Source of the DNA: a virus
Taxonomy: Duplodnaviria > Caudoviricetes
Reading direction: 5' to 3' (one strand)
Length of the DNA stretch: 64,000 nt
Virus record (IMG/VR): IMGVR_UViG_3300037851_000284
Span: 1 to 64,000 of that record
Shown one piece after another: positions 1 to 64,000 of the stretch. A model generated the notes under the pieces. That model was given only the letters and a program-made list of their open reading frames with translations, ran no database searches and was not told the origin of the DNA. The position numbers were made by a program, and so were the translations under genes. Position 1 is the first letter of the stretch. The number at the start of each line of letters is the position of its first letter.

Positions 1-137
1 ACACGGCTATACTCATAAAGATGTTCTAGACGTACTCAGTCAAAAGGACAGCAAAAAAGAGAATTCATCTGATCAATGAATGTGAGGGTTTAATCAAATA
101 TTGTTTCCCTCACACAAACCTAATCAGAGGAGTATAT

Positions 138-578
138 ATGTCACTCAATCAGGTTACGCTGATTGGCAATTTGGGGAAAGATCCTGTCCGGCATGTGTTT
201 CCTGACGGAGCTGTGATTTCCCAGTTTTCCGTTGCCACATCCGAGAAATGGAACGACAGAAATGGCCAGCGCCAGGAACGCACCGAATGGCACAATATCG
301 TTGTCTTCGGGAAGATGGCCGAAGCCTGCCAGAAGTATCTAGCAAAAGGCAGGCAGGTATGCGTTACTGGCTCAATCCGTACTCGTACGTGGGATGATCA
401 GGATGGAATCAAACGTTATCGGGTTGAAATACGGGCAAGGAATGTCCAGTTCCTCGGATCTGTCACAAATGGCAACGGAAACGGCAACGGGAACAGTCAT
501 ACGTCCATACCCGCGCAGGAAGAAGTACCTGCACTTCCTGAAGCCGAAATTCCGCAGGATGAGGACCTACCCTTCTAA
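138..578 (+). CDS. ssb: single-stranded DNA-binding protein
   Basis: LNQVTLIGNLGKDP, TEWHNIVVFG, VTGSIRTRTW OB-fold motifs; acidic DEDLPF tail. Confidence 0.95.
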   Translation: MSLNQVTLIGNLGKDPVRHVFPDGAVISQFSVATSEKWNDRNGQRQERTEWHNIVVFGKMAEACQKYLAKGRQVCVTGSIRTRTWDDQDGIKRYRVEIRARNVQFLGSVTNGNGNGNGNSHTSIPAQEEVPALPEAEIPQDEDLPF

Positions 579-582
579 CAAT

Positions 583-612
583 AAGGCCGGTAGTAATACC
601 GGCCTTTTTATT
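583..612 (+). terminator. intrinsic terminator
   Basis: aaggccggta-GTAA-taccggcctt plus T tract after ssb. Confidence 0.85.
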
Positions 613-619
613 TGAAAGG

Positions 620-823
620 ATGAATATGCTATCAAATGCACAGGTAAAAAGAATTGAGGACATATATGTCCGTGGATTGAAGAAATTGGAATCCGCTCCC
701 GAATTCTCTCTGAAACCAGAACGAAAAAAGAAATCACATTCAGTCGCTCCATCAGAGGGACTGACTATTCTTCCCCTTACTGTACATGAACGCAAAGTGG
801 TAAGGGGATTTTTCAATAGATAG
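620..823 (+). CDS. hypothetical protein
   Basis: ORF with aagga RBS. Confidence 0.5.
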   Translation: MNMLSNAQVKRIEDIYVRGLKKLESAPEFSLKPERKKKSHSVAPSEGLTILPLTVHERKVVRGFFNR

Positions 824-832
824 GAACAGCAC

Positions 833-1111
833 ATGAAATGGCTATTTAATATGGCAAAAAGATTCTTTATTGGCATATTCAAAGCCATAAAGAACATGAT
901 TGTTGATATCGCTTCTAATATAGAAGCGGTGGTTATTTTAACATTCTCTGCTATTGGCTTAACAACCGTATTAGCAGAGATTCCCTTTCATTATGCGATG
1001 CCCGCTTTTATTGAAGCAGCAATGGTAATTCCTCTTGTATCCATATTAATAATATGGACGCTGCTTTCAATTATGCAAATGAGGATGAGATATGCTAAAC
1101 AGCATATCTAG
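833..1111 (+). CDS. hypothetical membrane protein
   Basis: two hydrophobic stretches. Confidence 0.55.
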   Translation: MKWLFNMAKRFFIGIFKAIKNMIVDIASNIEAVVILTFSAIGLTTVLAEIPFHYAMPAFIEAAMVIPLVSILIIWTLLSIMQMRMRYAKQHI

Positions 1112-2828
1112 AGGACTCATCAAAGGCAAATCAGGATTTCTTACATTAAGCCCATCACCATTTAAGTTGTTTAACATAAGGTGGGCTTCCTTTATTCCCA
1201 CAGCATTAAAAGCCTTGGGAGTTGTCAATGTTATCACAAAGAAAATATCCTCGCAAGATTTTGCTATTGATTTCGCTTCTTCATATGCTTCTCGCATTCT
1301 TACTGATAAGCTATTCATGGGTAAGGTAAAATCTATAGTTCAAAGAGCATATCTAATATCAAAAGAAAGACCCAATTGGAAGCTATCATTAATAGGTCTA
1401 GGAGCATCCAGAAGAACATGGGTATCCTCATTAGATAAAAGCCTGCTTGATGAAAGAATAATTAAGAACCTTATAATTATATATCATGATGCTCATAAAG
1501 CTGGAAAACACATAGACTTACATATGGGTCATGTATCCACAGTTTATCGTGTTTCCGGAAAGCCCGTAGAGAAGAAAATTCGATTCAATAACAAGGGCCT
1601 CTTAACGGAGGAATCCAAACAAGCATTATTGAAACATTTAAGAAAGGAAATAAAGAGTAACTCCAGGACAGTATGGAATCATGACCATACCATATCTAAT
1701 GCAATGTGTTCTTGGCCATATGATCCAGATAACAAAGATACAGAATATGGTGCTGGTGTAACAAGACAGATTATATTAAAGGACAAAGTTGAATTCTATC
1801 ATCCTGAAACAACATCTAGTTTACATCTATATGCCCCCGCAATTAATCCTAATCAAGGGATGTATATATATCAAATTTATCCACAAATAGAATCAAGAGC
1901 ACCAATACTGATAGCTGGCAATCTAATACCAATGGATCCCAACTTCCAAGACAGATTACATTTAAAGATGGCAAATAATCTAAAAACCTTCATAGAAAAG
2001 GTGGATTATGGAACCATTACTCGCAAATATGACGGAGCATCTGCGTATCTTGAAAGCACTAGTAAGGCTGGAGAAAATCACGGTGTCAAGATATTTTCAC
2101 CGAGAATGTCCAAGAAAACTGGACATCGCATTGAGTATACATACAAAGTGCCTGAGATATCAAATCAGGTTGTCAATGCAAAAGCTCAGGCAATGGGCGA
2201 GCTTATGTTCAGAAAACCAACAATTGTTGGTAAAGTCACTAAAATCCTTGGCATTAGAGGCCCCGAATATATCTGTTGGAATTATCTACCTGCGGCAAGT
2301 ATCGGAGGCATTCTCAACAACAATGAAGTTCGGTCTCGCAGAGTCGAACCAGAAATAAGACTATACAGAATAGACAAATGGAATGGAAATAAAACAACAA
2401 ATATTCCATTTTTCGACAATAGAAAACTCCAATTTGATTATTCAAGAATCATAGGTAGTCCATTTGTAAGTGTAGTCAAAATAGTAAAACCACATAAAGA
2501 CACAAGAACAGAGGGATTAGTCGGAGTTCCAGAAGGATTATCTATAAATGACGGTATTAAAGTTAAATGGTGGGCTGATGCTAATGATTGGAAAGTAATC
2601 TCACAAAAACTTAGTATTAGTCCAAAAGGAAATGTCCAAGGAGTCGTATGGTTCAAAAGTCTTGAAAGTGGAAAAGAATTCAAGCTAGGACCTGGAAGCC
2701 TTGGAAATGTAGACCATCAACTGGACTTTCTGGAAAAGAATTTAATTGGGAAAGTGTACAAGGTACACGGCCGCAATGGACACGAGGGAAGAGCAGCAAA
2801 GATAGTAGAAGAACACATGGATAAGTAA
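1092..2828 (+). CDS. ATP-dependent DNA ligase with N-terminal LigD-type 3'-phosphoesterase-like domain
   Basis: HDAHKAGKHIDLH and DH...EYGAG (PE); RKYDG, GELMF, EGLVG, KVK (ligase motifs); C-terminal OB-like region. Confidence 0.75.
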   Translation: MLNSISRGLIKGKSGFLTLSPSPFKLFNIRWASFIPTALKALGVVNVITKKISSQDFAIDFASSYASRILTDKLFMGKVKSIVQRAYLISKERPNWKLSLIGLGASRRTWVSSLDKSLLDERIIKNLIIIYHDAHKAGKHIDLHMGHVSTVYRVSGKPVEKKIRFNNKGLLTEESKQALLKHLRKEIKSNSRTVWNHDHTISNAMCSWPYDPDNKDTEYGAGVTRQIILKDKVEFYHPETTSSLHLYAPAINPNQGMYIYQIYPQIESRAPILIAGNLIPMDPNFQDRLHLKMANNLKTFIEKVDYGTITRKYDGASAYLESTSKAGENHGVKIFSPRMSKKTGHRIEYTYKVPEISNQVVNAKAQAMGELMFRKPTIVGKVTKILGIRGPEYICWNYLPAASIGGILNNNEVRSRRVEPEIRLYRIDKWNGNKTTNIPFFDNRKLQFDYSRIIGSPFVSVVKIVKPHKDTRTEGLVGVPEGLSINDGIKVKWWADANDWKVISQKLSISPKGNVQGVVWFKSLESGKEFKLGPGSLGNVDHQLDFLEKNLIGKVYKVHGRNGHEGRAAKIVEEHMDK

Positions 2829-2834
2829 GAAAAG

Positions 2835-2870
2835 AGAATTTACCTGGAATGGTAAATTCTATTTATTTTT
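2835..2870 (+). terminator. intrinsic terminator
   Basis: agaatttacc-tggaat-ggtaaattct plus T-rich tail. Confidence 0.7.
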
Positions 2871-3307
2871 AATTTAAAATGATGTTTGTTCATAAACAAG
2901 TGTGAAAAGAAAGAATGTGAGTATGGAAACTAAGGTAATGTGGGTTTGCAGAAAAAGAATGGATGAACTCAGCAAATTGTATCAGTTGGCTGAAAAGTCA
3001 TCCATTGTTCTTAGATACTCAAGAATGATACACAAATACCTAGTCTGTACGAGAGAGATAGAAAGCATCTCGTAAAGAAAGGAGTTATTACCAAAAGAGG
3101 AGATATTGTATTGGACATTACATAGCGAATAAAAGTTAAAAGGCATTTACAAAAATCAATTAGTTAGGACTTTATAAGAAACAGACTTTCATGTAGTACT
3201 ACAACCCTGTGACCAAAGAAACAATCAAAAAACGCTGTCTCTGTAAGCAATAGTATTCAGCTTTTCCTTTTATATTTTTTCTGATCATAATATTATCCAT
3301 AAATAGT

Positions 3308-3559
3308 ATGAAAATATATCAGAATATAGGTATATATATGAATAAAACAGTTTCTTACATATTGGCAGTATCATCGGACTCATTTAAGAACACAACAGTT
3401 CAAGTACTACCATATGAGGAAATAGAAAAATGGATAAGAAAGAACAGCCTGGTTCCACTGAGTGTAAGAATTTCATCATTACAATGTTTAACTAGAGATG
3501 GAAAACAGGAGTTCATAGCTTATCCTCTTATACCAATACACGAAAGGATAGGGAAATGA
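3308..3559 (+). CDS. hypothetical protein
   Basis: ORF track only. Confidence 0.4.
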   Translation: MKIYQNIGIYMNKTVSYILAVSSDSFKNTTVQVLPYEEIEKWIRKNSLVPLSVRISSLQCLTRDGKQEFIAYPLIPIHERIGK

Positions 3560-3661
3560 ATATAAGTCAATGTATTAGTCATTTCCATATTCTTTTCATT
3601 GCCGTAATTTCTGTAATAACTACCTTAGCCATATACTCCGTATTTAAGAAAGGAGAGCAGG

Positions 3662-4156
3662 ATGACACAGCTAGCTGTATTTGACGAAAAGACCATGTTA
3701 ATGTCCACAACCATTAAGTCATTCAGAGCTTCAAGGGGACTGAGTCAGTCCGCATTTGCCAAATCGGTGGGATGTAGCCCAGCACAAATTTCAGTAATGG
3801 AAAGAGCAAAGACAAACCGCATTACTCCAACAATGTATAAAACCTTATGTGATGCGGGACTTGACCTAAAAGGACTTGTCCCAAGTTTGATAATAGAACA
3901 AATCCGAGCAAAAACAGTGAACTTTTCTAAGAAGTCAGACTTGTCTGTACCATTGAAAAGAAAGGATCCAATCAAGCTTCTATGTCATGCTCGTGACTTG
4001 GTTAAAGAAGCAAACGATCTTATCAACTCAAAGTTTGCAAAGGTGGATATGGAAATAGAAGAACATAGAAAGGCGATATTCGAAAGAGAAAAATTCAAGG
4101 AAGGAATAATAAAGGAAAAGCAGGCATGTCTAGATAATATCCTCTCAATTGTATAA
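3662..4156 (+). CDS. XRE-family HTH protein with C-terminal coiled coil
   Basis: RASRGLSQSAFAKSVGCSPAQISVME HTH; RBS aggag. Confidence 0.75.
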   Translation: MTQLAVFDEKTMLMSTTIKSFRASRGLSQSAFAKSVGCSPAQISVMERAKTNRITPTMYKTLCDAGLDLKGLVPSLIIEQIRAKTVNFSKKSDLSVPLKRKDPIKLLCHARDLVKEANDLINSKFAKVDMEIEEHRKAIFEREKFKEGIIKEKQACLDNILSIV

Positions 4157-4168
4157 AATGGAGGATTT

Positions 4169-4417
4169 ATGAAACTTGTTAACAATTATTCCATTTACAT
4201 ATCAGTTACTACCCTTCTTTTACTCATTGTTGCCTATTTTACGTATTCCTTATGGATGATAAGTGAAATAGGAAATGCTCAATTCGAAGTATTAAAGCAA
4301 ATGATACAAGAAGATGATTATGCAACTGATAACATAAGCAAGATGTTAATAGATGGAAAAATATCAAACAAAGAATACATTAATCTGCGACATAAATATT
4401 CACATGGGAGGATGTGA
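4169..4417 (+). CDS. hypothetical membrane protein
   Basis: RBS ggagg, N-terminal hydrophobic helix. Confidence 0.55.
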   Translation: MKLVNNYSIYISVTTLLLLIVAYFTYSLWMISEIGNAQFEVLKQMIQEDDYATDNISKMLIDGKISNKEYINLRHKYSHGRM

Positions 4418-4827
4418 TGGATACAAAGGATATGTTGTTATCAATGTGGAAAACACGGCATACACATCCTGAAATATTCATCAAGAAAGAAGTTCCATTA
4501 TTCTCATCGACGGGACAGTTCATAAAGAACTTCACAATTCTGAGTAAGTCTAGAAGAGTGACTGTGTATCCTGATGAGAATACTGTTATAAGTGGAACAG
4601 ACAGAGTTGGTATTTTGATATATGCTGACCAAAATCCACTTGGATACAGCGAAGATGCCCACCTTGTAGAACAAGGAAAAAAAAGGCCAGATGAGATAGG
4701 ATGGTTGTTTATCAAGATGATAAATATAAACCTGAAAATCTGGTTGGGCAAAGTGTCCAGTGGCATTCCGACAATCCTACAGGATTGTGAATATAACAAA
4801 GAGAAATCTCATCTTCTTTTGAAATGA
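4414..4827 (+). CDS. hypothetical protein
   Basis: coupled ORF. Confidence 0.55.
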   Translation: MMDTKDMLLSMWKTRHTHPEIFIKKEVPLFSSTGQFIKNFTILSKSRRVTVYPDENTVISGTDRVGILIYADQNPLGYSEDAHLVEQGKKRPDEIGWLFIKMININLKIWLGKVSSGIPTILQDCEYNKEKSHLLLK

Positions 4828-4833
4828 GGATGT

Positions 4834-5109
4834 ATGTATCATTTCTTAATGAATGACATCAACACAACACTAGAAGTAGTAGATGAGTGTCCCTTATTTG
4901 ATTTGTATAAGGGAGAGTGTTCAAAATGCAGATTGTTCAAGGGAACAACAGACATATATAGAGAAGGAAAATGTAATGCCCTAGAGCTATATCGTCCGAT
5001 CTCCGATTTTATGGAACCAAGAAAATGTCCCAAAAAATACGGAGTCTGCATAAAATGTCCGAGTTTTCTCGGATTCAAGGACGATAGAGGATTCTATTGC
5101 AACGCATAA
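4834..5109 (+). CDS. Cys-rich hypothetical protein
   Basis: several CxxC pairs; RBS gagga. Confidence 0.55.
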   Translation: MYHFLMNDINTTLEVVDECPLFDLYKGECSKCRLFKGTTDIYREGKCNALELYRPISDFMEPRKCPKKYGVCIKCPSFLGFKDDRGFYCNA

Positions 5110-5190
5110 CTTTCTCTCTTTTATTTTAAATCTGCTCGCAAACCCTATTTCAAGAGAGGAGAATAATTTAACTAAACGAAAGGAGTTTGT

Positions 5191-5571
5191 ATGATCAGAT
5201 TCTCTGAGTTCGCAAGAAATCTCAGTACCTTCCGTACTAAGGAAGTAAAAGATCCGCACTTTCGTTTCCATAGGAACGGAAATGGCTTAATGCAGTGTAC
5301 CTTCAGGGCCAATCTCCTTTTAAGAACAAAAAAGGGGATACAGCCACTCGGAAACGGATTGATATGTTTTGCTGATGAATCAGCATCATCTCAATCCGTT
5401 GAAGGAGAACTAATCCGATCAGGAAGATGGAAGTCATTTCAAGTCGGAAAATTATGGGCATTCTTGAACGGAAAAACTATCCTTCTTGCAAAAGTAGATC
5501 CTACAGGAGCTACCAATTTGGCAAGTGGATTCATATCTGAAGAAGGAGAATTCCTTATAGATAAGGAGTAG
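5191..5571 (+). CDS. hypothetical protein
   Basis: RBS aggag. Confidence 0.6.
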   Translation: MIRFSEFARNLSTFRTKEVKDPHFRFHRNGNGLMQCTFRANLLLRTKKGIQPLGNGLICFADESASSQSVEGELIRSGRWKSFQVGKLWAFLNGKTILLAKVDPTGATNLASGFISEEGEFLIDKE

Positions 5572-5680
5572 CGTGATAGTCAATTTCCTCAAGATACTAG
5601 GCATTATTGCTATTGCCTTTTTGCTAGGCACCCTTATTGGAATACCTATAGGACTTGCAGGTATCTAGAAAGAAGGATCT

Positions 5681-6322
5681 ATGATATATACCGGCATTGG
5701 ATCTAGAACGACACCACCGGTTATATTAGACCTAATGCTAGAAATAGGACGCTATTTCGGGAAGCACGGTGTTACTCTACGCTCAGGAGGGGCCCCTGGA
5801 GCAGACATTGCTTTTGAACAAGGTTGTGATTCTGCTGGAGGACCAAAGCAAATCTTTTTCCCCACGAAAATCTGGATGGGAAAAGATTCGTCTTTGAGAA
5901 CAGGAACCTATCATCTAATGGGGCCTGATATCAATTTGCAGGAAGCATCTATATGGGCCCAAAGAATTTGGACATATAGAAACCTGCAGTATGAATGGAA
6001 TCGTTTGAAACCATTCACAAAGCTATTAATGATAAGAAACAGTCTGCAGATTCTAGGACCACAGATGGTCTCTCCAACAAAACTAATCATATGCTGGACT
6101 ACCAATGGCGAATTAACAGGAGGCACTGGACAGACTATGATGATGGCAGAACATATCAATCATTCGAAAGAATACGATTATGTTATTCCCATTATCAACC
6201 TGCAAATACAGTCACACAGAGACGCTATAAGAAATTTATTGTCCGGAAACGATCCAAACTCATTCATTGACACTGTTCAAAACATACTGCAAAAACGGTT
6301 GAAAAAGAGACTACACAAATAG
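5681..6322 (+). CDS. SLOG/DprA-like nucleotide-binding protein
   Basis: YTGIGSR, LRSGGAPGADIAFE, GGTGQT motifs. Confidence 0.75.
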   Translation: MIYTGIGSRTTPPVILDLMLEIGRYFGKHGVTLRSGGAPGADIAFEQGCDSAGGPKQIFFPTKIWMGKDSSLRTGTYHLMGPDINLQEASIWAQRIWTYRNLQYEWNRLKPFTKLLMIRNSLQILGPQMVSPTKLIICWTTNGELTGGTGQTMMMAEHINHSKEYDYVIPIINLQIQSHRDAIRNLLSGNDPNSFIDTVQNILQKRLKKRLHK

Positions 6323-6345
6323 TATTTACCCCCAAGGAGATTATA

Positions 6346-8397
6346 ATGGCAAGAAAACGACTGGCTAGGCCATCTATATACGAATGTCAACTGGGAACAA
6401 AAGGAAACAGAGAATGTGTATTTCGCATAACAAGGACAGACCCAATTACAGGAAAACCTGTGGTTCATGGATGTATGAGGTTTGGAGGAAAACCAGGAAG
6501 AGACTTCTATAACCTATTTCCAGAGACTGATAAAGAAGGATATATAACATTTCAACCAACGAATCCTACAGAGGCTCCCTTCTGGAGACTTGGTGAGTCA
6601 CCCATTACAATGGAAAGTCTCACAGACAATAACAATGGAAGGACATATCTAGGATTTAGGGATATCCCATCCGACTCGACACTTCATCCCCTATATACTC
6701 ACGAAGAAAGAAATATACCAACAAAATCATATCTTTCAGATGATGATGTTGGAGAAATAATGGGGGATGATAATCCCGCATTAGTGAACCAACATTGGGG
6801 AGACATAAGGTTCATAAAAAAGGATACTGTAGAAAAATGCAAGCCCTCCATATTTGGAGTATTCCTTCCAAGTGAGAATATGGTTATGTCTGCCTGTCTT
6901 CGATCTCATGTCGGAGAAGTCCCCAATTGGGTAAACTATACAAAAAGAACAGACAAGTCGCAGAAGGAACTACTCGTCTGCTACGCTACACACGACGAAA
7001 TACGTAAGTTTTGTAACAAGTATCTAGGATCGCCAGCATCCGAAAGATTGTTTGATGCACTAGTCCTAATATCAAAGGGGACATATATAAATATATGGAG
7101 TCTTTTGAGGAACAATTTCGTTGATAAATCTACAATAAAGAAGATCCAATCTGCAATATCATCAGTATCAATTGACTCCCTTTATAAGACAGAGGTGGAT
7201 ATAAAGGCTCACTGTGAATTCTTTCATTTGCTGGAGAAAGCAGAATGGAAGAGTTCGTATGTAGATGAAAATGGTAATAAGATTGATATCACACAACGTA
7301 TCCCGAGGGAAAAACTCAGAATATATAAGGAGAATCTGTTAAACTTCATCTTGAATTCTCCAGACCTTAAGAAATGCCTATCTGTTCCAAAGCTGACAAA
7401 ATCATTCAGATATTGGCATGTTGTAGCCCTGATGAGAGTGGCGTTAAAAGAGGGGATATTAAACCCTGATATGTCACTTCCACAGTGGCTTGTTGATATC
7501 ATAAAACAGAAGGATATCCCTTATACCAAGCTATTCGGCAAGATGATGTCATATAAGGAATTACCCCATGAGTATAAGGGCGAATTCCATGATGTACAAT
7601 ATCTCAGGCTTAATCAAGTGGATGATCTATATCCAGGAATGAGAATTATAAAGAAAGAGGTAGACCATAAGATACTGGGTTCACAAGGATGGTACCAGTT
7701 CTGTGAAATATTGAAATGTGGAAGAATCTGGTCAATAAACGAGATAAAGAATGCATTTGAACGATTCGTTCCGTCTTGGATGCAGGATGACCCGAGCATA
7801 TTTCTAGAATGGGTGAATAACATTGCAGACTTACCATTTGAAGATGTAATATCCATGCTCCCTGATGAGCTAGACTCCATTAGAAAGAAGACTGGGTGTG
7901 TAACACTAGACTTCCCTAAGATAGAACTCATGGAGAAGGGAGCGATCAGTCTGACAGACGGAAGCCTGTCAGAAGCAAGAGGATTTGCTATAAATATAAT
8001 GTCTAGCATTCTCCCAAAGATAGATGAGAAAACTGGGAAACCAATTCCATGGAGAATGTGGGAATCTTGGGAGGATTGGAATGCATACAAAGCACCAATA
8101 TCAAATTGGTACGAAGCTACAGCAAGAATAAAACTCCATAAGGAATGTAATCATGACACATTCTGGGCACGGATGGCTAGAATGGGTGGATATTTCAAGG
8201 ACAAAGCTAGAGCAAGAAAACTTCTGACTGAGGAAACTATGAGAGAAGCAATGGAATCTCATGAGGAAGGATTGTCGGATCTTGCTAACTCTGTCGATGA
8301 GGTTGGATTAAATACCGACGATTTATTCATCATGAATGGTATTGACTCTAGAAATAATGAAGAAGGGAGAGACGGATTATGGCTTGGACAGGAATAA
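6346..8397 (+). CDS. large hypothetical protein (683 aa)
   Basis: long ORF, RBS aaggag; no family recognised. Confidence 0.8.
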   Translation: MARKRLARPSIYECQLGTKGNRECVFRITRTDPITGKPVVHGCMRFGGKPGRDFYNLFPETDKEGYITFQPTNPTEAPFWRLGESPITMESLTDNNNGRTYLGFRDIPSDSTLHPLYTHEERNIPTKSYLSDDDVGEIMGDDNPALVNQHWGDIRFIKKDTVEKCKPSIFGVFLPSENMVMSACLRSHVGEVPNWVNYTKRTDKSQKELLVCYATHDEIRKFCNKYLGSPASERLFDALVLISKGTYINIWSLLRNNFVDKSTIKKIQSAISSVSIDSLYKTEVDIKAHCEFFHLLEKAEWKSSYVDENGNKIDITQRIPREKLRIYKENLLNFILNSPDLKKCLSVPKLTKSFRYWHVVALMRVALKEGILNPDMSLPQWLVDIIKQKDIPYTKLFGKMMSYKELPHEYKGEFHDVQYLRLNQVDDLYPGMRIIKKEVDHKILGSQGWYQFCEILKCGRIWSINEIKNAFERFVPSWMQDDPSIFLEWVNNIADLPFEDVISMLPDELDSIRKKTGCVTLDFPKIELMEKGAISLTDGSLSEARGFAINIMSSILPKIDEKTGKPIPWRMWESWEDWNAYKAPISNWYEATARIKLHKECNHDTFWARMARMGGYFKDKARARKLLTEETMREAMESHEEGLSDLANSVDEVGLNTDDLFIMNGIDSRNNEEGRDGLWLGQE

Positions 8398-8822
8398 CCC
8401 AATTGATAGGGAAAAAATCCATGACAATATGTCCGAACGGCGGATCTACCTTCTGGACAAACTGCTTTCCATTCGACCAGGATTTGGATGGTAATCCAAC
8501 AAAGGAATGGAAGAATGTTGTAAAGGATAAGGATATGATTACTAACATTCTTCTTTCTAAATCCTTTGCTGATAATGTGGTTCTAATTGATATTAAGAAG
8601 TTCGAGAGCAATGGAAATGTAGTAAACGTTTCCGATATATCGAACTGCGTTACAGCAAAGTGTGTGATGAAGAAAGATCCAAGAGGATTTATGTTGCTTG
8701 TTGTCGGGAATAAAACGGCAAAAACACAGCTATTATGTGGGAGAACGAAAAGAGATGCTTCTTTCTCTCCTTTATTAGTATATGTAAAAGATAAAAAATT
8801 CCATCTTCTTAACGAAGTGTAA
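8379..8822 (+). CDS. hypothetical protein
   Basis: overlapping ORF in operon. Confidence 0.6.
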   Translation: MAWTGITQLIGKKSMTICPNGGSTFWTNCFPFDQDLDGNPTKEWKNVVKDKDMITNILLSKSFADNVVLIDIKKFESNGNVVNVSDISNCVTAKCVMKKDPRGFMLLVVGNKTAKTQLLCGRTKRDASFSPLLVYVKDKKFHLLNEV

Positions 8823-8849
8823 CATATCCTTCTCACTTAACCAAAGGGA

Positions 8850-9476
8850 GTGCTTATGTCTCAACAAATCTTCAAGAATGTCCCGATGATTGACAATCGT
8901 GGACAGAATGCGACGGGAGTCGGGATCCTTTCGTCCGACAAAAGGTTCGTGGTAGCGTGCATTGCGCGCTCGTATGTCGGTCCGTGGAAAGCCAGTGCGA
9001 CGGGAAGCGGCAACGATGCTCGTCCAATCGGGTTCGGTGATATCAATGTTTTCACCACCGAGAACATCAAGACGCTAGCCGATGGGTCTGTTACCGCAGA
9101 CCTGAGACCTTTTGCCACCAATCTCGGATTCCGCGCAATGGAAATCCGTGACCAGCAGGGAAATGTGTCTGAGAGCATCAATACTACGCTAGATGACACA
9201 TTCGGGCAGGGAAAGAACCAAAAGAAAATCGGTGATATCTTCCCCAAAGAAGTGACATCAATTTTCAGCGCAGCAATCAAGATGGCAACTAAGTTTCTTA
9301 CCGAACAGGGTCCGGCGCGGCGTATGCTCAACGCAGAGCTGTCAGAGGCCGCAAGCGACCTCGCTCGTATGGCAGCCAATGCAGACAAGAAGAGGGCCAA
9401 AGCGACAACCTCAAGCCCTGTTCAGGCAGTGGGTGGGGTAACCCCAGCCTCGGTGCTTGAGGAATCCGCAATATAA
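8850..9476 (+). CDS. hypothetical protein (GC-richer codon usage; start may be 8856)
   Basis: RBS gggag; followed by terminator. Confidence 0.7.
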   Translation: MLMSQQIFKNVPMIDNRGQNATGVGILSSDKRFVVACIARSYVGPWKASATGSGNDARPIGFGDINVFTTENIKTLADGSVTADLRPFATNLGFRAMEIRDQQGNVSESINTTLDDTFGQGKNQKKIGDIFPKEVTSIFSAAIKMATKFLTEQGPARRMLNAELSEAASDLARMAANADKKRAKATTSSPVQAVGGVTPASVLEESAI

Positions 9477-9515
9477 CTGGCAGATAAGCAGCTTGGCGCA
9501 ACATCAGTCCAGTTG

Positions 9516-9548
9516 AGGGACAAGGATGAAAGTCCTTGTCCCTTTTTT
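9516..9548 (+). terminator. intrinsic terminator
   Basis: agggacaaggat-GAAA-gtccttgtccct plus T tract. Confidence 0.85.
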
Positions 9549-9722
9549 ATTGAAATTACCAGATTAGATACCATACCATTTCACTATTAAATTTCTTGGT
9601 GCACCTTCTTAGTTAGATAGAATTTGACAAAGTAATCACTGGAAGAAACTTAATATATGCAGGTACGTCTGGAGATTTAGGTTTCGTGTCATATGATATC
9701 TACGAGGAATCTGTCATAATAG

Positions 9723-10094
9723 GTGGAGAGGACGTTTATGTCAAATTCAACAACTAAGAATTCTTTTAAAAAACTCTTTACTCACCTCTCAACCAAGGTA
9801 AGTCTTCCACTTCATCAAGCCAAAATGATGGAAGTGGCTCCAAGAAGTTTCCGTTGGAAAAAGATTGAAACAAAAGCATTTCTAAAGAAGTTCAAGAAGG
9901 AATATGGATATATTCCCCAATCACAGATATTTTCCGTAATATCCATAAGCTGGTCTGAAAAGGGAAGAGGATTTGGAGAATACAGATTCTGGCAAGATGG
10001 AGATAAAATTTATCTAGATAGTGAGCATGATAGCAAGAATGCAGTCAAACGTATATTGTGTACTATGGTTGATCAAGCAATTTTACAGGAGTAA
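9723..10094 (+). CDS. hypothetical protein
   Basis: ORF, RBS gagg before internal ATG. Confidence 0.6.
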   Translation: MERTFMSNSTTKNSFKKLFTHLSTKVSLPLHQAKMMEVAPRSFRWKKIETKAFLKKFKKEYGYIPQSQIFSVISISWSEKGRGFGEYRFWQDGDKIYLDSEHDSKNAVKRILCTMVDQAILQE

Positions 10095-10117
10095 ACAATA
10101 AACCAAAGGAGTGTTTT

Positions 10118-10408
10118 ATGGCAAAGTTTACAATTAATGCGTTGCTTTCAATGTCGGGTATTCTCGTTCAAAGAAGGAGTCAACTGGAGATGTTACGGAG
10201 AGAGACTCCTACAAAGACTACCATAACCAACATGGAGTCCAAGGTCCAGCAAGTCATTGAGCCAACATATGATGTAAAAATTATCGATAAGAAAATAACC
10301 AACATCAACAATGCTCTCTTCGAGATTAGTCAGAAGGTTAAGGATTCAAATTCCAGAACCGAGATCGAAATAGATATCGATTATAAGGACTTGTCATCCA
10401 CCATTTAA
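10118..10408 (+). CDS. small helical/coiled-coil protein
   Basis: RBS aaggag; heptad-like pattern. Confidence 0.7.
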   Translation: MAKFTINALLSMSGILVQRRSQLEMLRRETPTKTTITNMESKVQQVIEPTYDVKIIDKKITNINNALFEISQKVKDSNSRTEIEIDIDYKDLSSTI

Positions 10409-10416
10409 GAAATTAC

Positions 10417-10626
10417 CTGAGCAAGTGGTAAATATATAGATTATCCACTTTTACTAGGGAATAATCGAAAAGGAGAGAGTTGTTGGTAGCAACATCCTTG
10501 TACTTGCCTAGTCTAAATACAACTTGTTGTTAATAAAGACATGGCAGAGGAAAAACTGTTGTTTATCATAGTTTATTGTTAACACATTCATCAATATCTT
10601 TTTCCCTTATATTTACCCATGCTCAG
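10417..10626 (+). ncRNA. candidate structured ncRNA closed by long-range stem
   Basis: ctgagca/tgctcag and ggtaaatata/tatatttacc pair the two ends; internal hairpins. Confidence 0.5.
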
Positions 10627-10728
10627 TTATATTTTACCAACAATTTTAACTTAAGTAGATATATACGTTCCAAATAACAACTACGGGCCTATTCCTGTAT
10701 CAACTGGAGAAGTTCAAGGGCGATAACA

Positions 10729-11133
10729 ATGCAATTATATACACCAGATAATATTGAAAAACTAGAACCAAACGAGATATTCGTTTTTGGTTCAAATGAA
10801 GGAGGTATACACGGAAAGGGTGCTGCAAAGCAAGCTTTGAATTGGGGAGCAATTTATGGTCAGGGTAGCGGTCCTCAAGGCCGCACCTATGCCATTCCAA
10901 CTAAAGATCGTCACATAAGAACACTTCCTCTATCCTCTATCTTTTCCTATGTGTCTAAATTTATCGATTATACTACTATTCACAAGGATAGAATATTCCT
11001 AGTAACGAGAATAGGTTGTGGATTAGCTGGGTACAGACCTAGCACAATTGCTCCTCTTTTTGCTTCAGCTTTAGATTTACCGAACATATCTCTTCCAAGA
11101 GATTTTGTTGAGGAGATAAATGCAAAAAGATAA
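10729..11133 (+). CDS. macrodomain-like phage protein (A1S_2505-like)
   Basis: IFVFGSNEGGIHGKGAA, YAIPTK, VTRIGCGLAG. Confidence 0.75.
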   Translation: MQLYTPDNIEKLEPNEIFVFGSNEGGIHGKGAAKQALNWGAIYGQGSGPQGRTYAIPTKDRHIRTLPLSSIFSYVSKFIDYTTIHKDRIFLVTRIGCGLAGYRPSTIAPLFASALDLPNISLPRDFVEEINAKR

Positions 11134-11317
11134 TGTAAAAATAGTCCAAGAATTCATTTGTCGAGATTGTTTCGACTATAGCAAAAGAATATATAGATAC
11201 AAATGGATAGTCAACACAGCAGAAGTCGAAATTACATCTAATAGTACATTTAAAACAAAAGAGATAGCTTCTGAGAATGCAAGAAGCTTTTTACTAAATA
11301 TATCACTAGATACATAG
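11120..11317 (+). CDS. hypothetical protein
   Basis: RBS gaggag. Confidence 0.5.
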   Translation: MQKDNVKIVQEFICRDCFDYSKRIYRYKWIVNTAEVEITSNSTFKTKEIASENARSFLLNISLDT

Positions 11318-11533
11318 AACAATCATAACGAGTTTCTCAATTATATCTAGTTAAGCTAGTATCTCTCGTTATTGAAACAAGAAAGATACTAGTTTAACAA
11401 TGTATCTATTTTCGATAGAGAAATTAAGCACAGAGAGCAACTTGGTAATAGATTCTATATGGGATATTCTTGTTATGTTTATTCTAACAAGAAAAATCAA
11501 TAAACAAAATAAGAAGCACAAAAGGACTGAATT

Positions 11534-11773
11534 GTGTTTAACAACAAAGACAAAAGAAGATTAGATGATTGGATTATAAAATCTCTCAAATTAAGAGATA
11601 AGACCATAGTTAGAACAACAGGAATTTTATTTTTAGCAATAAAAGAACTGTTGTTCTTTACAATAGTAATATTGTTTTCAATCCTAGCATTCTTCTTTGG
11701 GTCTTGGGTTAGGAGGAAAGAAGATGTTAGAAGAACTAAGGAAACAGTATCTAGAATTCGAATGTACCACTAA
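11534..11773 (+). CDS. hypothetical membrane protein
   Basis: hydrophobic segment. Confidence 0.5.
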   Translation: MFNNKDKRRLDDWIIKSLKLRDKTIVRTTGILFLAIKELLFFTIVILFSILAFFFGSWVRRKEDVRRTKETVSRIRMYH

Positions 11774-12347
11774 TTGTCTTCATAATTCAAGCTGCTGTAA
11801 AGTTCCTACAGAAGTAATAAGAATTACAGAATATGATAGCATAGATATACTAATCTTCGGACAAGGTGCTGGAAAAGACGAAGAAAGACTAAGAAGACCA
11901 TTTGTTGGTCGTGCTGGAAAATACATGAGAAATATTATTAAGTACCTATGGGACAACGAGTTTTGTGGAAAATTTAACTTAGCATTGTCAAACAATGTAC
12001 GATTCCACCCAACTAATTTAGAAGGAAAAGATCGAGAACCAACAAGAAATGAAATAAGTAAATGTTTTGGTCATCTAATTCAAGACATATCATTAATAGA
12101 CCCAAAAGTTATCGTTCCAGTTGGAAAAAACGCTGCTTGTTCTATATTAGAATGGGATACTGCAATAATGTCAAAAATTAGGGGAAAAACATATAATAGA
12201 CTAGTTAATGGAAAAGATAGAGTAATAGTACCAACATGGCATCCGAGTTATCTAGTTAGAAACTATGGGTCATTTAATACAAGCCAGAATAGGAAACTTG
12301 ACACTGAATTTATAACTGACATATTAGTTGCCTTGCAGAGATTATAG
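11697..12347 (+). CDS. uracil-DNA glycosylase, family 4-like (start probably at MLEELRK)
   Basis: GQGAGKDE, PFVGRAG, REP, TWHPSYL; Fe-S type cysteines. Confidence 0.88.
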   Translation: MGLGLGGKKMLEELRKQYLEFECTTNCLHNSSCCKVPTEVIRITEYDSIDILIFGQGAGKDEERLRRPFVGRAGKYMRNIIKYLWDNEFCGKFNLALSNNVRFHPTNLEGKDREPTRNEISKCFGHLIQDISLIDPKVIVPVGKNAACSILEWDTAIMSKIRGKTYNRLVNGKDRVIVPTWHPSYLVRNYGSFNTSQNRKLDTEFITDILVALQRL

Positions 12348-12574
12348 AGAAAGTATATAATATCATTTACTATAACACTATTTGTAATTCCTTTTACTTT
12401 CTTTTGTTTTTAATGCTCATGTAAAATTCTTGGACTATAGGTTGACACTAATAACAATGACACCTCAACATTTCGAGAAAAAAGGTAATTCCAGCATAGA
12501 GACTAATAGAACCATATATGATATTGTTTACCAAGTTATAACAATATCACAAAAGAATATCAAAGGAGGCACTG

Positions 12575-12778
12575 ATGTATTCGATAAAGCGAAAGAAGTC
12601 CCTTAATTATCCGAAATCAGGATCAGGATCAAGATCATGGTCATGGTCAAAGTCATGTTCATGGTCATGGTCATGGTCAGGATCATGGCCAAGGTCAAGG
12701 TCATGGTCAGGACCAGGATTATGGTCGCAGTCAAGGTCAGGATCAGGATCATGGTCAAGATCAAGGTCAGAGTCGTAA
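12575..12778 (+). CDS. Ser-Arg/Ser-Trp/Ser-Gly dipeptide-repeat peptide, copy 1
   Basis: RBS ggagg; TCA-NNN hexamer repeats. Confidence 0.6.
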   Translation: MYSIKRKKSLNYPKSGSGSRSWSWSKSCSWSWSWSGSWPRSRSWSGPGLWSQSRSGSGSWSRSRSES

Positions 12779-12800
12779 AGTTACTAAGTGGGAGATACTG

Positions 12801-12929
12801 ATGTATTCAATAAAACAAAAAAAGCTCTTTATACATCAAAAGTCAAGATCAGGGTCAAGGTCATGGTCAGGACCAGGATTATGGTCATCTAGGATCAAAG
12901 TTGATGTTAAGACTAAGTCAGTGCTTTAG
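12801..12929 (+). CDS. Ser-repeat peptide, diverged copy 2 (MYSIKQKK...)
   Basis: same RBS/N-terminus as 12575; not in ORF track. Confidence 0.5.
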   Translation: MYSIKQKKLFIHQKSRSGSRSWSGPGLWSSRIKVDVKTKSVL

Positions 12930-12970
12930 TTAATATCACAAAACACATTTAACCTTTATGAGGAGGTACT

Positions 12971-13243
12971 ATGATGATGGTTCCTGAAATTACAAAAGTT
13001 GTTGAAGTTAAAAAAGAAGGGTTTATATCCCTTCTTGGTCAGACAATAACTGTTTTCTGTACAAATTATATTTACACAGGAACATTAGTTGGCGTAAATG
13101 ATACTTGCATAAAGTTGGAAAATGCAAGTATTGTTTATGAAACTGGAGCATTAAACACAAAAACATGGCAGGATGTTCAGAAGCTCCCACATGATTGGTA
13201 TGTTCAGACCAGTCTTATTGAATCTTTTGGTATCTTGAAATAA
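12971..13243 (+). CDS. conserved small phage protein, possible Sm/Hfq-like fold
   Basis: YIYTGTLVGVNDTCIKLENA beta pattern; RBS gaggagg. Confidence 0.7.
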   Translation: MMMVPEITKVVEVKKEGFISLLGQTITVFCTNYIYTGTLVGVNDTCIKLENASIVYETGALNTKTWQDVQKLPHDWYVQTSLIESFGILK

Positions 13244-13315
13244 TCACAGAGTAGCGCCCTTAAATGGGCGTTAATGTGGCAATCTGGTTACAAGCCCAGA
13301 TAATAGGAGGCACTG

Positions 13316-13495
13316 ATGTATTCGATAAAGCGAAAGAAGTCCCTTAATTATCCGAAATCAGGATCGAAATCAGGATCAGGATCAAGATCATGGTCATGGT
13401 CAAAGTCATGTTCATGGTCATGGTCATGGTCAGGATCATGGCCAAGGTCAAGGTCATGGTCAGGATCAAGATCAGAGCCAAAGGCTGCTGAATAG
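13316..13495 (+). CDS. Ser-repeat peptide, copy 3
   Basis: near-exact duplicate of 12566-12710 including RBS. Confidence 0.55.
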   Translation: MYSIKRKKSLNYPKSGSKSGSGSRSWSWSKSCSWSWSWSGSWPRSRSWSGSRSEPKAAE

Positions 13496-13653
13496 GAGAT
13501 ATTATTGTTGTGTATAAGTTTTTACTCAGAGAAGAGATAATATTATACAACATAACTCCTATTATTGAAAAACCCATTAAAATAAATGTTACAAAAATAC
13601 ACGATTAATAGAAGAAATCCTATCCTATTTATATATACAAGGAGAAATATAAT

Positions 13654-14121
13654 ATGATAGATTTGACTGGATTAAAAAAGGAAGATGTTTTATCAGCTCT
13701 TTATAATTATGCTAGAGATATTAAAGAAGCAGTAAAAATGTTCAGTATACCGCTCGAGGAAGCAGCTACTGTAGTAGCAATTACACAATACGAAGTTGCT
13801 ACAGGATATACGGGTAAAAATACAAAAAATAAAGATGAAAAAGTCAAGAAATTTATCGATAATATACTGAATGCAAAATCATCAGGTAAATATATAGATA
13901 AAGATTATGCAAAAACAATCCTAAATGGCAAAAAGACCATAGATGCGATCGATAATATACCATTAAAGTTAAACTTCGAAGCCAACTATTTAGATGTAAG
14001 ACATTATAATTCTCTGTATGGTCAGTTTGCTGGGGAAATAGTAATTAATGACCTCAAGGACTATATTAGTCTTAAATCCAACAACGAACCAAAGAAAACA
14101 AAGAACCAGCACGAAAGATAA
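13654..14121 (+). CDS. hypothetical phage protein
   Basis: RBS aaggag. Confidence 0.6.
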   Translation: MIDLTGLKKEDVLSALYNYARDIKEAVKMFSIPLEEAATVVAITQYEVATGYTGKNTKNKDEKVKKFIDNILNAKSSGKYIDKDYAKTILNGKKTIDAIDNIPLKLNFEANYLDVRHYNSLYGQFAGEIVINDLKDYISLKSNNEPKKTKNQHER

Positions 14122-14169
14122 GCTTTAATTGTACATAACAATGATAGAAAGAAATTCCAAAACAAGTAA

Positions 14170-14242
14170 CGGGATGTATATCAATTGGTAGATTGCTTGG
14201 TTTGGGACCAAGTGGTTGATAGTTCGAGTCTATCCATCCCGA
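14170..14242 (+). tRNA. tRNA-Pro(TGG)
   Basis: cloverleaf; cttgg-tt-TGG-ga-ccaag; TTCGAGT T-loop. Confidence 0.92.
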
Positions 14243-14283
14243 GTTTTTACTTGCTATTATTTTTTAAAGGAAAGAAGGGTTAT

Positions 14284-14355
14284 GCCGATGTAACTCAATG
14301 GTAGAGTAATTGATTTGTAATCAATAAGTTAGGGGTTCAAATCCTCCCATCGGCT
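14284..14355 (+). tRNA. tRNA-Thr(TGT)
   Basis: cloverleaf; attga-tt-TGT-aa-tcaat. Confidence 0.92.
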
Positions 14356-14361
14356 TTTACT

Positions 14362-14607
14362 ATGATTGATTGTATAACCAGATTACTTAGACAACGAATA
14401 GATTATCGTACTTATAAAATAATCTATCATTGCCACAGGTGTAAGAAAAAAATAGAGACATACTGGGACAAGGACTATACTATAAAAGGTCCTTTTAAAG
14501 CTTGGGACATCTTCTTTAGCGAATATCTAGATATCCCAGTATCAGATCCAATGGAGATTACATGTTTAGAATGCTTAAATATTATAGATGGTGTGTTAAG
14601 AAGATAA
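14362..14607 (+). CDS. hypothetical Zn-finger-like protein
   Basis: CHRC...CLEC. Confidence 0.5.
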   Translation: MIDCITRLLRQRIDYRTYKIIYHCHRCKKKIETYWDKDYTIKGPFKAWDIFFSEYLDIPVSDPMEITCLECLNIIDGVLRR

Positions 14608-14642
14608 CTACGTAAGGGTAATCTATAAACTGTTATTTATAT

Positions 14643-14672
14643 AGGGTTGCCCTCAAAAGCAACCCTTTTTAT
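14643..14672 (+). terminator. intrinsic terminator
   Basis: agggttgc/gcaaccct stem plus T tract. Confidence 0.75.
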
Positions 14673-14862
14673 TTATTTAAGAAAGAGGATCTCATATTAA
14701 ATCTAGAAATATGTCTAAATCATGTAAAAAGACCTATTAATAATACAAAGGATTATTATTGTTAAAAACGGTTATTAATATAATACTTATAATAACAATA
14801 GTTATTTTTATAGAGGAATTTGATACAAATATTACAGTACAAATAATGAACATTGGGAAATT

Positions 14863-15099
14863 ATGCTTAATCTAACTGATAAACAAGAAGAATCTTTACG
14901 TTCTGCTGCTGGAACATGGACTGGGTATATAACTGACCCATGGAGGCATGATAATATTGATATCGATACTGATTATCAAAAAAACTGTGATGAGCAGGAC
15001 GAAGGACTCCTTATTGAACTTGTTCGTGGAATAATAAGACAACACCCCGAACTTGCTGAGAAAGAAGAAAAAATAAAAGAATGGATATTGGAATTTTAA
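14863..15099 (+). CDS. hypothetical protein
   Basis: ORF track. Confidence 0.55.
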   Translation: MLNLTDKQEESLRSAAGTWTGYITDPWRHDNIDIDTDYQKNCDEQDEGLLIELVRGIIRQHPELAEKEEKIKEWILEF

Positions 15100-15294
15100 A
15101 GAAAAAATAAGAATATTGAGAAACAAATGAATTGTTTAGAGCAATAAAGCAAAAATTTTAATACAGAAAGTTTTTCATCACAGAGTTACTGACAAAGAAT
15201 AATAGCTAGCGTATTTTAGTAGCCAGTATTTTCTACCTTTCTTACTAATTATCTTATTAGTGTTTTTTATTTAAAATTCATATAAGGAGATAAC

Positions 15295-15657
15295 ATGAAA
15301 GAACCACTGTTTTTTCACATTCGTTCAAAGGAAGTTCTTCCACACACGTATTGTATTCGAAGTAATGGAAATACCCTATTTGTAGGGTATGCAATCACCC
15401 ACAAGAATGACAAGTTCTGCAAGAAAACTGGAAGAGATCTTGCAGAAAAGAAAGTAAAGATTCTCATGAGTATAAAGAATGAGAACTTTCGTTCCTCAGC
15501 AGAAAATCTGTTGGTACCAGATTCCGTGGGTTTAACCTTGGAACCAGTGATAAAAAGGTCGAAAGAACTCTTAAGGATAGAAGGTCCAGTTGTTTTGAAG
15601 ACCTTCTTTAGTGAAAATCGAACTAAGATTCCATACTCACAGGTGTACAACTTCTAA
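15295..15657 (+). CDS. hypothetical protein
   Basis: RBS aaggag. Confidence 0.65.
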   Translation: MKEPLFFHIRSKEVLPHTYCIRSNGNTLFVGYAITHKNDKFCKKTGRDLAEKKVKILMSIKNENFRSSAENLLVPDSVGLTLEPVIKRSKELLRIEGPVVLKTFFSENRTKIPYSQVYNF

Positions 15658-15663
15658 TAGGCA

Positions 15664-15747
15664 GGGTCGGTGGTAGAGAGGTCAATTACTCCTGACTGTA
15701 GATCAGGTGGCCTTCGGCCTTCGGTGGTTCAAATCCATCCCGACCCA
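15664..15747 (+). tRNA. tRNA-Tyr(GTA)
   Basis: cloverleaf with long variable arm; cctga-ct-GTA-ga-tcagg. Confidence 0.92.
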
Positions 15748-15754
15748 TAATTAC

Positions 15755-15827
15755 GCTCCGTTAGAAAAGATGGTTAATTCACTAGACTGCAAATCTAGCA
15801 TCGGGAGTTCGAATCTCTCACGGAGCT
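15755..15827 (+). tRNA. tRNA-Cys(GCA)
   Basis: ctaga-ct-GCA-aa-tctag; U73. Confidence 0.88.
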
Positions 15828-15838
15828 CTGGGTAATAT

Positions 15839-16180
15839 ATGTACAAATTGGGAGACAAATTCATACTTACAGAAAGTTCCCACCCAGAGTATAACGGTAA
15901 AATATTTATGCTTACCGTTATACTTCGTGGTGGTATTGGAATGGCATCATTAGTATGTTTAAAAGATGGAATGAGTTTTCGTATAAAGCAGATTACCAGC
16001 ACCGACCTCCGAAAGGATTCACTCTCAGGCATATATTTTTCTAAACAAATATGGAGCTCACTAATCAGCGACGCAAAGTTTGAACCCATTGAAGTCTATT
16101 TGAATGACTTTCCACTAAAGTATAAGGATGCTTCCAAAACAGTGGTAGCAGAACCACGTTCTATTAACCTAAGATCATAA
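15839..16180 (+). CDS. hypothetical protein, paralog A
   Basis: shares MYK.G.KF.L..SS.PEYNGK.FM with 16196. Confidence 0.65.
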   Translation: MYKLGDKFILTESSHPEYNGKIFMLTVILRGGIGMASLVCLKDGMSFRIKQITSTDLRKDSLSGIYFSKQIWSSLISDAKFEPIEVYLNDFPLKYKDASKTVVAEPRSINLRS

Positions 16181-16195
16181 TAGTTAGCTTATATT

Positions 16196-16522
16196 ATGTA
16201 TAAAACAGGAACAAAGTTTGTACTTAGAGATAGTTCTTTACCTGAGTACAACGGTAAAGTATTCATGTATATAGTAGTCAGCGTGGCCGGATTGGGATTC
16301 GATGGAATAGCACTTATGGTATGTTTAGAAGATGGTAAGTATCTTCCTACAGTGCTTATAAAAATTGATGATATAGACAACGGTATAATTTCAAAAGAAA
16401 AATGGAAAAAAGTAACTGGAGGTAGACATCTAGACAAAGTAAATTTTGATACGAGTTTTCCTCAGTACTCAATTGATAATACTATAACTACAATACCAAG
16501 ATCTATTAAACTAAGGTTATAA
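16196..16522 (+). CDS. hypothetical protein, paralog B
   Basis: tandem paralog of 15839. Confidence 0.65.
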   Translation: MYKTGTKFVLRDSSLPEYNGKVFMYIVVSVAGLGFDGIALMVCLEDGKYLPTVLIKIDDIDNGIISKEKWKKVTGGRHLDKVNFDTSFPQYSIDNTITTIPRSIKLRL

Positions 16523-16731
16523 CTATCTTGGTATTTGTATAGAGATGGTAATTACGTTCATTGCCATTATTTCTATGGTTTTCTTTTTCTACTATTGTAT
16601 ACTTTACAATTTCTTTCTATCTTAATAATCTTGGCGATGGGACATATTAGAATCAAAAAAGAATTAAAGGAATACTTCATTCCGATATTTATCTATTTTC
16701 CATATATCACTATAAAACGCACGATTTTATA

Positions 16732-16974
16732 TTGCAAAGTGTTAAAATAACCACCATGATAACCCCGAAATTTGAAAAAGAATTCAAAGAAAATACAGGA
16801 GAATATCCTGTAGTTATACCAGATGAGCCTTACACTGTGTATTCTGAGGTGAATCCTAGATATGTAGAATGGTTGGAGAGTATGGTGAACTTGGAAAAAA
16901 TGCCCCCAAAAAGAGAACCAGAACCAGAGAAGAAAAAAGAAAAAGAAAAATCTTCTGTAGTGATAGACATATGA
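16732..16974 (+). CDS. hypothetical protein
   Basis: E..TG...YVEWLE motif shared with cassette ORF 25705. Confidence 0.5.
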   Translation: MQSVKITTMITPKFEKEFKENTGEYPVVIPDEPYTVYSEVNPRYVEWLESMVNLEKMPPKREPEPEKKKEKEKSSVVIDI

Positions 16975-17069
16975 ATATAACTTTCCGAAATGTGGGAGGC
17001 TGTGGAATCAAGGAATGTATGAGTGTTCTTATTGTAACTTTATATTGTCTAGAAAAGGAGATAAAATAA

Positions 17070-17144
17070 GTATAGAAGGTTCTGAACCGGTAGGATAACA
17101 CTCTCCAAAAGTGTAGACGAGGGTTCAAGTCCTTCTTCTCCTGA
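17070..17144 (+). pseudogene. degenerate tRNA-Trp(CCA)
   Basis: intact anticodon arm acact-ct-CCA-aa-agtgt and T arm; acceptor stem does not pair in register. Confidence 0.55.
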
Positions 17145-17313
17145 TAGAAAAATACGGTTGAGATATTAGTGTCAAGACAGGACAAAAGCAATTTAAATAT
17201 AAGCTGGGATATCCCAATAGAAATAGACATATGTTCTATAGTACCAGAATTCATACATGTATCTGATGAAACAATGAAATCCAACAAAGAAACAGAATAA
17301 TCAATACAGTAAG

Positions 17314-17398
17314 GGGATTGTCACCTAGTGGTAATGGTAACAGCTTTTTAAGCTGTCGAGGGTAACCTCTACCGTAGGTTCAAATCCTATCGGTCCCA
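17314..17398 (+). tRNA. tRNA with Lys anticodon (TTT) and long variable arm
   Basis: gggattg/cggtccc acceptor; acagc-tt-TTT-aa-gctgt; gagg-gtaa-cctc variable stem. Confidence 0.85.
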
Positions 17399-17412
17399 TA
17401 TAAAGGATTAGT

Positions 17413-17790
17413 ATGTGGAAAACAGGAGATATCTTTTCTTATAATGAGAAGTTTTTTACAGTAGTCCAAATAGGCCCGAGCAAGCTAATATTCGTAGATC
17501 TAAATACGATGAATCGTTGGAATGATGTTATACTTAATCACAGAGCCTATGGTTTAACTAATGACCATATAAAATATTTAGCTAGTTCCGAATATGGACC
17601 AGTAGTTCTTACTTATATAGGAACTATAGGCCCTAATCTTGGTATACAAACTCAACCAACAGATGAATCAATTGGTACTAAGATTATTGTACCAGCGAAT
17701 TTCGAACTTGACTCAGAACAAGAAAAGATAGAAGATGATAAAAAGAACGATGAAGAGGTTACTGTTTATACACTCCATTTAAGGAGATAA
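17413..17790 (+). CDS. hypothetical protein
   Basis: RBS aagga. Confidence 0.6.
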   Translation: MWKTGDIFSYNEKFFTVVQIGPSKLIFVDLNTMNRWNDVILNHRAYGLTNDHIKYLASSEYGPVVLTYIGTIGPNLGIQTQPTDESIGTKIIVPANFELDSEQEKIEDDKKNDEEVTVYTLHLRR

Positions 17791-17793
17791 TAT

Positions 17794-17939
17794 ATGGGTG
17801 GAAAGTAGAAGATATATTCTTAATGAAGTACAACAACAACCCATATATTACTGTACAAACTGGATGCAGTCAGACCGTCCTCATTGACATGATATCAATG
17901 AATAGATGGAATAACATTACTCTAGACATTGGTGTGTAA
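17794..17939 (+). pseudogene. frameshifted remnant paralog of 17413
   Basis: WKVEDIF...TVQ...ID..SMNRWN matches MWKTGDIF...MNRWN; ATG out of frame. Confidence 0.45.
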
Positions 17940-18020
17940 CCAATATAATATACTGTGTGAACATTGATTCGCTCATAGGCTATATGTTGCTAAAATTAAT
18001 AGGAAGATTCAATTAAGATT

Positions 18021-18096
18021 GGGCCTATAGTTCAGCCGGTCTAGAACACTGGTTTTACATACCAGAGATTCACAGGTTCAAATCCTGTTAGGCCCA
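18021..18096 (+). tRNA. tRNA-Val(TAC)
   Basis: ctggt-tt-TAC-at-accag. Confidence 0.92.
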
Positions 18097-18160
18097 CTTT
18101 TGGAGAATATAATGGTACACAAATAGCGGTAGAATTTGCCACATTTACCAACACCAAAAG

Positions 18161-18259
18161 GGATGAAATGGCGAGTTACCACCTATTAAAACTTGGTTAC
18201 CAACGGGGCAAGCGAGCCCCGTAGATTTTATTCAGGTACCAAGTCTCGCTACTTCACCA
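18161..18259 (+). ncRNA. candidate long-hairpin RNA ending in CCA
   Basis: three nested stems visible (see findings). Confidence 0.4.
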
Positions 18260-18602
18260 ATTTACGGTGTTGGTCAATTGGGAACACATGTAGAACTGAC
18301 AATTCTTTGTGTTTGTATGGAGAAACATTGTTATTGTCTTACATCGTTTTTAAGTGGAAACAGATGGAAATCACTAACACTACTAACCAAGCACAGATGA
18401 CCGATTATGTATTGCTTTCTGATCGAACAATGGAAACAATACATATACCAATCATTTAGGGAATTAGTGAGCAACTTGTGGGGATTTGTGTATAAACCTG
18501 CAGGAATGACTAAAATTGAAAATGAATGTAAAAAGACGAATATTATAAAACCAAAAGAACAGGAAGTAGACCAACCAAGAACAACTAATCTAAGGAGAAA
18601 TA

Positions 18603-19187
18603 ATGACTAAGAAGGATATGGTAAAGCAGTTTTCGTACATGTTTATTAAAGATGAGGAAGATATGCCTTTATCACATTTTGGTATAGAGACAAATACCGG
18701 ATGGAACAACCTTCTACTTATTCTTCTAACTATTTTGAGTATCATAGATACTAAAAAATGCATAAGAATAACTCAGATAAAGGAGAAATTTGCCGGATTA
18801 AGGTTCTATATAGGATTTCATAATCCTCCTCTATTTAATCCATTGTCAAATAGGATTGTAAGACTTATTAGATCATCTAGAGTATTATATAGAATACCGG
18901 CATTACGTAATATGCTGTTTCTACTAAGGGAGAAGCGGAATCCGTATACAGATAAAATATATGACATTATAAGCCTATTTGAAGAAGCATCGTTTCTTAT
19001 ATGTGAAAAATGTGGAAAACCTGGAGTGGTACGAGAGGACAGATGGTGGATGCTAACCTTATGTGACAAGTGTAATGAAGAAGACAAGATAAGGGACCCA
19101 GACCAGAGACGAAAAAGACATATTATGAAAATACACCAAGAAACGGAAAAGATAGTGGAGCAGTTTATGAATAAATACTCAAAATAG
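18603..19187 (+). CDS. conserved hypothetical phage protein
   Basis: QIKEKFAGLRFY motif and CEKCG...CDKC. Confidence 0.7.
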   Translation: MTKKDMVKQFSYMFIKDEEDMPLSHFGIETNTGWNNLLLILLTILSIIDTKKCIRITQIKEKFAGLRFYIGFHNPPLFNPLSNRIVRLIRSSRVLYRIPALRNMLFLLREKRNPYTDKIYDIISLFEEASFLICEKCGKPGVVREDRWWMLTLCDKCNEEDKIRDPDQRRKRHIMKIHQETEKIVEQFMNKYSK

Positions 19188-19481
19188 AAAGACATATGAA
19201 AACTAAGACTTACATAGAAATTTCTTACAGTGAATTAGAGAAGATGGTTAAGAATGAGTGTGACTAGAAATTAAATGACACAAAAATCTTCTTTAATATA
19301 CAAAAAGAAGAGTTAGACTCCGATGATATGAGAATGGTAATTACTCCTTTATTACACAAGTGATAATGACAGATTTGTGTAATAAAGGAAAGTTAAAAGC
19401 TAGTGATTACTTAATCAACACATTTTGGTGAACAAAGCCACAGTGGTTTAGTAGATAAAACCACGGATTTGCCAATATAAT

Positions 19482-19555
19482 ACCTCGATAACTCAACTGG
19501 ACAGAGTACGAAATTTCTAATTTCGGAGTTGGGAGTTCAAATCTCTCTCGAGGTA
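19482..19555 (+). tRNA. tRNA-Arg(TCT)
   Basis: cgaaa-tt-TCT-aa-tttcg. Confidence 0.92.
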
Positions 19556-19652
19556 TTTATCAATAACTCATGAATGAGACAAAAAGAACTAAGGCGTAGT
19601 TGAACGTACAATCTAAGAATAGATCACCTATAACCTATACTATGGAGTACAT

Positions 19653-20036
19653 ATGCCTGGACAAACCAAGGGAAAATGCAAGCATAGCGCGCGTAAGAAC
19701 AAATACGCCAAAAATCCGATAAAATCTATTAAAAACAAGCAAAAGAGATATAATAAGCATGTAAAAAGACTTACCAAGATCCTAGAAAAGTCCTGTAAAA
19801 CCACGGAACTCCTAAATAAAGTATTATCATCTCTCAACATAACAAAGATTGCTCTTAACAAGATGATTGGTACTCTAAATCACAGAAGACTACAACAGGT
19901 TCTAGATGGTACATTCAGAAACTCTCAGTGGTACATATCACGATGCATAGCCAAAGAAAGAAGGAAGCATGCATGTTACACAACTAATAAGATCAAAAGG
20001 GAAGATACAGCTAAGCAGAACGGAAAAGAGGAATAA
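19653..20036 (+). CDS. basic hypothetical protein
   Basis: RBS ggag; Lys-rich. Confidence 0.55.
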   Translation: MPGQTKGKCKHSARKNKYAKNPIKSIKNKQKRYNKHVKRLTKILEKSCKTTELLNKVLSSLNITKIALNKMIGTLNHRRLQQVLDGTFRNSQWYISRCIAKERRKHACYTTNKIKREDTAKQNGKEE

Positions 20037-20217
20037 CGAGTTCCTGAGGGAACAAATCCATCAGATGGAAATACACAAGTGGATTGAAAGCGAGAAAGCC
20101 GGAAAAGACTTATCAGACATAGCACTATTAGACTGGATTAATAGGTTTGCTGCCCAATTTCGAAGAGAGTGGGAAAAGAAACATGGAATCTGTAATTACA
20201 GTGGTGAGGGGAGATAG
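19969..20217 (+). CDS. hypothetical protein
   Basis: HKWIESEKAGKD...A..DW motif recurrent in phage proteins. Confidence 0.6.
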   Translation: MHVTQLIRSKGKIQLSRTEKRNNEFLREQIHQMEIHKWIESEKAGKDLSDIALLDWINRFAAQFRREWEKKHGICNYSGEGR

Positions 20218-20836
20218 GTTAACCTCATCAAAATGCAAGTTTTGTAATAAAGAAGCTTTATATCAATTGCTACTTACTAAGAAAGCAACAAGCGATGGAA
20301 TTAGAGTATACTGGTTTGGAATTTGCGAGGAACATAAAGACAAAATAAATACTATAATAAGTGGACAATATGATATAGATTTATTATTCTCTGATAAACC
20401 TGAGAAAGAGAGAAGGAGAAGTATAAACCTGAGATCAATGCCAAAATTTAAGTCTCCTTCCTTATTTCAGCATGTAAAAGCACGAAAACAATGTAAATTT
20501 GTTGGATGTACAAATACGTTTGTTGGAGTAGCTAATCAAGATTATTGTAGAGATCCTAGATGTATAGAATTAAGAAACGAATTTAACAGGGCCAAGGAAA
20601 GAAAAAAGCTAAGAGATAACGATGCTATAAACTTAGTCTTATCGTCGAGATACAAGAAAAGACTACATAAAGGACAAGTATTAAAGTTAAGATGTAGAGC
20701 AAAATCGTCTATAGGTACGAGATGTAATAACTATCTTTATATAACGTTTGACCCAAAACAGTCAGTCTATCCGATGTTTTGTGAATGTCATCGGTCAGCA
20801 TATAAGAGATCTAGATTTTATTTACAGAAAGGTTAG
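20147..20836 (+). CDS. Cys-rich hypothetical protein
   Basis: multiple CxxC/CxxxC clusters. Confidence 0.65.
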   Translation: MLPNFEESGKRNMESVITVVRGDRLTSSKCKFCNKEALYQLLLTKKATSDGIRVYWFGICEEHKDKINTIISGQYDIDLLFSDKPEKERRRSINLRSMPKFKSPSLFQHVKARKQCKFVGCTNTFVGVANQDYCRDPRCIELRNEFNRAKERKKLRDNDAINLVLSSRYKKRLHKGQVLKLRCRAKSSIGTRCNNYLYITFDPKQSVYPMFCECHRSAYKRSRFYLQKG

Positions 20837-20980
20837 TAATGCCAAGGATATCAAGTAGTGAGTTGTATATATATTACGAAAACGAAGACGAAGACAAAAT
20901 TACACAGAAAAGAAAAGCAAGAAAAGAAAAGAAAGATAAGAAAAAAAGAGTTAGATTTTCAGAATTACTAGACGAATAAT

Positions 20981-21330
20981 GGGGCTGAACTGATTCGACT
21001 AGTGTAAAACGTATTAACCATATACGGTGGTTGGTAGGATGGCCACCATAAAATCCTACAATTTACAGACGACGATGCAGAATATGCATATCAGTTAGCT
21101 GCCTAATTGAAGGCAGCGAAAGAAATAATAAGTCTGTGATTATTATTTCTACAAACACACAGATAGGGTAACCGAACGGATATTAGAGAAGGGGACCAAA
21201 GAGACGTATATCCAACATCTTGTTATCCAAACTGTGAGAGACAAGATGAAATATTCACAGTTTAACGTATATAAGTAAAGTTAATACATGTAGCATCTAG
21301 GACGGGAGCTCAACCTCCCCAGCTCCACCA
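20981..21330 (+). ncRNA. ssrA: tmRNA; tag (A)DDDAEYAYQLAA at 21068-21106
   Basis: GGGGCTGA 5' end, cagctccACCA 3' end with G3-U pair, pk1-like stems, tag ending LAA-stop. Confidence 0.93.
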
Positions 21331-21335
21331 ACTTA

Positions 21336-21369
21336 TAAAGGGTGGAATTAAAACTTCACCCTTTTATTT
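21336..21369 (+). terminator. terminator after tmRNA
   Basis: aaagggtgg/ttcaccctttt stem plus T tract. Confidence 0.7.
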
Positions 21370-21564
21370 AATTGGCGGGAAATGCTTCACTCTTTGGAAA
21401 TTATAGGGCGTGTAAAACGAGTAAGAATGTTGACATCCCCAATCGGATTGTATCTGATTATGGGTTGCAACTTTTTTCGTGAACAAGAACACGCCTTTAC
21501 ATTGCAGCAATTATCAGCCATTTAGCAGACGTTGGCCGAAATAAATTTTTCTCTTGGGGGTTAT

Positions 21565-21765
21565 ATGGGCTATCTTGGTTCCAATGTCAACGAGGATTAT
21601 TATTCATATCAATTATTGGAAGTAGTTGCGAAGCAAATTGATGATAATGACACAGGTGATTGGAATAAGCTCCAAGATAGCCTGACCGCTGTCGTAGAAA
21701 AATTTACATCAGCCAACAAACGCATTAAGCAAGGGCTAAAGCCACATGCGAAGCGCACGTCTTAA
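21565..21765 (+). CDS. cassette 1 ORF, hypothetical
   Basis: RBS ggggg; reads through attC1. Confidence 0.6.
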   Translation: MGYLGSNVNEDYYSYQLLEVVAKQIDDNDTGDWNKLQDSLTAVVEKFTSANKRIKQGLKPHAKRTS

Positions 21766-21782
21766 TGCGTCACACGTTGGTG
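21711..21782 (+). other. attC-like site 1
   Basis: AGCCAAC; acgcattaag/cttaatgcgt; GTTGGTG. Confidence 0.85.
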
Positions 21783-21830
21783 TAAATGCCACTTGCCTTT
21801 TGAATTATAGGCGGTGGCAAAGGAGATAAA

Positions 21831-22055
21831 ATGTATAGTTTACCTATTGAAGATATGGCAATTGCCACCGCAGAACATTTTAGGAAGGCGAGTGGCACAT
21901 CCACCAACAACGCAAGGGATGCCATTGCCGCATGGGATGAATATGTTAAGTATCATCGTTCTTATAGCGGCCCTGGTTCTTTTATAGAGTCGGATGAAAA
22001 GTGTAAATATTGGTTTATTCTTGGTTATAGTGCGGCAACAGCACCCGTTGCGTAA
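21831..22055 (+). CDS. cassette 2 ORF, hypothetical
   Basis: RBS aaggag; two thirds lies inside attC2. Confidence 0.6.
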   Translation: MYSLPIEDMAIATAEHFRKASGTSTNNARDAIAAWDEYVKYHRSYSGPGSFIESDEKCKYWFILGYSAATAPVA

Positions 22056-22064
22056 ACGTTGCAC
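21902..22064 (+). other. attC-like site 2
   Basis: CACCAAC; acgcaaggg/cccgttgcgt; GTTGCAC. Confidence 0.85.
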
Positions 22065-22106
22065 GCAATAGCGGCCTGAATTTTTAAGCGCGGCGAAAGG
22101 AATAAA

Positions 22107-22472
22107 ATGAAAAAAGTAGTATCAGAATTTATCAACGAAGTCGAGCATATGCTTTCTTGTTGGGATGCCCCGTCATCACAGTCTTGGAATAGAGCATCTA
22201 AGTTATTCGAGGAAGCAAGAAAAGAAATCGCCGCGCAATGTGGTACTCAGGCCGCTACAGTAGCTGCCGTTCCGTCAGCCGCGCAACACGGCCAGCCTGA
22301 AATTTGCCAGCACGCCGAATTGCTCTATTCGCGTTGTAAGTGCACTATTAAAAATTCAATTAACTCCGAAATGTATACTTGCGATGGTAAAGGTCAATAT
22401 ACGGTTGTAAAAAATCTCGGTTACGAATACAGTTACCAGTGCGGTAAAAGTGCTGGTAAACTTCAGGCGTAG
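22107..22472 (+). CDS. cassette 3 ORF, Cys-rich C-terminus
   Basis: RBS aagga; reads through attC3. Confidence 0.65.
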   Translation: MKKVVSEFINEVEHMLSCWDAPSSQSWNRASKLFEEARKEIAAQCGTQAATVAAVPSAAQHGQPEICQHAELLYSRCKCTIKNSINSEMYTCDGKGQYTVVKNLGYEYSYQCGKSAGKLQA

Positions 22473-22484
22473 CCGGCGTTAGCG
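22281..22484 (+). other. attC-like site 3
   Basis: GCGCAAC; cggccagcctgaaatttgccagcac/gtgctggtaaacttcaggcgtagccg; GTTAGCG. Confidence 0.85.
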
Positions 22485-22521
22485 GCAATACCGCCGAGTC
22501 TTAACTTATAGGAGTTCGCCG

Positions 22522-22788
22522 ATGAGTGCAAACGAATCTTTTGAAGCCTTCGCCGAAAGGTTTTATAAAAAATATGGCTTTTTGCCTTTAGGCAAAGATG
22601 ACCCGTGCCGACCTTCTGCCGAAACAATTCTTGCCCGTTTAGGTGAGACATTCGGCGAACTCGAACGGGCGGAATCGGCGGTACGTGCCGCTAACAGGCC
22701 AAGTACGCCATGCTCTGCTTGTGGTCGTGACATGGAATGCCCTAACGGTTGTCAAGCTACGCATCGTAGCGGCATTGTTTTAATGTAG
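22522..22788 (+). CDS. cassette 4 ORF, CxxC...CxxxC tail
   Basis: RBS aggag. Confidence 0.65.
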   Translation: MSANESFEAFAERFYKKYGFLPLGKDDPCRPSAETILARLGETFGELERAESAVRAANRPSTPCSACGRDMECPNGCQATHRSGIVLM

Positions 22789-22818
22789 CAGCACGGCGCA
22801 CTTTGTCAACCGTTGGTG
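22689..22818 (+). other. attC-like site 4
   Basis: CGCTAAC; ggccaagtacgccatgct/agcacggcgcactttgtc; GTTGGTG. Confidence 0.8.
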
Positions 22819-22873
22819 GAAATGCCGTGCCGAGTCTTTGTACTTAGGTGCGGCTTTTTAAAAAGGGGATTTT

Positions 22874-23080
22874 ATGGCTTATTCACCGTTTGAGGAATCA
22901 CAAGAGTATCACGATAGCGTGGCTGGCCGCACAGTAAAAAAGGAGTCGGCACAGCACATACACCAACACGGCCAGCTTGCAATGCCTGGCATTTGTCCAG
23001 ATTGTAACCGTTATCTATTATCGTGTACCCGTCCCGGTGTATTACAGTGTGATGATTTTAAGTCGGCACTGCAAGCGTAG
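22874..23080 (+). CDS. cassette 5 ORF, Cys-rich tail
   Basis: RBS agggga. Confidence 0.65.
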   Translation: MAYSPFEESQEYHDSVAGRTVKKESAQHIHQHGQLAMPGICPDCNRYLLSCTRPGVLQCDDFKSALQA

Positions 23081-23095
23081 CCGGGAACGTTGTAA
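22961..23095 (+). other. attC-like site 5
   Basis: CACCAAC; cggccagcttgca/tgcaagcgtagccg; GTTGTAA. Confidence 0.85.
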
Positions 23096-23143
23096 GCCAT
23101 TGCTGCCCGGCTTTTAAAATATAGGCGCGGCGAAAGGAAAAAT

Positions 23144-23368
23144 ATGTCTCGACATTTTATTAATATGGAATCATGGTTTCCTATCATAATTCAATATGAC
23201 ACAGGAGAAATTTTTAAGTGTAATTCTCCATCAGAAATTATAAATGGTAAATCGTTTCGTGTTTTAGATACAAGATATGCCGCGCATGACATTAAGGAAG
23301 CCGGGCAGAACGGGCTTACAACAACCGTATGCCAAAATGCGGCTGACACTAAGGAATCGGGATTGTAG
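23144..23368 (+). CDS. cassette 6 ORF, hypothetical
   Basis: RBS aagga. Confidence 0.65.
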   Translation: MSRHFINMESWFPIIIQYDTGEIFKCNSPSEIINGKSFRVLDTRYAAHDIKEAGQNGLTTTVCQNAADTKESGL

Positions 23369-23398
23369 GCCGCACTTCGGCATACTCTTCCGTTGTTT
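23316..23398 (+). other. attC-like site 6
   Basis: TTACAAC; gtatgccaaaatgcggc/gccgcacttcggcatac; GTTGTTT. Confidence 0.85.
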
Positions 23399-23434
23399 GC
23401 AATTTCGCTCTTAAATTTATTATAGGAGTTTACC

Positions 23435-23717
23435 ATGACAAATGAGGTTGCTGTACGAAAAATGGAACAATATTTTGAAGGGGCATTGCTGAATCGTGAA
23501 GTTGTGGAAGCATGGCAAACTCTGAAAGCCGCTGTACTCGCTCAACAGACAAACAACAGCGTTAGTGCGCCATGTGAAATATGTAAGTATTCAAAAGACA
23601 AACAACAGCGTTAGTGCGCCATGTGAAATATGTAAGTATTCAAATGAAGCTGCTGATATGTACCCATGTGAGGATTGTTGCCATTGTGGTAACGACCATT
23701 TCACACAGCGCACGTAA
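23435..23717 (+). pseudogene. cassette 7 ORF frameshifted by a 49-bp tandem duplication
   Basis: RBS aggag; stops at 23614; without the duplication it would read ...PCEICKYSNEAADMYPCEDCCHCG...QRT-stop at 23717. Confidence 0.65.
23547..23644 (+). repeat. 49-bp perfect tandem duplication of the R''/L'' half of attC7
   Basis: agacaaacaacagcgttagtgcgccatgtgaaatatgtaagtattcaaa x2. Confidence 0.95.
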
Positions 23718-23731
23718 CGCAAACGTTGCAC
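23551..23731 (+). other. attC-like site 7
   Basis: AAACAAC (x2); gcgttagtgcgc/gcgcacgtaacgc; GTTGCAC. Confidence 0.8.
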
Positions 23732-23772
23732 GCAATAGCCGGTTGCAAACTTTATTGAAAGGGCGGTTTCTA

Positions 23773-24069
23773 ATGTCCAAAGCTAATACGTTGCCACCTA
23801 CTGAGATTTATGATGTTTTACATAAAGCTGAAGCGGTTAATATTATTATTCCAATGTCTGTTGATAAGTGGTGGAGAATAGAAACCGCCATAAATCAAGG
23901 AGCGCAACCGGCTACAGTAGCTGCCGGTGAACCGTCAGCCGTGCAACAGCTAAAGGCTGAAATTGCCGCAATTGCCGATAGATTACAGGGGTTCAATGAC
24001 TGTCCAGATGGTGGTTTTAACGACATTCAGGATTATATCAACCGCTTGCAGCAATTATCAGCCGTTTAG
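23773..24069 (+). CDS. cassette 8 ORF, hypothetical
   Basis: start MSKANT after aaggg; reads through attC8. Confidence 0.65.
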   Translation: MSKANTLPPTEIYDVLHKAEAVNIIIPMSVDKWWRIETAINQGAQPATVAAGEPSAVQQLKAEIAAIADRLQGFNDCPDGGFNDIQDYINRLQQLSAV

Positions 24070-24081
24070 CAGACGTTGGAG
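23941..24081 (+). other. attC-like site 8
   Basis: GTGCAAC; gctaaaggctgaaattgc/gcaattatcagccgtttagc; GTTGGAG. Confidence 0.85.
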
Positions 24082-24086
24082 GCAAT

Positions 24087-24392
24087 ATGGAGAATCTTGA
24101 AATTATGTGCGCCGCCGATGGACCAGCGAAATGCAGTTTCGGGCCGTGGCGTGGAACTCGCGAAGAAGGCTGGTGCGATTTTTTCAACATGAAACAGCCG
24201 TATCGTTTGCCTCCGGGCAAGGTTTGTAAATATGCTGATGGCAAGGAATCTGTAGCGGCGGCGCAAAACATTGCGGATATTCGCCATACAGCCTCCAACA
24301 GGCAAAGGGATGCCATGCCTCAAATAGAACTTGACTTTGGTGGTGTCTTCGATGGGTTCAGTGTTCAAAGCGACGCTGATCCAGGTTTGTAA
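24087..24392 (+). CDS. cassette 9 ORF, hypothetical
   Basis: RBS ggagg is part of the R' box. Confidence 0.65.
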   Translation: MENLEIMCAADGPAKCSFGPWRGTREEGWCDFFNMKQPYRLPPGKVCKYADGKESVAAAQNIADIRHTASNRQRDAMPQIELDFGGVFDGFSVQSDADPGL

Positions 24393-24423
24393 GGGCACGG
24401 CACCCGTTTGCCGGACGTTAGCG
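24293..24423 (+). other. attC-like site 9
   Basis: CTCCAAC; ggcaaagggatgcc/ggcacccgtttgcc; GTTAGCG. Confidence 0.85.
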
Positions 24424-24479
24424 GCAATTAGCTCGGCGGCCATTTAATAGGCCGGGCGCAATTCAAAGGAGCAAACAGT

Positions 24480-24680
24480 ATGCGTCTTGAAGATGCTATT
24501 GATAAGTGCCATGTAAGGTCGGCGGTCTATCGCAAGTCAAATCCGAGTGTGCGGTACTGGAAAAATAATTCGCAGTCAATCCTTGAGCGCGTGCCAGATG
24601 AAGACCGCCTTGCAATGGATTGGGAGGAGCATGACCCACGCGACGAAGATGACGGGTCTTTGTTCATGTTCAACGACTAA
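24480..24680 (+). CDS. cassette 10 ORF, hypothetical (stops before its attC)
   Basis: RBS aaggag. Confidence 0.7.
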   Translation: MRLEDAIDKCHVRSAVYRKSNPSVRYWKNNSQSILERVPDEDRLAMDWEEHDPRDEDDGSLFMFND

Positions 24681-24719
24681 GAGCGCCCGGCAGCATAATA
24701 GGAGCGCCGAGCCAACAGC

Positions 24720-24795
24720 CGCTAACACCTGCATGGTGGCTCGATGACTCGCGCAAATGCCGAAGCGGCACTTCACCATGCAGGGAACGTAAGAA
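24720..24795 (+). other. attC-like site 10 with damaged R'
   Basis: CGCTAAC; cctgcatggtg/caccatgcagg; R' reads gtaagaa, consistent with a 3-nt loss from gttgtaagaaataaa (compare 26888). Confidence 0.7.
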
Positions 24796-24938
24796 ATAAA
24801 GGTTGCTATGCTCATTGGATGTGCCAGCTACTACGAGTCCAGTACGGTGCACCGTAGACTGATACCGTCTTCATGTAGCCTTGTTGGGCACGGCAACCGA
24901 TTATCAAACGTTGCAATTTGTAAATCTTTGGAGGTTAT

Positions 24939-25001
24939 ATGCCCGGCGAAATCAAACCGTGTCCGTTCTGTGGCAGCGTCGAAGCTGGTATGCAGTCATA
25001 A
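24939..25001 (+). pseudogene. truncated Lar-like KPCPFCG fragment in remnant cassette
   Basis: RBS ggagg; MPGEIKPCPFCGS then early stop. Confidence 0.4.
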
Positions 25002-25237
25002 CGGCCAGCGTGCGTTGGTCAAACGTTGTAAGTTCGCTTCGCATATTTTCCGCTCTTTTAATTTCTGGGCGCATTGATAGCACAATCGAGTGTGATTATC
25101 GGTGAGGTTGGATAACAGAGTGCGTCTGCCAACCAATAATAATGCCCCGCTCGGCCCGTACCTATCCGATGGTCGTGGGACTGGCAACAGTGTAATCGGG
25201 CCAGTGCGCCATTTGATATTGTAGAGCGAAAAATACT

Positions 25238-25305
25238 ATACAACAGCCAAAGTATGTTCGCTTCGCAAATTGTTTCACAACTTCATACTTTGGCACATGT
25301 TGAAT
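25238..25305 (+). other. attC-like site (cassette starting 25025)
   Basis: ATACAAC; gccaaagtatg/catactttggc; GTTGAAT. Confidence 0.8.
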
Positions 25306-25319
25306 TGGAGGAGGTTGCT

Positions 25320-25571
25320 ATGTGGAATCATTCAGAGGGTTTGCCACTAAGAGATTTTTTCGCTACGGAAATACTCAAGAGGCTTATGTTGCGTTATAGG
25401 CAGCCAGGATACTCAGATCATGCCGCTATCAACGAAGCGTATCAGTTAGCTGATTATATGGTGGAGTGTCGGAAGTCCGCAACTGCAAAAACAGCGGAAT
25501 CGAGCCAACATCCACCAACAGCACCATGCCAAAACACCATAGGAAATTATGGTTGTGAAAATATGTTATAA
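25320..25571 (+). CDS. cassette ORF, LRD(F/Y)FA...AY..AD.M family phage protein
   Basis: RBS ggagg; recurrent phage motif. Confidence 0.65.
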   Translation: MWNHSEGLPLRDFFATEILKRLMLRYRQPGYSDHAAINEAYQLADYMVECRKSATAKTAESSQHPPTAPCQNTIGNYGCENML

Positions 25572-25601
25572 TGGCGCATCAGCATATCGCAAACGTTGGC
25601 T
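25513..25601 (+). other. imperfect/hybrid attC-like site
   Basis: CACCAAC and aaacGTTGGCT present but L arms pair poorly. Confidence 0.5.
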
Positions 25602-25704
25602 TTTTGAGTTATAGGTCGCATAAGAAAGGAAAATATGAAGTCTTGGATGATTAGAACGGATCATATACTTATGAACACGCGTTCGTATACCAATACTCAG
25701 TAGA

Positions 25705-25956
25705 ATGGAATATCTAATGGAATCAGAAGAACAACGCAAATTATATGAAAAAGAAACTGGGAAACATTGGTTGAACACATTTTCTTGTTTTGGTCCGTCT
25801 GTTGAGTATGTAGAATGGTTGGAAGACAAAATTGCTACACAACAATACGACGCCATACCATGTAATCAGCACGGAAAACAGTCATCGGTTATATCGGTGT
25901 GTCCTACTGGAAAATTTGAATGTGGCCTATCTCCGTGTATGATTACACGAAGTTAG
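25705..25956 (+). CDS. last cassette ORF, hypothetical
   Basis: EKETG...YVEWLE; QQ at R''-like ACACAAC; Cys-rich tail. Confidence 0.55.
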   Translation: MEYLMESEEQRKLYEKETGKHWLNTFSCFGPSVEYVEWLEDKIATQQYDAIPCNQHGKQSSVISVCPTGKFECGLSPCMITRS

Positions 25957-26105
25957 TGGAGAATAAGTACATGAAAATTCTACGTCGAACTTCTTATAGT
26001 CCTATCTAGTGTTTGTACTATAGGTTTAATACTATTTGGTATATTTTACATCACAGTATCTCTAGATGGCAAAAGCAAAAATCTTAATAAAGATAAATAT
26101 AATAA

Positions 26106-26444
26106 ATGAACATAATAAAAGTATCTGAAAAGCTCATAAACAAGAATGATCCAAATTTATTTGTAACCATCTTAGATCATGATGGAGACAAATATTTAAT
26201 AAGAATAAATTCAACGTCTATAAGAGCCGTAGTATCGGAAAGTTATCTAGATTCACAAAAATGGATAAAGCACGAAGGAACACAAAATGACCAAAATAAG
26301 AAGAACTCCACTTCAAACAACGGAAAGAGTACAGAAAAACAAGGGAAAAGAGAAACAAGTAGCCCTGTATACAAAGAAACTGAATCTTCTAATAACAGGA
26401 ACAAATCCAGAAGACCATCAAAAACTGGCAGCCGATCTTCATAA
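26106..26444 (+). CDS. hypothetical protein
   Basis: ORF track. Confidence 0.45.
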   Translation: MNIIKVSEKLINKNDPNLFVTILDHDGDKYLIRINSTSIRAVVSESYLDSQKWIKHEGTQNDQNKKNSTSNNGKSTEKQGKRETSSPVYKETESSNNRNKSRRPSKTGSRSS

Positions 26445-26584
26445 GTTTATAGGAAGCCATCCGCTTATAGTTGGTGGAAAGGGAAAAAGGCACTTACATG
26501 TAGTTAGAGGGTCTTCTATTCCAACTAAAATATTCGATGGTATAGTATAATAAGAGAACCCAAGCTATTAATACCAAGTTCTAT

Positions 26585-26659
26585 ACCACCGTAGCCCAAC
26601 TGGTATGAGGCAACCGCCTTAGAAGTGGTACAGTGTAGGTTCGAATCCTATCGGTGGTA
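26585..26659 (+). tRNA. tRNA-Leu(TAG), short variable loop
   Basis: accgc-ct-TAG-aa-gtggt; 5-nt variable loop. Confidence 0.88.
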
Positions 26660-26739
26660 TAAGATAAATCTATTAATATTTAAGAATTGGAAACTTTTCA
26701 TTAGTTTATTTTATACAGTTTAAATTTTATAGTACCATC

Positions 26740-26814
26740 GGGCGCGTAGCTCAATTAGGTAGAGGCAGCAGCCTTAAGAGCTGCGTGTTGAGAGTTCGAA
26801 TCTCTCCGCGCCCA
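26740..26814 (+). tRNA. tRNA-Leu(TAA), short variable loop
   Basis: gcagc-ct-TAA-ga-gctgc; 5-nt variable loop. Confidence 0.88.
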
Positions 26815-27036
26815 TTTATTTATAATGAATATTATCAAAAAAAGAAAATGTGCCGTTGGATGAAGTATATACTTTTATATGCACATAGTTGTAAGAAATA
26901 AACGTGTTCCTCAAAAATGTTCAGCGCGGGACGGATTATTGATGATGCCGAAGCAGGGTTTGTCGGACATTTTTACCCCAAACGTCTCACCGAATTATAA
27001 ACCGCGCCTATCAAATTCAAAGAACACGTTTATTTC

Positions 27037-27095
27037 TTACAACAACCGTGTTACGCAAGCCCAAAGTGGCCAGCGCAACACGGTGAACGTTGTGC
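27037..27095 (+). other. 59-bp attC-like site
   Basis: TTACAAC; accgtgttacgc/gcgcaacacggt; GTTGTGC. Confidence 0.88.
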
Positions 27096-27130
27096 AAAAG
27101 TTTTAACGCTTTGAAATTGTAGGAGCAGCG

Positions 27131-27403
27131 ATGAAAACGAAAGAAGAATTGATATTTCAGGCTTTAGGTGCAGCGTCAATGTGTTGGACTGGTGCGCCGT
27201 CAGGTACGTTTGATATAAACAGGTGTAAACAGATAGGTGACGAACTAATCGCCGCCCTGGAAAATGCGGAGGCGTTAAAACCTTCGCACAACAGCGCCAG
27301 CCTGTTATGTGATGACTGTATACATAGTCATGGAAATTATTGCCTGCTGGGTGTTAATCACTGTATTCGTGCGGCAGAAGATTTTTACACACGAAAGGCA
27401 TAG
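27131..27403 (+). CDS. array-2 cassette ORF, Cys-rich tail
   Basis: RBS aggag; reads through attC. Confidence 0.7.
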   Translation: MKTKEELIFQALGAASMCWTGAPSGTFDINRCKQIGDELIAALENAEALKPSHNSASLLCDDCIHSHGNYCLLGVNHCIRAAEDFYTRKA

Positions 27404-27414
27404 CCGCGTTGTAG
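27286..27414 (+). other. attC-like site
   Basis: GCACAAC; gccagcct/aggcatagc; GTTGTAG. Confidence 0.7.
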
Positions 27415-27509
27415 TCAATACCGGCTCCGATTTAAGTGTAATACAAAGCGTACAGTATTATGCTGCAAATGTTGGCTATAATTTACCATGTTAAAATAAG
27501 GAGAAATAA

Positions 27510-28220
27510 ATGAATCTAAGAAACAAGAAAATAGTGCATGTTGGAATAGCATTAGACCAATCCGGAAGCATGGATTTTACCAAGAAACAGACAATATCAG
27601 GATTAAATGAACAAATACAGGAACTAAAGAAACACAAAGATATAGATACTACAATAACTTGGGTGACCTTTTCAGGACCAAGTGACGTGGAAGTAGTATA
27701 TTCTGTGGTTCCTGTAAATAGTATCGTTGAAATTGACGACAAATCTTACAATCCTAATGGAACTACTGCCATGTTTGATGGAGTTGCTCGATTATTAAAC
27801 GAGATGAGTCAGAAAATAAACGATGATCTTGATACTACATATTTAATATTGGTTGTATCAGACGGAGAAGAAAACTCATCAGTAGAATATGACTCAAAGA
27901 AAATCGCAGAAATGATCAAAGAAAGAAAAGATTCCAAAAGATGGACTATAATTTATATTGGTGCTAATCAGGATCTTTCTCAAGTACAAGAAATTCTTGG
28001 AATTGATGCTAGTAATATGCTAGGATATACTAGTACTCCTTCTGGTACAGCAGCAGGATGGAATTGTCTAGCTAGTTCCACAACAAGGTATATGAGTTCT
28101 AGAAGCTCACTAAATAATAGTCAAGCGTCCTATACTGTATTAGCAGCAAACTTTGTTAATTCAGATTCTGAGACCATCGTATCTGCCGATGATAAAACTA
28201 AGGAACAAGATAAGAAATAA
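27510..28220 (+). CDS. von Willebrand factor A domain protein
   Basis: MIDAS DQSGS, TAMFD, SDGEENSS. Confidence 0.88.
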   Translation: MNLRNKKIVHVGIALDQSGSMDFTKKQTISGLNEQIQELKKHKDIDTTITWVTFSGPSDVEVVYSVVPVNSIVEIDDKSYNPNGTTAMFDGVARLLNEMSQKINDDLDTTYLILVVSDGEENSSVEYDSKKIAEMIKERKDSKRWTIIYIGANQDLSQVQEILGIDASNMLGYTSTPSGTAAGWNCLASSTTRYMSSRSSLNNSQASYTVLAANFVNSDSETIVSADDKTKEQDKK

Positions 28221-28228
28221 TATAAAAT

Positions 28229-28318
28229 TGCACAGTCGAGAAGTCCGGTCTATCTCACTGGTTTCATATGCCAGCGCTCTTAACGAGCTCGAAGGTTCAA
28301 ATCCTTCCTGTGCAACCA
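28229..28318 (+). tRNA. tRNA-Met-like (CAT) with long variable arm, encoded CCA
   Basis: tgcacag/ctgtgca; ctggt-tt-CAT-at-gccag; gctc-ttaac-gagc variable stem. Confidence 0.85.
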
Positions 28319-28334
28319 TTTTAAAGGAGATATT

Positions 28335-28913
28335 ATGCTCTGGTTTACTGCAGATACTCATTTTAATCATAAAAGTATTATAGACTATTGTGGAAGACCG
28401 TTTTCTTCAGTAGAAGAAATGAACGAGACTATAATATCCAATTGGAACAATGTTGTAAGTACCAAAGACCATGTGTATCATCTTGGAGATTTCGCTTTTG
28501 GGTCTAATGATTCGGTTAGAAAGATAAGGTATAGACTCAAAGGTAAAATACACCTTATCCTTGGAAATCATGACTACAAGAACAAGGTTAACAGATTATC
28601 CTCATGTTTTACGGAGGTAAAAGATCTTTTAACTTTGAAACATAACAAACAAAAGATAATACTATGTCATTATTGTATGAATGTATGGGACTCGTCCCAC
28701 TATAATTCATGGCATCTGTTTGGTCATAGCCACAATACGTGGCATACTGAAGCAAAGTCTTTTGATGTTGGTGTTGACAGTTGGGAGTTCAAACCAATAA
28801 GTTTTGACGATGTAACGAGGATTATGCAGGGAAAACCAAACAATCCAAATTGGGTTGAAAGACTAAAAGGTTATTCTAAAGAAGAATACGAGAAATACAG
28901 AAACGAAGAATAA
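28335..28913 (+). CDS. calcineurin-like metallophosphoesterase
   Basis: DTHFNH, HLGDF, GNHD, GHSH. Confidence 0.9.
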   Translation: MLWFTADTHFNHKSIIDYCGRPFSSVEEMNETIISNWNNVVSTKDHVYHLGDFAFGSNDSVRKIRYRLKGKIHLILGNHDYKNKVNRLSSCFTEVKDLLTLKHNKQKIILCHYCMNVWDSSHYNSWHLFGHSHNTWHTEAKSFDVGVDSWEFKPISFDDVTRIMQGKPNNPNWVERLKGYSKEEYEKYRNEE

Positions 28914-28914
28914 T

Positions 28915-28992
28915 GGGTGTATCGTCTAGTTTGGTTAGGACGCTACTCTGATAAGGTAGAAACCGGTGGTTCAATTCCATCTACACCCACCA
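28915..28992 (+). tRNA. tRNA-Ile(GAT)
   Basis: ctact-ct-GAT-aa-ggtag; CCA. Confidence 0.92.
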
Positions 28993-29183
28993 TATTACAG
29001 AACAGACATATGTTAAACCTTAGAGTACCAATCATATATCTAGAGAAGGCAAAATACGTTGAAATTATCTCTAACAAAACAGAAATGTCAAAATATAACG
29101 GCATGAAGGTAGAGATACTAAGAGTATTAGGTATAGATGGATGAAGAACCAAGGGTTTTAGTAAAGATAGACAATACACATCA

Positions 29184-30362
29184 ATGTTGGTTTTACAGCA
29201 AACAAGCGAGGATAGTCGAATGAAGAGAAAGATTTTTGGTCCATTGTATGCAAAAGCAAGTAATAGTAAGATTAAAATGTGGTCATGTACGGTAGTACAG
29301 GAAAAGGATAAAACTACATTAAACGTCACTCATGGATATCATAATGGAAAACAAGCAGTTGATTCTAGAATGGTAGAGCCAAAAAATGTTGGAAAATCTA
29401 ATGAAACTTCTCCTTGGGATCAGGGCTTATCAGAAGCAGAATCCAAGATGAAGAAAAAGATGGACGAAGGATATGTAGATGAAATAGAGAAAGTTTCAGA
29501 TGTAGCAGTACAGCTTCCAATGTTGGCTAATAAGTATTCTGAGAGAAAGCATCTTGTTAAATGGCCTTGTTATGTAAGTCCTAAATTAGATGGAGTTAGG
29601 CTTCTAACAAGATTCTCCTTTGATGGAAAAAGTCTAGGAGAACCCGAATTTGTATCCAGAAAAGGTAAGATATATAGCTCCCTAAAGCACATGAAGGACG
29701 ACGTAGACAAGTTACTTGGTTATATATCCATTGGTGACGGAGAGGCGTATAATCATACATTGTCGTTACAGGAAATAAGCGCAGCCACAAAGAAAGAAAA
29801 TGAAGACTCGTCCTCAATAGAATACTGGCTATTTGATATAGTGGACATTAAAGAACCATTTAATGTCAGGTTATCAAAGATTAAAAAGTTCTTTGACGAG
29901 AACTCCAACGGGAAAAACGAATTTGGATTTAGAAAATACGGTTGTATCATAGAAGTCCCAGAATATCTAGTAAGAAATGAAATTGAACTAGAACAACGAC
30001 ATAAAGACTTTGTTAAGATGGGTTTTGAAGGAACTATAGTCCGAAACAGGGACGGAATGTATATTCTAATACACAGGTCAAATGACCTGCTGAAAAGAAA
30101 AGATTTCCTGGAAGAAGAGTTCGAAGTTATTGGAGGAAAAGAAGCTACAGGGAATGATGTAGGAACGATTGTCTTCAGACTTAAAACGAAAGACGGAAAA
30201 GAATTCGAAGCAAGACCAAAGGGATCAAGAGAAAAACGAAGAAAGTGGCTTAAGGATCTAGACAAGCTTATTGGATTAAAAGTGACAACTAGATACCAAT
30301 TACTGTCTGATAACGGCACACCATGCCAAGCAAGGGTAGTCTGTGTAAGAGACTACGAATAA
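29184..30362 (+). CDS. ATP-dependent DNA ligase (start probably 29220)
   Basis: PMLA, PKLDGVR, DGEAY, FD, EGTIVR, LLKRK, OB domain. Confidence 0.92.
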   Translation: MLVLQQTSEDSRMKRKIFGPLYAKASNSKIKMWSCTVVQEKDKTTLNVTHGYHNGKQAVDSRMVEPKNVGKSNETSPWDQGLSEAESKMKKKMDEGYVDEIEKVSDVAVQLPMLANKYSERKHLVKWPCYVSPKLDGVRLLTRFSFDGKSLGEPEFVSRKGKIYSSLKHMKDDVDKLLGYISIGDGEAYNHTLSLQEISAATKKENEDSSSIEYWLFDIVDIKEPFNVRLSKIKKFFDENSNGKNEFGFRKYGCIIEVPEYLVRNEIELEQRHKDFVKMGFEGTIVRNRDGMYILIHRSNDLLKRKDFLEEEFEVIGGKEATGNDVGTIVFRLKTKDGKEFEARPKGSREKRRKWLKDLDKLIGLKVTTRYQLLSDNGTPCQARVVCVRDYE

Positions 30363-30745
30363 AGCTGGGAAAACTATCAAGATTATACGGCCGCTTTAAC
30401 CGAGTACGACAATCTAGTCAAAGGATGGGTCTAACAGTTATGAGAAAATTAATTCTACTACTACTCCTTTTCCTTTCTTGTACTGTATCTCAAAAGACAT
30501 GTCTAATGGATATACAACCAAGCAACTCAATATATTATGGAGAACCTAATCTAGAATTAAATTGGGTCCCAATTAGAGTAAGCTCTTTTGGTATAACTGT
30601 TTGTTATCAAGAAAAGTATGGACAGGCCAAAACAATCCAAGCCATAGGACTCTGGGAATCCAAGAGTGAGTATCGAATCACATTCAAAGGTCCAGAGTTC
30701 ATTACCTTACAGAAGGCTAATGTAATATCTATTGGAGTTGAATAA
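30323..30745 (+). CDS. putative exported/lipoprotein (start probably MRKLILL)
   Basis: basic-hydrophobic signal then SC. Confidence 0.5.
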   Translation: MPSKGSLCKRLRIKLGKLSRLYGRFNRVRQSSQRMGLTVMRKLILLLLLFLSCTVSQKTCLMDIQPSNSIYYGEPNLELNWVPIRVSSFGITVCYQEKYGQAKTIQAIGLWESKSEYRITFKGPEFITLQKANVISIGVE

Positions 30746-30746
30746 C

Positions 30747-30820
30747 GGGTCGTTAACTCAGTCGGTTAGAGTAGCGGACTCATAATCCGTTAGTCGGGAG
30801 TTCAAATCTCTCACGGCCCA
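30747..30820 (+). tRNA. tRNA CAT (elongator Met or Ile2)
   Basis: gcgga-ct-CAT-aa-tccgt. Confidence 0.9.
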
Positions 30821-31101
30821 CTATTTAAAAAGATGAAAGTCAAGTATGAAGATTATGCTGAAGCACTTAAAGAAGGCATGAATACCAGCAAGAATAAAAA
30901 AAATAAAAGAATTTGGTTTTGTTATATGCAATGAGTTTCATCTCCGATTAAAATATGCCTATCACATAACATTCCAATTTTGGACATGGTACGCTCCTCT
31001 TGGATATAAATTAATGTATTATGATGGATGGAATAATCAATTTAACTTCGGTCTGTTTTGTATATCTTGGATGACTCCTCCATTGGAAGGAGATTGGAAC
31101 A

Positions 31102-31758
31102 GTGAAAAGAAAGGGTAAATACATACAATATAGAAAACTATTGAAACTAGCCTTAGAGGAAAAGGCTGCCAGTAAAAGTATAAAAAATAGGTATTACTAT
31201 CGAAGGAACGGATTTTACATCTGGATTATACCAAATAAGAAAGCAAGGAAACATTTATTGTATAATGCTCTAAAACAAGTAATACCGCTTGTTTTTATGT
31301 ATCCAATAAGACTAGATAAAGAAGAATATATTTCTTTCCAATCCATTTACGAATCCGATCACCTCTTAACACTATCAAGAACTATAGATAAATCCGTATA
31401 TTTAAAACTCAGCACAGAGCAGAAGATGTGTTTTATAAGAACGAATGTCTCTCTGCTGGACTTTCCTATGTCTGAAGAGTTTGTAAAAGATATGAAGGGT
31501 CCAAGATATATATTAGACAGTAGCATAAATGATTTATTAACAATAAAGATTAGAAAACGGTATGTTAAGGAATGGAACCCCTTCAGCAACGATTATAGTG
31601 ATATCTATAATAAAATTAATAGGCTTGGATTAAGAAAAAAGGTGGACCGACTAATGGGGAATCAATATGATTACTATCTAGATAGTGAGTATAAAAGAAG
31701 AATATTAGACCAAACAAGAAGATATGAGGATGATCAAGATATAAAGGAGTTCTTGTGA
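31102..31758 (+). CDS. basic hypothetical protein
   Basis: long ORF. Confidence 0.6.
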   Translation: MKRKGKYIQYRKLLKLALEEKAASKSIKNRYYYRRNGFYIWIIPNKKARKHLLYNALKQVIPLVFMYPIRLDKEEYISFQSIYESDHLLTLSRTIDKSVYLKLSTEQKMCFIRTNVSLLDFPMSEEFVKDMKGPRYILDSSINDLLTIKIRKRYVKEWNPFSNDYSDIYNKINRLGLRKKVDRLMGNQYDYYLDSEYKRRILDQTRRYEDDQDIKEFL

Positions 31759-31845
31759 TTTATCTCTTTCTTATAATTATATTTATTGAATGTTTCAAAC
31801 TAGAAGTAAGGGTTTTTTTATCAAACCTCTTACTTTGGAGGATTA

Positions 31846-32004
31846 ATGCATTGTGCATGTTGCGGTGAAGTATTGGAAGAAGACGACACTTTAGATGGTG
31901 AATTCTGTAATGAGTGTTTTATAATGCTCACAGATCCTGAAAAATCAGATGGTTATGATGAGTCAGAATATGACTCAGAAGATGAAGATGATGCTATACT
32001 ATAA
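31846..32004 (+). CDS. small acidic Zn-finger-like protein
   Basis: RBS ggagg; CACC...CNEC then D/E-rich tail; not in ORF track. Confidence 0.55.
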   Translation: MHCACCGEVLEEDDTLDGEFCNECFIMLTDPEKSDGYDESEYDSEDEDDAIL

Positions 32005-32099
32005 TTTTGGCAGAATAAACTAAAGTGGAAAGGTCTGCAAAGGATTCGAGTCCCTTTGTGCAGTATTAAAAGACCACGCGAATCCACAACTGTAATTTT

Positions 32100-32171
32100 T
32101 GAGGCGTAGGATAACGGCAATCCGCTGGATTGTTAATCCAGACATTACTGGTTCAAGTCCAGTCGCCTCAG
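32100..32171 (+). tRNA. tRNA-Asn(GTT)
   Basis: ctgga-tt-GTT-aa-tccag. Confidence 0.92.
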
Positions 32172-32421
32172 TTGTTTTGTGTAAGATTTATTATTATATT
32201 TTAAGCTGATTTTCTATCCATACTTCCAATTTCGAATGTCTATTATCGGCAGACTTATTACTAGAATAAGCAGCCAAGCAAGAATGAGAGCAGAACAGCC
32301 TGCTCGATTTAGATTTTTCAATTTCAGCGTTTGTTTTAATAATTTTCTTTTTACATGTTTCACAGTTAAGTTCTTTTTTACGACTTTTACAGACAGTTTC
32401 GAAATTGAAAATTCAAAATAT

Positions 32422-32496
32422 TGGGACGTAGTTCAATGGTAGAACAATGGCCCTTGGAGCCATCTGTTAAGGGTTCAAATCCTTTCGTCCCAGCCA
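32422..32496 (+). tRNA. tRNA-Gln(TTG)
   Basis: atggc-cc-TTG-ga-gccat (C at 33); CCA. Confidence 0.88.
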
Positions 32497-32802
32497 GTTA
32501 GGATATATGCCTGAAAAAGAATATATATTAACACAATATTTTCTTGATAAGTACCCGTTAGAAGCCAAGACTATTGTAATTGGTGAACAAGAAACAAAGG
32601 CCTTATTAAAAAACTTTAACGAGTTTTTTTACAATGATAGGATAAATAGTCCTATCCTACTAAGGGGTCAGTATACAAACAATATACTGATGAGAATTAA
32701 ATAACATGGAATTCAAACCAAACAAAATATCCAAAAGTAACACGCATTTTGGTGCCTCAGGAGAAGATACACCATAAATTACGTCGAGAATGGCTAGTTG
32801 GC

Positions 32803-32836
32803 AAAAACCCTCTCGACGAAAGTTGGGAGGGTTTTT
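32803..32836. terminator. possibly bidirectional terminator
   Basis: aaaaaccctctcgac-GAAA-gttgggagggttttt. Confidence 0.75.
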
Positions 32837-32996
32837 AAATGGGTAAAAATATGAGCATTAAATGTAGAATATACTGGACTATAACAATTATATGTCCATG
32901 GATCATAAGAAAACTCAATAAATATAAGAATAAGTGTCTAGCAAAGAGACTTGAGGACTTGTCTTGGACTATGAGTCATAACGAAGGAGGTATAAC

Positions 32997-33242
32997 ATGG
33001 ATGAACGTAGAACACCAGTTATAATAACAAGAAGAAAGAATAAGAAACGACATCCTCAGTCTGGAACCAAGTCTGGACGTTCCAAGGTATGGTACGAAGT
33101 TTTCTGTCCTATTCATGGAACAAAGAATATGGACAACAAAGTTGTATTAAAGGTGGGATGTCCCGAAAGTCGTAAGGAACGGTTCTATACTGGATGTCCA
33201 AAATGTAAAGCAATCAATGATAAAAAGGGGGCTGTAGTTTAA
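32997..33242 (+). CDS. small basic Zn-ribbon-like protein
   Basis: CPIHG...CPKC; RBS ggagg. Confidence 0.55.
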   Translation: MDERRTPVIITRRKNKKRHPQSGTKSGRSKVWYEVFCPIHGTKNMDNKVVLKVGCPESRKERFYTGCPKCKAINDKKGAVV

Positions 33243-33299
33243 TCGGAAAAATTGTAGATTTGCAATCTATAGTCATCGGATCGTAACCGATCAGCTCCA
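33228..33299 (+). tRNA. tRNA-Ala(TGC)
   Basis: G3-U70; gtaga-tt-TGC-aa-tctat; atypical T-loop atcgtaa. Confidence 0.85.
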
Positions 33300-33698
33300 A
33301 GTAAGGAGATCATGTGGAAAAAATAACTTCCTTTAAATCAGATAAAACAAGAGAATTACATAACAAGTTAGTCGCCAATGTCAAAGATATCCTTGGAGAT
33401 ATTATACCAGATGGATACAAAATTAAAGAAATCCAAATTGATATATATAACGGGGAAACCCGTTTAATAATAAGTTCTGATATTTAAATAGAAGAAAAAT
33501 ATGTTTAAACTAGATCATGTCGGAAATACAAAGTTTTATACAATAATACCAATATTATTATATATTAGTGTTACAGAAATAAAACAGGAAGATAAAATGG
33601 TTGGTAAGAAGGCGGTAGCTATTGCTATTCATATTACACCCTTATTTGCATTTGGCTTTTCCATAATTAAGAAATTTAATGAATACGAGAATTGGTAA

Positions 33699-33775
33699 GG
33701 CTGTATCGTTCAGTTTATTGTGAGAGCGTTTGCTTGAAACACAGAAGATTATTTATTCAATTCCGATTGCAGTTA
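33699..33775 (+). pseudogene. degenerate tRNA-Phe(GAA)
   Basis: acceptor ggctgta/tgcagtt; tt-GAA-ac loop; T arm broken. Confidence 0.55.
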
Positions 33776-33791
33776 ACATAAAGGAGGAACT

Positions 33792-33989
33792 ATGGCAGAA
33801 TACTTGTATACACTACAGTTAAAGTTTACTGCTCTAGATGATGTAGCTGCAAGAACAGAGATATTTAACGAGGATTTTGAAAACAAACTTATTGCTTGTG
33901 GAACTAAAAAATTACAGGAAATTTATTTAGACAAGCCACCAAGAAAAGTAGATATCACAAATACCACAGTCCTTTCGTCCAGTGGTTAA
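33792..33989 (+). CDS. hypothetical protein
   Basis: RBS aggagg. Confidence 0.55.
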   Translation: MAEYLYTLQLKFTALDDVAARTEIFNEDFENKLIACGTKKLQEIYLDKPPRKVDITNTTVLSSSG

Positions 33990-34039
33990 GACATCTGGTT
34001 TTCAGCCAGAAGACAAGAGTTCGATTCTCTTAAGGACTA
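33968..34039 (+). tRNA. tRNA-Glu(TTC)
   Basis: tctgg-tt-TTC-ag-ccaga. Confidence 0.9.
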
Positions 34040-34142
34040 AGAAGGGTCAACTATAAGTTATTACTTTTATATTGCTGGATCAATATGTTTTATAATTGGG
34101 TCGATAACCAGACTATTATTTAAACACTGAAATGAAACAACT

Positions 34143-34469
34143 ATGATAATCCACATAGAAAAGTTCTACGATTTTTATATCAATGCGTGTAAAAAGTTTA
34201 GCATATCCCCAGATGACTATACAACTTTTCATAATGATATAATTGTCACAGTAAGTCATGCCTTGGATTGTTTATTAAAAGATCCCACAGGGGGAATATA
34301 TTCAAACAAGCTCAGTAATGGAGCATACATTCTATTAATTCCTGATTTGTCAGGATTTGTATATGCCATAGTTCCAACAATTGAAGAAAGAGACAAAATA
34401 TTGAAAGAACTACTCGAAAGATACTCATCAAAAGAGAATAAATCCTTAACTGGAGTAGAGTTATTCTAA
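34143..34469 (+). CDS. hypothetical protein
   Basis: ORF coupled to HNH gene. Confidence 0.55.
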   Translation: MIIHIEKFYDFYINACKKFSISPDDYTTFHNDIIVTVSHALDCLLKDPTGGIYSNKLSNGAYILLIPDLSGFVYAIVPTIEERDKILKELLERYSSKENKSLTGVELF

Positions 34470-35065
34470 TGTTTGAAGATTCTGTAGTTGTATTAAATAA
34501 ATATCTGGAATACTGGACTGACACATCAATTAGAAGAGCAGTAAGTAAGATAATAAACAATAGGGCTTCTGTAGTAAAAGAAGATAAGTCGGTATTATTG
34601 GGAACTATAGGAATTGGAATAGGAACAGAGTCAATACTCCAACCAATATATAAACCATTAGTAATTAAGCTGTTATATTTCGATTACTATAGATACAAGA
34701 CCGACAAGGTTAATTATACGGACAGGGCGGTATTTGTAAGGGACCAAGGAATTTGCCAATATTGGCATAACAATACACAATACAAGTGTCTACCTTCTGA
34801 AATGACCATCGACCATGTAATCCCGTTATCTAGAAACGGAAAGGCTAATGATTTCACTAATGCCGTTACTTGTTGCCGGAATTGTAATGAAATACTTAAG
34901 AAAAATAATACTCCAGAAGAAGCGGGGTTAAGGCTCATTAGAAGCCCAAAAATACCAAAGAGAATAAAAGGAGATGCGGTAAGATCCTTTTTCATATATA
35001 ATAATAAGAGTCTTGCTCATAAAGCATATATAGAGTTTCTCATGGGTATTAGTACAGATGGATAA
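34469..35065 (+). CDS. HNH endonuclease (McrA-like)
   Basis: RDQGICQY, TIDHVIPLSRNG, NAVTCCRNCN. Confidence 0.88.
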   Translation: MFEDSVVVLNKYLEYWTDTSIRRAVSKIINNRASVVKEDKSVLLGTIGIGIGTESILQPIYKPLVIKLLYFDYYRYKTDKVNYTDRAVFVRDQGICQYWHNNTQYKCLPSEMTIDHVIPLSRNGKANDFTNAVTCCRNCNEILKKNNTPEEAGLRLIRSPKIPKRIKGDAVRSFFIYNNKSLAHKAYIEFLMGISTDG

Positions 35066-35068
35066 TAT

Positions 35069-35139
35069 GGGGTATTAGTTCAGTGGTAGAATATCTCCCT
35101 GTCACGGAAAAGCCACCAGTTCAATTCTGGTATACCCCG
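35069..35139 (+). tRNA. tRNA-Asp(GTC)
   Basis: ct-GTC-ac loop; ggggtat/atacccc. Confidence 0.88.
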
Positions 35140-35254
35140 TTATAACTAAATTAAATTATTGAGAGAAAGCAAATGGAATATCAGAACTTTTTGTAGACAA
35201 CAAGCTAAGAGATAGAAACTTCGTACCAACAGCAGGATGGAAACTAGATTAAAA

Positions 35255-35339
35255 GGAGAGTTAGGATAACGGTAATCCATTAGGTTGCTAACCTAACGAC
35301 CCAAAAAGGGTCTTGCAAGTTCAAATCTTGTACTCTCCT
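35255..35339 (+). tRNA. tRNA-Ser(GCT)
   Basis: ttagg-tt-GCT-aa-cctaa; long variable arm. Confidence 0.9.
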
Positions 35340-35630
35340 CTAAAAGAAAGAATCAGCATGATTGAATTACGCTTCACTAGTCCAGCTAGCATTTATTCTC
35401 AAAGGTCTGAGAGACCATTCAAGAGAATTAATCAACTAGATGCATATCTAGATAGTCTTGAGCTTCCGGAGAGAATGACGTTTAAAGAAGAAAGAGGAAC
35501 ATATACTACAGTGTTTTGCCATTCTGGAGAATTAGTGATAATCAGAATGGATATGTATCTTTCCTGGATATTACAAGAAGAATTAAGAGAATTTTTAACA
35601 CAACATGGATTTATAACAAGAAGGAACTAA
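35313..35630 (+). CDS. hypothetical protein (start probably MIELRF)
   Basis: ORF track. Confidence 0.5.
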   Translation: MQVQILYSPLKERISMIELRFTSPASIYSQRSERPFKRINQLDAYLDSLELPERMTFKEERGTYTTVFCHSGELVIIRMDMYLSWILQEELREFLTQHGFITRRN

Positions 35631-35706
35631 GTGTCGTTGGCCTAGTGGTTTTGGGTCCCAGATTTCCAATCTGGTCACAGGTGTTCGATTCACCTACGGC
35701 ACTCCA
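35631..35706 (+). tRNA. tRNA-Gly(TCC)
   Basis: ccaga-tt-TCC-aa-tctgg; U73, CCA. Confidence 0.92.
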
Positions 35707-35709
35707 TTT

Positions 35710-36244
35710 TATGGAAAAAGAATTCATAGTAAAAGTAAAAGACTTTGATGAAAAGACAGACCCAACTAAGGTACATAACTGGAAAATTGGGGAAATAAAT
35801 TATACTGTCAATGTCGAAGAATATACATTTGATCCAAAGCCTAGAGCCTTGAATTTAAGAAGATCTTGTAATGAAGATTCAATAAACTCAGGGGATCCAG
35901 TAAGAGTACGCAATCTAGTAGAATCTCCAATAATGACAGTGGTGGAAATAAGACAGGAAAACGACGCAAAACGTCAGCGTATGGTGGAAGTTGTTGATGT
36001 AATTTGGTTTGATCAATTCCGTAATGTTAAAACAGCAGGTATAAGATTGGATCTGGTTGAGAAAGTAAATAAATCAGAGACATCTAAACCAAAATTTTCC
36101 GATGTAAGCATAGTAACTTCCGATCTCGTATTTAGAAGGCTGTGTTCTATAGGAGAAAAAGGTCTTGCTGTAAGGTACTTGAAGACTATGACTGGATTGG
36201 GAGTAAAAGAAGCACAGGATATTGTAGATAAAACTTCAACATAA
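35710..36244 (+). CDS. YodC/DUF2158-like domain plus ribosomal L7/L12 C-terminal-like motif
   Basis: GDPVRVR...PIMTV...WFD; VRYLKTMTGLGVKEAQDIVD. Confidence 0.55.
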
Positions 36245-36255
36245 GCAGAAATAAA

Positions 36256-36343
36256 GAAAGCGTGGCAGAGTCTGGTATCGCATCGGTCTTGAAAATCGAA
36301 AACGAAAAACGTTTCGCAGGTTCAAATCCTGTCGCTTCCTCCA
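36256..36343 (+). tRNA. tRNA-Ser(TGA)
   Basis: tcggt-ct-TGA-aa-atcga; long arm; one acceptor mismatch; CCA. Confidence 0.85.
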
Positions 36344-36358
36344 AATGAAGGAGATATT

Positions 36359-36988
36359 ATGAAAAACCCATACTGGGGAGATAAAGATGACTCACAATCG
36401 AAAATAATTTCAACAAATAACTCATCAAGAGCAGAGATATACAAAGAGCTTGCGTTTGTTGAAACAGTATCTAATAGAATATATTTCTATTCAGAGATTG
36501 GAAGAAACGAGGTTCTTCAACTGAACAGAAGACTAAGGGAATTAAGTAACGAGCTCTTGGTAGCCGCAGCTGAACAAGAAAGACCACCAGCAAAGATATT
36601 TTTACATATTAACAGCTTTGGTGGGTCCATATTTGCAGGATTATCTAGTATGGACGAAATAGTCAGTTCACGAGCATCAATAACAACCATAGTAGATGGA
36701 TGTTGTGCTTCTTCGGCAACTTTCCTATCTGTAGTAGGAAAAGAAAGGATAATAAGACCAAATGCCTTTATGCTAATTCACCAACTACAGTCAGCATTTT
36801 GGGGAGGTAAATTCAGGGAATTACAGGATGAACATAAAAATAGTGAGAAACTAATGGAAACCATAAAAGACATATACAAGAAACATACAAAAATCCCACC
36901 GGAAAAGATAGATGAAATTCTTGATCACGATTTATGGTTTGATGCCAGAACTTGTGTAGATTATGGTCTAGTAGACAAAATTGCCTAA
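36359..36988 (+). CDS. clpP: ClpP-family protease subunit
   Basis: INSFGG, ASSA (Ser), MLIHQ (His), WFDA...GLVD. Confidence 0.88.
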   Translation: MKNPYWGDKDDSQSKIISTNNSSRAEIYKELAFVETVSNRIYFYSEIGRNEVLQLNRRLRELSNELLVAAAEQERPPAKIFLHINSFGGSIFAGLSSMDEIVSSRASITTIVDGCCASSATFLSVVGKERIIRPNAFMLIHQLQSAFWGGKFRELQDEHKNSEKLMETIKDIYKKHTKIPPEKIDEILDHDLWFDARTCVDYGLVDKIA

Positions 36989-37000
36989 AAAGGAGGAACC

Positions 37001-37360
37001 GTGGTTACTCTAATGGCTTTATCTATAATTTATGAACTGTCTTCTCTTTTTTATCTGAATGAGATTTATGACTCTTATAAGAATAACGAGTTCAAATTCT
37101 CAACAACTCTTTTTCTAATATCTACTATACTTGGTTTACCATATATAATAGTTACTATATGGATGATATTAAGTTCTGTAACTATAATAAATATGTCTGG
37201 AATAGTTATTCTTGGAATATCTATGTTACAGCCGTTTTTGTCATATAAACTGGCCTTCTCAAATAAGAAGAAGATATTTTTCATTGTCCATATAGTTGAT
37301 ACATTAATATGTATGATCTTACTATCAGTATCAATATACGCAAAAATCGTTCTCGTGTGA
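37001..37360 (+). CDS. hypothetical membrane protein
   Basis: about 4 hydrophobic segments. Confidence 0.55.
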   Translation: MVTLMALSIIYELSSLFYLNEIYDSYKNNEFKFSTTLFLISTILGLPYIIVTIWMILSSVTIINMSGIVILGISMLQPFLSYKLAFSNKKKIFFIVHIVDTLICMILLSVSIYAKIVLV

Positions 37361-37583
37361 GAAATTAGAAAAATCGTGGTGAAGAATTTGATGGCAGTAT
37401 TAAATTTAAGAGATGTAGATTATGCTCTAGACATTGTGGAGGAAAAGTAAATTTAATCAGACATAGTAGGGTCATTTTTAGATCACCTCCGTGCCATACT
37501 AATAAGATTGAATTATGTAGACAATGCATAAGGAACCCGCTTACACAAAATAGAATAAGCATGGGTTATTTCAAGGGAACACC

Positions 37584-37940
37584 ATGAAAATTCTAATATT
37601 AGAGGATAGTTCAGATAGGATAGACGAATTCAAGAAAAAACTTGTCAGCCACGAAGTAGTTATAACAAACAAGCCAAGTGAATGTATCAAGTTTCTTGAG
37701 GAAGGGAAATGGGACTATCTATTTCTAGACCACGATATGGGTGTAATATTTGAGAAACCCAGTAAAGGCACAGGTTATGAAGTAGCATTGTGGATAGCAG
37801 AACATACTGAATATTGTCCAAGGCATATACTTATTCATAGTATGAATAATGTAGGTGCCGCTGCTATGATGCAAGTTCTTGGTTCTGTTGGAGTAAGAGC
37901 TACTTATATACCCCTTTTATGGGAAAAGATAAGAATATAA
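37584..37940 (+). CDS. cyclic-phosphate-processing receiver-like domain protein
   Basis: ILILED, LFLDHDMG, TGYEVA, IHSMN. Confidence 0.75.
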   Translation: MKILILEDSSDRIDEFKKKLVSHEVVITNKPSECIKFLEEGKWDYLFLDHDMGVIFEKPSKGTGYEVALWIAEHTEYCPRHILIHSMNNVGAAAMMQVLGSVGVRATYIPLLWEKIRI

Positions 37941-38194
37941 ATTTTAGAGCCAATTCAGCAAAAGAAAGCAACAACAAGGGAAAACCCAGAATAGTAGAAA
38001 TATGGGATAATAGTTGTAATTTTAGGATATTTTGCATTGAGGAAAGAAAACGTATACTCTTTTTTCAATACTGGAAAAGAATTTGTAATGGTAGTCTCTC
38101 AAAGAAATTCAAAATAGAAGAGGAAGCAAGGAATTTCATAAATAACGGATGCCAATTTACACTAATTCGTGGACAAAGAATAATACAGGTATAA
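37919..38194 (+). CDS. hypothetical protein
   Basis: ORF track. Confidence 0.45.
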   Translation: MGKDKNINFRANSAKESNNKGKPRIVEIWDNSCNFRIFCIEERKRILFFQYWKRICNGSLSKKFKIEEEARNFINNGCQFTLIRGQRIIQV

Positions 38195-38300
38195 CATGAT
38201 AAATCTAAGAAATAATTACAAGTGTGAGCAAAAACTTCGTCAGAGTTAAGAAATAAGTATAGAATAGAAAGATCTGGGGAGTGTTTCTATATACAAAAGA

Positions 38301-38343
38301 ACCAGTGATTCTAGGGGTCGTGAGTTCAAATCTCACATACCAA
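38301..38343 (+). pseudogene. 3' half remnant of tRNA, possibly His(GTG)
   Basis: ca-GTG-at, gtgag-ttcaaat-ctcac T arm; no 5' half. Confidence 0.4.
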
Positions 38344-38359
38344 CCCAAGGAGAAATAAA

Positions 38360-38911
38360 ATGGAATTCATACCATTTCCAAAAATACACAGGATATCCAG
38401 ACCTTGTGTTGTTACAGAAAAGATTGATGGCACAAATGCATGTATATGTATTACCAAAGAAGGAGAATTCCTAACTGGTTCACGTACCAAATGGATAACT
38501 CCTTCCGATGATAATCATGGGTTCTCAAAGTGGGCCCATGAGAACAAAGACGAACTGTTAAAACTCGGTATTGGCTGTCATCATGGAGAATGGTGGGGAC
38601 AGGAGATTCAAAGAACATATGGATTAAAGGAAAAGAGGTTTTCTCTATTTAATACATCTAAATGGCTAGACCCACTTGTAAGACCAAAATGTTGTCATAT
38701 TGTACCAGTATTATATGAGGGCTTATTTGACACTGTGGAAATAAACAAATGTCTGGATCGCCTTGCTCAAACAGGAAGCATAGCAGCACCAAACTTTATG
38801 AAACCAGAAGGAATAGTTATATTTCATGTAGCTGGAAATTTTTGCCTAAAAAAGACTTTAAACAATGATGGATTACCAAAGAGTTTGGTAAAGGAGGAAC
38901 AGCATGCCTAG
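38360..38911 (+). CDS. RNA ligase (Rnl2-like nucleotidyltransferase domain)
   Basis: FPKI, TEKIDGTN, HGEWWG, FSLFN, PEGIV, KK. Confidence 0.88.
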   Translation: MEFIPFPKIHRISRPCVVTEKIDGTNACICITKEGEFLTGSRTKWITPSDDNHGFSKWAHENKDELLKLGIGCHHGEWWGQEIQRTYGLKEKRFSLFNTSKWLDPLVRPKCCHIVPVLYEGLFDTVEINKCLDRLAQTGSIAAPNFMKPEGIVIFHVAGNFCLKKTLNNDGLPKSLVKEEQHA

Positions 38912-38976
38912 GATTATAGATTATGAAGATTGGATGGATATTCATAATATGTTAGCAGAAATGAAGTCCTATAATA

Positions 38977-39282
38977 ATGAAGAACCTCCGGAAGAGGAAG
39001 ATGATGATAACATGGGACAAACATCCTGATATAGTTACTAGGAAAAGAACATCTAAACTGGGTATTTGCAATAGATGCGACTCCTTCTCTTCCTTATTTA
39101 CTTCGGGTGATGGTTATTATCTCTGTAGAGAATGTTACAGAGATATAATTGGTAGCATATTTGATACAGAACTAAATGAAAAAATAAATAAGATGAGGAA
39201 AGAAAGAGAATTAAACGCAAGAGAGTTTGATTTTATTAACAGGAGAAAAAGGGGTCTCTGTCCATTAGTACTGAGATGGTAA
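38977..39282 (+). CDS. hypothetical Zn-finger-like protein
   Basis: CNRC...CREC. Confidence 0.5.
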   Translation: MKNLRKRKMMITWDKHPDIVTRKRTSKLGICNRCDSFSSLFTSGDGYYLCRECYRDIIGSIFDTELNEKINKMRKERELNAREFDFINRRKRGLCPLVLRW

Positions 39283-39442
39283 TTCCTTCTTCCTTTTTGA
39301 ATTATTCGGATGATATTTTGTTTCGTTAGGGAACATGAACAAAGTATCAAGATAAGCTGGAGTTTCAACGTTAGTGTTGTACCTGTTCATTACTGGTTTC
39401 TAGTGGTAAGTAACTAAGGGGTAAACACGATATTATCCAATA

Positions 39443-39561
39443 GCGGGTGTAGTACAGAGTTACTTCTGGTTTAATGCGAAAGCAGAGTGGGTCGAATCCC
39501 ACAACCCTATAGAAATATAGGTCTTGTCTCTGTATAATTTGTCTCTGTATAATTTGCCCGC
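39443..39561 (+). ncRNA. Y-RNA-like 1 with tRNA-like domain
   Basis: gcgggTGTAG, gtacagag/ctctgtat, TTACTTC, T-arm gtgg-gtcgaat-ccac, cccgc. Confidence 0.7.
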
Positions 39562-39571
39562 AAAAATTTAA

Positions 39572-39652
39572 AAGAAACTGGGTGTAGATAGCAGATACTT
39601 CACTTTTATTGAAAAAAGCAGAAACCCTGCTATTGATTTAATCAGTTTCTTT
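39572..39652 (+). ncRNA. Y-RNA-like 2
   Basis: gggTGTAG, atagcag/ctgctat, ATACTTC. Confidence 0.65.
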
Positions 39653-39664
39653 TCAGTATAAACC

Positions 39665-39736
39665 TGTGGGTGTAGAAAACTGTTACTTCGACTGCTAATC
39701 GACGCCCGAAAGGGATATCAGTTTTCGCTTTTCCCA
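39665..39736 (+). ncRNA. Y-RNA-like 3
   Basis: gtgggTGTAG, gaaaactg/cagttttc, TTACTTC, gcttttcccac, then U tract. Confidence 0.7.
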
Positions 39737-39758
39737 CTTTTATTTTCTTGGAGGTAAT

Positions 39759-40133
39759 ATGCCTAGAATAAAGGTTGCGTTGTTAATATATAAACCGTTA
39801 TCAGACAATCAAGACCAACAAGATAAAATCCTTCTGGTAGAAAGACCAGATGGAAGTATGTCTATTCCAACAGTACAAGTTGGAGACTATCAAGGGATTA
39901 AGGAATGTATTGACCATTTAGTGAACCCTCACATGGAAATAGAAGAGACGGAACCAATTGGTATCTATGAAGATATGGATATAGAAATACATGATATCTA
40001 CATAGTATACCTGTGCGAAGTTAAAATAAAGGCAACAATCCCTTGTAATTATAAATGGATAACAGGAAAAAGCGTTAGCTTCCAATATAGACATATAGAC
40101 CAAAATTCAAGAGAAATTATTGAGATGTTATAA
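39759..40133 (+). CDS. Nudix-fold protein with degenerate Nudix box
   Basis: ILLVERPDGSMSIP...IGIYE...YLCEV; GX5EX7REUXEE absent. Confidence 0.5.
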   Translation: MPRIKVALLIYKPLSDNQDQQDKILLVERPDGSMSIPTVQVGDYQGIKECIDHLVNPHMEIEETEPIGIYEDMDIEIHDIYIVYLCEVKIKATIPCNYKWITGKSVSFQYRHIDQNSREIIEML

Positions 40134-40140
40134 AATTTTA

Positions 40141-40198
40141 AAGGGTGTAAACAAGAGATACTTCTACCATAATGAAACTCTCTTGCTGCTTTTCCCTT
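40141..40198 (+). ncRNA. Y-RNA-like 4
   Basis: aagggTGTAA, caagag/ctcttg, ATACTTC, gcttttccctt. Confidence 0.65.
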
Positions 40199-40213
40199 TA
40201 TTAACATTACATC

Positions 40214-40277
40214 GGACGGGTGTAGTCGGGAGATACTTCTATAACGGTGAAAAAAACTCCCAACGCTTTACTCGTCC
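40214..40277 (+). ncRNA. Y-RNA-like 5
   Basis: ggacgggTGTAG, gggag/ctccc, ATACTTC, gctttactcgtcc. Confidence 0.7.
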
Positions 40278-40297
40278 ATTTTTAAAAAGGAGAACGT

Positions 40298-41776
40298 ATG
40301 AAAGCGAATACAAGTGCTGAAGGACAGGGACTATCCAAGATAACCGACGGAGTAGTTCTAAATAAAGAAGGAGCAGTGGCTTACGCTCTGAAGGATAAAG
40401 AGAAACTAGTCACAGGTATTTTAACGAACTTCTTTAAAGAGCCTAAATTTTATGGAGATAATACCCCTGAGATAATCGAGACTGCCCGTAAGATTATACA
40501 GGAAGATCCAGAGTTCGTGGCAAAGGCAGCGTGCTTTGCACGTAACAAGTTTCATATGAGATCCATCTCTCATGCTCTTTCCGCCGAAGTAGCAAGAGGG
40601 GCAAAGGGGAATAAAATTGTCCGCAAGATGATCAGAAAAGTCATTGAGCGGGCCGATGATATGACTAACATTATATCATATCATATAAACACATGGGGAA
40701 AGCGTGGGAAAGAAAATCCTATTCCAAGAGGACTTCGAAGAGGTCTAGCCGATGTGTTTCCTCGGTTTGACGAGTATGCACTGGCAAAATACAAAGGAGA
40801 GAGCAAAACCGTCAAACTGCGTGACGTTCTCAAAATGATTCATCCCACTCCAAAGAATAAGGAGCAGGGTGAAATGTGGAAGCGTCTTATTGAGGGAACG
40901 CTGGCTACTCCTGAGACCAGAGAGACAATACTCTCTGATAAAGGACAGTCAAAGGAAGTATGGGAAAGTATCCTAGATGGTAAAGCGGGATACATGATGA
41001 TACTCCGCAACTTGAAAAATATACTTGAGCATGGTATAGATGATACTCATCTAGATAAAGTGTGCTCTCTATTGAAGGATCCTGATGAAGTTCGTTCCTC
41101 AAAACAACTTCCGTTCAGATTCCTTTCCGCATACAGAATGGTTCAAGATATGGGCAATCCGAGAGGAGCAAAGGTATTAGAAACTCTGGAAGATGCTCTT
41201 CTAACATCGACCGAGAACGTACAAAAGCTAAAAGGAATAACTGCTGTACTGACAGACGAATCAGGATCAATGACTCGTCTATTATCAAAAAACTCGTTAG
41301 TTAGGTACAGAGATGTTGGTAATTTGTTGGCAGCCATTTCACACAGAATATGTGATAGTTCTGTTATTGTCCCCTTTGGCACAGATGCTGTAGTATTAAC
41401 ACTTTCTCCTAGATCAAGCGTATTTGATAACATGAAGAGAATGAATAGTTCTGGTGTTGGCCACTCAACCAATGTACACATAGCTCTAGGAAAAGCATTC
41501 TCTGTAAATGTAAAAATAGACAGGATAATCCTGTTCTCAGATATGCAGGCTTATGGATGCTCAGATGGAATAAATTCCATGGTTCAGAACTACAGACGTG
41601 ATAAGAATTCCAACTTATGGGTACATTCTGTAGACCTAGCGGGATATGGAACCACCCAGTTAACGGATAAAGTTAATCTGATAGCAGGATGGTCAGAGAA
41701 GATTCTAGACTACATAGGTCTCGTCGAGAACAGAGGGTTAAGTCTTGTAGAAGATATTGAAAACTACAAGCTGTAA
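40298..41776 (+). CDS. Ro60-like TROVE-domain RNA-binding protein with vWA domain
   Basis: NKEG..AY, EPKFY, KYKG, TPETRE, MMILRNL, QLPFRFLSAY, DESGSM, FSDMQ, GWSEK. Confidence 0.92.
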   Translation: MKANTSAEGQGLSKITDGVVLNKEGAVAYALKDKEKLVTGILTNFFKEPKFYGDNTPEIIETARKIIQEDPEFVAKAACFARNKFHMRSISHALSAEVARGAKGNKIVRKMIRKVIERADDMTNIISYHINTWGKRGKENPIPRGLRRGLADVFPRFDEYALAKYKGESKTVKLRDVLKMIHPTPKNKEQGEMWKRLIEGTLATPETRETILSDKGQSKEVWESILDGKAGYMMILRNLKNILEHGIDDTHLDKVCSLLKDPDEVRSSKQLPFRFLSAYRMVQDMGNPRGAKVLETLEDALLTSTENVQKLKGITAVLTDESGSMTRLLSKNSLVRYRDVGNLLAAISHRICDSSVIVPFGTDAVVLTLSPRSSVFDNMKRMNSSGVGHSTNVHIALGKAFSVNVKIDRIILFSDMQAYGCSDGINSMVQNYRRDKNSNLWVHSVDLAGYGTTQLTDKVNLIAGWSEKILDYIGLVENRGLSLVEDIENYKL

Positions 41777-41787
41777 CCCTCTGATAA

Positions 41788-41820
41788 TACGGGGGATACA
41801 CGACAAAAGTATCCCTCGTA
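41788..41820 (+). terminator. hairpin after Ro60
   Basis: tacgggggatac/gtatccctcgta; weak T tract. Confidence 0.5.
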
Positions 41821-42188
41821 TGTTCTATACTAATGGGATAAGTTAAGTGAAAAGCAAATATTCTAGAGATATAGGAAAATAGATTAGAATAGGCCCCCCT
41901 TTTGCATCTTTTCGGGGCTACTGGACATTTCTAAAAGATACTGGGTTGTTGACTACAACACAGTTAGTATGACTGTATTATACTTGGTAAGTGGGATCAA
42001 ACAACCTGTAGTCCTGTTTATTCCATGCTACCATCTTGATTTATCCCCTTAATTTTATCTTTTGGAGTAACTTTGGATAATACAAGTTTTATTGAACAAA
42101 GGAAAGGAGTATTTTACAAAGTCGCGTCGCTGTAACTGTGACTAGTGCAGACTTCAAAACTCTTTTACAACGTTAGTTAAAAGTAAAA

Positions 42189-42608
42189 ATGACAAGTGTA
42201 CATTTAAGAGACAAAAACAATCTAATAACAATAGCAGTCGCCGGAAAAGTTCCAATAAGAGGAAGAACCTCCTCTAACCAATATTTTCATACCCCATTAG
42301 AATTATTACTGTGTTCCCTTGGTCTCTGTGTTGGAGGGATCATAAATAATTTTTGTCGCGTGTATGATATTAATCCCCTTATATTTGAGGATATTACCAT
42401 ATCTTTCGATGGATTTATATTTATTGTATCTCTAACTAGACCTTCTGATTTCAAGCTAGAGTTTGAAAGGTTGCTAGAGATTTACATAAAAGATTGTTCA
42501 ATAGCGAGAGAACTAAAAAAAGATTTATCCATAAAATGGGGCGTAAACAGCGCACCAGTGGAGAAATTGATAGCAAGAAAAGAAAAGCCTTGCTGTGGAG
42601 GAAACTAA
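42189..42608 (+). CDS. OsmC-like protein
   Basis: PLELLLCSLGLC...CSIAREL. Confidence 0.65.
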   Translation: MTSVHLRDKNNLITIAVAGKVPIRGRTSSNQYFHTPLELLLCSLGLCVGGIINNFCRVYDINPLIFEDITISFDGFIFIVSLTRPSDFKLEFERLLEIYIKDCSIARELKKDLSIKWGVNSAPVEKLIARKEKPCCGGN

Positions 42609-42928
42609 TGGCTTTGAATTTAAGAAGAGGACTATCGAAAGACGATCAAATACAACACGATAAAGAGATGAATCAAAAACCAGTAGTGGTAGATGAAGAG
42701 ATCAACCTTAACAACTGTGTTTTTTGTATTACAGGAACAATACAAGGAATGACCAGAGACCAAGCAGTAAAGAAAATATTGGAGAAGTTTCCAAGCGCAA
42801 GATTCTCACCATCTATGTCCTCAGATGTAGAATATCTTATTACTGGTACTGGATGTGGACAGACAAAATTACGGGTAGCAGCAAGAAGAGGAAGTACACT
42901 AATTGAAGCTAACTCAATCCTAAGGTAA
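42608..42928 (+). CDS. stand-alone BRCT domain protein
   Basis: FCITGT...TRDQA...YLITG...G.TKL..A...G as in LigA BRCT. Confidence 0.75.
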   Translation: MALNLRRGLSKDDQIQHDKEMNQKPVVVDEEINLNNCVFCITGTIQGMTRDQAVKKILEKFPSARFSPSMSSDVEYLITGTGCGQTKLRVAARRGSTLIEANSILR

Positions 42929-42931
42929 TAT

Positions 42932-43159
42932 ATGCCTATATTGCAAGGTAAGTGGGTATCAAGCCATCTAGAAGAACATAGGAGAATGTTTGATAACCTA
43001 TGTGTCATTTTGTCAGATCTAGAACATAGTGACGTAGTATTACCAAGGAACGAAAACGGTGTAATATTATGGAATCAGATATCAGTTGAATTTCTAATTA
43101 ATTTTGCATTGTTAAATGCGACAAAGGTAACACATAAGCATACAGAAGAGTCAGCATAA
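42932..43159 (+). CDS. hypothetical protein
   Basis: coupled ORF. Confidence 0.5.
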   Translation: MPILQGKWVSSHLEEHRRMFDNLCVILSDLEHSDVVLPRNENGVILWNQISVEFLINFALLNATKVTHKHTEESA

Positions 43160-43674
43160 TGAATCATCCCGTTGAAACTATTAGTATATATCTATGTGGA
43201 TATATAGGCGGACCACAAGTTTTAGATAAATGTAAACAATGGCGCCTAGATATAATCAAACATTACAACAATTACAAGGGTCAACGATATCCCATAATTT
43301 GGTTGGATCCAATTAATGGTAGGGACGCAGGAATAACAGATGAACACGGTCTCCAATCCAATGTCCCACCACACGCCATAATTCACAGAGATTATCAATG
43401 TGTTAGAAGATCTGATCTTCTAATAATAAATACTGATACCTTTGGAGAGAAGAGACCACTAATAGGTTCAATATTTGAAATTGCTTGGGCGTGGGAACAT
43501 CATATCCCCATTATAATGATTACAGACGATTCAATATTTGTAAATCATCCATTTACAAATTATGTAGTTTCTCACAGGGTGTCTTCTGTAGAGGAATTAT
43601 TAGAAAAGAAGGTCATAAACTACTATTTCAAAGGGTGGAACGATGCAATTTATTACGAAGAAAGAAAAAAGTAG
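43159..43674 (+). CDS. nucleoside 2-deoxyribosyltransferase-like protein
   Basis: IYLCG, D...VRRSDLLI, GSIFEIAWAW...IPII. Confidence 0.8.
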   Translation: MNHPVETISIYLCGYIGGPQVLDKCKQWRLDIIKHYNNYKGQRYPIIWLDPINGRDAGITDEHGLQSNVPPHAIIHRDYQCVRRSDLLIINTDTFGEKRPLIGSIFEIAWAWEHHIPIIMITDDSIFVNHPFTNYVVSHRVSSVEELLEKKVINYYFKGWNDAIYYEERKK

Positions 43675-44017
43675 TTGGAATAAAAAGGAAATTAGGGCAA
43701 TAAATGAATCTATAGAACACTGGATAGAGATACTATGCGGAGTCATACTAAATCATTTATCTGGTCTTGAATTAATGACAGATATTTCAATGGATGGGGA
43801 CAGTTGCCCTTTATGTAATTTATGTAAAACAAATAACAACTATGAAATCTCCTGCATTTATTGTCCTATAGGTATAGTAGTAAACGCTTTTCATTGTATT
43901 AAAACTCCATTTTATAGTGTAAGATATGCGATGTTTAACGACGATTATGAGAAAGTAGTAAGAGAGATAAAGAAAGAAATCATATTTCTGGAAAAAGTAT
44001 TAAATTACTATGATTAA
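43643..44017 (+). CDS. Cys-rich hypothetical protein
   Basis: paralog of 56278 (HW...CPLC...C..CPI...C..TPF). Confidence 0.6.
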   Translation: MQFITKKEKSSWNKKEIRAINESIEHWIEILCGVILNHLSGLELMTDISMDGDSCPLCNLCKTNNNYEISCIYCPIGIVVNAFHCIKTPFYSVRYAMFNDDYEKVVREIKKEIIFLEKVLNYYD

Positions 44018-44107
44018 CAAACAAAGAAATAGCATCAAAGATTCAAACTGAGCAGACACAAATGATATAGATAATATTATTTAGTCTACTAAAAGCATAA
44101 AGCTGAT

Positions 44108-44425
44108 TTGTACATAAAAAGAGGGATTATTTTAATGCCATATATACCAAGTAAAAGAAGAAGAAATCAGATAGACAAAATAGTAAAAAAAGCGATAGCT
44201 ATAGACATAAAGCCAGATGGAGAGTTAAATTATTTTCTTTTTCGTCTTTTTATCGAATCAGTGACCGAATCCTACAATAATGATAAGAATTATATAGCGG
44301 AACTCACAGAATGTGCTGCTGAGATTAGAAGAAGGTACTTGTCTTCTTATGAAGACATTAAGATAAAGACAAACGGAGACGTAGAGAAATGGAGACCTCG
44401 TGATAAAAAATCCCAAAATAAGTGA
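44108..44425 (+). CDS. hypothetical phage protein (MPYI... start)
   Basis: GELNY...LTECAAEIRRR...YED.KIK.NGDV. Confidence 0.65.
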   Translation: MYIKRGIILMPYIPSKRRRNQIDKIVKKAIAIDIKPDGELNYFLFRLFIESVTESYNNDKNYIAELTECAAEIRRRYLSSYEDIKIKTNGDVEKWRPRDKKSQNK

Positions 44426-44624
44426 TTTTCCTGTATCATCAATTAAGACAGGAGATATAGTACTAGAGTACATATCTTGGGATAATATAAAGAAGGTAAT
44501 GGGAAAAAGATTATACAGGAAATTTATGGAATTCATGCATGGACAGACGTGTATAAGGAAAGGAGTTTATCCTTGTGATATAGAAAACTTCCTAAGACCA
44601 CCAGACAGGAGATTTTTTGACTAA
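44400..44624 (+). CDS. hypothetical protein
   Basis: F..FM.GQT...GVYP.DIENF. Confidence 0.55.
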   Translation: MIKNPKISDFPVSSIKTGDIVLEYISWDNIKKVMGKRLYRKFMEFMHGQTCIRKGVYPCDIENFLRPPDRRFFD

Positions 44625-44711
44625 TGTCTTATAAGAGTAGAAGTAATTACGCTATTGGAATGTGTGTATCTCAGGAACAGTGGGACAAGTGGTTTCCAAA
44701 AGGAGAAAGCA

Positions 44712-45170
44712 ATGAATCTGAGAAGCGATCAACTAACACCGATACAGGAATTAGTAAAACTGTTCCAGAGCAGGAAAGAAAACATAAAAAATAAGTATCA
44801 AATAGAGGAAGAGATAACTAATCAAAATACAAGAATGATACAGTTCTTTCAGTCAGTTTTAAAACCAATAGTAAAACGGACAGGAATCGGGTTTAATCTT
44901 TGTATAGAGGATTATTGTGTTATAGCAAGTATTATGGTTATTAGAAAAGGGAATAGTAGAGTTGAACCAGAATCATTCAGGGTATCAATAACCCTTCCAG
45001 AAATAGAAGATCTACTATCAAGCGCAAAGAATTTTACTTATTATACAAGAATGTTGTATATATGGCTAAGGTATTGTAAGACACTATTGAAATTGTCGCC
45101 AAAGTTTACAATACCACAAGAATCAACAGTTACAGTTACAATAAAAACAAAGACAAGGTACTTTGGATAA
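44712..45170 (+). CDS. hypothetical protein
   Basis: RBS aggag before MNLRS. Confidence 0.6.
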   Translation: MNLRSDQLTPIQELVKLFQSRKENIKNKYQIEEEITNQNTRMIQFFQSVLKPIVKRTGIGFNLCIEDYCVIASIMVIRKGNSRVEPESFRVSITLPEIEDLLSSAKNFTYYTRMLYIWLRYCKTLLKLSPKFTIPQESTVTVTIKTKTRYFG

Positions 45171-45574
45171 TGACGGAAATTAAAGACAGATTCGAAAAGA
45201 GTGAACCTCCTGTATTGATAGGAACGTATACAGGAGGAGGAAAACCTGTATATGTACCCAATAAACCTGGAGAGCTAGGTCCTGGATTCTTCAAAGACAG
45301 ACCATTAAGTATTATGAACAGGATAAAAGAAGAGAAAACAGCACAGGATAATCCTCTAGATGTACAGGTTGGTGGTGACCATTATAAGGATTTCGAAATA
45401 CAACCCATTGTATTCTGCATGAAAAACAAACTCAATGCATGTCAGTCTAATGTCATAAAATATGTGTGTCGATACAATCTAAAAGATGGAAAAAAAGACT
45501 TAGAAAAAGCTAAACACTATATAGAACTACTCATTCGAATGGAGTTTGAAAATGAAAAAGGAACCAACTTATAG
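45170..45574 (+). CDS. DUF3310/SaV-like protein
   Basis: QVGGDHY, NVIKYVCRY..K.G..DLEKA.HY. Confidence 0.85.
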   Translation: MTEIKDRFEKSEPPVLIGTYTGGGKPVYVPNKPGELGPGFFKDRPLSIMNRIKEEKTAQDNPLDVQVGGDHYKDFEIQPIVFCMKNKLNACQSNVIKYVCRYNLKDGKKDLEKAKHYIELLIRMEFENEKGTNL

Positions 45575-46139
45575 AGCTGGTAAAAGATGTTCTATCTACA
45601 TAAAAAAGATGATAGGTAGAGGATTTTGGAAACCAAACGACCGGCTCCCTCAAATATCTAGAATAGCCAAGGTTTTAGACGTATCGGTACCAACTATAAG
45701 AAAAGCTCTAAGCAGGTTCGAGAAAGAAGGAATAATACAGAACTGGGGACATCTAGGATATAGACTAAATTCCCCAAGATCAAACGAATTGAGAAAAAAG
45801 AGCAAATACTCCTTCTGGATTCGACAGTTACGGTTGAATCTAAGATCTTATGATGTATTGAGTAAGGGTGGATTTGAAATACAGAACTGGATAGTGAAGT
45901 TCTGCCAAAAAACCAATGTTATATTCGGATTAGATATAATATCCGGAAACAGAATTAGGTCCTCGTTGGAGGAGATATCTTCCATACTAGTTAACCCGAT
46001 CAGACTTGAGAAAGTGTTAGAAATAAAAGATAGCAATCAGTTTATTCAGAGTAAAAGGAGATTTGATAGACAGAGACTCCTTCTCCCTCTTGCTACCTTG
46101 GTTAACAGAAACAAAAAGTTATTGGGTATAGATGCATGA
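45546..46139 (+). CDS. GntR-like winged-HTH protein
   Basis: G.WKPNDRLP...A..L.VS..TIRKAL..L..EG. Confidence 0.7.
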   Translation: MKMKKEPTYRAGKRCSIYIKKMIGRGFWKPNDRLPQISRIAKVLDVSVPTIRKALSRFEKEGIIQNWGHLGYRLNSPRSNELRKKSKYSFWIRQLRLNLRSYDVLSKGGFEIQNWIVKFCQKTNVIFGLDIISGNRIRSSLEEISSILVNPIRLEKVLEIKDSNQFIQSKRRFDRQRLLLPLATLVNRNKKLLGIDA

Positions 46140-46492
46140 ATATAATATATACTGATTCGTGCCATCCATTAATGGTAGAAAAAGTAAGATTAGAGTTATC
46201 AATGGGACTTGTGTTGGGAATAAATAGAGAAGCATGGACACTGAATGATGCCATGTCAATAATAACTCATCCCAACGTAATAGTAGCTGTAATTAACTCT
46301 ATAAACGAGTTTACTGTATTGGAAATGGCAATGTTGCACTTTATGTGCAAACCAATAGTAGTTACATCCAAGTCTATAAACTCGTACCCTGTTTTAGCAA
46401 ACAGGATAGTAGACTTTATAGAACCAACGTGTAATCTACTCGAAGAGAACAATTCCTTCATAGAGTGGTTTAAAAGATGGCAAAGGGAATAA
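46136..46492 (+). CDS. hypothetical protein
   Basis: coupled ORF. Confidence 0.55.
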   Translation: MNIIYTDSCHPLMVEKVRLELSMGLVLGINREAWTLNDAMSIITHPNVIVAVINSINEFTVLEMAMLHFMCKPIVVTSKSINSYPVLANRIVDFIEPTCNLLEENNSFIEWFKRWQRE

Positions 46493-48543
46493 AGAAAATA
46501 TCGCCTAAAGTCATAGCTCTGTTAAGTCAATTATCAAAGAGCGGAGCTACCAATCTATATTCGGATAAAACAATAAAGCTCTTATCTCCATGTATATCCA
46601 AAGTGGAATCTTCCCACAAAGTAGATACGAAAAGATCAACCGCAGTAAACCGTCTGATCGACCAACTCCCAGACGGAATATACCCAAGTATGGGAGAGGT
46701 CGCATTATTAATCAAGAACTCCACAAAGGTAATTAATACAAAGTCTGTATCATACTCTCCAATGGTTATTCCGCATAAGGAGTTCCAGCCTTGCAAGGTC
46801 ATGAAACACATGCAAGGGAATATAATAACTGGACGAGATGTTGAAATACAGACAGTCTTACTAACATTATGTAAGAAAAGTAAGAGAGGGACAATATTAA
46901 TAGGTGATCCTGGAGTTGGAAAGACAGCCATAGTTCAGGCTATTAATTCGAAATTAATTGAACGGACAGTTCCTAGACAGCTAATAGGATGCCATATACT
47001 CAACATGGATGTTCCCTACATACTTTCAAAATATAAGGAAGATCCTGTAGGGGTTATAATTGGTATATTGGAAAAGGCGAGCGAATACGACAAGGCAATA
47101 TTATTCATAGATGAAGTTCATCAGCTATTAGGCCATCGGATGAACGATATACTAAAGCCATACCTGACTGAAAAAATAAGATTCATAGGCAGCACCACAA
47201 TAAACGAATATCACTCAATAATAACGGAAGATTCCGCTTTGGAGAGAAGATTTACCATTGTACACGTTAATGAACCAAATGTGGAACAAACAACGGAAAT
47301 GGTCAAGGGAACAAAGTCAGTATTTGAAGAACAACACAAGTGTATGATACCAAATGATATCTGTGATTATCTAGTAAAGACAGGAAGCAGATTTCTTGGA
47401 CATAGAAGGAATCCAGACAAGTCTCTAGATATACTTGATGTGGCCTGTTCAATAATGTATGAGAAAGAGATTCACAGTATATTCAATTCTTTTCATCCAA
47501 CTGGAGATTTCCTAAAGGATATAGAATTAAAGAGAAAACAGCTAGAATCCATGACTGACGTAGCAGGAAATAGAGTACTCGTTGAAGAATATATCAATCT
47601 TGCAATTTCGTCAGTAACTGGAGTAAGCTATACAGATATAGAGAACAGTACCAACTATGATGAAGTTGTATCTGGAATGAAAGGTATGGTATTTGGTCAG
47701 GATAAAGCTATGGAGTCCATCGCTAATGTTGTAAATATATTTAAACACGCAAAATGTGACAGGGAAAGACCAATATCGATTCTATTGACGGTGGGGCCAT
47801 CTGGATGTGGAAAAAAGACATCTGCTCAGCTGCTTGCTAAATATCTATTCGGAAATAAAAACTACTTCATAGATTATGATATGAGTAGTTTCAAAGATGC
47901 TTTTGCTCTAACCGAATTAAAAGGAGCTCCTCCAGGATATGTCGGATATGCAAAGTCTGGAGGTTTAATAAAAGCAGTAAGAACCAATCCTCTTTCTGTC
48001 CTCTATTTTCGAGGAATCAACAATTCTCACGAAGCTATCAGAAAGTATATAATAGATTGTTGCAGAAGTGGGAGAATGGTTGATTCTGCTGAAAGGGAAG
48101 CGAAGCTAAATAATACTATAGTAATATATTCCGTTACCCTATCTGATAAGGAATATGAAGAGCTACAGAAGGGAAAAGCAAGAAAAGGAATGGGGTTCAC
48201 GAAAAATGAGAATCAGCAGACAGAGAGTGAAGTATCAAAGACCTCTCTATCTTCTATTATTGGTGATGATTTAGTGAACTCGTGCGACGAGATAATTTTA
48301 TTTAATAAATTAGAGAAAGCAGACCTAGAGAGAATATATAATTCAAATCTAGACTACTATTTAGATATGTATGGTGTGGATATTGATAAAGATACATTGC
48401 AGAAAGAAGTTTTGTCCACAGCAAAGAATGGACATGATATAATTGCAAGGTTATCGTCAGAAGTACCAAAACAAGTATTCAAAATACTATCAGTTAAGGA
48501 GAAGAAAAATGAAAAAATCAATATTTCCAAAGAGAGTAATTAA
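46477..48543 (+). CDS. ClpA/ClpB-like AAA+ ATPase
   Basis: GRD.EI, GDPGVGKT, FIDEVH, ALERRF, PDKSLD, GQD.A, GAPPGYVGY. Confidence 0.88.
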   Translation: MAKGIKKISPKVIALLSQLSKSGATNLYSDKTIKLLSPCISKVESSHKVDTKRSTAVNRLIDQLPDGIYPSMGEVALLIKNSTKVINTKSVSYSPMVIPHKEFQPCKVMKHMQGNIITGRDVEIQTVLLTLCKKSKRGTILIGDPGVGKTAIVQAINSKLIERTVPRQLIGCHILNMDVPYILSKYKEDPVGVIIGILEKASEYDKAILFIDEVHQLLGHRMNDILKPYLTEKIRFIGSTTINEYHSIITEDSALERRFTIVHVNEPNVEQTTEMVKGTKSVFEEQHKCMIPNDICDYLVKTGSRFLGHRRNPDKSLDILDVACSIMYEKEIHSIFNSFHPTGDFLKDIELKRKQLESMTDVAGNRVLVEEYINLAISSVTGVSYTDIENSTNYDEVVSGMKGMVFGQDKAMESIANVVNIFKHAKCDRERPISILLTVGPSGCGKKTSAQLLAKYLFGNKNYFIDYDMSSFKDAFALTELKGAPPGYVGYAKSGGLIKAVRTNPLSVLYFRGINNSHEAIRKYIIDCCRSGRMVDSAEREAKLNNTIVIYSVTLSDKEYEELQKGKARKGMGFTKNENQQTESEVSKTSLSSIIGDDLVNSCDEIILFNKLEKADLERIYNSNLDYYLDMYGVDIDKDTLQKEVLSTAKNGHDIIARLSSEVPKQVFKILSVKEKKNEKINISKESN

Positions 48544-48703
48544 CATGATTCAAAATGGACACAGGAAAGGTCTTTCTGCTTCAGAAATTACTCTACGAAT
48601 CAATGTTTCTAATTTTGTAGCAAAAAGAGGATTATTCTATACAATTCCCTGTATAGCCACAAAGTTAGGAAATATTACAAGAAGCAAGTCAAGATCAAGA
48701 TAA
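48443..48703 (+). CDS. hypothetical protein
   Basis: ORF track. Confidence 0.45.
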   Translation: MQGYRQKYQNKYSKYYQLRRRKMKKSIFPKRVINMIQNGHRKGLSASEITLRINVSNFVAKRGLFYTIPCIATKLGNITRSKSRSR

Positions 48704-48766
48704 TCTGCTTCGTGTTTTTATTGATATCTGCACTAATTTATAACCAACTAAGGAGAAAATGAGCAA

Positions 48767-49156
48767 ATGAAAAAAATAGAAATAACCCACGCCGAAGTAG
48801 TGGCGTTCTATGGGACAAACACTGTGTTAGAAGAAGTAAAAGTAGAAAAGGGAACTATAGTTAATTTCAATATTAAGACAAGAATTAATGACAGAGTTTC
48901 TAACAGTCCTGTAATATATGATAAATGTTCTTATTTCGCGTCTTCCGAAGAGCAGCTTGGCAAGATCAAGAAAGTAATAACATTGGGAAATATAGTTGAT
49001 ATAAAAGGTACACACGACAGAACAAAAGGTAAAAAACTAGACAAAGACGGAAAAGTTAAATATTTTGATTCCATAAGAGTGAGAGAAATTGTTTCAATAC
49101 AAGACTCCCCAGCAAGATCCTCAAGCCCAGCTGTGGAAGACGAACTTCCCTTCTAA
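48767..49156 (+). CDS. second, divergent SSB-like OB-fold protein
   Basis: G.IV.IKG strand pattern; EDELPF tail. Confidence 0.65.
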   Translation: MKKIEITHAEVVAFYGTNTVLEEVKVEKGTIVNFNIKTRINDRVSNSPVIYDKCSYFASSEEQLGKIKKVITLGNIVDIKGTHDRTKGKKLDKDGKVKYFDSIRVREIVSIQDSPARSSSPAVEDELPF

Positions 49157-49164
49157 GGAGAAAT

Positions 49165-49593
49165 ATGTTTGTAACCAAAGATCCTAAAGAGATTAAATGG
49201 TACTGGTATGACAAGAAGTTACATGCGGTAAGTGTCTCTCTCAACGGAGAATCTCTTGATCTCGAAGAACTATACAAATCGGCCAATAAAATCCTGAAGG
49301 ACAAGGAAGATATGTGTAAAAATATATCCTACCTTGGTCTTGGATTAACTGGAAGTGAAGAAGCAGGATCAGGTTTCCTTCTAGGATGGCTGTTAAGAAG
49401 TATAAAGGGAGACCAACTTTGGGTAATCAATCATACCAAAGAAGATGCTTCGATAGATGAAATAAGAGAGAATGTTGGAAACGCCCTCATTGAGTATGGA
49501 ACAAAAATGAAAGAAGGAAAGATAAACAAAGAAACGGTAGTCAGTACTCCAAATGTTGGAGGAACAGATGGAACAGACCTCTTTAGCAAATAA
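49165..49593 (+). CDS. hypothetical protein
   Basis: RBS aaggag. Confidence 0.6.
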   Translation: MFVTKDPKEIKWYWYDKKLHAVSVSLNGESLDLEELYKSANKILKDKEDMCKNISYLGLGLTGSEEAGSGFLLGWLLRSIKGDQLWVINHTKEDASIDEIRENVGNALIEYGTKMKEGKINKETVVSTPNVGGTDGTDLFSK

Positions 49594-50344
49594 AGTTGTG
49601 TCATTACACTTACAGAGCTGTTCCACAGAATGTGGAAATAGCTCTGTATGTTACTTTAGGAAAAGGGAAAAACGATACGATATAAATTTTTTAATAAAGA
49701 CGCGCTCTAGCTTATTATATCCACTATTAAAAAAAGGAATTAGAGTACATGAATCCATAATGTATTTAGAAATGGATTCTGCCATTTTTTTAATGAGTCT
49801 TTTCTCAAATTATAACACTACCTTGTCATCAAGTTTAATTAACAAAACCCTCATAATACCAAGTTTGGTTAAAGACCAGTTTCAGATATCAGTTTATACA
49901 CTAAAGGATATCGAAAAATTTAGAAGCTTTCAAAAATTATTCTTAATGAAAGATTTCCAAAGTTTAGATCTTTCATTAAGAATACTTTCAGGAGAAATTA
50001 ATAATATTGGAAAAATACATCTATTAATAGACAATTGTTTCATAGATGCTAGAAAATCCTTATTATTAATCAAAATGTTGGAAAAAAACAAAGATCCTCG
50101 AATAACGCTAGACCGTTGTTTGTCAGGATGGTTAGTCAATGGACATTGTCCGTATAAGAAAGATTATATAGATATTAACTTTGATGGGACTGTGAGAAAA
50201 TGTCCTTATGCAAAAAAAGGACTGGTTCCAAAAGACTTAAAACTCTCAACTATAGAGAGATTATTAATAGAAGAAATAGATCACTATAAACTCGATCCAG
50301 AATTTATATGCCCGTATAGGGGCATATTTGGAGGAATTAAATGA
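49553..50344 (+). CDS. hypothetical protein with radical-SAM/SPASM-like remnants
   Basis: CSTEC...CYF; C...G.CP...INFDGTVRKCPY. Confidence 0.45.
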   Translation: MLEEQMEQTSLANKVVSLHLQSCSTECGNSSVCYFRKREKRYDINFLIKTRSSLLYPLLKKGIRVHESIMYLEMDSAIFLMSLFSNYNTTLSSSLINKTLIIPSLVKDQFQISVYTLKDIEKFRSFQKLFLMKDFQSLDLSLRILSGEINNIGKIHLLIDNCFIDARKSLLLIKMLEKNKDPRITLDRCLSGWLVNGHCPYKKDYIDINFDGTVRKCPYAKKGLVPKDLKLSTIERLLIEEIDHYKLDPEFICPYRGIFGGIK

Positions 50345-51186
50345 TACCAAAGATACCACTAGTGAAAATGCGGTTGCCAATTGTGGGGACAGAAGCGATA
50401 CTGAATGTAACGGGAGATTTCCATCTCGGAGCAAGTAACGTAGAGAAGTCAGAGATTGTTGATTCCCTTAATAGAGAATCAACAGAACACAAAGGAAACA
50501 TATTCAGGATATTTACTGGAGATCTGATGGAGAACCAGCTAAAGACATCTGTTGGTCATAACTATGACCCATCGATAGCAGATCCATCAGTACAAAAAAC
50601 AGAGGTAGTAGATATACTCAAGAGAACAAATGAAGAGTTGTATGCAAAGGAAAACTGGTCAAAGTTGTCAGTCAACCAGAACGCAAAGAATTTTGAGGGA
50701 GTAAGATCTGTAGGAGTTGAAGGTAATCACGAATACAGGACACGGAAGCTGGCTGGGCAATGGCTCATGAGAGAAGTATGTTCTCTTTCTAAAACTTTAT
50801 ACCTTGGGATTCACTCAATAATTGAGCTGACTATATACAACAAAAAGCTGAAAATGGAGAAAGTATACAGGATATATGTAGCTCATCGTCCTTCAAAGAC
50901 AGATGCTACATCAGTAGAAGCCATATTAAGAGCATTCAGAAGAAAGCAAAGTATGCTTCCTGGAGTGGATGTGATAGTATTTGGTCACTTCCACAGAAGG
51001 TTTATTTCTCCAGAAGGATATTTTGATGCTAGAACAAACGAATTTAGAAAGATTCTATTCGTGACTAATCCTTCTCCGCTGTGTAATCCTGAGTACAGTG
51101 ATGAAGCGGGTTATCCTCCAATAGAAACGGGATTTTCAGTTAATGTAAGTCTACCCCTCTATGGGCAACCATGGGGAGTCATTTAA
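50341..51186 (+). CDS. metallophosphoesterase
   Basis: GDFHLG, GDLMEN, GNHE, GHFH. Confidence 0.85.
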   Translation: MIPKIPLVKMRLPIVGTEAILNVTGDFHLGASNVEKSEIVDSLNRESTEHKGNIFRIFTGDLMENQLKTSVGHNYDPSIADPSVQKTEVVDILKRTNEELYAKENWSKLSVNQNAKNFEGVRSVGVEGNHEYRTRKLAGQWLMREVCSLSKTLYLGIHSIIELTIYNKKLKMEKVYRIYVAHRPSKTDATSVEAILRAFRRKQSMLPGVDVIVFGHFHRRFISPEGYFDARTNEFRKILFVTNPSPLCNPEYSDEAGYPPIETGFSVNVSLPLYGQPWGVI

Positions 51187-52982
51187 GAAAGAGAGAAACA
51201 ATGAACAAGACTACTGCTAAGGGAGAAAAGGCGGAGAAGGCGATTCAAGAGGCATTTGAGCCGATCTTCAATCGAATACTTTGCGACGCAGGGATTATCT
51301 TTGTAGATACTCCAGAGGAAACAAGATTAATAAGGGAAATATTGAGAAAGTTTCAAAAGGACTACGTACAGTTCTGGTCAATAGGGCAAGGACTCCATGA
51401 TGTCAACAAAAAGAACATTCATATAGACAGATTCTATCCGTACAAGTTCCCTTCTGCTCAAGCAAGGGTTGGTTCGGGGTCTAATTTTGACACTAGAGTA
51501 TCCCCTCTTAATGTATTTAGTATTATAGAAGAGGACTCCAGAACAAAAATAGTTCCTGAAGGAACGCCAAAGAAAAGGCACATATATGTCCTACGGGATC
51601 TTGATAAGTTTCTAAAAGACCCTGTGGTAATCAGAAGGCTGAAGGATTTGGTTTATCTTTGTGCGACATCGGCTTCAACCATAGTGGTGACGGGTTATGG
51701 AATATCGGTTCCAAACGACATAGAGAAGGATACCACCTATGTGCGACTTCCCTATCCTACAAAGGAAGAGATTCGTGACATAATACTAAAGGACGTAAGA
51801 GCTCAGATTAAAAAACATAATGCTACTCCGAAACCCAGGGAAGACAAGGTTGATGACACAATAGACGATTCATTCAACGATGATGATGTCGCTAGAGCTT
51901 GTCTTGGATTAACTGAAGACCAAATAATAAATGCTCTCCAGTATTCAATGACTACGTTGTATAGGGTGGATATTCCTCTCATTATAGAGGAAAAGAAATC
52001 CATCATAAATAAATCAGATATTCTAGAATATTGGGCTTGTAAGGACAATTTAAAGAATATTGGTGGATTCGGAGAGATAAAGAAATGGTTTAGTATACAG
52101 AAAACCGTAATAACAAATGCTGAAAACGCAGCAAAGTTCAATACAGAACCTCCCAAGGCAATTATGCTACTAGGAGTACAAGGTTCAGGTAAGACTCTCT
52201 GTGCGAAGGCTCTTGCTCAAGATTGGAATGTTGGATTGACAAAACTAGATTTCAGTAAGGTATTTGCTGGTCTAGTTGGTGAATCTGAAAAAAGAATGAG
52301 ACAGGCCCTAATGCAGGTTGATGCTGTTGGCGGTATTGTTGTTATAGACGAACTAGATAAAGGATTATCTGGAGCCGGAAGTTCAGACAAGACAGACGGA
52401 GGAACAACCAATAGAGTAATTGGTACCTTTCTAACGTGGTTGAACGAGGAGCATCCTGGGGTCTTTTTAATTGCTACTGCTAACGATATTTCCAATCTCA
52501 GAAGGAATCATCCTGAACTGTTAAGAAAAGGAAGATTCGATGAAATTTGGTTCTCCGATGTTCCGAATGTAGAGGAGAGAGAAGAAATATTCAAGATCCA
52601 CCTCGAAAAGAGAGGAAGAGATCCAGAGAAATTTGACATAAGGAAACTATCCGAGTATGAATTCACGGATTCCAGCGGACAGACCTATTCCGTAACAGGA
52701 GCGGAGATTGAATCTTCAATCAAGGACGCATTACGGAACAAGTTTGCGTCTAGAGGAGGAAAGGAAATTGAGATAGGATCAAAGGACGATATAAACACAG
52801 AAGATATTATGTCTATGCTTAAGAAAATAAAACCTATCACAATGATTGGGAAAGAAACCATATCATCAATGAGAAAATGGTCGGAGAACAACGCAAACAA
52901 CGTTTCCATCGGAACAACAAAGAAAGATAAGAAAGAAAAAGTACATAAACTTAACCTGAGAACAGACGACGTTAATATATAA
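51171..52982 (+). CDS. Ycf46-like AAA+ ATPase (start probably 51201)
   Basis: D...L.D..VIRRLK, EEKK..I, GVQGSGKT, IDELDK, PELLRKGRFDEI. Confidence 0.88.
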   Translation: MGSHLRKRETMNKTTAKGEKAEKAIQEAFEPIFNRILCDAGIIFVDTPEETRLIREILRKFQKDYVQFWSIGQGLHDVNKKNIHIDRFYPYKFPSAQARVGSGSNFDTRVSPLNVFSIIEEDSRTKIVPEGTPKKRHIYVLRDLDKFLKDPVVIRRLKDLVYLCATSASTIVVTGYGISVPNDIEKDTTYVRLPYPTKEEIRDIILKDVRAQIKKHNATPKPREDKVDDTIDDSFNDDDVARACLGLTEDQIINALQYSMTTLYRVDIPLIIEEKKSIINKSDILEYWACKDNLKNIGGFGEIKKWFSIQKTVITNAENAAKFNTEPPKAIMLLGVQGSGKTLCAKALAQDWNVGLTKLDFSKVFAGLVGESEKRMRQALMQVDAVGGIVVIDELDKGLSGAGSSDKTDGGTTNRVIGTFLTWLNEEHPGVFLIATANDISNLRRNHPELLRKGRFDEIWFSDVPNVEEREEIFKIHLEKRGRDPEKFDIRKLSEYEFTDSSGQTYSVTGAEIESSIKDALRNKFASRGGKEIEIGSKDDINTEDIMSMLKKIKPITMIGKETISSMRKWSENNANNVSIGTTKKDKKEKVHKLNLRTDDVNI

Positions 52983-52996
52983 TAAAGGAGTAACAA

Positions 52997-53425
52997 ATGT
53001 CACACAAGACAGAACTGAAGACAGAACTTCGGCACAAAAGGTATCTCACCAAGGCTCTTAAAGACCTAGGATTCACCTTCAAGCAGGCCGAGGGAAACAT
53101 GCTGGTTACCAATGGTAACTATGGAGTCCGCGAGAAGGTGGAAATACTGGTCGAAGGAAATGGAAACATCAACTACAACGGAGCGGTTGGATTCAAGAAA
53201 AATGAAGACGGTACATATACCGCAGTAGGAGATTTCCACGGCCTCCGGACAAGAGACGGAAGATCCGTTTCAGCAGAAATGTTAAAGTGTGAAGTTACTG
53301 CTCATGCCAAAGAAAATGAAGTAAACGAAAGGCTTGCAGCACTAATGTTCACTCTGGATCAGAGTAGCCGAAAGGAAAGCAACCAAGAGATATCCTTTAC
53401 ACTTCAAAGATGGGTCGATACTTAA
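52997..53425 (+). CDS. DUF1257-like protein
   Basis: MSH.T..KT.L......L..AL.DLG...VGF.K..DG.Y....D. Confidence 0.8.
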   Translation: MSHKTELKTELRHKRYLTKALKDLGFTFKQAEGNMLVTNGNYGVREKVEILVEGNGNINYNGAVGFKKNEDGTYTAVGDFHGLRTRDGRSVSAEMLKCEVTAHAKENEVNERLAALMFTLDQSSRKESNQEISFTLQRWVDT

Positions 53426-53471
53426 TCCATTTGTTCATATTACAAATTTAACTTTTTAAGGGAGAATAATT

Positions 53472-53672
53472 ATGCCTTATCAAATGGTACACGTAAAAAT
53501 CAACAAAGCCAGCGGAAAGATAACAATCGAGGCTGAGGGATTTAAGGGAACACAGTGTGATGTCATATCCGAAGCTGAGGCTCAATTGGGTACTATAACA
53601 AATACTACTGATAAATCTGAGCGCTATCAGCATGTGCAACCTGATTATGTACCCAACAGACTAGGTGGTTGA
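53472..53672 (+). CDS. DUF2997-like protein
   Basis: I....G.I.IE.EG..G..C....E..LG......E.Y. Confidence 0.8.
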   Translation: MPYQMVHVKINKASGKITIEAEGFKGTQCDVISEAEAQLGTITNTTDKSERYQHVQPDYVPNRLGG

Positions 53673-53775
53673 TTTTTCCATAGAAATCAATTAGAATCTC
53701 ACCTCCTTTCATTCTAATTGATCCACCTTCACGGGTAAGGGTAGATACCAAGGATGGCTACTACCCTTTTAAAAT

Positions 53776-54387
53776 ATGTTAAAAGAAATAGTGTCGGATT
53801 TTATCGAAAAGGACAATACTTTAATAACTGCTTCCCCTGGGAATGGAAGTACGGTTATTACTATGTTGTTCGTTAATCTATTATTAAGAGAGAATAAGAC
53901 CATATTATACTATAATCCCACAACGGATATAGACGAACATTTCGTTAAATTAAACTATCCCCTGTTGTCTACAGATTTATTCTTTCATAAGGAAAGTTTG
54001 TCTCTATTGTTACAATTCCTGAAGCATATAAATTATAAAATAGATTACTTGGTCCTAGATTCTGGGGATACGTTGCTCGTTAAACGAGAGTTACTACCAT
54101 TATTGAGACAACAATTATTAAAAAATTGTTGTAAGATAATTGCTACCTCCCAGATAAGACAAGATCCAAATAAAGGAGGACAAGTGTATAGTCCATTGGA
54201 AGTACTCAATAAGAAGTATAACAATGAATTATTTAAGACAAGTATATGGATAAGAGACGTAACAGAACCAACAAGTATATGTAAGTCAAGATATCTAGAC
54301 ATTTATAACAATAACCGTGATGGAAATAACTTCGTCAGAAGATACATAGCAAAATTTGACACCAAAACAGGAATTGTATATGAGTGA
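53776..54387 (+). CDS. degenerate RecA-like P-loop protein
   Basis: ASPGNGST in Walker A position; LVLDS; TSQIRQ. Confidence 0.55.
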   Translation: MLKEIVSDFIEKDNTLITASPGNGSTVITMLFVNLLLRENKTILYYNPTTDIDEHFVKLNYPLLSTDLFFHKESLSLLLQFLKHINYKIDYLVLDSGDTLLVKRELLPLLRQQLLKNCCKIIATSQIRQDPNKGGQVYSPLEVLNKKYNNELFKTSIWIRDVTEPTSICKSRYLDIYNNNRDGNNFVRRYIAKFDTKTGIVYE

Positions 54388-54513
54388 AGATCACGAATTA
54401 TGTGTAGAAGTAAAAAACTATCCACATCTTGTACATTTCAATGGATCACATGAAAAACATAAGTAGGAGAGTATTATGAAAATGGTAGATTTGAAAATGT
54501 ATGTGAAAGATTT

Positions 54514-54738
54514 TTGTATGAGACTGTAGTATTTATAAAAATTAAAGAGTGTAGATGTGGATGTGGTGTACTCATACACGATGGAATTCCAAAACTTACT
54601 ATTAGATGTAATACAAGGACTAAGGCATTTAGTCAGCACACAAGTCTAATACAGCAATATATAGCAATTGTAAAAGCTGAACACTTCGATAAGGAAGAAA
54701 TTACTATAAGTAGAATGATTAATCTTAGGAGAAGATAA
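54514..54738 (+). CDS. hypothetical protein
   Basis: CRCGCG; coupled to next ORF. Confidence 0.45.
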   Translation: MYETVVFIKIKECRCGCGVLIHDGIPKLTIRCNTRTKAFSQHTSLIQQYIAIVKAEHFDKEEITISRMINLRRR

Positions 54739-55151
54739 TGAAAAGAGTTTATACATCTGGAAATATGCCATCACACATAGCAGCGTTTGCAGTACAATTA
54801 CAAGGCAGGTTATCTGGACAAAAAGAGACGGAATTTTGGGAAGCCTCAAGTATTGAAGAATTTGAAAAGAATGCCAGCGAAATAGGGTATGAGATAGTAC
54901 CGTCAATGGACGCATCTACGAATAGATGCTACCTAGTAGGATTCGCTGTAGAGGATCCAGTGGTTGTGGTTGTTAGAGATGCTTATTCCCAGCTTAAGAT
55001 GTATTTTATAGAGATATCCGAACCAGAGTTTCGTGCTTGGGTAAAGAAAATAAAATCTCACAGAGAAGATCAGCAGTTAGATATGATGATGAGAAGAGAA
55101 CAAAGCAAAGCAAATAGAAAACCACTAATCACTGGAGGAACAAATGCTTAA
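54738..55151 (+). CDS. hypothetical protein
   Basis: RBS aggag. Confidence 0.6.
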   Translation: MKRVYTSGNMPSHIAAFAVQLQGRLSGQKETEFWEASSIEEFEKNASEIGYEIVPSMDASTNRCYLVGFAVEDPVVVVVRDAYSQLKMYFIEISEPEFRAWVKKIKSHREDQQLDMMMRREQSKANRKPLITGGTNA

Positions 55152-55737
55152 CATGGGATATTCTATATCGGTGGAAGACGACAATGAACTGAAGAAGTTC
55201 AAAAACAGCGCCGCCTACGGGACCTACTTGAAATCTATAGCAAATTCTCCAGCATTTAAATCGATAATGAAAGAACACATCGATAGAATCGATGTTTCTG
55301 ATGATATTGCTGTTTTGAAAGATCAGGGAAAACTACCAGAAGCAATAAATGCGAAAACGCTGAGTGACCTGTTTAAACAGTCACTGTCTAGAATGGCTAT
55401 ATGTATAGTGGCTGATACCATCATACTAAAAGAACTGGAATCAGTGAATATCCAGGAGGTATTATCTGACATCAGTGCTGATTCCAATATTTGCTATTTG
55501 CTTGGGAAAGCTGATACTAAATACTATGAGCAGGCCAATAAACTACTGGAGAAGGGGGAATTAGAAGAAAATAGCATAGGATATAGAGGACTAGTGAATT
55601 ATCTGAAAAATTCTGGGAAATTCAAAGACCTAAAAATCACAAAAGTCCCTGAAATAAGCCAAGAAGAGAAAAAACCAAGGAAGTTTGAGAAAAAAGCTTC
55701 TACGATAGACCCAGATAGCAATAATATAGTTTTATAA
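55144..55737 (+). CDS. hypothetical protein
   Basis: RBS ggagg. Confidence 0.65.
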   Translation: MLNMGYSISVEDDNELKKFKNSAAYGTYLKSIANSPAFKSIMKEHIDRIDVSDDIAVLKDQGKLPEAINAKTLSDLFKQSLSRMAICIVADTIILKELESVNIQEVLSDISADSNICYLLGKADTKYYEQANKLLEKGELEENSIGYRGLVNYLKNSGKFKDLKITKVPEISQEEKKPRKFEKKASTIDPDSNNIVL

Positions 55738-55746
55738 CGGAGAAAT

Positions 55747-55998
55747 ATGGATATACAAGTAAAAGAGGAAACATTAGGAGAATGTAACATAACAACTTAT
55801 ATAGATATCGATAAAGATGCTCAGTATCTTATAAAATCGCTTTGTATATTACAAATCCTCTGCATGAATTCTAGGGAAGATGAGAAGAAAAGCAGAGAAT
55901 TCTATGAAATATTAAAAGAAGCAACAGATAAAGCATCAAAATTATTTAATCAGGATAAGGAAGATTTAGATATAGATGCAACAGCTCAATTCCGTTAG
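55747..55998 (+). CDS. hypothetical protein
   Basis: RBS ggag. Confidence 0.55.
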   Translation: MDIQVKEETLGECNITTYIDIDKDAQYLIKSLCILQILCMNSREDEKKSREFYEILKEATDKASKLFNQDKEDLDIDATAQFR

Positions 55999-56281
55999 TA
56001 TCACGTCTACATATTTTATTGATAAAATAGAGGATTTGATTGTTAAGCTTGCCAAAGCTTTATCTTTAGAACATAGCATACCCATCGATTCCGCTAAAGT
56101 AATGGCTCGCCAAATAATACAAAGAAGACTAAATTCTCTATTAACTGAGGAAGAGAAGAAAGGTATTGAAAATATAACCAATACCATTAAAGAGGACCTA
56201 AAAAGATTTAATGGTACCGCTGGACAACTTCTTAATTGTGAGAAAGTATACGAATTGCTAAAAACTATGGAGTTACTATGA
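55976..56281 (+). CDS. hypothetical protein
   Basis: overlapping ORF. Confidence 0.55.
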   Translation: MQQLNSVSITSTYFIDKIEDLIVKLAKALSLEHSIPIDSAKVMARQIIQRRLNSLLTEEEKKGIENITNTIKEDLKRFNGTAGQLLNCEKVYELLKTMELL

Positions 56282-56667
56282 CAAAGAAGGACATAGATCT
56301 AATAGAAAAAGCAATTTTACACTGGAAATATGATATATTACCAGCCTTATTGAATGATATGGTACCCAAAAGTGGTATAGGAGCAAGTTCTTGTCCTTTA
56401 TGTAGAGTCTATAACAAAGGAAACAGTAATGGATGTGGAAAGTGTCCTATAAAAATAAAAGTTAAACATGATTTCTGTTTATTTACTCCATTTATAAAAG
56501 TTCAGTTCTTTTGTAACAAAAGAAAATATAAGAAAGCTGTTTCTGCTTGCTTAGAAGAGATCGAATTGTTAGAATCCTTGTTAGACGGTAGAAAAGTTAA
56601 AAAAGGGGAAGGCAAGGAAGAGGATCGCGGATCTGTACCAGCTAATAGAATATGTTTAAGATATTAA
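56278..56667 (+). CDS. Cys-rich hypothetical protein
   Basis: paralog of 43643. Confidence 0.6.
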   Translation: MTKKDIDLIEKAILHWKYDILPALLNDMVPKSGIGASSCPLCRVYNKGNSNGCGKCPIKIKVKHDFCLFTPFIKVQFFCNKRKYKKAVSACLEEIELLESLLDGRKVKKGEGKEEDRGSVPANRICLRY

Positions 56668-56683
56668 TAATAAGGATATTACA

Positions 56684-56896
56684 GTGAATAAGAAAATTAC
56701 TTTATCAAAGAAGAACCAGCGTTTAGTAAAAGAAACAATTGTTTACTGGGAAGACGATGTTCTTTGTGCTAGAAAAGAAATAAAGTTTCTTAAGTCTTTG
56801 CTAGATAATGGCAAAACTGTAAAAAGAAGGAAATATACAAAAAGAACAGAGGATCGTGGTTCTGTATCCACTAACGGGATTTGTTTAAGACAATAA
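56684..56896 (+). CDS. internally deleted paralog of 56278
   Basis: EI..L.SLLD...VK...EDRGSV..N.ICLR shared. Confidence 0.55.
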   Translation: MNKKITLSKKNQRLVKETIVYWEDDVLCARKEIKFLKSLLDNGKTVKRRKYTKRTEDRGSVSTNGICLRQ

Positions 56897-56954
56897 AACC
56901 TTCGCGCAAAGAAATTCTAAAAATTCCGGCGGAGAATCTAGAAAGACAATAAAA

Positions 56955-57473
56955 ATGGTGAAATCTTGGCAAGAATTAGAAGATTTAGTCTGCGACCTAT
57001 TAGAAAACGACAACCCAGTCAAACCAAAAGGAAGCGGAAGTACCAAAAAAGAAGAAGATGTAGTCGGAACTTGTATAATAGCACAATGTAAATATACAGA
57101 GAACAAAAATATGTATCTATCTGATAACGATATAGATAGATTAAAATCCTCTGCAAAATTGCAAGACAAATTTCCAATATTTGTCAATTCTAATGGAAAA
57201 GACACAGTTATATCGTTTATAGTAAATAATGATACTAAAGATATTGTTTCAGATACTATAGATATTATTATATTAAATAAGTGTTCCTTTTCTCCAGAAT
57301 TAATAAGAAAAGTTAATAACTTAAAAACCCTTGAACAGATATCTAAAGCAATAGACGGTTTATCTAAAATTACTGTAGCTATTAATAACAAATCAAAGGA
57401 AAAATTTGATAAAGTAAAAAGAGTAATACAAGCAAAATTCGAAGATCTAACGACACACAACCTATTTGATTAG
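56955..57473 (+). CDS. PD-(D/E)XK nuclease-like protein
   Basis: W.ELE..V..LL, GSGS...ED, AQCKY. Confidence 0.6.
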   Translation: MVKSWQELEDLVCDLLENDNPVKPKGSGSTKKEEDVVGTCIIAQCKYTENKNMYLSDNDIDRLKSSAKLQDKFPIFVNSNGKDTVISFIVNNDTKDIVSDTIDIIILNKCSFSPELIRKVNNLKTLEQISKAIDGLSKITVAINNKSKEKFDKVKRVIQAKFEDLTTHNLFD

Positions 57474-57765
57474 AACATTTGAGTACAACAACTTATTATA
57501 TCACAAGCGCATAGATATTTATGGAAAAAATAGATATAGTATGTTATAACTGCAGGTACTTGTTTGAATTTACTCCTTTTCGTATTGATATATGTGAAAG
57601 TTTAACTATAAAATATCCATGTTGTCTCATATGTTTAGACGTAGAAGGAAATATAATAGATGAAACGGTGTAAATATTGAGGTTGCGGATGATATTATAA
57701 ACTAAGAACAGTATATGAAACTGGGTGTGTTAGAAATAAATGTAAATACCTAAAAGGAAATAAAA

Positions 57766-58899
57766 ATGTCATTAAGCAAGGAAAAGAAGAAGGCATTACA
57801 GAAGCTAAGAGATAGTTTTTTAAAAGACAATAAGCTAGACCCAGAGAAAACCAAGATGGGGTTTCTAGATGAAAATGAAAATATTGGTAAAATAGAAAGG
57901 CTTCCCACTGGATTAATAGGATTTGATGTATTAACTGGTGGTGGTTGGGTGAAGGGTAAGATTAATCAGCTAGTTGGTGGAGAATCAGCAGGTAAAACTA
58001 CCAAACTATTAAAGTCAATAGCATACTGGCAGGATAATCTAAAAGACTTCGTAGCTGCATATATACCAGCAGAGAAGAACTTTGATCGAGAATGGGCTAC
58101 TGCCCAAGGATGTAAGGAAGATAGTACTTGGATTTATGAACCAAGATTAGCCGAGGAAAACCTAGATTTCGTAATGAAGTGCGCAGATGATAATAGTGGA
58201 GTAGATTGTCTTATTATAGATACTCTACAAGCTTTATCATCGGCAAAAGAAGTATATAAAGGTAAAAAGGCAGACGGAACCCCAGCAGATAAAGAACGTT
58301 CGGTGAATGATGATACAATGGCCTTGTTGCCAAGGCTATATTCCCAGTTTTTAAGAATGTATACTTCTAAAGCCTCTGACACTTTAACTTTGATTCTTGC
58401 ATCTCAAGTCAGAACGGATATAACATCCATGGCAAGGGACAAGGAAAAAGAAACCGGAGGTAATGCATTAAGGCATTACAATGTATTAAACGTTAAGATG
58501 ACTCGTAAGGGAGATAGCGCATTCCCAGTAAAAGAGGGCGAGAGAGCCCCACCTAATTCATATGCTGTGCAATTAACAATCACAAAATCCAAGGTGAAAA
58601 ATAGATACAAAGGAAACAAGTTATTGATGTATTTTTATCATGGATCCTTTGACCATAGGTTTAACGTTATTTGTATAGCTAGAGACCTTGGATTATGGGA
58701 TGGCAAGCATCTTGAATATGAAGTTAATGGAGAAAAAAAGGAATTCAAAGCTAGGGGTTTGAAAGAGGCCATCGAAAAGATGCCTCCAGAAGCTGTAATG
58801 TACCTAGAACCTCTACTAACCGATGCTTACACAAACTTAGTAATGAACTATATTCCCTCAGCAGACAATGATATTGACGAAGAGGATGGAGCATTATAG
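57766..58899 (+). CDS. recA: RecA/UvsX recombinase
   Basis: PTGLIGFD..TGGG, GGESAGKTT, IIDT, SQVR, GGNAL.HY. Confidence 0.92.
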   Translation: MSLSKEKKKALQKLRDSFLKDNKLDPEKTKMGFLDENENIGKIERLPTGLIGFDVLTGGGWVKGKINQLVGGESAGKTTKLLKSIAYWQDNLKDFVAAYIPAEKNFDREWATAQGCKEDSTWIYEPRLAEENLDFVMKCADDNSGVDCLIIDTLQALSSAKEVYKGKKADGTPADKERSVNDDTMALLPRLYSQFLRMYTSKASDTLTLILASQVRTDITSMARDKEKETGGNALRHYNVLNVKMTRKGDSAFPVKEGERAPPNSYAVQLTITKSKVKNRYKGNKLLMYFYHGSFDHRFNVICIARDLGLWDGKHLEYEVNGEKKEFKARGLKEAIEKMPPEAVMYLEPLLTDAYTNLVMNYIPSADNDIDEEDGAL

Positions 58900-59143
58900 T
58901 GACTAAAGGTGAACTACTTAAGTTTTTAGAGGATGAGATAAAAGGTTATAGGAAAGGGGCTATAGCCTCTCTCGAAAGAAGCAAACACATGCATAATTGC
59001 GGGAATCTAAGGGTATCTCAAGATTTTATAGATGCCCTATTAGTAGACTCTGTTAATAACATAGCAGCAGGACAAGGCATAGACTAAGGAAAGAATAAGA
59101 GAATATAATAGACTATATATGCAAGGATACAGAAGGAGACAAC

Positions 59144-59449
59144 ATGAAATTTGAAGACTTAGAAGTTGGAAGATGTTATTCGTTTTCTAAAAACAGTGTA
59201 CGGGTTTATATAAATATAATATCCAACAACTCTAAACAGAGAAAGATAAGATATAATATGGTGACAAATGGAGGTTTGTCCCTTGAATTCAGAGGAACAT
59301 ACGAGAAGGACGAAAGAACGGTTTCTTGTCGAAAAATAACAATGAGATTTTTCAAAGACCGATTGGCAAAATCCAAGGACTTTACGACTGGCGTTCGTTA
59401 CGGTCAAGCTAAGGAACACACACTAGTTAGAGAGGTAGAACAAAAATGA
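59144..59449 (+). CDS. hypothetical protein
   Basis: RBS aaggag. Confidence 0.55.
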   Translation: MKFEDLEVGRCYSFSKNSVRVYINIISNNSKQRKIRYNMVTNGGLSLEFRGTYEKDERTVSCRKITMRFFKDRLAKSKDFTTGVRYGQAKEHTLVREVEQK

Positions 59450-59638
59450 AAGATAGATTCGGAAGAGAATTAAATACTGGTGATATATGCTTTAGATACA
59501 AGACTGGTTCAGTATACACGAGATCCTATATAATCCCTGTAAAAATATTACATTTTTCAAAGGAGAGAGTCTATACCAGTCAGAATACCTATGTAGAATC
59601 TAAGTCATTAATTAAGGCATCAGCAGAAGGAATGTTGT

Positions 59639-61303
59639 TTGAATCTGACAAAAGAACAGAAGATAATATTGGATAATTGTTATACCAATTTATATATTAG
59701 CGCTGCTCCAGGGTCGGGCAAGTCTAGTATGTTGTCAATTATAGCCAATAAGTTATTAAACGATCCTTTAAATAGTATTTTGTTAATTACTTTTACTAAT
59801 AAAGCTTCAAAAAATATCATATTAAAATGTTTTAGTTCCGATCAGACTCGTATAGTTGGTGGAACATTTCATGGTCTAGCTAATTTATTTGCTAAACAAA
59901 ACAATATCTTTTGGAATATCTGTGATGAAGGAAAGAAACGATTAATAATTAAAAAGATATTTAATTGCAAGAAAGATAAATTAAAACTGTATGAACTCAT
60001 AGATAAGATATCATCATCTAAATCGTTATGGCCTATAGAACTATCTGATGAGGTACAGAAGTATAATTCTGAACTGGAGAAATATAACTTATTAGATTTT
60101 GATGATATGATTTACAGGATAATTAGCTTGCTTCCCAAATTATCCCTACCAAAGATTACACATATTCTAGTAGATGAACTTCAAGACACTTCTGGACCAC
60201 AGCTAGAAATGTTAAAGGCCTTACAAGCTAATCTAAAATGTAATATTATCGGTGTAAGTGACGATGATCAATGTATTTATGAATGGCGCAATGCCCGCCC
60301 CGAAAATGTACAGGACTTTATTAAAGTATTCAATTGTAAAATCTTAAACATGGGTTATAATTTCAGGTCGGATAGAAGTATTGTCGTTGCTTCTAGTAAT
60401 TTAATAACCCATAACAAGAATCGTATAACGAAAATCATACGACCATATAAAACATCTGAGGGATACATACATGAATACCAATGTCAGTCACCATTATCAG
60501 AGATAAGTTATGTAATATCAAAGTGTAAGCAGAATTCAGGTAAGAGAATAGCTATATTATATAGGAACAGAACACTCAAAAACCACCTAGAATACGAACT
60601 AAAAAAGAACAATATAAAATATACAGTCAATGACGCTCTAGAGATATCTGATAGAAATGCTGTGAAAGTCATTATGAGTTCTTTAAAGGTAGCATCTTCG
60701 TCAGGGGATATCTACGACCTAGAGATAGCATCGAAGGCCTTAAAAGGCATTGGATGCGTTACAATAGAGTCCCTAAAGAAAGAGTTAAAAGATAGGACTC
60801 TAGGAGAATTATTAAGAGATAAGTTTCATGACCCAAAGAATGCTAAGAAGTTTAATTCGTTAATAAGTATTATATCATATTTTAACAATAACAAAGACAA
60901 GAACTTAGATAGTTTAGTAAGTTATATAGAAAGATTCTTCTGTTCCTCCTTTATTTATCAAGATGATATGAAATTGTTTATCCATGATATAACTAAGGAT
61001 TATAAGATAAATTGTTGTGATATAAGGGAGTTATGTAACGACTTGGGGCTAGATGGTAAGGAAGAGAATCAAGATAAAGATGCGTTAGTAGAGTTATCGA
61101 CGATACATGGTTGGAAAGGAATGCAAGCTGACGTAGTAATTATACCATGGTGTCATATGTTTCTAGAATATAAGCAGGGAAGAGTTATAGATACAGAAGC
61201 TGAGAGAAGACTATTTTATGTCGGCATAACTAGAGCAGAATCAAAACTTTATCTTAGTTATACTGGAAAAATCCCGTTATTTATAGGAGAAATGTCCCTA
61301 TGA
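59639..61303 (+). CDS. UvrD/Rep-family SF1A helicase
   Basis: AAPGSGKS, ITFTNKA, VDELQD, NFRS, STIH..KG, ERRLFYVGITRA. Confidence 0.92.
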   Translation: MNLTKEQKIILDNCYTNLYISAAPGSGKSSMLSIIANKLLNDPLNSILLITFTNKASKNIILKCFSSDQTRIVGGTFHGLANLFAKQNNIFWNICDEGKKRLIIKKIFNCKKDKLKLYELIDKISSSKSLWPIELSDEVQKYNSELEKYNLLDFDDMIYRIISLLPKLSLPKITHILVDELQDTSGPQLEMLKALQANLKCNIIGVSDDDQCIYEWRNARPENVQDFIKVFNCKILNMGYNFRSDRSIVVASSNLITHNKNRITKIIRPYKTSEGYIHEYQCQSPLSEISYVISKCKQNSGKRIAILYRNRTLKNHLEYELKKNNIKYTVNDALEISDRNAVKVIMSSLKVASSSGDIYDLEIASKALKGIGCVTIESLKKELKDRTLGELLRDKFHDPKNAKKFNSLISIISYFNNNKDKNLDSLVSYIERFFCSSFIYQDDMKLFIHDITKDYKINCCDIRELCNDLGLDGKEENQDKDALVELSTIHGWKGMQADVVIIPWCHMFLEYKQGRVIDTEAERRLFYVGITRAESKLYLSYTGKIPLFIGEMSL

Positions 61304-61596
61304 ATCTAAGAGACACCCAATATAATGATGAATTAAATTTAAGAGAACCATTCACTAATGGAAAAAGGGTAAATGTTGAAGTATTAAAGTCAAAGGGTAA
61401 AATAATTCAAAAGGTAGTTTTAGGAAAAGACGTTTGTTATCTAGTTAAACTAGATGATATCTTTATAATTGCAAAAAAAGATACTTTAGACAGATCTAGA
61501 TTTCCTATTACAGGGACCAAAATAATTTGTATAAACATTGCCTACTTAAAAGAAATAGAGGATAATGATGGCACTCAAAGTATTGGACCGCGTTAA
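61300..61596 (+). CDS. hypothetical protein
   Basis: RBS aggag. Confidence 0.55.
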   Translation: MNLRDTQYNDELNLREPFTNGKRVNVEVLKSKGKIIQKVVLGKDVCYLVKLDDIFIIAKKDTLDRSRFPITGTKIICINIAYLKEIEDNDGTQSIGPR

Positions 61597-61746
61597 GAAA
61601 TGGATTTATCAATCAACATCAGAATCAGACCAACAATTATTTCATGATGTCCCAATAGGACAAGTAATATACATACAAGGTAAAGTGTATGTAACAAAAT
61701 CAGAATTAAAAACCGATGAAAACAGAGACTACTACGAGGTAGAGAA

Positions 61747-62334
61747 ATGCTAGATCTATTTTCCCAAGGTAAAAGCACACAAGAACTTATAACGCTTCTA
61801 GAAAACGACGTAAAAGCATACAGAAAGAAACAAGGAGTAGAGTCAAGGTCCAAGACAAAGATATATTATGGTAACTTAGAATATATTAATAACAATATAC
61901 TCATAGTAACAAGTCCTCCCAAAGCAAGGATATTTGAAACAGCCAATGATAAAAATATATCAGACCTGTTACTATCACACGGTATAACCAACTTTTTTAT
62001 AACATATTTTCATTTTATAAGCAAAGAACAAATATCAAAGAAGGATATTAAAGACTTTGGATTCTATGTCAGAGGATTCGCAGATATAATATCTCCTAGA
62101 ATAATAGTGTGCCTCGGAGAAGATGCTCAGCTATCCTTCTTTAAAAAGAAGTTTCTGATAGAAGACTATCACGGAAAAGAAATAGGAGACTTTGAAGGAA
62201 TACCAATATACACAACCTATCCTATGGAATATTATACAGAACATTCAAAGTTTGAAGACGATTCCTATAAAGAATCGCTAAAAGATGAAGACTGGAACAT
62301 CATAAAAGAAAGATACAAAGGAGTAATATCTTGA
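61747..62334 (+). CDS. degenerate UDG-fold protein
   Basis: SPRIIVCLGEDA, HGK, IYTTYP; catalytic motifs absent. Confidence 0.65.
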   Translation: MLDLFSQGKSTQELITLLENDVKAYRKKQGVESRSKTKIYYGNLEYINNNILIVTSPPKARIFETANDKNISDLLLSHGITNFFITYFHFISKEQISKKDIKDFGFYVRGFADIISPRIIVCLGEDAQLSFFKKKFLIEDYHGKEIGDFEGIPIYTTYPMEYYTEHSKFEDDSYKESLKDEDWNIIKERYKGVIS

Positions 62335-62549
62335 TAATACTGGATTTTTTTTGTAAAAAATGTGGCAACCAAGAGAACGAAGTTCTAGTTAAAGATCATA
62401 GGGAAGAAGTAATATGTAAAATATGTCAAGAAAAAATGGAGAGAATATACAGTGGAACAGTATATAAAACCAGAAGAAAATCAGACACTCCATATCCGAC
62501 CAATCTACTGGGAAGAGGAAACGATAGAGCCAACTTCGGAATCATGTAG
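62331..62549 (+). CDS. FmdB-like zinc-ribbon protein
   Basis: DFFCKKCG...CKIC...MERIYS. Confidence 0.7.
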   Translation: MIILDFFCKKCGNQENEVLVKDHREEVICKICQEKMERIYSGTVYKTRRKSDTPYPTNLLGRGNDRANFGIM

Positions 62550-62988
62550 CAGAATATATTACTTCCTAGAATATATTCGACCTATAATATCTATTTATAC
62601 AATAATTATGTATGTTCGAAGTCCACTACGTTATAGAAGAAATATAAATCTTCGTTCACAATCTGATCCCATAAAACAAGGTTGGAGTATATATATAGCA
62701 AGAGGAAATGAGTATAGTTCGTTATTCCAAAGTTGGAAGAACATGGAAAATATAGAAAAAATGTCATGTAAAAGACTAGACCTTGTTGTTTCACTAGGAA
62801 CAATAGAAACATCAACAAAAGATCGTTGTCATCAAACATTATTTGGAAATCACCTGTCAATAAGGCAAACAACTAGCAGCACAAAAACATTAGTGACATT
62901 ATCGAACAACCGCTTCTTTAGTGGAGTTGGAAAGACTGTGTCTTTAAAACAGGATATACTCATCGATGAATTTAATATACCATTCTGA
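62452..62988 (+). CDS. hypothetical protein
   Basis: ORF track; start uncertain. Confidence 0.45.
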   Translation: MEQYIKPEENQTLHIRPIYWEEETIEPTSESCSRIYYFLEYIRPIISIYTIIMYVRSPLRYRRNINLRSQSDPIKQGWSIYIARGNEYSSLFQSWKNMENIEKMSCKRLDLVVSLGTIETSTKDRCHQTLFGNHLSIRQTTSSTKTLVTLSNNRFFSGVGKTVSLKQDILIDEFNIPF

Positions 62989-63634
62989 AAAGTATAAAAA
63001 TTGGTTTAGTGAAATATTATATTATTCCACTTCACAATCATATAGAGAATCAAAGGAATTATTTGAAGTAGAACATTCCAACTACAGAATTGAAGGTAAC
63101 TCATTTAGGCATATAAATACGAACTACAAAGAGTATCGTTATTACGCCTTTGGTATTCTAGTCCCTATACTTAGTACGAGAATCCTACCTATAGATATAG
63201 ATATGATTCCAATCGATCGTATACAAGAATTGACTCTAAAGATAAATACAATACCAGAAATAGAACAACTTGATTTATTAATCTCAAGTACAGGCGGAAG
63301 CATTTCACAGAGAAATTATCATATAATACTAGGATTTACTAAAGATATAAACGGACATGAACTATTAAGATCACTAAATACTAGTATATGTAAAGGATAT
63401 ATGAGATGCGCTACAGAAAACAAGGCATTGGTTCTAAGAACCTCCCAAAAATTCTGGGCAGATGGAAACATCACTTCCCCACCAAGGCACATAGTATCTT
63501 ATCTAGTAAATTCTAACAAAAAGACTAAGGAAATAGCTAATATTACATTACCGAAAAAGGAAGATATTGAAAGTAAGAATGATAAAGTTTCATTCTTTCA
63601 TTTGGGTAACCCATATCATATAATAGAAGGATAG
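62966..63634 (+). CDS. hypothetical protein
   Basis: long ORF. Confidence 0.6.
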   Translation: MNLIYHSEKYKNWFSEILYYSTSQSYRESKELFEVEHSNYRIEGNSFRHINTNYKEYRYYAFGILVPILSTRILPIDIDMIPIDRIQELTLKINTIPEIEQLDLLISSTGGSISQRNYHIILGFTKDINGHELLRSLNTSICKGYMRCATENKALVLRTSQKFWADGNITSPPRHIVSYLVNSNKKTKEIANITLPKKEDIESKNDKVSFFHLGNPYHIIEG

Positions 63635-63635
63635 C

Positions 63636-64000
63636 ATGGCTAAATTAATATCATCCAGAAAACAGAAGGGCAGACGTCTCCAACAGAGAATAGCAACTTG
63701 GATTATAAGAACGTTTAATTTAAGTCCAGAAGATGTATGGAGTAATCCAATGGGATGTGAAGGAGAAGATATAAGATTATCAGAGAAGGCAAGGGAGAAA
63801 TTTCCATTCTCTGTAGAATCAAAGAACGTTGAAAAAATTAATATATGGGCCGCGTTAGAGCAAGCAGAAGGTTCAAATAGAAAATATAAACCTCTATTAG
63901 TATTCTCTAGAAACAGAAGTGAAGATTATTGTGCTTTAAAATTCTCTGACTTTATGCAAATCTTAAGAGACAAAGAAGATCTGTTAAGAGAAATAGCAAC
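63636..64000 (+). CDS. Holliday-junction-resolvase-like PD-(D/E)XK protein (runs off window)
   Basis: KGRRLQQ, MGCEGED, FPFSVESKNVEKINIWAALEQA. Confidence 0.8.
   Translation, partial: MAKLISSRKQKGRRLQQRIATWIIRTFNLSPEDVWSNPMGCEGEDIRLSEKAREKFPFSVESKNVEKINIWAALEQAEGSNRKYKPLLVFSRNRSEDYCALKFSDFMQILRDKEDLLREIA

Follow-up and report, generated by a model that had tools for sequence, protein, structure and literature searches.

What is the unit of exchange in an array of small genes that appear to be mosaics of one another? The question is raised by a freshwater phage known from a 219-kb, 95%-complete record (IMGVR_UViG_3300037851_000284), of which positions 1 to 64,000 are referred to here as the window. 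A tmRNA gene (20,981–21,330, plus strand; Rfam RF00023, 74.8 bits) lies directly upstream of the array, with a hairpin on its 3′ side at 21,337–21,364. Array 1 itself starts at approximately 21,372 and extends to 25,960 on the plus strand, comprising about 15 co-oriented small-gene units whose boundaries read (A)CG|TTG. Its GC content is 0.41–0.52, compared with 33% for the phage genome. None of the cassette ORFs belongs to a Pfam or PHROG family, no homologues of the unit-3 protein were found, and blastn searches against INPHARED phages returned no match for the array or its flank. L034, a distant relative of the flanking gene, lacks an array. An earlier note, prepared from the sequence alone, had described the genes as attC-type cassettes and proposed that leader, N-terminal ORF and attC body recombine independently.

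The sharing on which that proposal was built is present in full. Cassettes 3 and 8, which start at 22,059 and 23,726, agree at 14 of 14 nt in their common start and again, at 87% identity with a 16-nt exact core, in a 38-nt block ahead of the putative R″ element (22,254–22,288 and 23,911–23,948). Their N-termini are unrelated, as had been claimed: the two proteins align solely over the stretch encoded by this block, and a profile of the domain family of the cassette-8 N-terminus fails to pick up cassette 3 (hhalign probability 0.06%). Between cassettes 3 and 5, 13 nt immediately downstream of CAAC are identical and a 17-nt tail agrees at 88%. Cassettes 2 and 9 share a 29-nt block after CAAC (79% identity, 12-nt exact core) and a 9-nt exact tail block. 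A remnant 3′ arm (B′) of unit 0 (21,502–21,531, plus strand) is a near-copy of the unit-8 tail at 24,046–24,075 (96.7% over 30 nt, E = 1.7e-10), and no B arm matching it was found in unit 0. Chance is excluded because the matches occupy homologous positions within the units and fall on both arms of the same stems. When IMG/VR was scanned for exact copies of the shared start (17 nt) and of the shared block (16 nt), 3 and 30 matches respectively emerged; they were discarded as chance-level since none was accompanied by flanking similarity.

The blocks shared between cassettes are the arms of two stems, designated A and B, and each gene unit of the array consists of two adjacent hairpin modules. 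In stem A, GTTG and approximately 18 further nt at the cassette start pair with a mid-ORF block ending in CAAC (arm A′), according to a plan of 7–9 pairs, conserved A·A and A·C mismatches at positions 10–11, and about 10 further pairs; the loop holds the N-terminal domain together with the 5′ UTR, ribosome-binding site and start codon. The arms of stem B, the second of which is the cassette tail (arm B′), start 1–2 nt beyond CAAC and end 4–5 nt before the G; they enclose the stop codon and a C-terminal domain that is often Cys-rich. Module A is defined as the stretch from the boundary G|TTG to the internal CAAC, and module B as that from CAAC to the next G|TTG. The 22-bp stem plan is common to 19 units from five contigs whose sequences differ. 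Arms score 28.5 (A) and 23.8 (B) with their own partners, against cross-unit values of 11.1 and 11.4 (sd 3), and the A′ arm of one unit scores 11.8 with the head of the next, which equals background. A search of the 219-kb genome for ungapped 22-nt stems in which 18 or more positions pair gave eight, all of them within the 6-kb array region. When units 2 and 9 were folded whole as single-stranded DNA (ssDNA), no shuffle folded as well: the unit-2 fold consists of exactly the two expected hairpins (z = −5.1), and that of unit 9 recovers both (z = −4.7). Units were delimited by hand, and the related arrays amount to a small sample of six contigs.

All units of array 1 lie on the plus strand. Unit 2 (21,776–22,058) carries arm A at 21,776–21,799, an ORF at 21,831–22,055, arm A′ at 21,885–21,908 ending in CAAC, arm B at 21,910–21,932 and arm B′ at about 22,031–22,053. 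Unit 3 (22,059–22,478; A 22,058–22,080, ORF 22,107–22,472, B 22,289–22,313, B′ about 22,450–22,475) has an A′ arm, at 22,246–22,287, that is broken by an insert of approximately 22 nt and corresponds to the pre-R″ block of the earlier note. Unit 8 (23,726–24,075; A 23,725–23,750, ORF 23,773–24,069, B 23,949–23,971, B′ 24,046–24,070) has an insert of the same type in A′ (23,904–23,947), and the N-terminal 45 aa of its product are a member of a widespread domain family. Tried as a side hairpin, the insert of units 3 and 8 gave z values of −0.15 to −0.42, shuffles folding equally well. Unit 4 (22,479–22,812) comprises A at 22,478–22,500, an ORF at 22,522–22,788, A′ at 22,672–22,695 and the B-module at 22,696–22,811. 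Unit 5 (22,813–23,089; A 22,812–22,845, ORF 22,874–23,080, A′ 22,934–22,967, B 22,969–22,986, B′ about 23,065–23,083) combines an A type like that of unit 2 with a B type like that of unit 3.

Unit 6 spans 23,090–23,392 (A 23,089–23,113, ORF 23,144–23,368, A′ 23,292–23,322, B 23,327–23,348, B′ about 23,369–23,385). The ORF of unit 7 (23,393–23,725; B′ about 23,698–23,720) is split by a 49-bp tandem duplication (23,542–23,639), so that the CAAC junction and the B arm are present twice; the 49-nt unitig has a depth of 50.6, compared with 22.7 in its flanks. Unit 9 occupies 24,076–24,417 (A 24,075–24,095, ORF 24,087–24,392, A′ 24,279–24,299, B 24,301–24,319, B′ about 24,394–24,412). In unit 10 (24,418–24,791; A 24,417–24,438), the ORF (24,480–24,680) stops before A′ (24,705–24,726), and a compact B hairpin of approximately 66 nt then runs to 24,791. 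A second small cluster of the same unit type lies at 26,888–27,408 (plus strand) and consists of unit V1, whose A stem (26,888 / 27,043) is perfectly paired at 22 of 22 positions, and unit V2 (27,089–27,408).

Selection on the arms acts for pairing at the DNA level. In the unit-4 family, 93.7% of cells are paired, with double changes in 7 of 21 pairs; none of 500 shuffles reaches the observed covariation, and slid controls gave 30–46%. The hexamer that closes the stem is the most variable part of this family (identity 0.52–0.56, compared with 0.62 at third codon positions and 0.83 in the non-coding head) and is still complementary. Units 2 and 5 share one A′ arm that is translated in two different frames. 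The cassette genes are real, with dN/dS values of 0.06–0.19 in the unit-4 family. Conserved pairing could also mean that the stems are primarily structures of the sense RNA, serving RNase III or other processing or long-range pairing for translation or stability, with mosaicism as a by-product. Stems of approximately 22 bp with an internal loop resemble RNase III substrates, the loop invariably contains the Shine-Dalgarno sequence and start codon, and some top-strand G·T pairs occur in the unit-4 family. Among B-stem mismatches, however, A·C (G·T on the bottom strand) is found 32 times against 4 for top-strand G·T, and in 20 of 25 units the bottom strand gives the more stable B stem; both results disfavor a sense-RNA structure. 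A stems show no clear strand bias. Double-strand cleavage would also destroy the message, because one arm of each stem lies inside the ORF, and the invariant GTTG/CAAC, with homology breaking exactly at the stem bases, points to a DNA process. A primary role in RNA is thus highly improbable.

Comparison across genomes indicates what is exchanged. The unit-4 A-module, encoding the N-terminus, was found in six further metagenomic contigs (L036, L037, L038, L039, L042/L043), where homology stops at CAAC and is followed by at least six distinct C-terminal modules. Residues 1–57 of the unit-4 protein recur in six relatives whose C-termini differ, and the DNA homology begins at G|TT and ends within 1–11 nt of CAAC. 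Conversely, the unit-4 B-module occurs in L035, its C-terminus is fused to a unit-7-like N-terminus in P0009, and on a different 21-kb contig from the source sample the module is joined to an A′ arm of the unit-2/5 type. Among 30 units, 25 pairs share modules: A only in 13, B only in 10 and both in 2. In some cassettes both halves stay together, as in all four relatives found for the unit-9 family. The arrays of L035, L036 and L037 reside in different gene contexts, and related arrays have a GC content above that of their flanks; the cassette pool is mobile between backbones. At the level of sequence comparison, these patterns demonstrate that modules A and B reassort independently, both within the array and between unrelated phage genomes. 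The outcome is in-frame shuffling of the N- and C-terminal halves of real small proteins under purifying selection.

The view of leader, ORF and attC body as independent parts is therefore supported in part. The cassettes are mosaics, and the parts before and after CAAC do reassort, in the array and across contigs. The leader and the pre-R″ block, however, pair with each other as the two arms of a single 22-bp stem, so that they form one structural unit and travel and co-vary together. What is exchanged is a hairpin module, of which each gene has two, with GTTG and CAAC as their limits. A division of a canonical attC cassette into three free parts is not supported, and several attC features failed, as detailed below.

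Arms are kept around unrelated loop contents in cassettes 3 and 8, in unit 10 compared with L037, and in unit 1 compared with L039. Such conservation is more easily obtained through homology-driven crossovers inside the arms than through exchange solely at GTTG/CAAC. A scan with the unit-4 N-terminus profile gave one match among metagenome contigs, the 1.25-kb L038, and none among viral contigs; an acetyltransferase-like gene (L044), the only match in the bacterial-genome scan, was rejected as a chance match. The assembled contigs revealed neither excised circles nor precise deletions of cassettes, and the three samples carry the same junctions. Two joints from the source sample (21,749>24,294 and 27,110>27,265) were set aside as too weak, each being represented by one contig with 21–23 nt on the shorter side, and partial cover in runs X2 and X3, considered as a signal of cassette content, is explained by their 2–4x depth.

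The enzymatic basis was addressed by searching for recombination genes. A RecA/UvsX-like recombinase gene (57,766–58,899, plus strand; PF00154, 92.3 bits) encodes the sole recombination enzyme found in the phage record. Searches of the 95%-complete record found no tyrosine recombinase, serine recombinase, Y1/HUH transposase, IS110-type enzyme or reverse transcriptase; no Phage_integrase (IntI) match was obtained at E ≤ 1 in the 219 kb, and the stretches examined around the arrays of other contigs hold no recombinase genes. The lack of a detected recombinase, of circles and of precise deletions, together with the cohesion of the unit-9 halves, counts against the mechanism favored below.

We infer, with a modest degree of confidence, that folded single strands most likely guide the recombination and that exchange takes place at the bases of both stems. 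Structure-specific recombination on folded ssDNA would drive the exchange by an integron-like logic, and each gene would offer two usable crossover points, one per stem base (GTTG and CAAC). The enzyme would be supplied by the host or a co-infecting element rather than by the phage. A broader reading is more tentative: the arrays may constitute an undescribed cassette system of freshwater phages, in which junctions of folded DNA occur between genes as well as in frame within them, half-genes rather than whole genes are mobile, two-domain proteins are generated combinatorially, and a structure-specific recombinase uses either strand and either stem base. In its entirety, this reading is possible but doubtful.

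The same arms could instead act as short portable homologies and replication-pausing hairpins, with UvsX-type machinery or copy-choice template switching swapping the interior and no site-specific recombinase involved. This logic is that of the promoter-early stem-loops (PeSLs), the mobile regulatory cassettes of T4-type phages (Arbiol et al. 2010, PMC2839356; PMC4122927), for which shuffling is documented (PMC2839356). The phage does encode a RecA/UvsX-like protein while lacking a detectable site-specific recombinase, arms retained around an unrelated loop (units 3/8, unit 10 versus L037, and the B arms of unit-4 relatives) fit crossovers within arms, and the unit-7 duplication at a hairpin arm resembles a slippage product. 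As with PeSLs, the carrier is a large phage of lytic type, small ORFan genes of a hyperplastic region are framed by short, conserved structured motifs at which genes are swapped, and gene replacement between related phages is seen at a repeated motif. Homology-driven exchange does not, however, demand complementarity between arm partners, conserved GTTG/CAAC or fixed mismatch positions, and the shared arms measure just 13–40 nt. In contrast to the local stem-loops of PeSLs, the motifs here form complementary pairs separated by 100–500 nt, and half of all junctions fall, in frame, within genes. Promoters and terminators are not enriched either: a scan restricted to sigma-70-type promoters gave 17 promoter-like sites, none consistently placed, against 15.7 ± 4.0 in shuffles, and six terminator-like sites were found against 5.9 expected. 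TATAGG, considered as a phage promoter, shows no genome-wide enrichment and overlaps the ribosome-binding site in several units. Overall, exchange through homology alone is a rather unlikely explanation.

Should the half-gene system outlined above be real, N-terminal domains and often Cys-rich C-terminal tails would be joined combinatorially. The cassette family in any case points to a phage route for diversifying small accessory proteins that integron-finding tools and gene-level comparison would miss. How cassettes originate, and how attC sites become attached to genes, is a long-standing open question. The arrays bear on cassette genesis through shared arms around unrelated coding sequence and through exchange points inside genes; the widespread phage domain, moreover, occurs both with and without stem arms. 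Together, these features provide a concrete body of data on how cassettes arise and how domains are shuffled.

Several known systems invite comparison. Rickettsia palindromic elements and other MITE-like palindromes lie in frame within genes and are translated as part of the host protein. The phage elements differ in forming ordered arrays, in comprising whole domains with start or stop signals, and in having invariant GTTG/CAAC ends. Shufflons and the invertible segments of phages (Rci, Gin, Cin) alter a protein's C-terminal portion through segments that lie between inverted repeats. Here, by contrast, the phage has no invertase gene, and variation takes the form of replacement rather than inversion; shufflon-type inversion was rejected, as inverted B-modules reach a stop within at most 20 codons in seven of nine units.

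The closest comparison is with integron cassettes and their attC sites, including the integrase-less clusters of attC sites (CALINs) known from phages (Qi et al. 2023, PMC9892861), the features of attC being described by Nivina et al. (2016, PMC5027507). Co-oriented single-gene units each end in an imperfect hairpin closed by AAC...GTT, sequence is free while pairing is conserved, composition is unlike that of the carrier genome and, as in CALINs, the carrier needs no integrase. The array might accordingly be an ordinary attC cluster on a phage, recombined by a host IntI solely at G|TT, with the shared arms representing attC families. Every B hairpin is closed by AAC...GTT, with YAAC 1–2 nt before every B arm and GTT at 46 of 46 boundaries; three sites are compact (60–75 nt); similar attC sites with unrelated ORFs are normal in chromosomal integrons; and phage CALINs with IntI1-recombined attC sites have been published (PMC9892861). 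The first cassette bases are complementary to their own inverse core (7–9 of 9 pairs, compared with 1–8, mostly 4–7, for the next unit). The phage R box nevertheless forms only 4–7 of 9 pairs in array context, and pairing continues over 22 bp and includes conserved mismatches, which is not canonical. Strict GTTRRRY fits, at 3 of 46 boundaries against 2 of 16 in a Vibrio-type control, are non-discriminating, and strand-stability difference was rejected as a criterion of attC membership, the Vibrio control sites having no consistent bias.

Of 25 phage units, 15 have their extra bases on the 3′ arm and two on the 5′ arm, the numbers being equal in eight, and spacers average 1.7 versus 4.9 nt, being longer on the 3′ arm. 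In genuine Vibrio-type attC sites run as controls with the same script, extra bases lie on the 5′ arm in all eight and spacers are equal, so that the asymmetry of the phage units is mirrored relative to the ORF. Most hairpin loops, furthermore, are 100–150 nt of coding sequence. A second 22-bp stem surrounds the 5′ half of each gene, with loops that encode protein, and a second exchange point lies at the internal CAAC, where homology also breaks, which canonical bottom-strand recombination does not produce. With IntI also not found, an ordinary attC cluster is a very remote prospect. The sites resemble attC but fail several of its canonical features, and the exchange of half-genes by two hairpin modules goes beyond known integron cassettes.

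The phage record, of which the window is the initial 64 kb, comprises 219,054 bp with a GC content of about 33% and is 95% complete according to the CheckV estimate. The window contains 20 tRNA genes and one tmRNA gene, the latter at 20981–21330 on the plus strand (Rfam, 74.8 bits; ARAGORN made no call). In the tRNA-rich region, positions 13245–13299 (+) match the type-P5 twister ribozyme (Rfam RF02684; 51.6 bits, gathering score 37.6). Directly behind the tmRNA gene, array 1 spans approximately 21372–25960 and comprises about 15 small co-oriented genes with a GC content of 0.41–0.52. It starts about 40 nt past the tmRNA gene, with a hairpin at 21337–21364 between the two; a second short cluster is located at 26888–27408. 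The repeating units were delimited by hand, their boundaries being marked by (A)CG|TTG; with the numbering of the earlier note, units 2, 3, 5, 8, and 9 start at 21777, 22059, 22813, 23726, and 24076, respectively. The 3' part of the array (24792–25595) is degenerate: the boundary at 24791 reads GTA, not GTT, positions 24911–25025 form a mini-unit of 115 nt whose ORF has 20 codons, and a compact hairpin site of about 60 nt lies at 25238–25305 within an apparent single long unit.

Each unit is built around two stems. In most units with a recognizable stem, the first ~22 nt (GTTG or GTTA at the start) pair with an internal block ending in CAAC or TAAC to form stem A; this pairing is interrupted or weak in units 3, 7, and 8. 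The 5' arm of stem B begins 1–2 bases past the CAAC/TAAC block and pairs with the unit tail, which ends 4–5 nt before the next G|TT. The ribosome-binding site, start codon, and N-terminal domain lie within stem A (A-module); within stem B lie the C-terminal domain and usually also the stop codon (B-module). Arm pairing is specific to the unit's own partner: stem A scores 28.5 with its own partner versus 11.1 (sd 3) with arms of different units, stem B scores 23.8 versus 11.4 (sd 3), and the internal block of one unit against the head of the next remains at background (11.8). Ungapped stems in which 18 or more of 22 positions pair are confined to the two arrays genome-wide (219 kb). Two whole units folded as single-stranded DNA yielded exactly both hairpins (z = −5.1 and −4.7), and no shuffle performed equally well. 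Stem A follows a single plan in 19 units of five contigs, with sequences differing between units: pairing covers positions 1–7 and 12–21, with an A.A mismatch at position 10 in most units and an A.C mismatch at position 11 in 17 of the 19.

The arms are under selection as nucleic acid rather than as protein. Units 2 and 5 carry the same stem-A 3' arm in different reading frames. Within the unit-4 family, covariation ties the non-coding head to a coding block ~190 nt distant, with 93.7% of cells paired and double changes in 7 of 21 pairs, a level reached by none of 500 shuffles (slid controls, 30–46%). Variability within the module peaks at the six stem-closing bases beside GTT/AAC (identity 0.52–0.56 versus 0.62 at third codon positions), which nevertheless keep their complementarity; identity in the remaining non-coding head is 0.83. 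Stem B contains 32 A.C mismatches (G.T when read from the opposite strand) against 4 top-strand G.T, and the bottom-strand hairpin is more stable in 20 of 25 units. This strand bias argues for folded DNA and against a sense-RNA structure. A purely RNA-level role of the stems is unlikely. Stem A displays no clear strand bias.

The shared blocks listed in the earlier note were all recovered by repeat search and short-word BLAST, and pairwise unit alignments consist of identity islands amid unalignable flanks. As far as testable, units 3 and 8 have unrelated N-termini, as had been proposed, since the proteins align only across residues encoded by the shared block and a profile of the unit-8 N-terminal domain does not detect unit 3 (hhalign probability 0.06%). 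The further proposal that leader, N-terminal ORF, and attC body recombine independently stands only in part: the halves on either side of CAAC do reassort, but in units 3 and 8 the leader and the pre-R'' block form the two arms of a single stem-A type. The 3' arm of this type carries an extra insert of ~22 nt, also present in one unit of the related metagenomic contig L035; the insert has no fold of its own.

Arm types combine freely inside the array: unit 3 shares its stem-A type with unit 8 and its stem-B type with unit 5; unit 5 shares stem A with unit 2, unit 2 shares stem B with unit 9, and the stem-B type of unit 8 recurs in the remnant unit 0. Comparison of 30 curated units at a calibrated threshold yielded 25 pairs with one or more module parts in common (13 A only, 10 B only, and 2 both), and where one arm of a stem is common to two units, the other often is too.

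The decisive evidence for reassortment lies outside this array, in six contigs with related arrays and in public assemblies. Such assemblies contain seven relatives of the unit-4 protein, six of which share residues 1–57 at about 70–90% identity and diverge at the C-terminus after the asparagine encoded by the internal-junction AAC; the seventh joins a unit-7-like N-terminus to a unit-4 C-terminus. At the DNA level, homology of unit 4 to L036, L037, L038, L039, and L042/L043 runs from at or near G|TT to within 1–11 nt of CAAC, and that to L035 solely from CAAC to 6 nt short of the next G|TT. A 21-kb contig from the source sample, covered roughly twice as deeply as this phage, has a match to the unit-4 B-module alone (22701–22798), preceded by a unit-2/5-type stem-A arm. 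This separate contig places a related B-module in another cassette context, so the freshwater sample contains at least one further array-bearing genome. In the unit-4 family, purifying selection acts on the N-terminal domain (dN/dS 0.06–0.19); the genes are real, and their halves recombine in frame. Unit 9 keeps both halves in all four relatives, and shuffling is not universal among cassettes.

Several units have features of their own. Residues 1–45 of unit 8 (23773–23907) correspond to an unannotated, widespread phage domain of ~42 residues without a Pfam family (about 50 cluster representatives; motif like PPxEIYDVLHxAE...LP..VD.WW..ET), which occurs alone, in tandem copies, or with diverse tails, and as a free-standing armless gene in another viral contig. 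In unit 7, a 49-bp tandem duplication (23542–23639; 98% identical) of the CAAC junction and B arm splits the ORF. It is probably real, since the 49-nt unitig has a depth of 50.6 against 22.7 in its flanks (~2x, source run), and it resembles a product of slippage at a hairpin arm. In unit 4, FYKKYGFLPLG (residues ~13–26, 22558–22600) is similar to the C-terminal motif encoded by an acetyltransferase-like Vicingaceae gene (L044), probably by chance.

The two stems and the reassorting halves are secure as description. To explain them, we rank as most likely, at somewhat better than even, a structure-guided recombination in which exchange would be directed by the folds of single strands, would take place at both stem bases, and would rely on an enzyme supplied in trans. 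The 219-kb record encodes neither a tyrosine nor a serine recombinase, nor a Y1 transposase, IS110-type enzyme, or reverse transcriptase, the sole recombination enzyme detected being a RecA/UvsX-like recombinase (57766–58899, +; PF00154, 92.3 bits). A serious though less probable rival is exchange at the hairpin arms through short homology or copy-choice. It better accounts for the frequent conservation of arms around unrelated loop contents, as in units 3 and 8, unit 10 and an L037 unit, unit 1 and an L039 unit, and several unit-4 relatives with conserved B arms and differing C-terminal domains; however, it accounts neither for the need for arm complementarity nor for the fixed GTTG/CAAC and mismatch positions. 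Shufflon-like inversion was rejected, as inverted B-modules contain early stops. Array order is stable among these freshwater samples, because low-depth pieces of the same phage from two other freshwater studies are identical and span the 2/3, 5/6, and 12/13 junctions (assembled contigs).

In logic, the nearest analogue is the PeSL cassettes of T4-type phages (PMC2839356), from which the array differs in that promoter-like and terminator-like sites occur no more often than expected by chance and half of its junctions are intragenic. Phage attC clusters (CALINs), including those of virulent phages, were published in 2023, and several of their sites were recombined by IntI1 (PMC9892861). Like attC sites, the units show an AAC...GTT closure of the hairpin, a cassette start complementary to its own inverse core, and pairing conserved while sequence is free. 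Their bulge and spacer layout, however, is the mirror image of the canonical one relative to the genes. Eight genuine Vibrio-type attC sites of a phage-borne integron (L045), analyzed with the identical script, have extra bases on the 5' arm and equal spacers, whereas the array units have them on the 3' arm in 15 of 25 and on the 5' arm in 2 of 25, with spacers averaging 1.7 versus 4.9 nt. Strict GTTRRRY fits 3 of 46 boundaries, but the control sites fail this pattern as well, and it does not discriminate between the two. Canonical attC exchange occurs only at G|TT, whereas CAAC is equally a breakpoint in the phage array; a canonical CALIN serviced by IntI is improbable. According to Nivina et al., top-strand recombination would cleave the inverse-core AAC (PMC5027507), and such cleavage could provide a mechanistic route to the second crossover point if strand selectivity were low.

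What the first reader, a model, noticed from the sequence alone, without database searches (positions are those of the whole stretch)
39443..41776. Phage Ro60 preceded by five Y-RNA-like genes sharing one architecture
Seen: five units (39443, 39572, 39665, 40141, 40214) share the order outer stem-GGG, TGTA(G/A), 5-8 bp inner stem, (A/T)TACTTC, variable domain, inner stem', then outer stem'. The bulge is GCTTT-like in units 3-5. Stems differ in sequence but keep pairing. A TROVE gene follows at once. Established: Ro60 binds Y RNAs encoded near it via a bulged terminal stem, and some phages carry Ro/Y. Inference: an expanded Y RNA repertoire with interchangeable effector domains. The motif differs from the GNCGAAG consensus I recall for YrlA.
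Basis: partly seen in the sequence, partly recalled or inferred. Interest (0 to 1): 0.75.

Follow-up and report, generated by a model that had tools for sequence, protein, structure and literature searches.

The report
Phage Ro60 gene with five Y-RNAs
A 219-kb freshwater phage encodes the ring-shaped RNA-binding protein Ro60 and, just upstream, five small structured RNAs with one conserved "handle" and different heads; they are divergent, unannotated members of the known Y-RNA (YrlA-like) class, and such arrays proved to be usual beside Ro60 genes in phages and Firmicutes.

Summary
Observation confirmed. Five units (39443-39561, 39570-39653, 39666-39737, 40140-40199, 40214-40277, + strand) share one layout. 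It runs outer stem, GGG-UGUA(G/A), 8-bp inner stem, (A/U)UACUUC, variable head, inner stem', YGNUUU(N), CCC-like, outer stem'. The pattern occurs nowhere else in the 219-kb genome.

A Ro60 gene (40298-41776; TROVE plus a vWA domain with full MIDAS) starts 20 nt after unit 5.

Six related phage contigs carry 3-9 such units upstream of their Ro60 gene. All 18 base pairs show compensatory changes. Some relatives' units hold the permuted tRNA-like T/acceptor/D core that defines YrlA.

A broader covariance model hit 280 places in 90 Ro60 loci (279 on the Ro60 strand), and 115 places in 43 genome-collection loci, mostly Clostridia and Bacillus. So arrays are usual and five is ordinary.

GGUGUAG sits where YrlA has GNCGAAG, and other phages show intermediates. 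Rfam's YrlA model finds nothing in this genome, and none of the five units has a full tRNA-like core.

Most likely they are Ro60-bound adaptor or gate RNAs of an RNA ligase/Ro60 repair and quality-control module. Expression and binding are untested.

This scan has noted similar arrays on other DNA.

The parts
39443..39561 (+). Y-like RNA unit 1. Handle is GCGGG-UGUAG. Head has a V hairpin, a T-arm relic (5-bp stem, 6-nt UCGAAU loop) and an acceptor-like hairpin, but no D arm. The 3' strand (TCTCTGTATAATTTG) is duplicated in tandem.
   Evidence: R1, E 2.6e-6; R2, E 1.7e-8; duplication confirmed in independent contigs
39570..39653 (+). Y-like RNA unit 2. 11-bp outer stem; handle GGG-UGUAG / UGAUUUAAUC; A/U-rich 25-nt head.
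   Evidence: (R1, E 3.9e-14)
39666..39737 (+). Y-like RNA unit 3. Handle GUGGG-UGUAG / CGCUUUUCCCAC. The head has two small hairpins, one with a GAAA loop; it is of the same type as L010 1666 and L009 2339.
   Evidence: (R1, E 2e-14)
39759..40133 (+). 124-aa ORF embedded in the array, with its own RBS. No Pfam hit. Weak similarity (E 0.003) to the NUDIX protein at the same place in L006.
40140..40199 (+). Y-like RNA unit 4 (minimal, 60 nt). Handle AAAGGG-UGUAA / UGCUUUUCCCUUU. The head is a 20-nt loop that begins AUACUUC.
   Evidence: R1, E 1.8e-13; R2, E 5e-13
40214..40277 (+). Y-like RNA unit 5 (minimal, 64 nt). Handle GGACGGG-UGUAG / CGCUUUACUCGUCC. It ends 20 nt before the Ro60 start codon.
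   Evidence: (R1, E 1.7e-12)
40298..41776 (+). Ro60 orthologue (492 aa): TROVE/HEAT ring plus vWA domain, with MIDAS residues D320, S322, S324, T391 and D415.
   Evidence: Pfam TROVE 1.5e-34 and vWA_Ro60 1.7e-4, below cut-off; PHROG 850 RNA-binding protein 8e-43; Thermus phage phiLo Ro60 (9KOP/9L5Y) E 5.7e-32 over residues 23-476; invariant columns
38360..38911 (+). Minimal RNA ligase (183 aa, KxDG motif) in the position where relatives have a 366-394-aa RNA ligase. It belongs to the same conserved gene block: ligase, small ORF, Y array, Ro60.
   Evidence: Pfam RNA_ligase 6.9e-16; PHROG 548, 1.6e-27; synteny; 24% identity to the C-terminal half of the L009 ligase

Best explanation
The five units are genes for small noncoding Y RNAs of the bacterial/phage YrlA-like class, partners of the phage's own Ro60.

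Shown:
- They share a covarying two-stem scaffold.
- The internal loop and the adjoining single strand are sequence-constrained: 5' GGG-UGUA(G), 3' YGNUUU(N)-CCC, followed by WUACUUC.
- This scaffold is tied to Ro60 genes, on the same strand, across phages and Firmicutes.
- The handle variant is uniform within a locus but differs between loci.

Inferred:
- The handle is the Ro60 docking site, the counterpart of GNCGAAG in YrlA and GGUCCGA in animal Y RNAs.
- The units are cut out of one long transcript. Spacers are only 6-21 nt, and the array is interleaved with an ORF and abuts the Ro60 ribosome-binding site.
- Each RNA places its variable head next to the Ro60 ring, either to tether a partner (as Yrn1 and phiLo Yrl1/2 do with PNPase) or simply to gate the Ro60 cavity.
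- Together with the upstream RNA ligase and the 20-tRNA/tmRNA island, the block would work as an RNA repair, quality-control or decay-control module during infection.
- In this phage the heads are reduced to short hairpins or A/U-rich loops, so gating or tethering of a single-strand-binding nuclease is more likely than tRNA mimicry.
For: - Motif statistics and uniqueness in the genome.
- Folding z-scores.
- Covariation in 11 hand-picked units: 86% of cells paired against 46-53% with partners slid; 15 of 18 pairs have compensatory changes.
- Covariation in 38 hits, an alignment fitted to the model: 83% paired against 46-54% with partners slid; all 18 pairs have compensatory changes.
- In the 34 strongest of those units, UG of the loop, UACUUC and UU of the 3' loop are invariant (34/34), while the stems vary freely.
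- The window-clade model R1 finds 3-9 units upstream of the Ro60 gene in each of six related contigs. All are on the Ro60 strand.
- Gene order RNA ligase / array / Ro60 / OsmC-like is conserved.
- R1 hits: 78 in 41 of 80 IMG/VR Ro60 loci, 77 on the Ro60 strand.
- Broader model R2 hits: 280 in 90 sources, 279 on the Ro60 strand. In 43 genome-collection loci, 115 hits, 114 on that strand.
- Relatives' units contain a T arm, an acceptor-like hairpin and a D arm in YrlA order.
- RF02553 gives 37 bits on L010 2360-2477 and 30-42 bits on CcrColossus, where R2 hits overlap. The phiLo paper (PMC12135203), citing Chen 2014, names CcrColossus among phages with Y-RNA-like RNAs.
- The layout matches the published one. 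Chen 2014 (PMC4201824) places GNCGAAN0-1G near the 5' end and YUAY at nt 22-25. Wang 2018 (bioRxiv 10.1101/312249) places the anticodon-like stem at nt 15-27.
- Canonical GGCGAAG occupies the same columns in L085 and L101. GGUGAAG, GGCGUAG and GGUGCAG are intermediates.
- Handle identity is 0.85 within a locus and 0.68 between loci, while stem identity is 0.45 and 0.40. Outside the window's clade the handle gap is 0.83 against 0.64; no permutation of 500 reaches it.
- phiLo Ro60, the closest solved relative, binds two upstream Yrl RNAs through the motif-bearing stem-bulge and forms a complex with host PNPase (PMC12135203).
Against: - There is no expression or binding data for this phage.
- Rfam YrlA finds nothing in this genome, even at E<=1.
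- The literal GNCGAAG/CGAA motif is absent.
- None of the five units has the full tRNA-like domain that Chen 2014 reported for at least one Y RNA per species.
- Pair counts on A2 and the column comparisons on A4 come from alignments fitted to the model, and paralogues within a locus are related, so the within-locus handle uniformity is suggestive only.
- Of eight basic residues that contact RNA in phiLo Ro60, only three align to K/R here, though the alignment is at about 25-30% identity (PMC12135203).
Confidence: 0.85

Rival explanations
1. The units act in cis only. They would be structured elements of a polycistronic mRNA: processing or stabiliser hairpins, or Ro60-binding operators that autoregulate translation of Ro60 and the embedded ORF. 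They would not be released as stable trans-acting RNAs.
For: Spacers are only 6-21 nt. Unit 3 ends 21 nt before the 124-aa ORF, unit 4 starts 6 nt after its stop codon, and unit 5 ends 20 nt before the Ro60 start, next to its RBS. No unit-specific promoter or terminator stands out above shuffled expectation for promoters.
Against: In other phages the same scaffold lies downstream of the Ro60 gene (L048/L049, L054, L041, L067, L103 and crAss001 L022). In others it is separated from Ro60 by genes or interleaved with tRNA genes (L116). That does not fit a leader operator. YrlA and YrlB of M. smegmatis are also cut from one precursor upstream of rsr, yet are stable Ro60-bound RNAs (PMC4201824). 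Heads with complete tRNA mimics in the relatives have no obvious cis role.
Confidence: 0.08
2. The conserved handle is read by a protein other than Ro60, for example the neighbouring RNA ligase, a tRNA-processing enzyme or a host factor. Ro60 would merely share the operon.
For: Binding was not tested. The invariant single-stranded UACUUC is not part of the published Ro60 contact motif. An RNA ligase gene accompanies the array in the close relatives.
Against: Across the loci with matches, the one gene always present is the TROVE gene that defined them. The neighbours vary; for example, no ligase is annotated in the stretches fetched around the TROVE genes of crAss001 or CcrColossus. The handle sits exactly where the Ro60-protected or contacted nucleotides lie in Yrn1, YrlA, Xenopus Y RNA and phiLo Yrl2 (PMC4201824, PMC12135203).
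Confidence: 0.05
3. The units are decaying remnants of tRNA-derived repeats or an inert repeat family without present function.
For: The window's heads look reduced relative to their orthologues: the D arm and further modules are deleted in unit 1, and units 4 and 5 are minimal.
Against: Compensatory changes occur in every helix position, and loop nucleotides are invariant across phages whose Ro60 proteins are only 29-60% identical. Strand and position are strictly tied to Ro60. Three metagenome studies hold near-identical sequence.
Confidence: 0.02

Closest known systems
Bacterial and phage YrlA/YrlB Y RNAs with Rsr (Ro60): Salmonella Typhimurium, M. smegmatis, mycobacteriophages, CcrColossus (Chen et al. 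2014, PMC4201824; Rfam RF02553; Wang et al. 2018, bioRxiv 10.1101/312249)
   Same: - Encoded next to Ro60 on the same strand, several per locus, probably cut from one precursor.
- The 5' and 3' ends form a long stem.
- A conserved purine-rich 5'-strand motif is followed by a 7-8-bp 'anticodon-like' stem and then YUAY (here UUAC/AUAC).
- Relatives' units carry the permuted T / acceptor-like / D tRNA mimic.
   Different: - The motif is GGUGUAG, not GNCGAAN0-1G (two of the six specified positions differ).
- UACUUC is invariant.
- None of the window's five units has a complete tRNA-like core.
- RF02553 finds nothing in this genome, and reaches only 37 bits (cut-off 69) on the best unit of the two close relatives scanned at that sensitivity.
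Thermus phage phiLo Ro60 with Yrl1 and Yrl2 (PDB 9KOP, 9L5Y; PMC12135203)
   Same: It is the closest solved relative of the protein (E 5.7e-32). The MIDAS residues are at equivalent positions. The Y-like RNAs lie upstream of a phage Ro60 gene and have a stem-bulge-stem handle. It gives experimental precedent for binding and for capture of host PNPase.
   Different: phiLo has two RNAs with a CGAA motif. Here there are five with UGUA(G). Protein identity is only about 25-30%. Only 3 of 8 RNA-contact basic residues align to K/R.
Deinococcus radiodurans Yrn1/Yrn2 with Rsr and PNPase (RYPER)
   Same: A modular design of Ro60-binding stem plus effector loop that tethers an exoribonuclease and gates the Ro60 cavity. 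This is the model for the mechanism proposed here. Yrn1, like unit 1, keeps only a T-arm-like element.
   Different: No sequence similarity was detected. The partner of the window's heads is unknown.

Membership tests
Y RNA (bacterial/phage YrlA-like class) | Encoded within a few kb of a Ro60/TROVE gene, on the same strand | tested here: met
   The five units lie 20-855 nt upstream of the TROVE ORF on the + strand. The same holds for 279 of 280 and 114 of 115 model hits elsewhere.
Y RNA (bacterial/phage YrlA-like class) | Long stem formed by pairing of the 5' and 3' ends, interrupted by an internal loop or bulge that carries the protein-binding site | tested here: met
   Folds. Covariation: 15 of 18 and 18 of 18 pairs have compensatory changes; 83-86% of cells are paired against about 46-54% in slid controls.
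Y RNA (bacterial/phage YrlA-like class) | Conserved 5'-strand motif GNCGAAN0-1G (CGAA) at the Ro60 site | tested here: not met
   The window has GGUGUAG (GGUGUAA in unit 4). The columns are the same ones that hold GGCGAAG in L085 and L101, and intermediates occur in other phages. It is therefore a homologous variant, not the literal motif.
YrlA subfamily (Rfam RF02553) | tRNA-like effector domain: T arm, closed acceptor-like stem and D arm, in that order | tested here: not met
   None of the five units has it. Unit 1 has a T-arm relic (6-nt loop) plus an acceptor-like hairpin only. Units in L009, L010, L011, L012, L013 and L006 have the full domain.
YrlA subfamily (Rfam RF02553) | Score at or above the Rfam gathering cut-off (69 bits) | tested here: not met
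   No match at E<=10 in 39200-42200, and none at E<=1 in the whole genome. Of L009 and L010, scanned at E<=0.1, the best score is 37 bits; CcrColossus reaches 42 bits. None of 20 genome-collection loci passes the cut-off.
Y RNA (any) | Stable discrete transcript physically bound by Ro60 | not testable with these tools
   No RNA run was listed for this DNA. Binding needs EMSA or RIP.
Ro60 / Rsr protein | TROVE (HEAT-repeat ring) domain | tested here: met
   PF05731, E 1.5e-34. Aligns over residues 23-476 to phiLo Ro60, whose ring structure is solved.
Ro60 / Rsr protein | C-terminal vWA domain with a MIDAS site (DxSxS...T...D) | tested here: met
   D320, S322, S324, T391 and D415 are invariant in 15 relatives. 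They align with the metal-binding D322, S324, T391 and D416 of phiLo Ro60 (PMC12135203). The Pfam vWA_Ro60 score of 22 bits is below its 27.7 cut-off.

The most novel reading that the evidence does not exclude
The handle may work as a locus-specific address that co-evolves with its own Ro60. A phage Ro60 would then load only the phage's Y RNAs and not those of a host or a competing phage. Each head in the array would redirect a different host RNA-decay, repair or tRNA-processing enzyme. The head-less minimal units of this phage would act as pure gates or sponges. Arrays of up to 11 such adaptors, which Rfam did not annotate in any locus scanned and which I found in no paper searched, would make Ro60 a programmable hub that phages use to take over host RNA metabolism or to blunt RNA-targeting defences.
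Probability: 0.25. Interest if true: 0.65.

Novelty: new variant of a known kind. Interest (0 to 1): 0.48.

Why it matters
Ro60 and Y RNAs are conserved from bacteria to humans, but their bacterial and viral roles are still poorly defined.

This locus and the census around it add four points:
- Phage and Firmicute Ro60 genes are usually accompanied by arrays of 2-11 Y-like RNAs, not by one or two.
- The Ro60-site motif is a drifting consensus, roughly GNYGNAG followed by a stem and an invariant WUACUUC. Each locus keeps it uniform.
- The tRNA-like head is dispensable.
- The curated Rfam model reached its cut-off in none of the loci scanned with it.

The two covariance models built here could annotate many more such RNAs. 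They also give a direct test of cognate against non-cognate Ro60-handle recognition. For this window alone, the result is a solid but fairly ordinary annotation.

Tried and rejected
- **Rfam.** Searches of the window at gathering score and at E<=10 gave no Y-RNA family for the five units. RF02553 on the whole genome gave nothing.
- **Nucleotide similarity.** Comparison of 39300-41800 with 50,697 phage records gave no match.
- **Single-protein scan.** A scan of viral contigs with the Ro60 protein alone found no relative. An alignment was needed.
- **Expression.** No RNA holder was listed for 39300-41800 or 39430-40300. The only holders are three DNA runs from freshwater metagenomes, one of which may be the source of this DNA.
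- **Weak R1 hit at 21333-21399.** It scored E 0.06, lies just after the tmRNA gene, lacks UGUA and UACUUC, and was not found by R2. Rejected as a member.
- **Promoter and terminator scans.** Promoter-like sites did not exceed shuffled expectation, and no terminator-like site follows a unit. I could not decide between one precursor and separate transcripts.
- **Flanking non-coding DNA.** 39283-39442 and 41777-42188 show no conservation with relatives and no model or Rfam hit.
- **The 124-aa ORF.** It has no Pfam hit, only a weak PHROG hit, and no similarity to the ORFs at the same place in L010 or L012.
- **Search for a long RNA ligase.** Searching the genome with the long ligase of L009 found nothing. 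The window's 183-aa ligase is a different, minimal form.
- **Mapping phiLo RNA-contact residues.** Inconclusive at this level of identity.
- **Reviews.** PMC10870794 and PMC6542706 are not held.
Full report
**Context.** The window is the first 64 kb of a 219,054-bp IMG/VR virus record that CheckV estimates to be 95% complete. Contigs from freshwater metagenomes hold the same DNA. Upstream of the finding lie 20 tRNA genes, a tmRNA gene and a twister ribozyme. All genes around the finding are on the + strand.

**Observation.**
- Reading 39000-42200 shows the five units. My coordinates are 39443-39561, 39570-39653, 39666-39737, 40140-40199 and 40214-40277.
- Each unit has an outer stem ending in GGG, then UGUA(G/A), then 7 variable nucleotides, then (A/U)UACUUC, then a variable head. 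After the head come the complement of the 7 nucleotides, then (C/U)G-N-UUU-N, then CCC-like bases and the outer-stem complement.
- TGTAR-N5-9-WTACTTC occurs 7 times in 64 kb against 0.29 expected, and five of these are the units.
- With the GGG prefix, the five are the only matches in the genome.
- Each unit folds as predicted, with z-scores from -2.2 to -4.6.
- The ORF at 40298-41776 is a Ro60. Pfam TROVE scores 1.5e-34, and a weak vWA_Ro60 hit is present. PHROG 850 scores 8e-43. Thermus phage phiLo Ro60 (9KOP/9L5Y) matches at E 5.7e-32 over residues 23-476.
- The MIDAS residues D320, S322, S324, T391 and D415 are invariant among 15 relatives.
- Contigs from two other metagenome studies match 39300-40400 with 0-1 differences. 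This includes the 15-nt tandem duplication in unit 1.

**Close relatives.**
- The Ro60 protein has homologues at 50-61% identity on large uncultivated-phage contigs.
- I fetched six distinct loci (L006, L009, L010, L011, L012, L013). They share the gene order RNA ligase, small ORF, non-coding stretch of 0.4-2.3 kb, Ro60, OsmC-like gene.
- I aligned 11 short units (A1) and wrote the structure by hand. The result was 86% of cells paired against 46-53% when the partners are slid. Fifteen of 18 pairs have compensatory changes, and 0 of 500 shuffles reach the observed covariation.
- The G/A that ends UGUA(G/A) pairs with the C/U before the 3' G and covaries with it.
- The covariance model R1 recovers all five window units (E 2e-14 to 2.6e-6). 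It finds 5, 5, 9, 3, 4 and 3 units in the six relatives. Every one is on the Ro60 strand and upstream of the gene. There are no further true members in the window's genome.
- On the 38 aligned hits, all 18 pairs show compensatory changes. That alignment is fitted to the model.
- In the 34 strongest of those units, UG of the 5' loop, UACUUC and UU of the 3' loop are invariant. The stems vary freely.

**What the heads are.**
- In every relative, one to four units contain a T arm (GGUUCGAAUCC-like), a closed hairpin and a D arm (UAGCUCAAUGGUAGAGC-like), in that order. This is the circularly permuted tRNA mimic that defines YrlA (Chen et al. 2014, PMC4201824; Wang et al. 2018, bioRxiv 10.1101/312249).
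- In five of the six relatives, the strong unit nearest the Ro60 gene is of this type.
- Rfam's YrlA model gives 37 bits (cut-off 69) on L010 2360-2477.
- Other head types recur across phages. One adds a module that begins GUGAAAUUCAGAGC, with or without the tRNA core. One adds GAAGCACGACGUGAUGCUCG. Others are short GNRA-type hairpins. The paralogues therefore form orthologous subtypes.
- The window's own array is reduced. Unit 1 is the orthologue of the first unit of L006 but keeps only a V hairpin, a T arm with a 6-nt loop and the acceptor-like hairpin. Unit 3 is a GNRA-hairpin type. Units 4 and 5 are minimal, with loops of 17-20 nt.
- RF02553 finds nothing in this genome.

**Relation to the published motif.**
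- Chen et al. place GNCGAAN0-1G near the 5' end and YUAY at nt 22-25. Wang et al. place the anticodon-like stem at nt 15-27.
- The layout here is the same: GGUGUAG, a 7-8-nt stem strand, then UUAC.
- I fetched 80 IMG/VR loci that encode Ro60 relatives at 29-57% identity. R1 hit 78 places in 41 of them, 77 on the Ro60 strand.
- In those hits the motif columns read GGCGAAG in L085 and L101, which is the canonical motif. They read GGUGAAG in L072, L075, L076 and L082. They read GGCGUAG in L043, L054 and L066. GGUGCAG, AUUGUAG and AGUGUAG also occur. The motif is always followed by a stem and WUACUUC.
- The window's motif is therefore a positional homologue within a continuum, not a different element.

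**Census.**
- A second model, R2, was built from 95 diverse hits. It found 280 places in 90 sources, 279 on the Ro60 strand. Nearly all lie within about 1.5 kb upstream of the Ro60 gene or, in a minority, downstream of it.
- Seventy-six of the 80 IMG/VR loci have at least one hit. By my count from that table, most have 2-6 and the maxima are 11 (L034), 9 (L010) and 8 (L048/L049 and Caulobacter phage CcrColossus).
- In CcrColossus the R2 hits overlap the sub-threshold RF02553 hits. The phiLo paper (PMC12135203), citing Chen et al. 2014, names CcrColossus among the phages with Y-RNA-like RNAs.
- In 43 of the 80 loci fetched from the genome collection, mostly Clostridia and Bacillus, R2 found 115 places. 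Of these, 114 are on the Ro60 strand, again usually 2-6 per locus.
- Rfam passes none of these at its cut-off.
- Arrays are thus the rule, and five units is ordinary.
- I found no paper describing such arrays. phiLo is described with two Yrl RNAs (PMC12135203).
- This scan's notebook already lists similar arrays on other DNA.

**Handle and protein.**
- Within a locus, the handle columns are 85% identical, against 68% between loci. The stem columns are 45% and 40%. Paralogues whose stems have fully diverged therefore still share the variant specific to their locus.
- Outside the window's clade, the handle figures are 83% against 64%, and 0 of 500 label permutations reach this gap.
- This fits recognition by the cognate Ro60, but relatedness and the fit to the model limit the weight of the test.
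- In phiLo, the stem-bulge with CGAA lies on helices alpha8 and alpha10 and contacts R137, K141, K142, R163, R169, R173, R178 and K193 (PMC12135203). Three of these align to K/R in the window's protein, in a segment that remains very basic. I draw no conclusion at this identity.

**Mechanism.**
- Shown: a covarying scaffold with constrained loops, strictly linked to Ro60.
- Inferred from YrlA/Yrn1/Yrl precedent: Ro60 binds the handle. The head either tethers a partner (PNPase in Deinococcus, Salmonella and phiLo) or the RNA gates the Ro60 cavity.
- The 6-21-nt spacers, the embedded 124-aa ORF and the 20-nt gap to the Ro60 start suggest one precursor that is processed. YrlA and YrlB of M. smegmatis are made this way (PMC4201824).
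- The conserved RNA ligase next to the array parallels the bacterial rsr-yrlBA-rtcBA operon, which I cite from general knowledge. It also fits the RNA-repair reading of TROVE proteins in jumbo phages (PMC7824862).

**Rivals.** The alternatives are a cis-only role, a different binding protein, and inert repeats. They are weighed in their own sections. The variable position of arrays relative to Ro60 and the covariation argue against them.

**Verdict.** These are divergent, unannotated members of the Y-RNA class, with a variant handle and without the tRNA-like core. They sit in a locus type that is common but, as far as I could find, not described as arrays.

Noticed in passing
window 13245-36343: A large translation-RNA island precedes the locus, all on the + strand: 20 tRNA genes (14170-36343), a tmRNA gene (20981-21330, 74.8 bits) and a type-P5 twister ribozyme (13245-13299, 51.6 bits).
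   Followed up: no
window 39529-39558: A 15-nt tandem duplication (TCTCTGTATAATTTG twice) gives unit 1 two alternative 3' strands for its inner stem and loop. The D arm present in orthologous units of relatives is missing here. The duplication is present unchanged in a contig from a second metagenome study.
   Followed up: partly
window 38360-38911: The RNA ligase here is only 183 aa: a nucleotidyltransferase core with KxDG. The syntenic ligases of relatives are 366-394 aa and carry an extra N-terminal PHA02142-type domain. Identity to the matching half is 24%.
   Followed up: partly
window 39759-40133: A 124-aa ORF sits inside the RNA array. It is weakly similar (E 0.003) to a bona fide NUDIX protein at the same place in L006, and I could not recognise the Nudix catalytic box by eye. 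A possible link to RNA 5'-end processing was not explored.
   Followed up: partly
L009 1984-2608, L010 720-1004, L012 1642-1929, L013 2665-2773, L006 1746-1914: Relatives' units share a second conserved head module, GUGAAAUUCAGAGC followed by a hairpin of the CACGU(U)AUAGYCGUG type. It occurs either alone or appended after the tRNA-like core. A third module (GAAGCACGACGUGAUGCUCG) occurs in L006 1482, L010 1137 and L011 2025. Neither matches an Rfam family.
   Followed up: no
L022 (Bacteroides phage crAss001, MH675552.1) 5447-6165: In crAss001 the units lie downstream of the TROVE gene gp96, in a 900-nt stretch with no annotated gene. R2 scores E 1e-10 at 5447-5530 and also hits 6020-6165. A 144-nt tRNA-model hit lies between them at 5624-5767.
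   Followed up: partly
L104 (JALNZI010000003.1) and L105 (CAYVGZ010000001.1): Contigs of 136 kb and 197 kb, filed under a Candidatus Omnitrophota MAG and a Bathyarchaeia MAG, carry a Ro60 gene (60% and 53% identity) preceded by 6 and 3 R2-type units. They are probably mis-binned jumbo-phage contigs.
   Followed up: partly
L116 2214-2945; L130 1123-1807; L152: In some Clostridia and Bacilli MAG loci, genuine tRNA genes are interleaved with, or directly precede, the Y-like units upstream of Ro60. This suggests shared transcription and processing with tRNAs.
   Followed up: no
window 41790-41818: A strong hairpin (GGGGGAUAC...GUAUCCCUC) lies 14 nt after the Ro60 stop codon and has no U-tract. The rest of the 410-nt non-coding stretch up to the OsmC-like gene (42189-42608) is not conserved in relatives.
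   Followed up: partly
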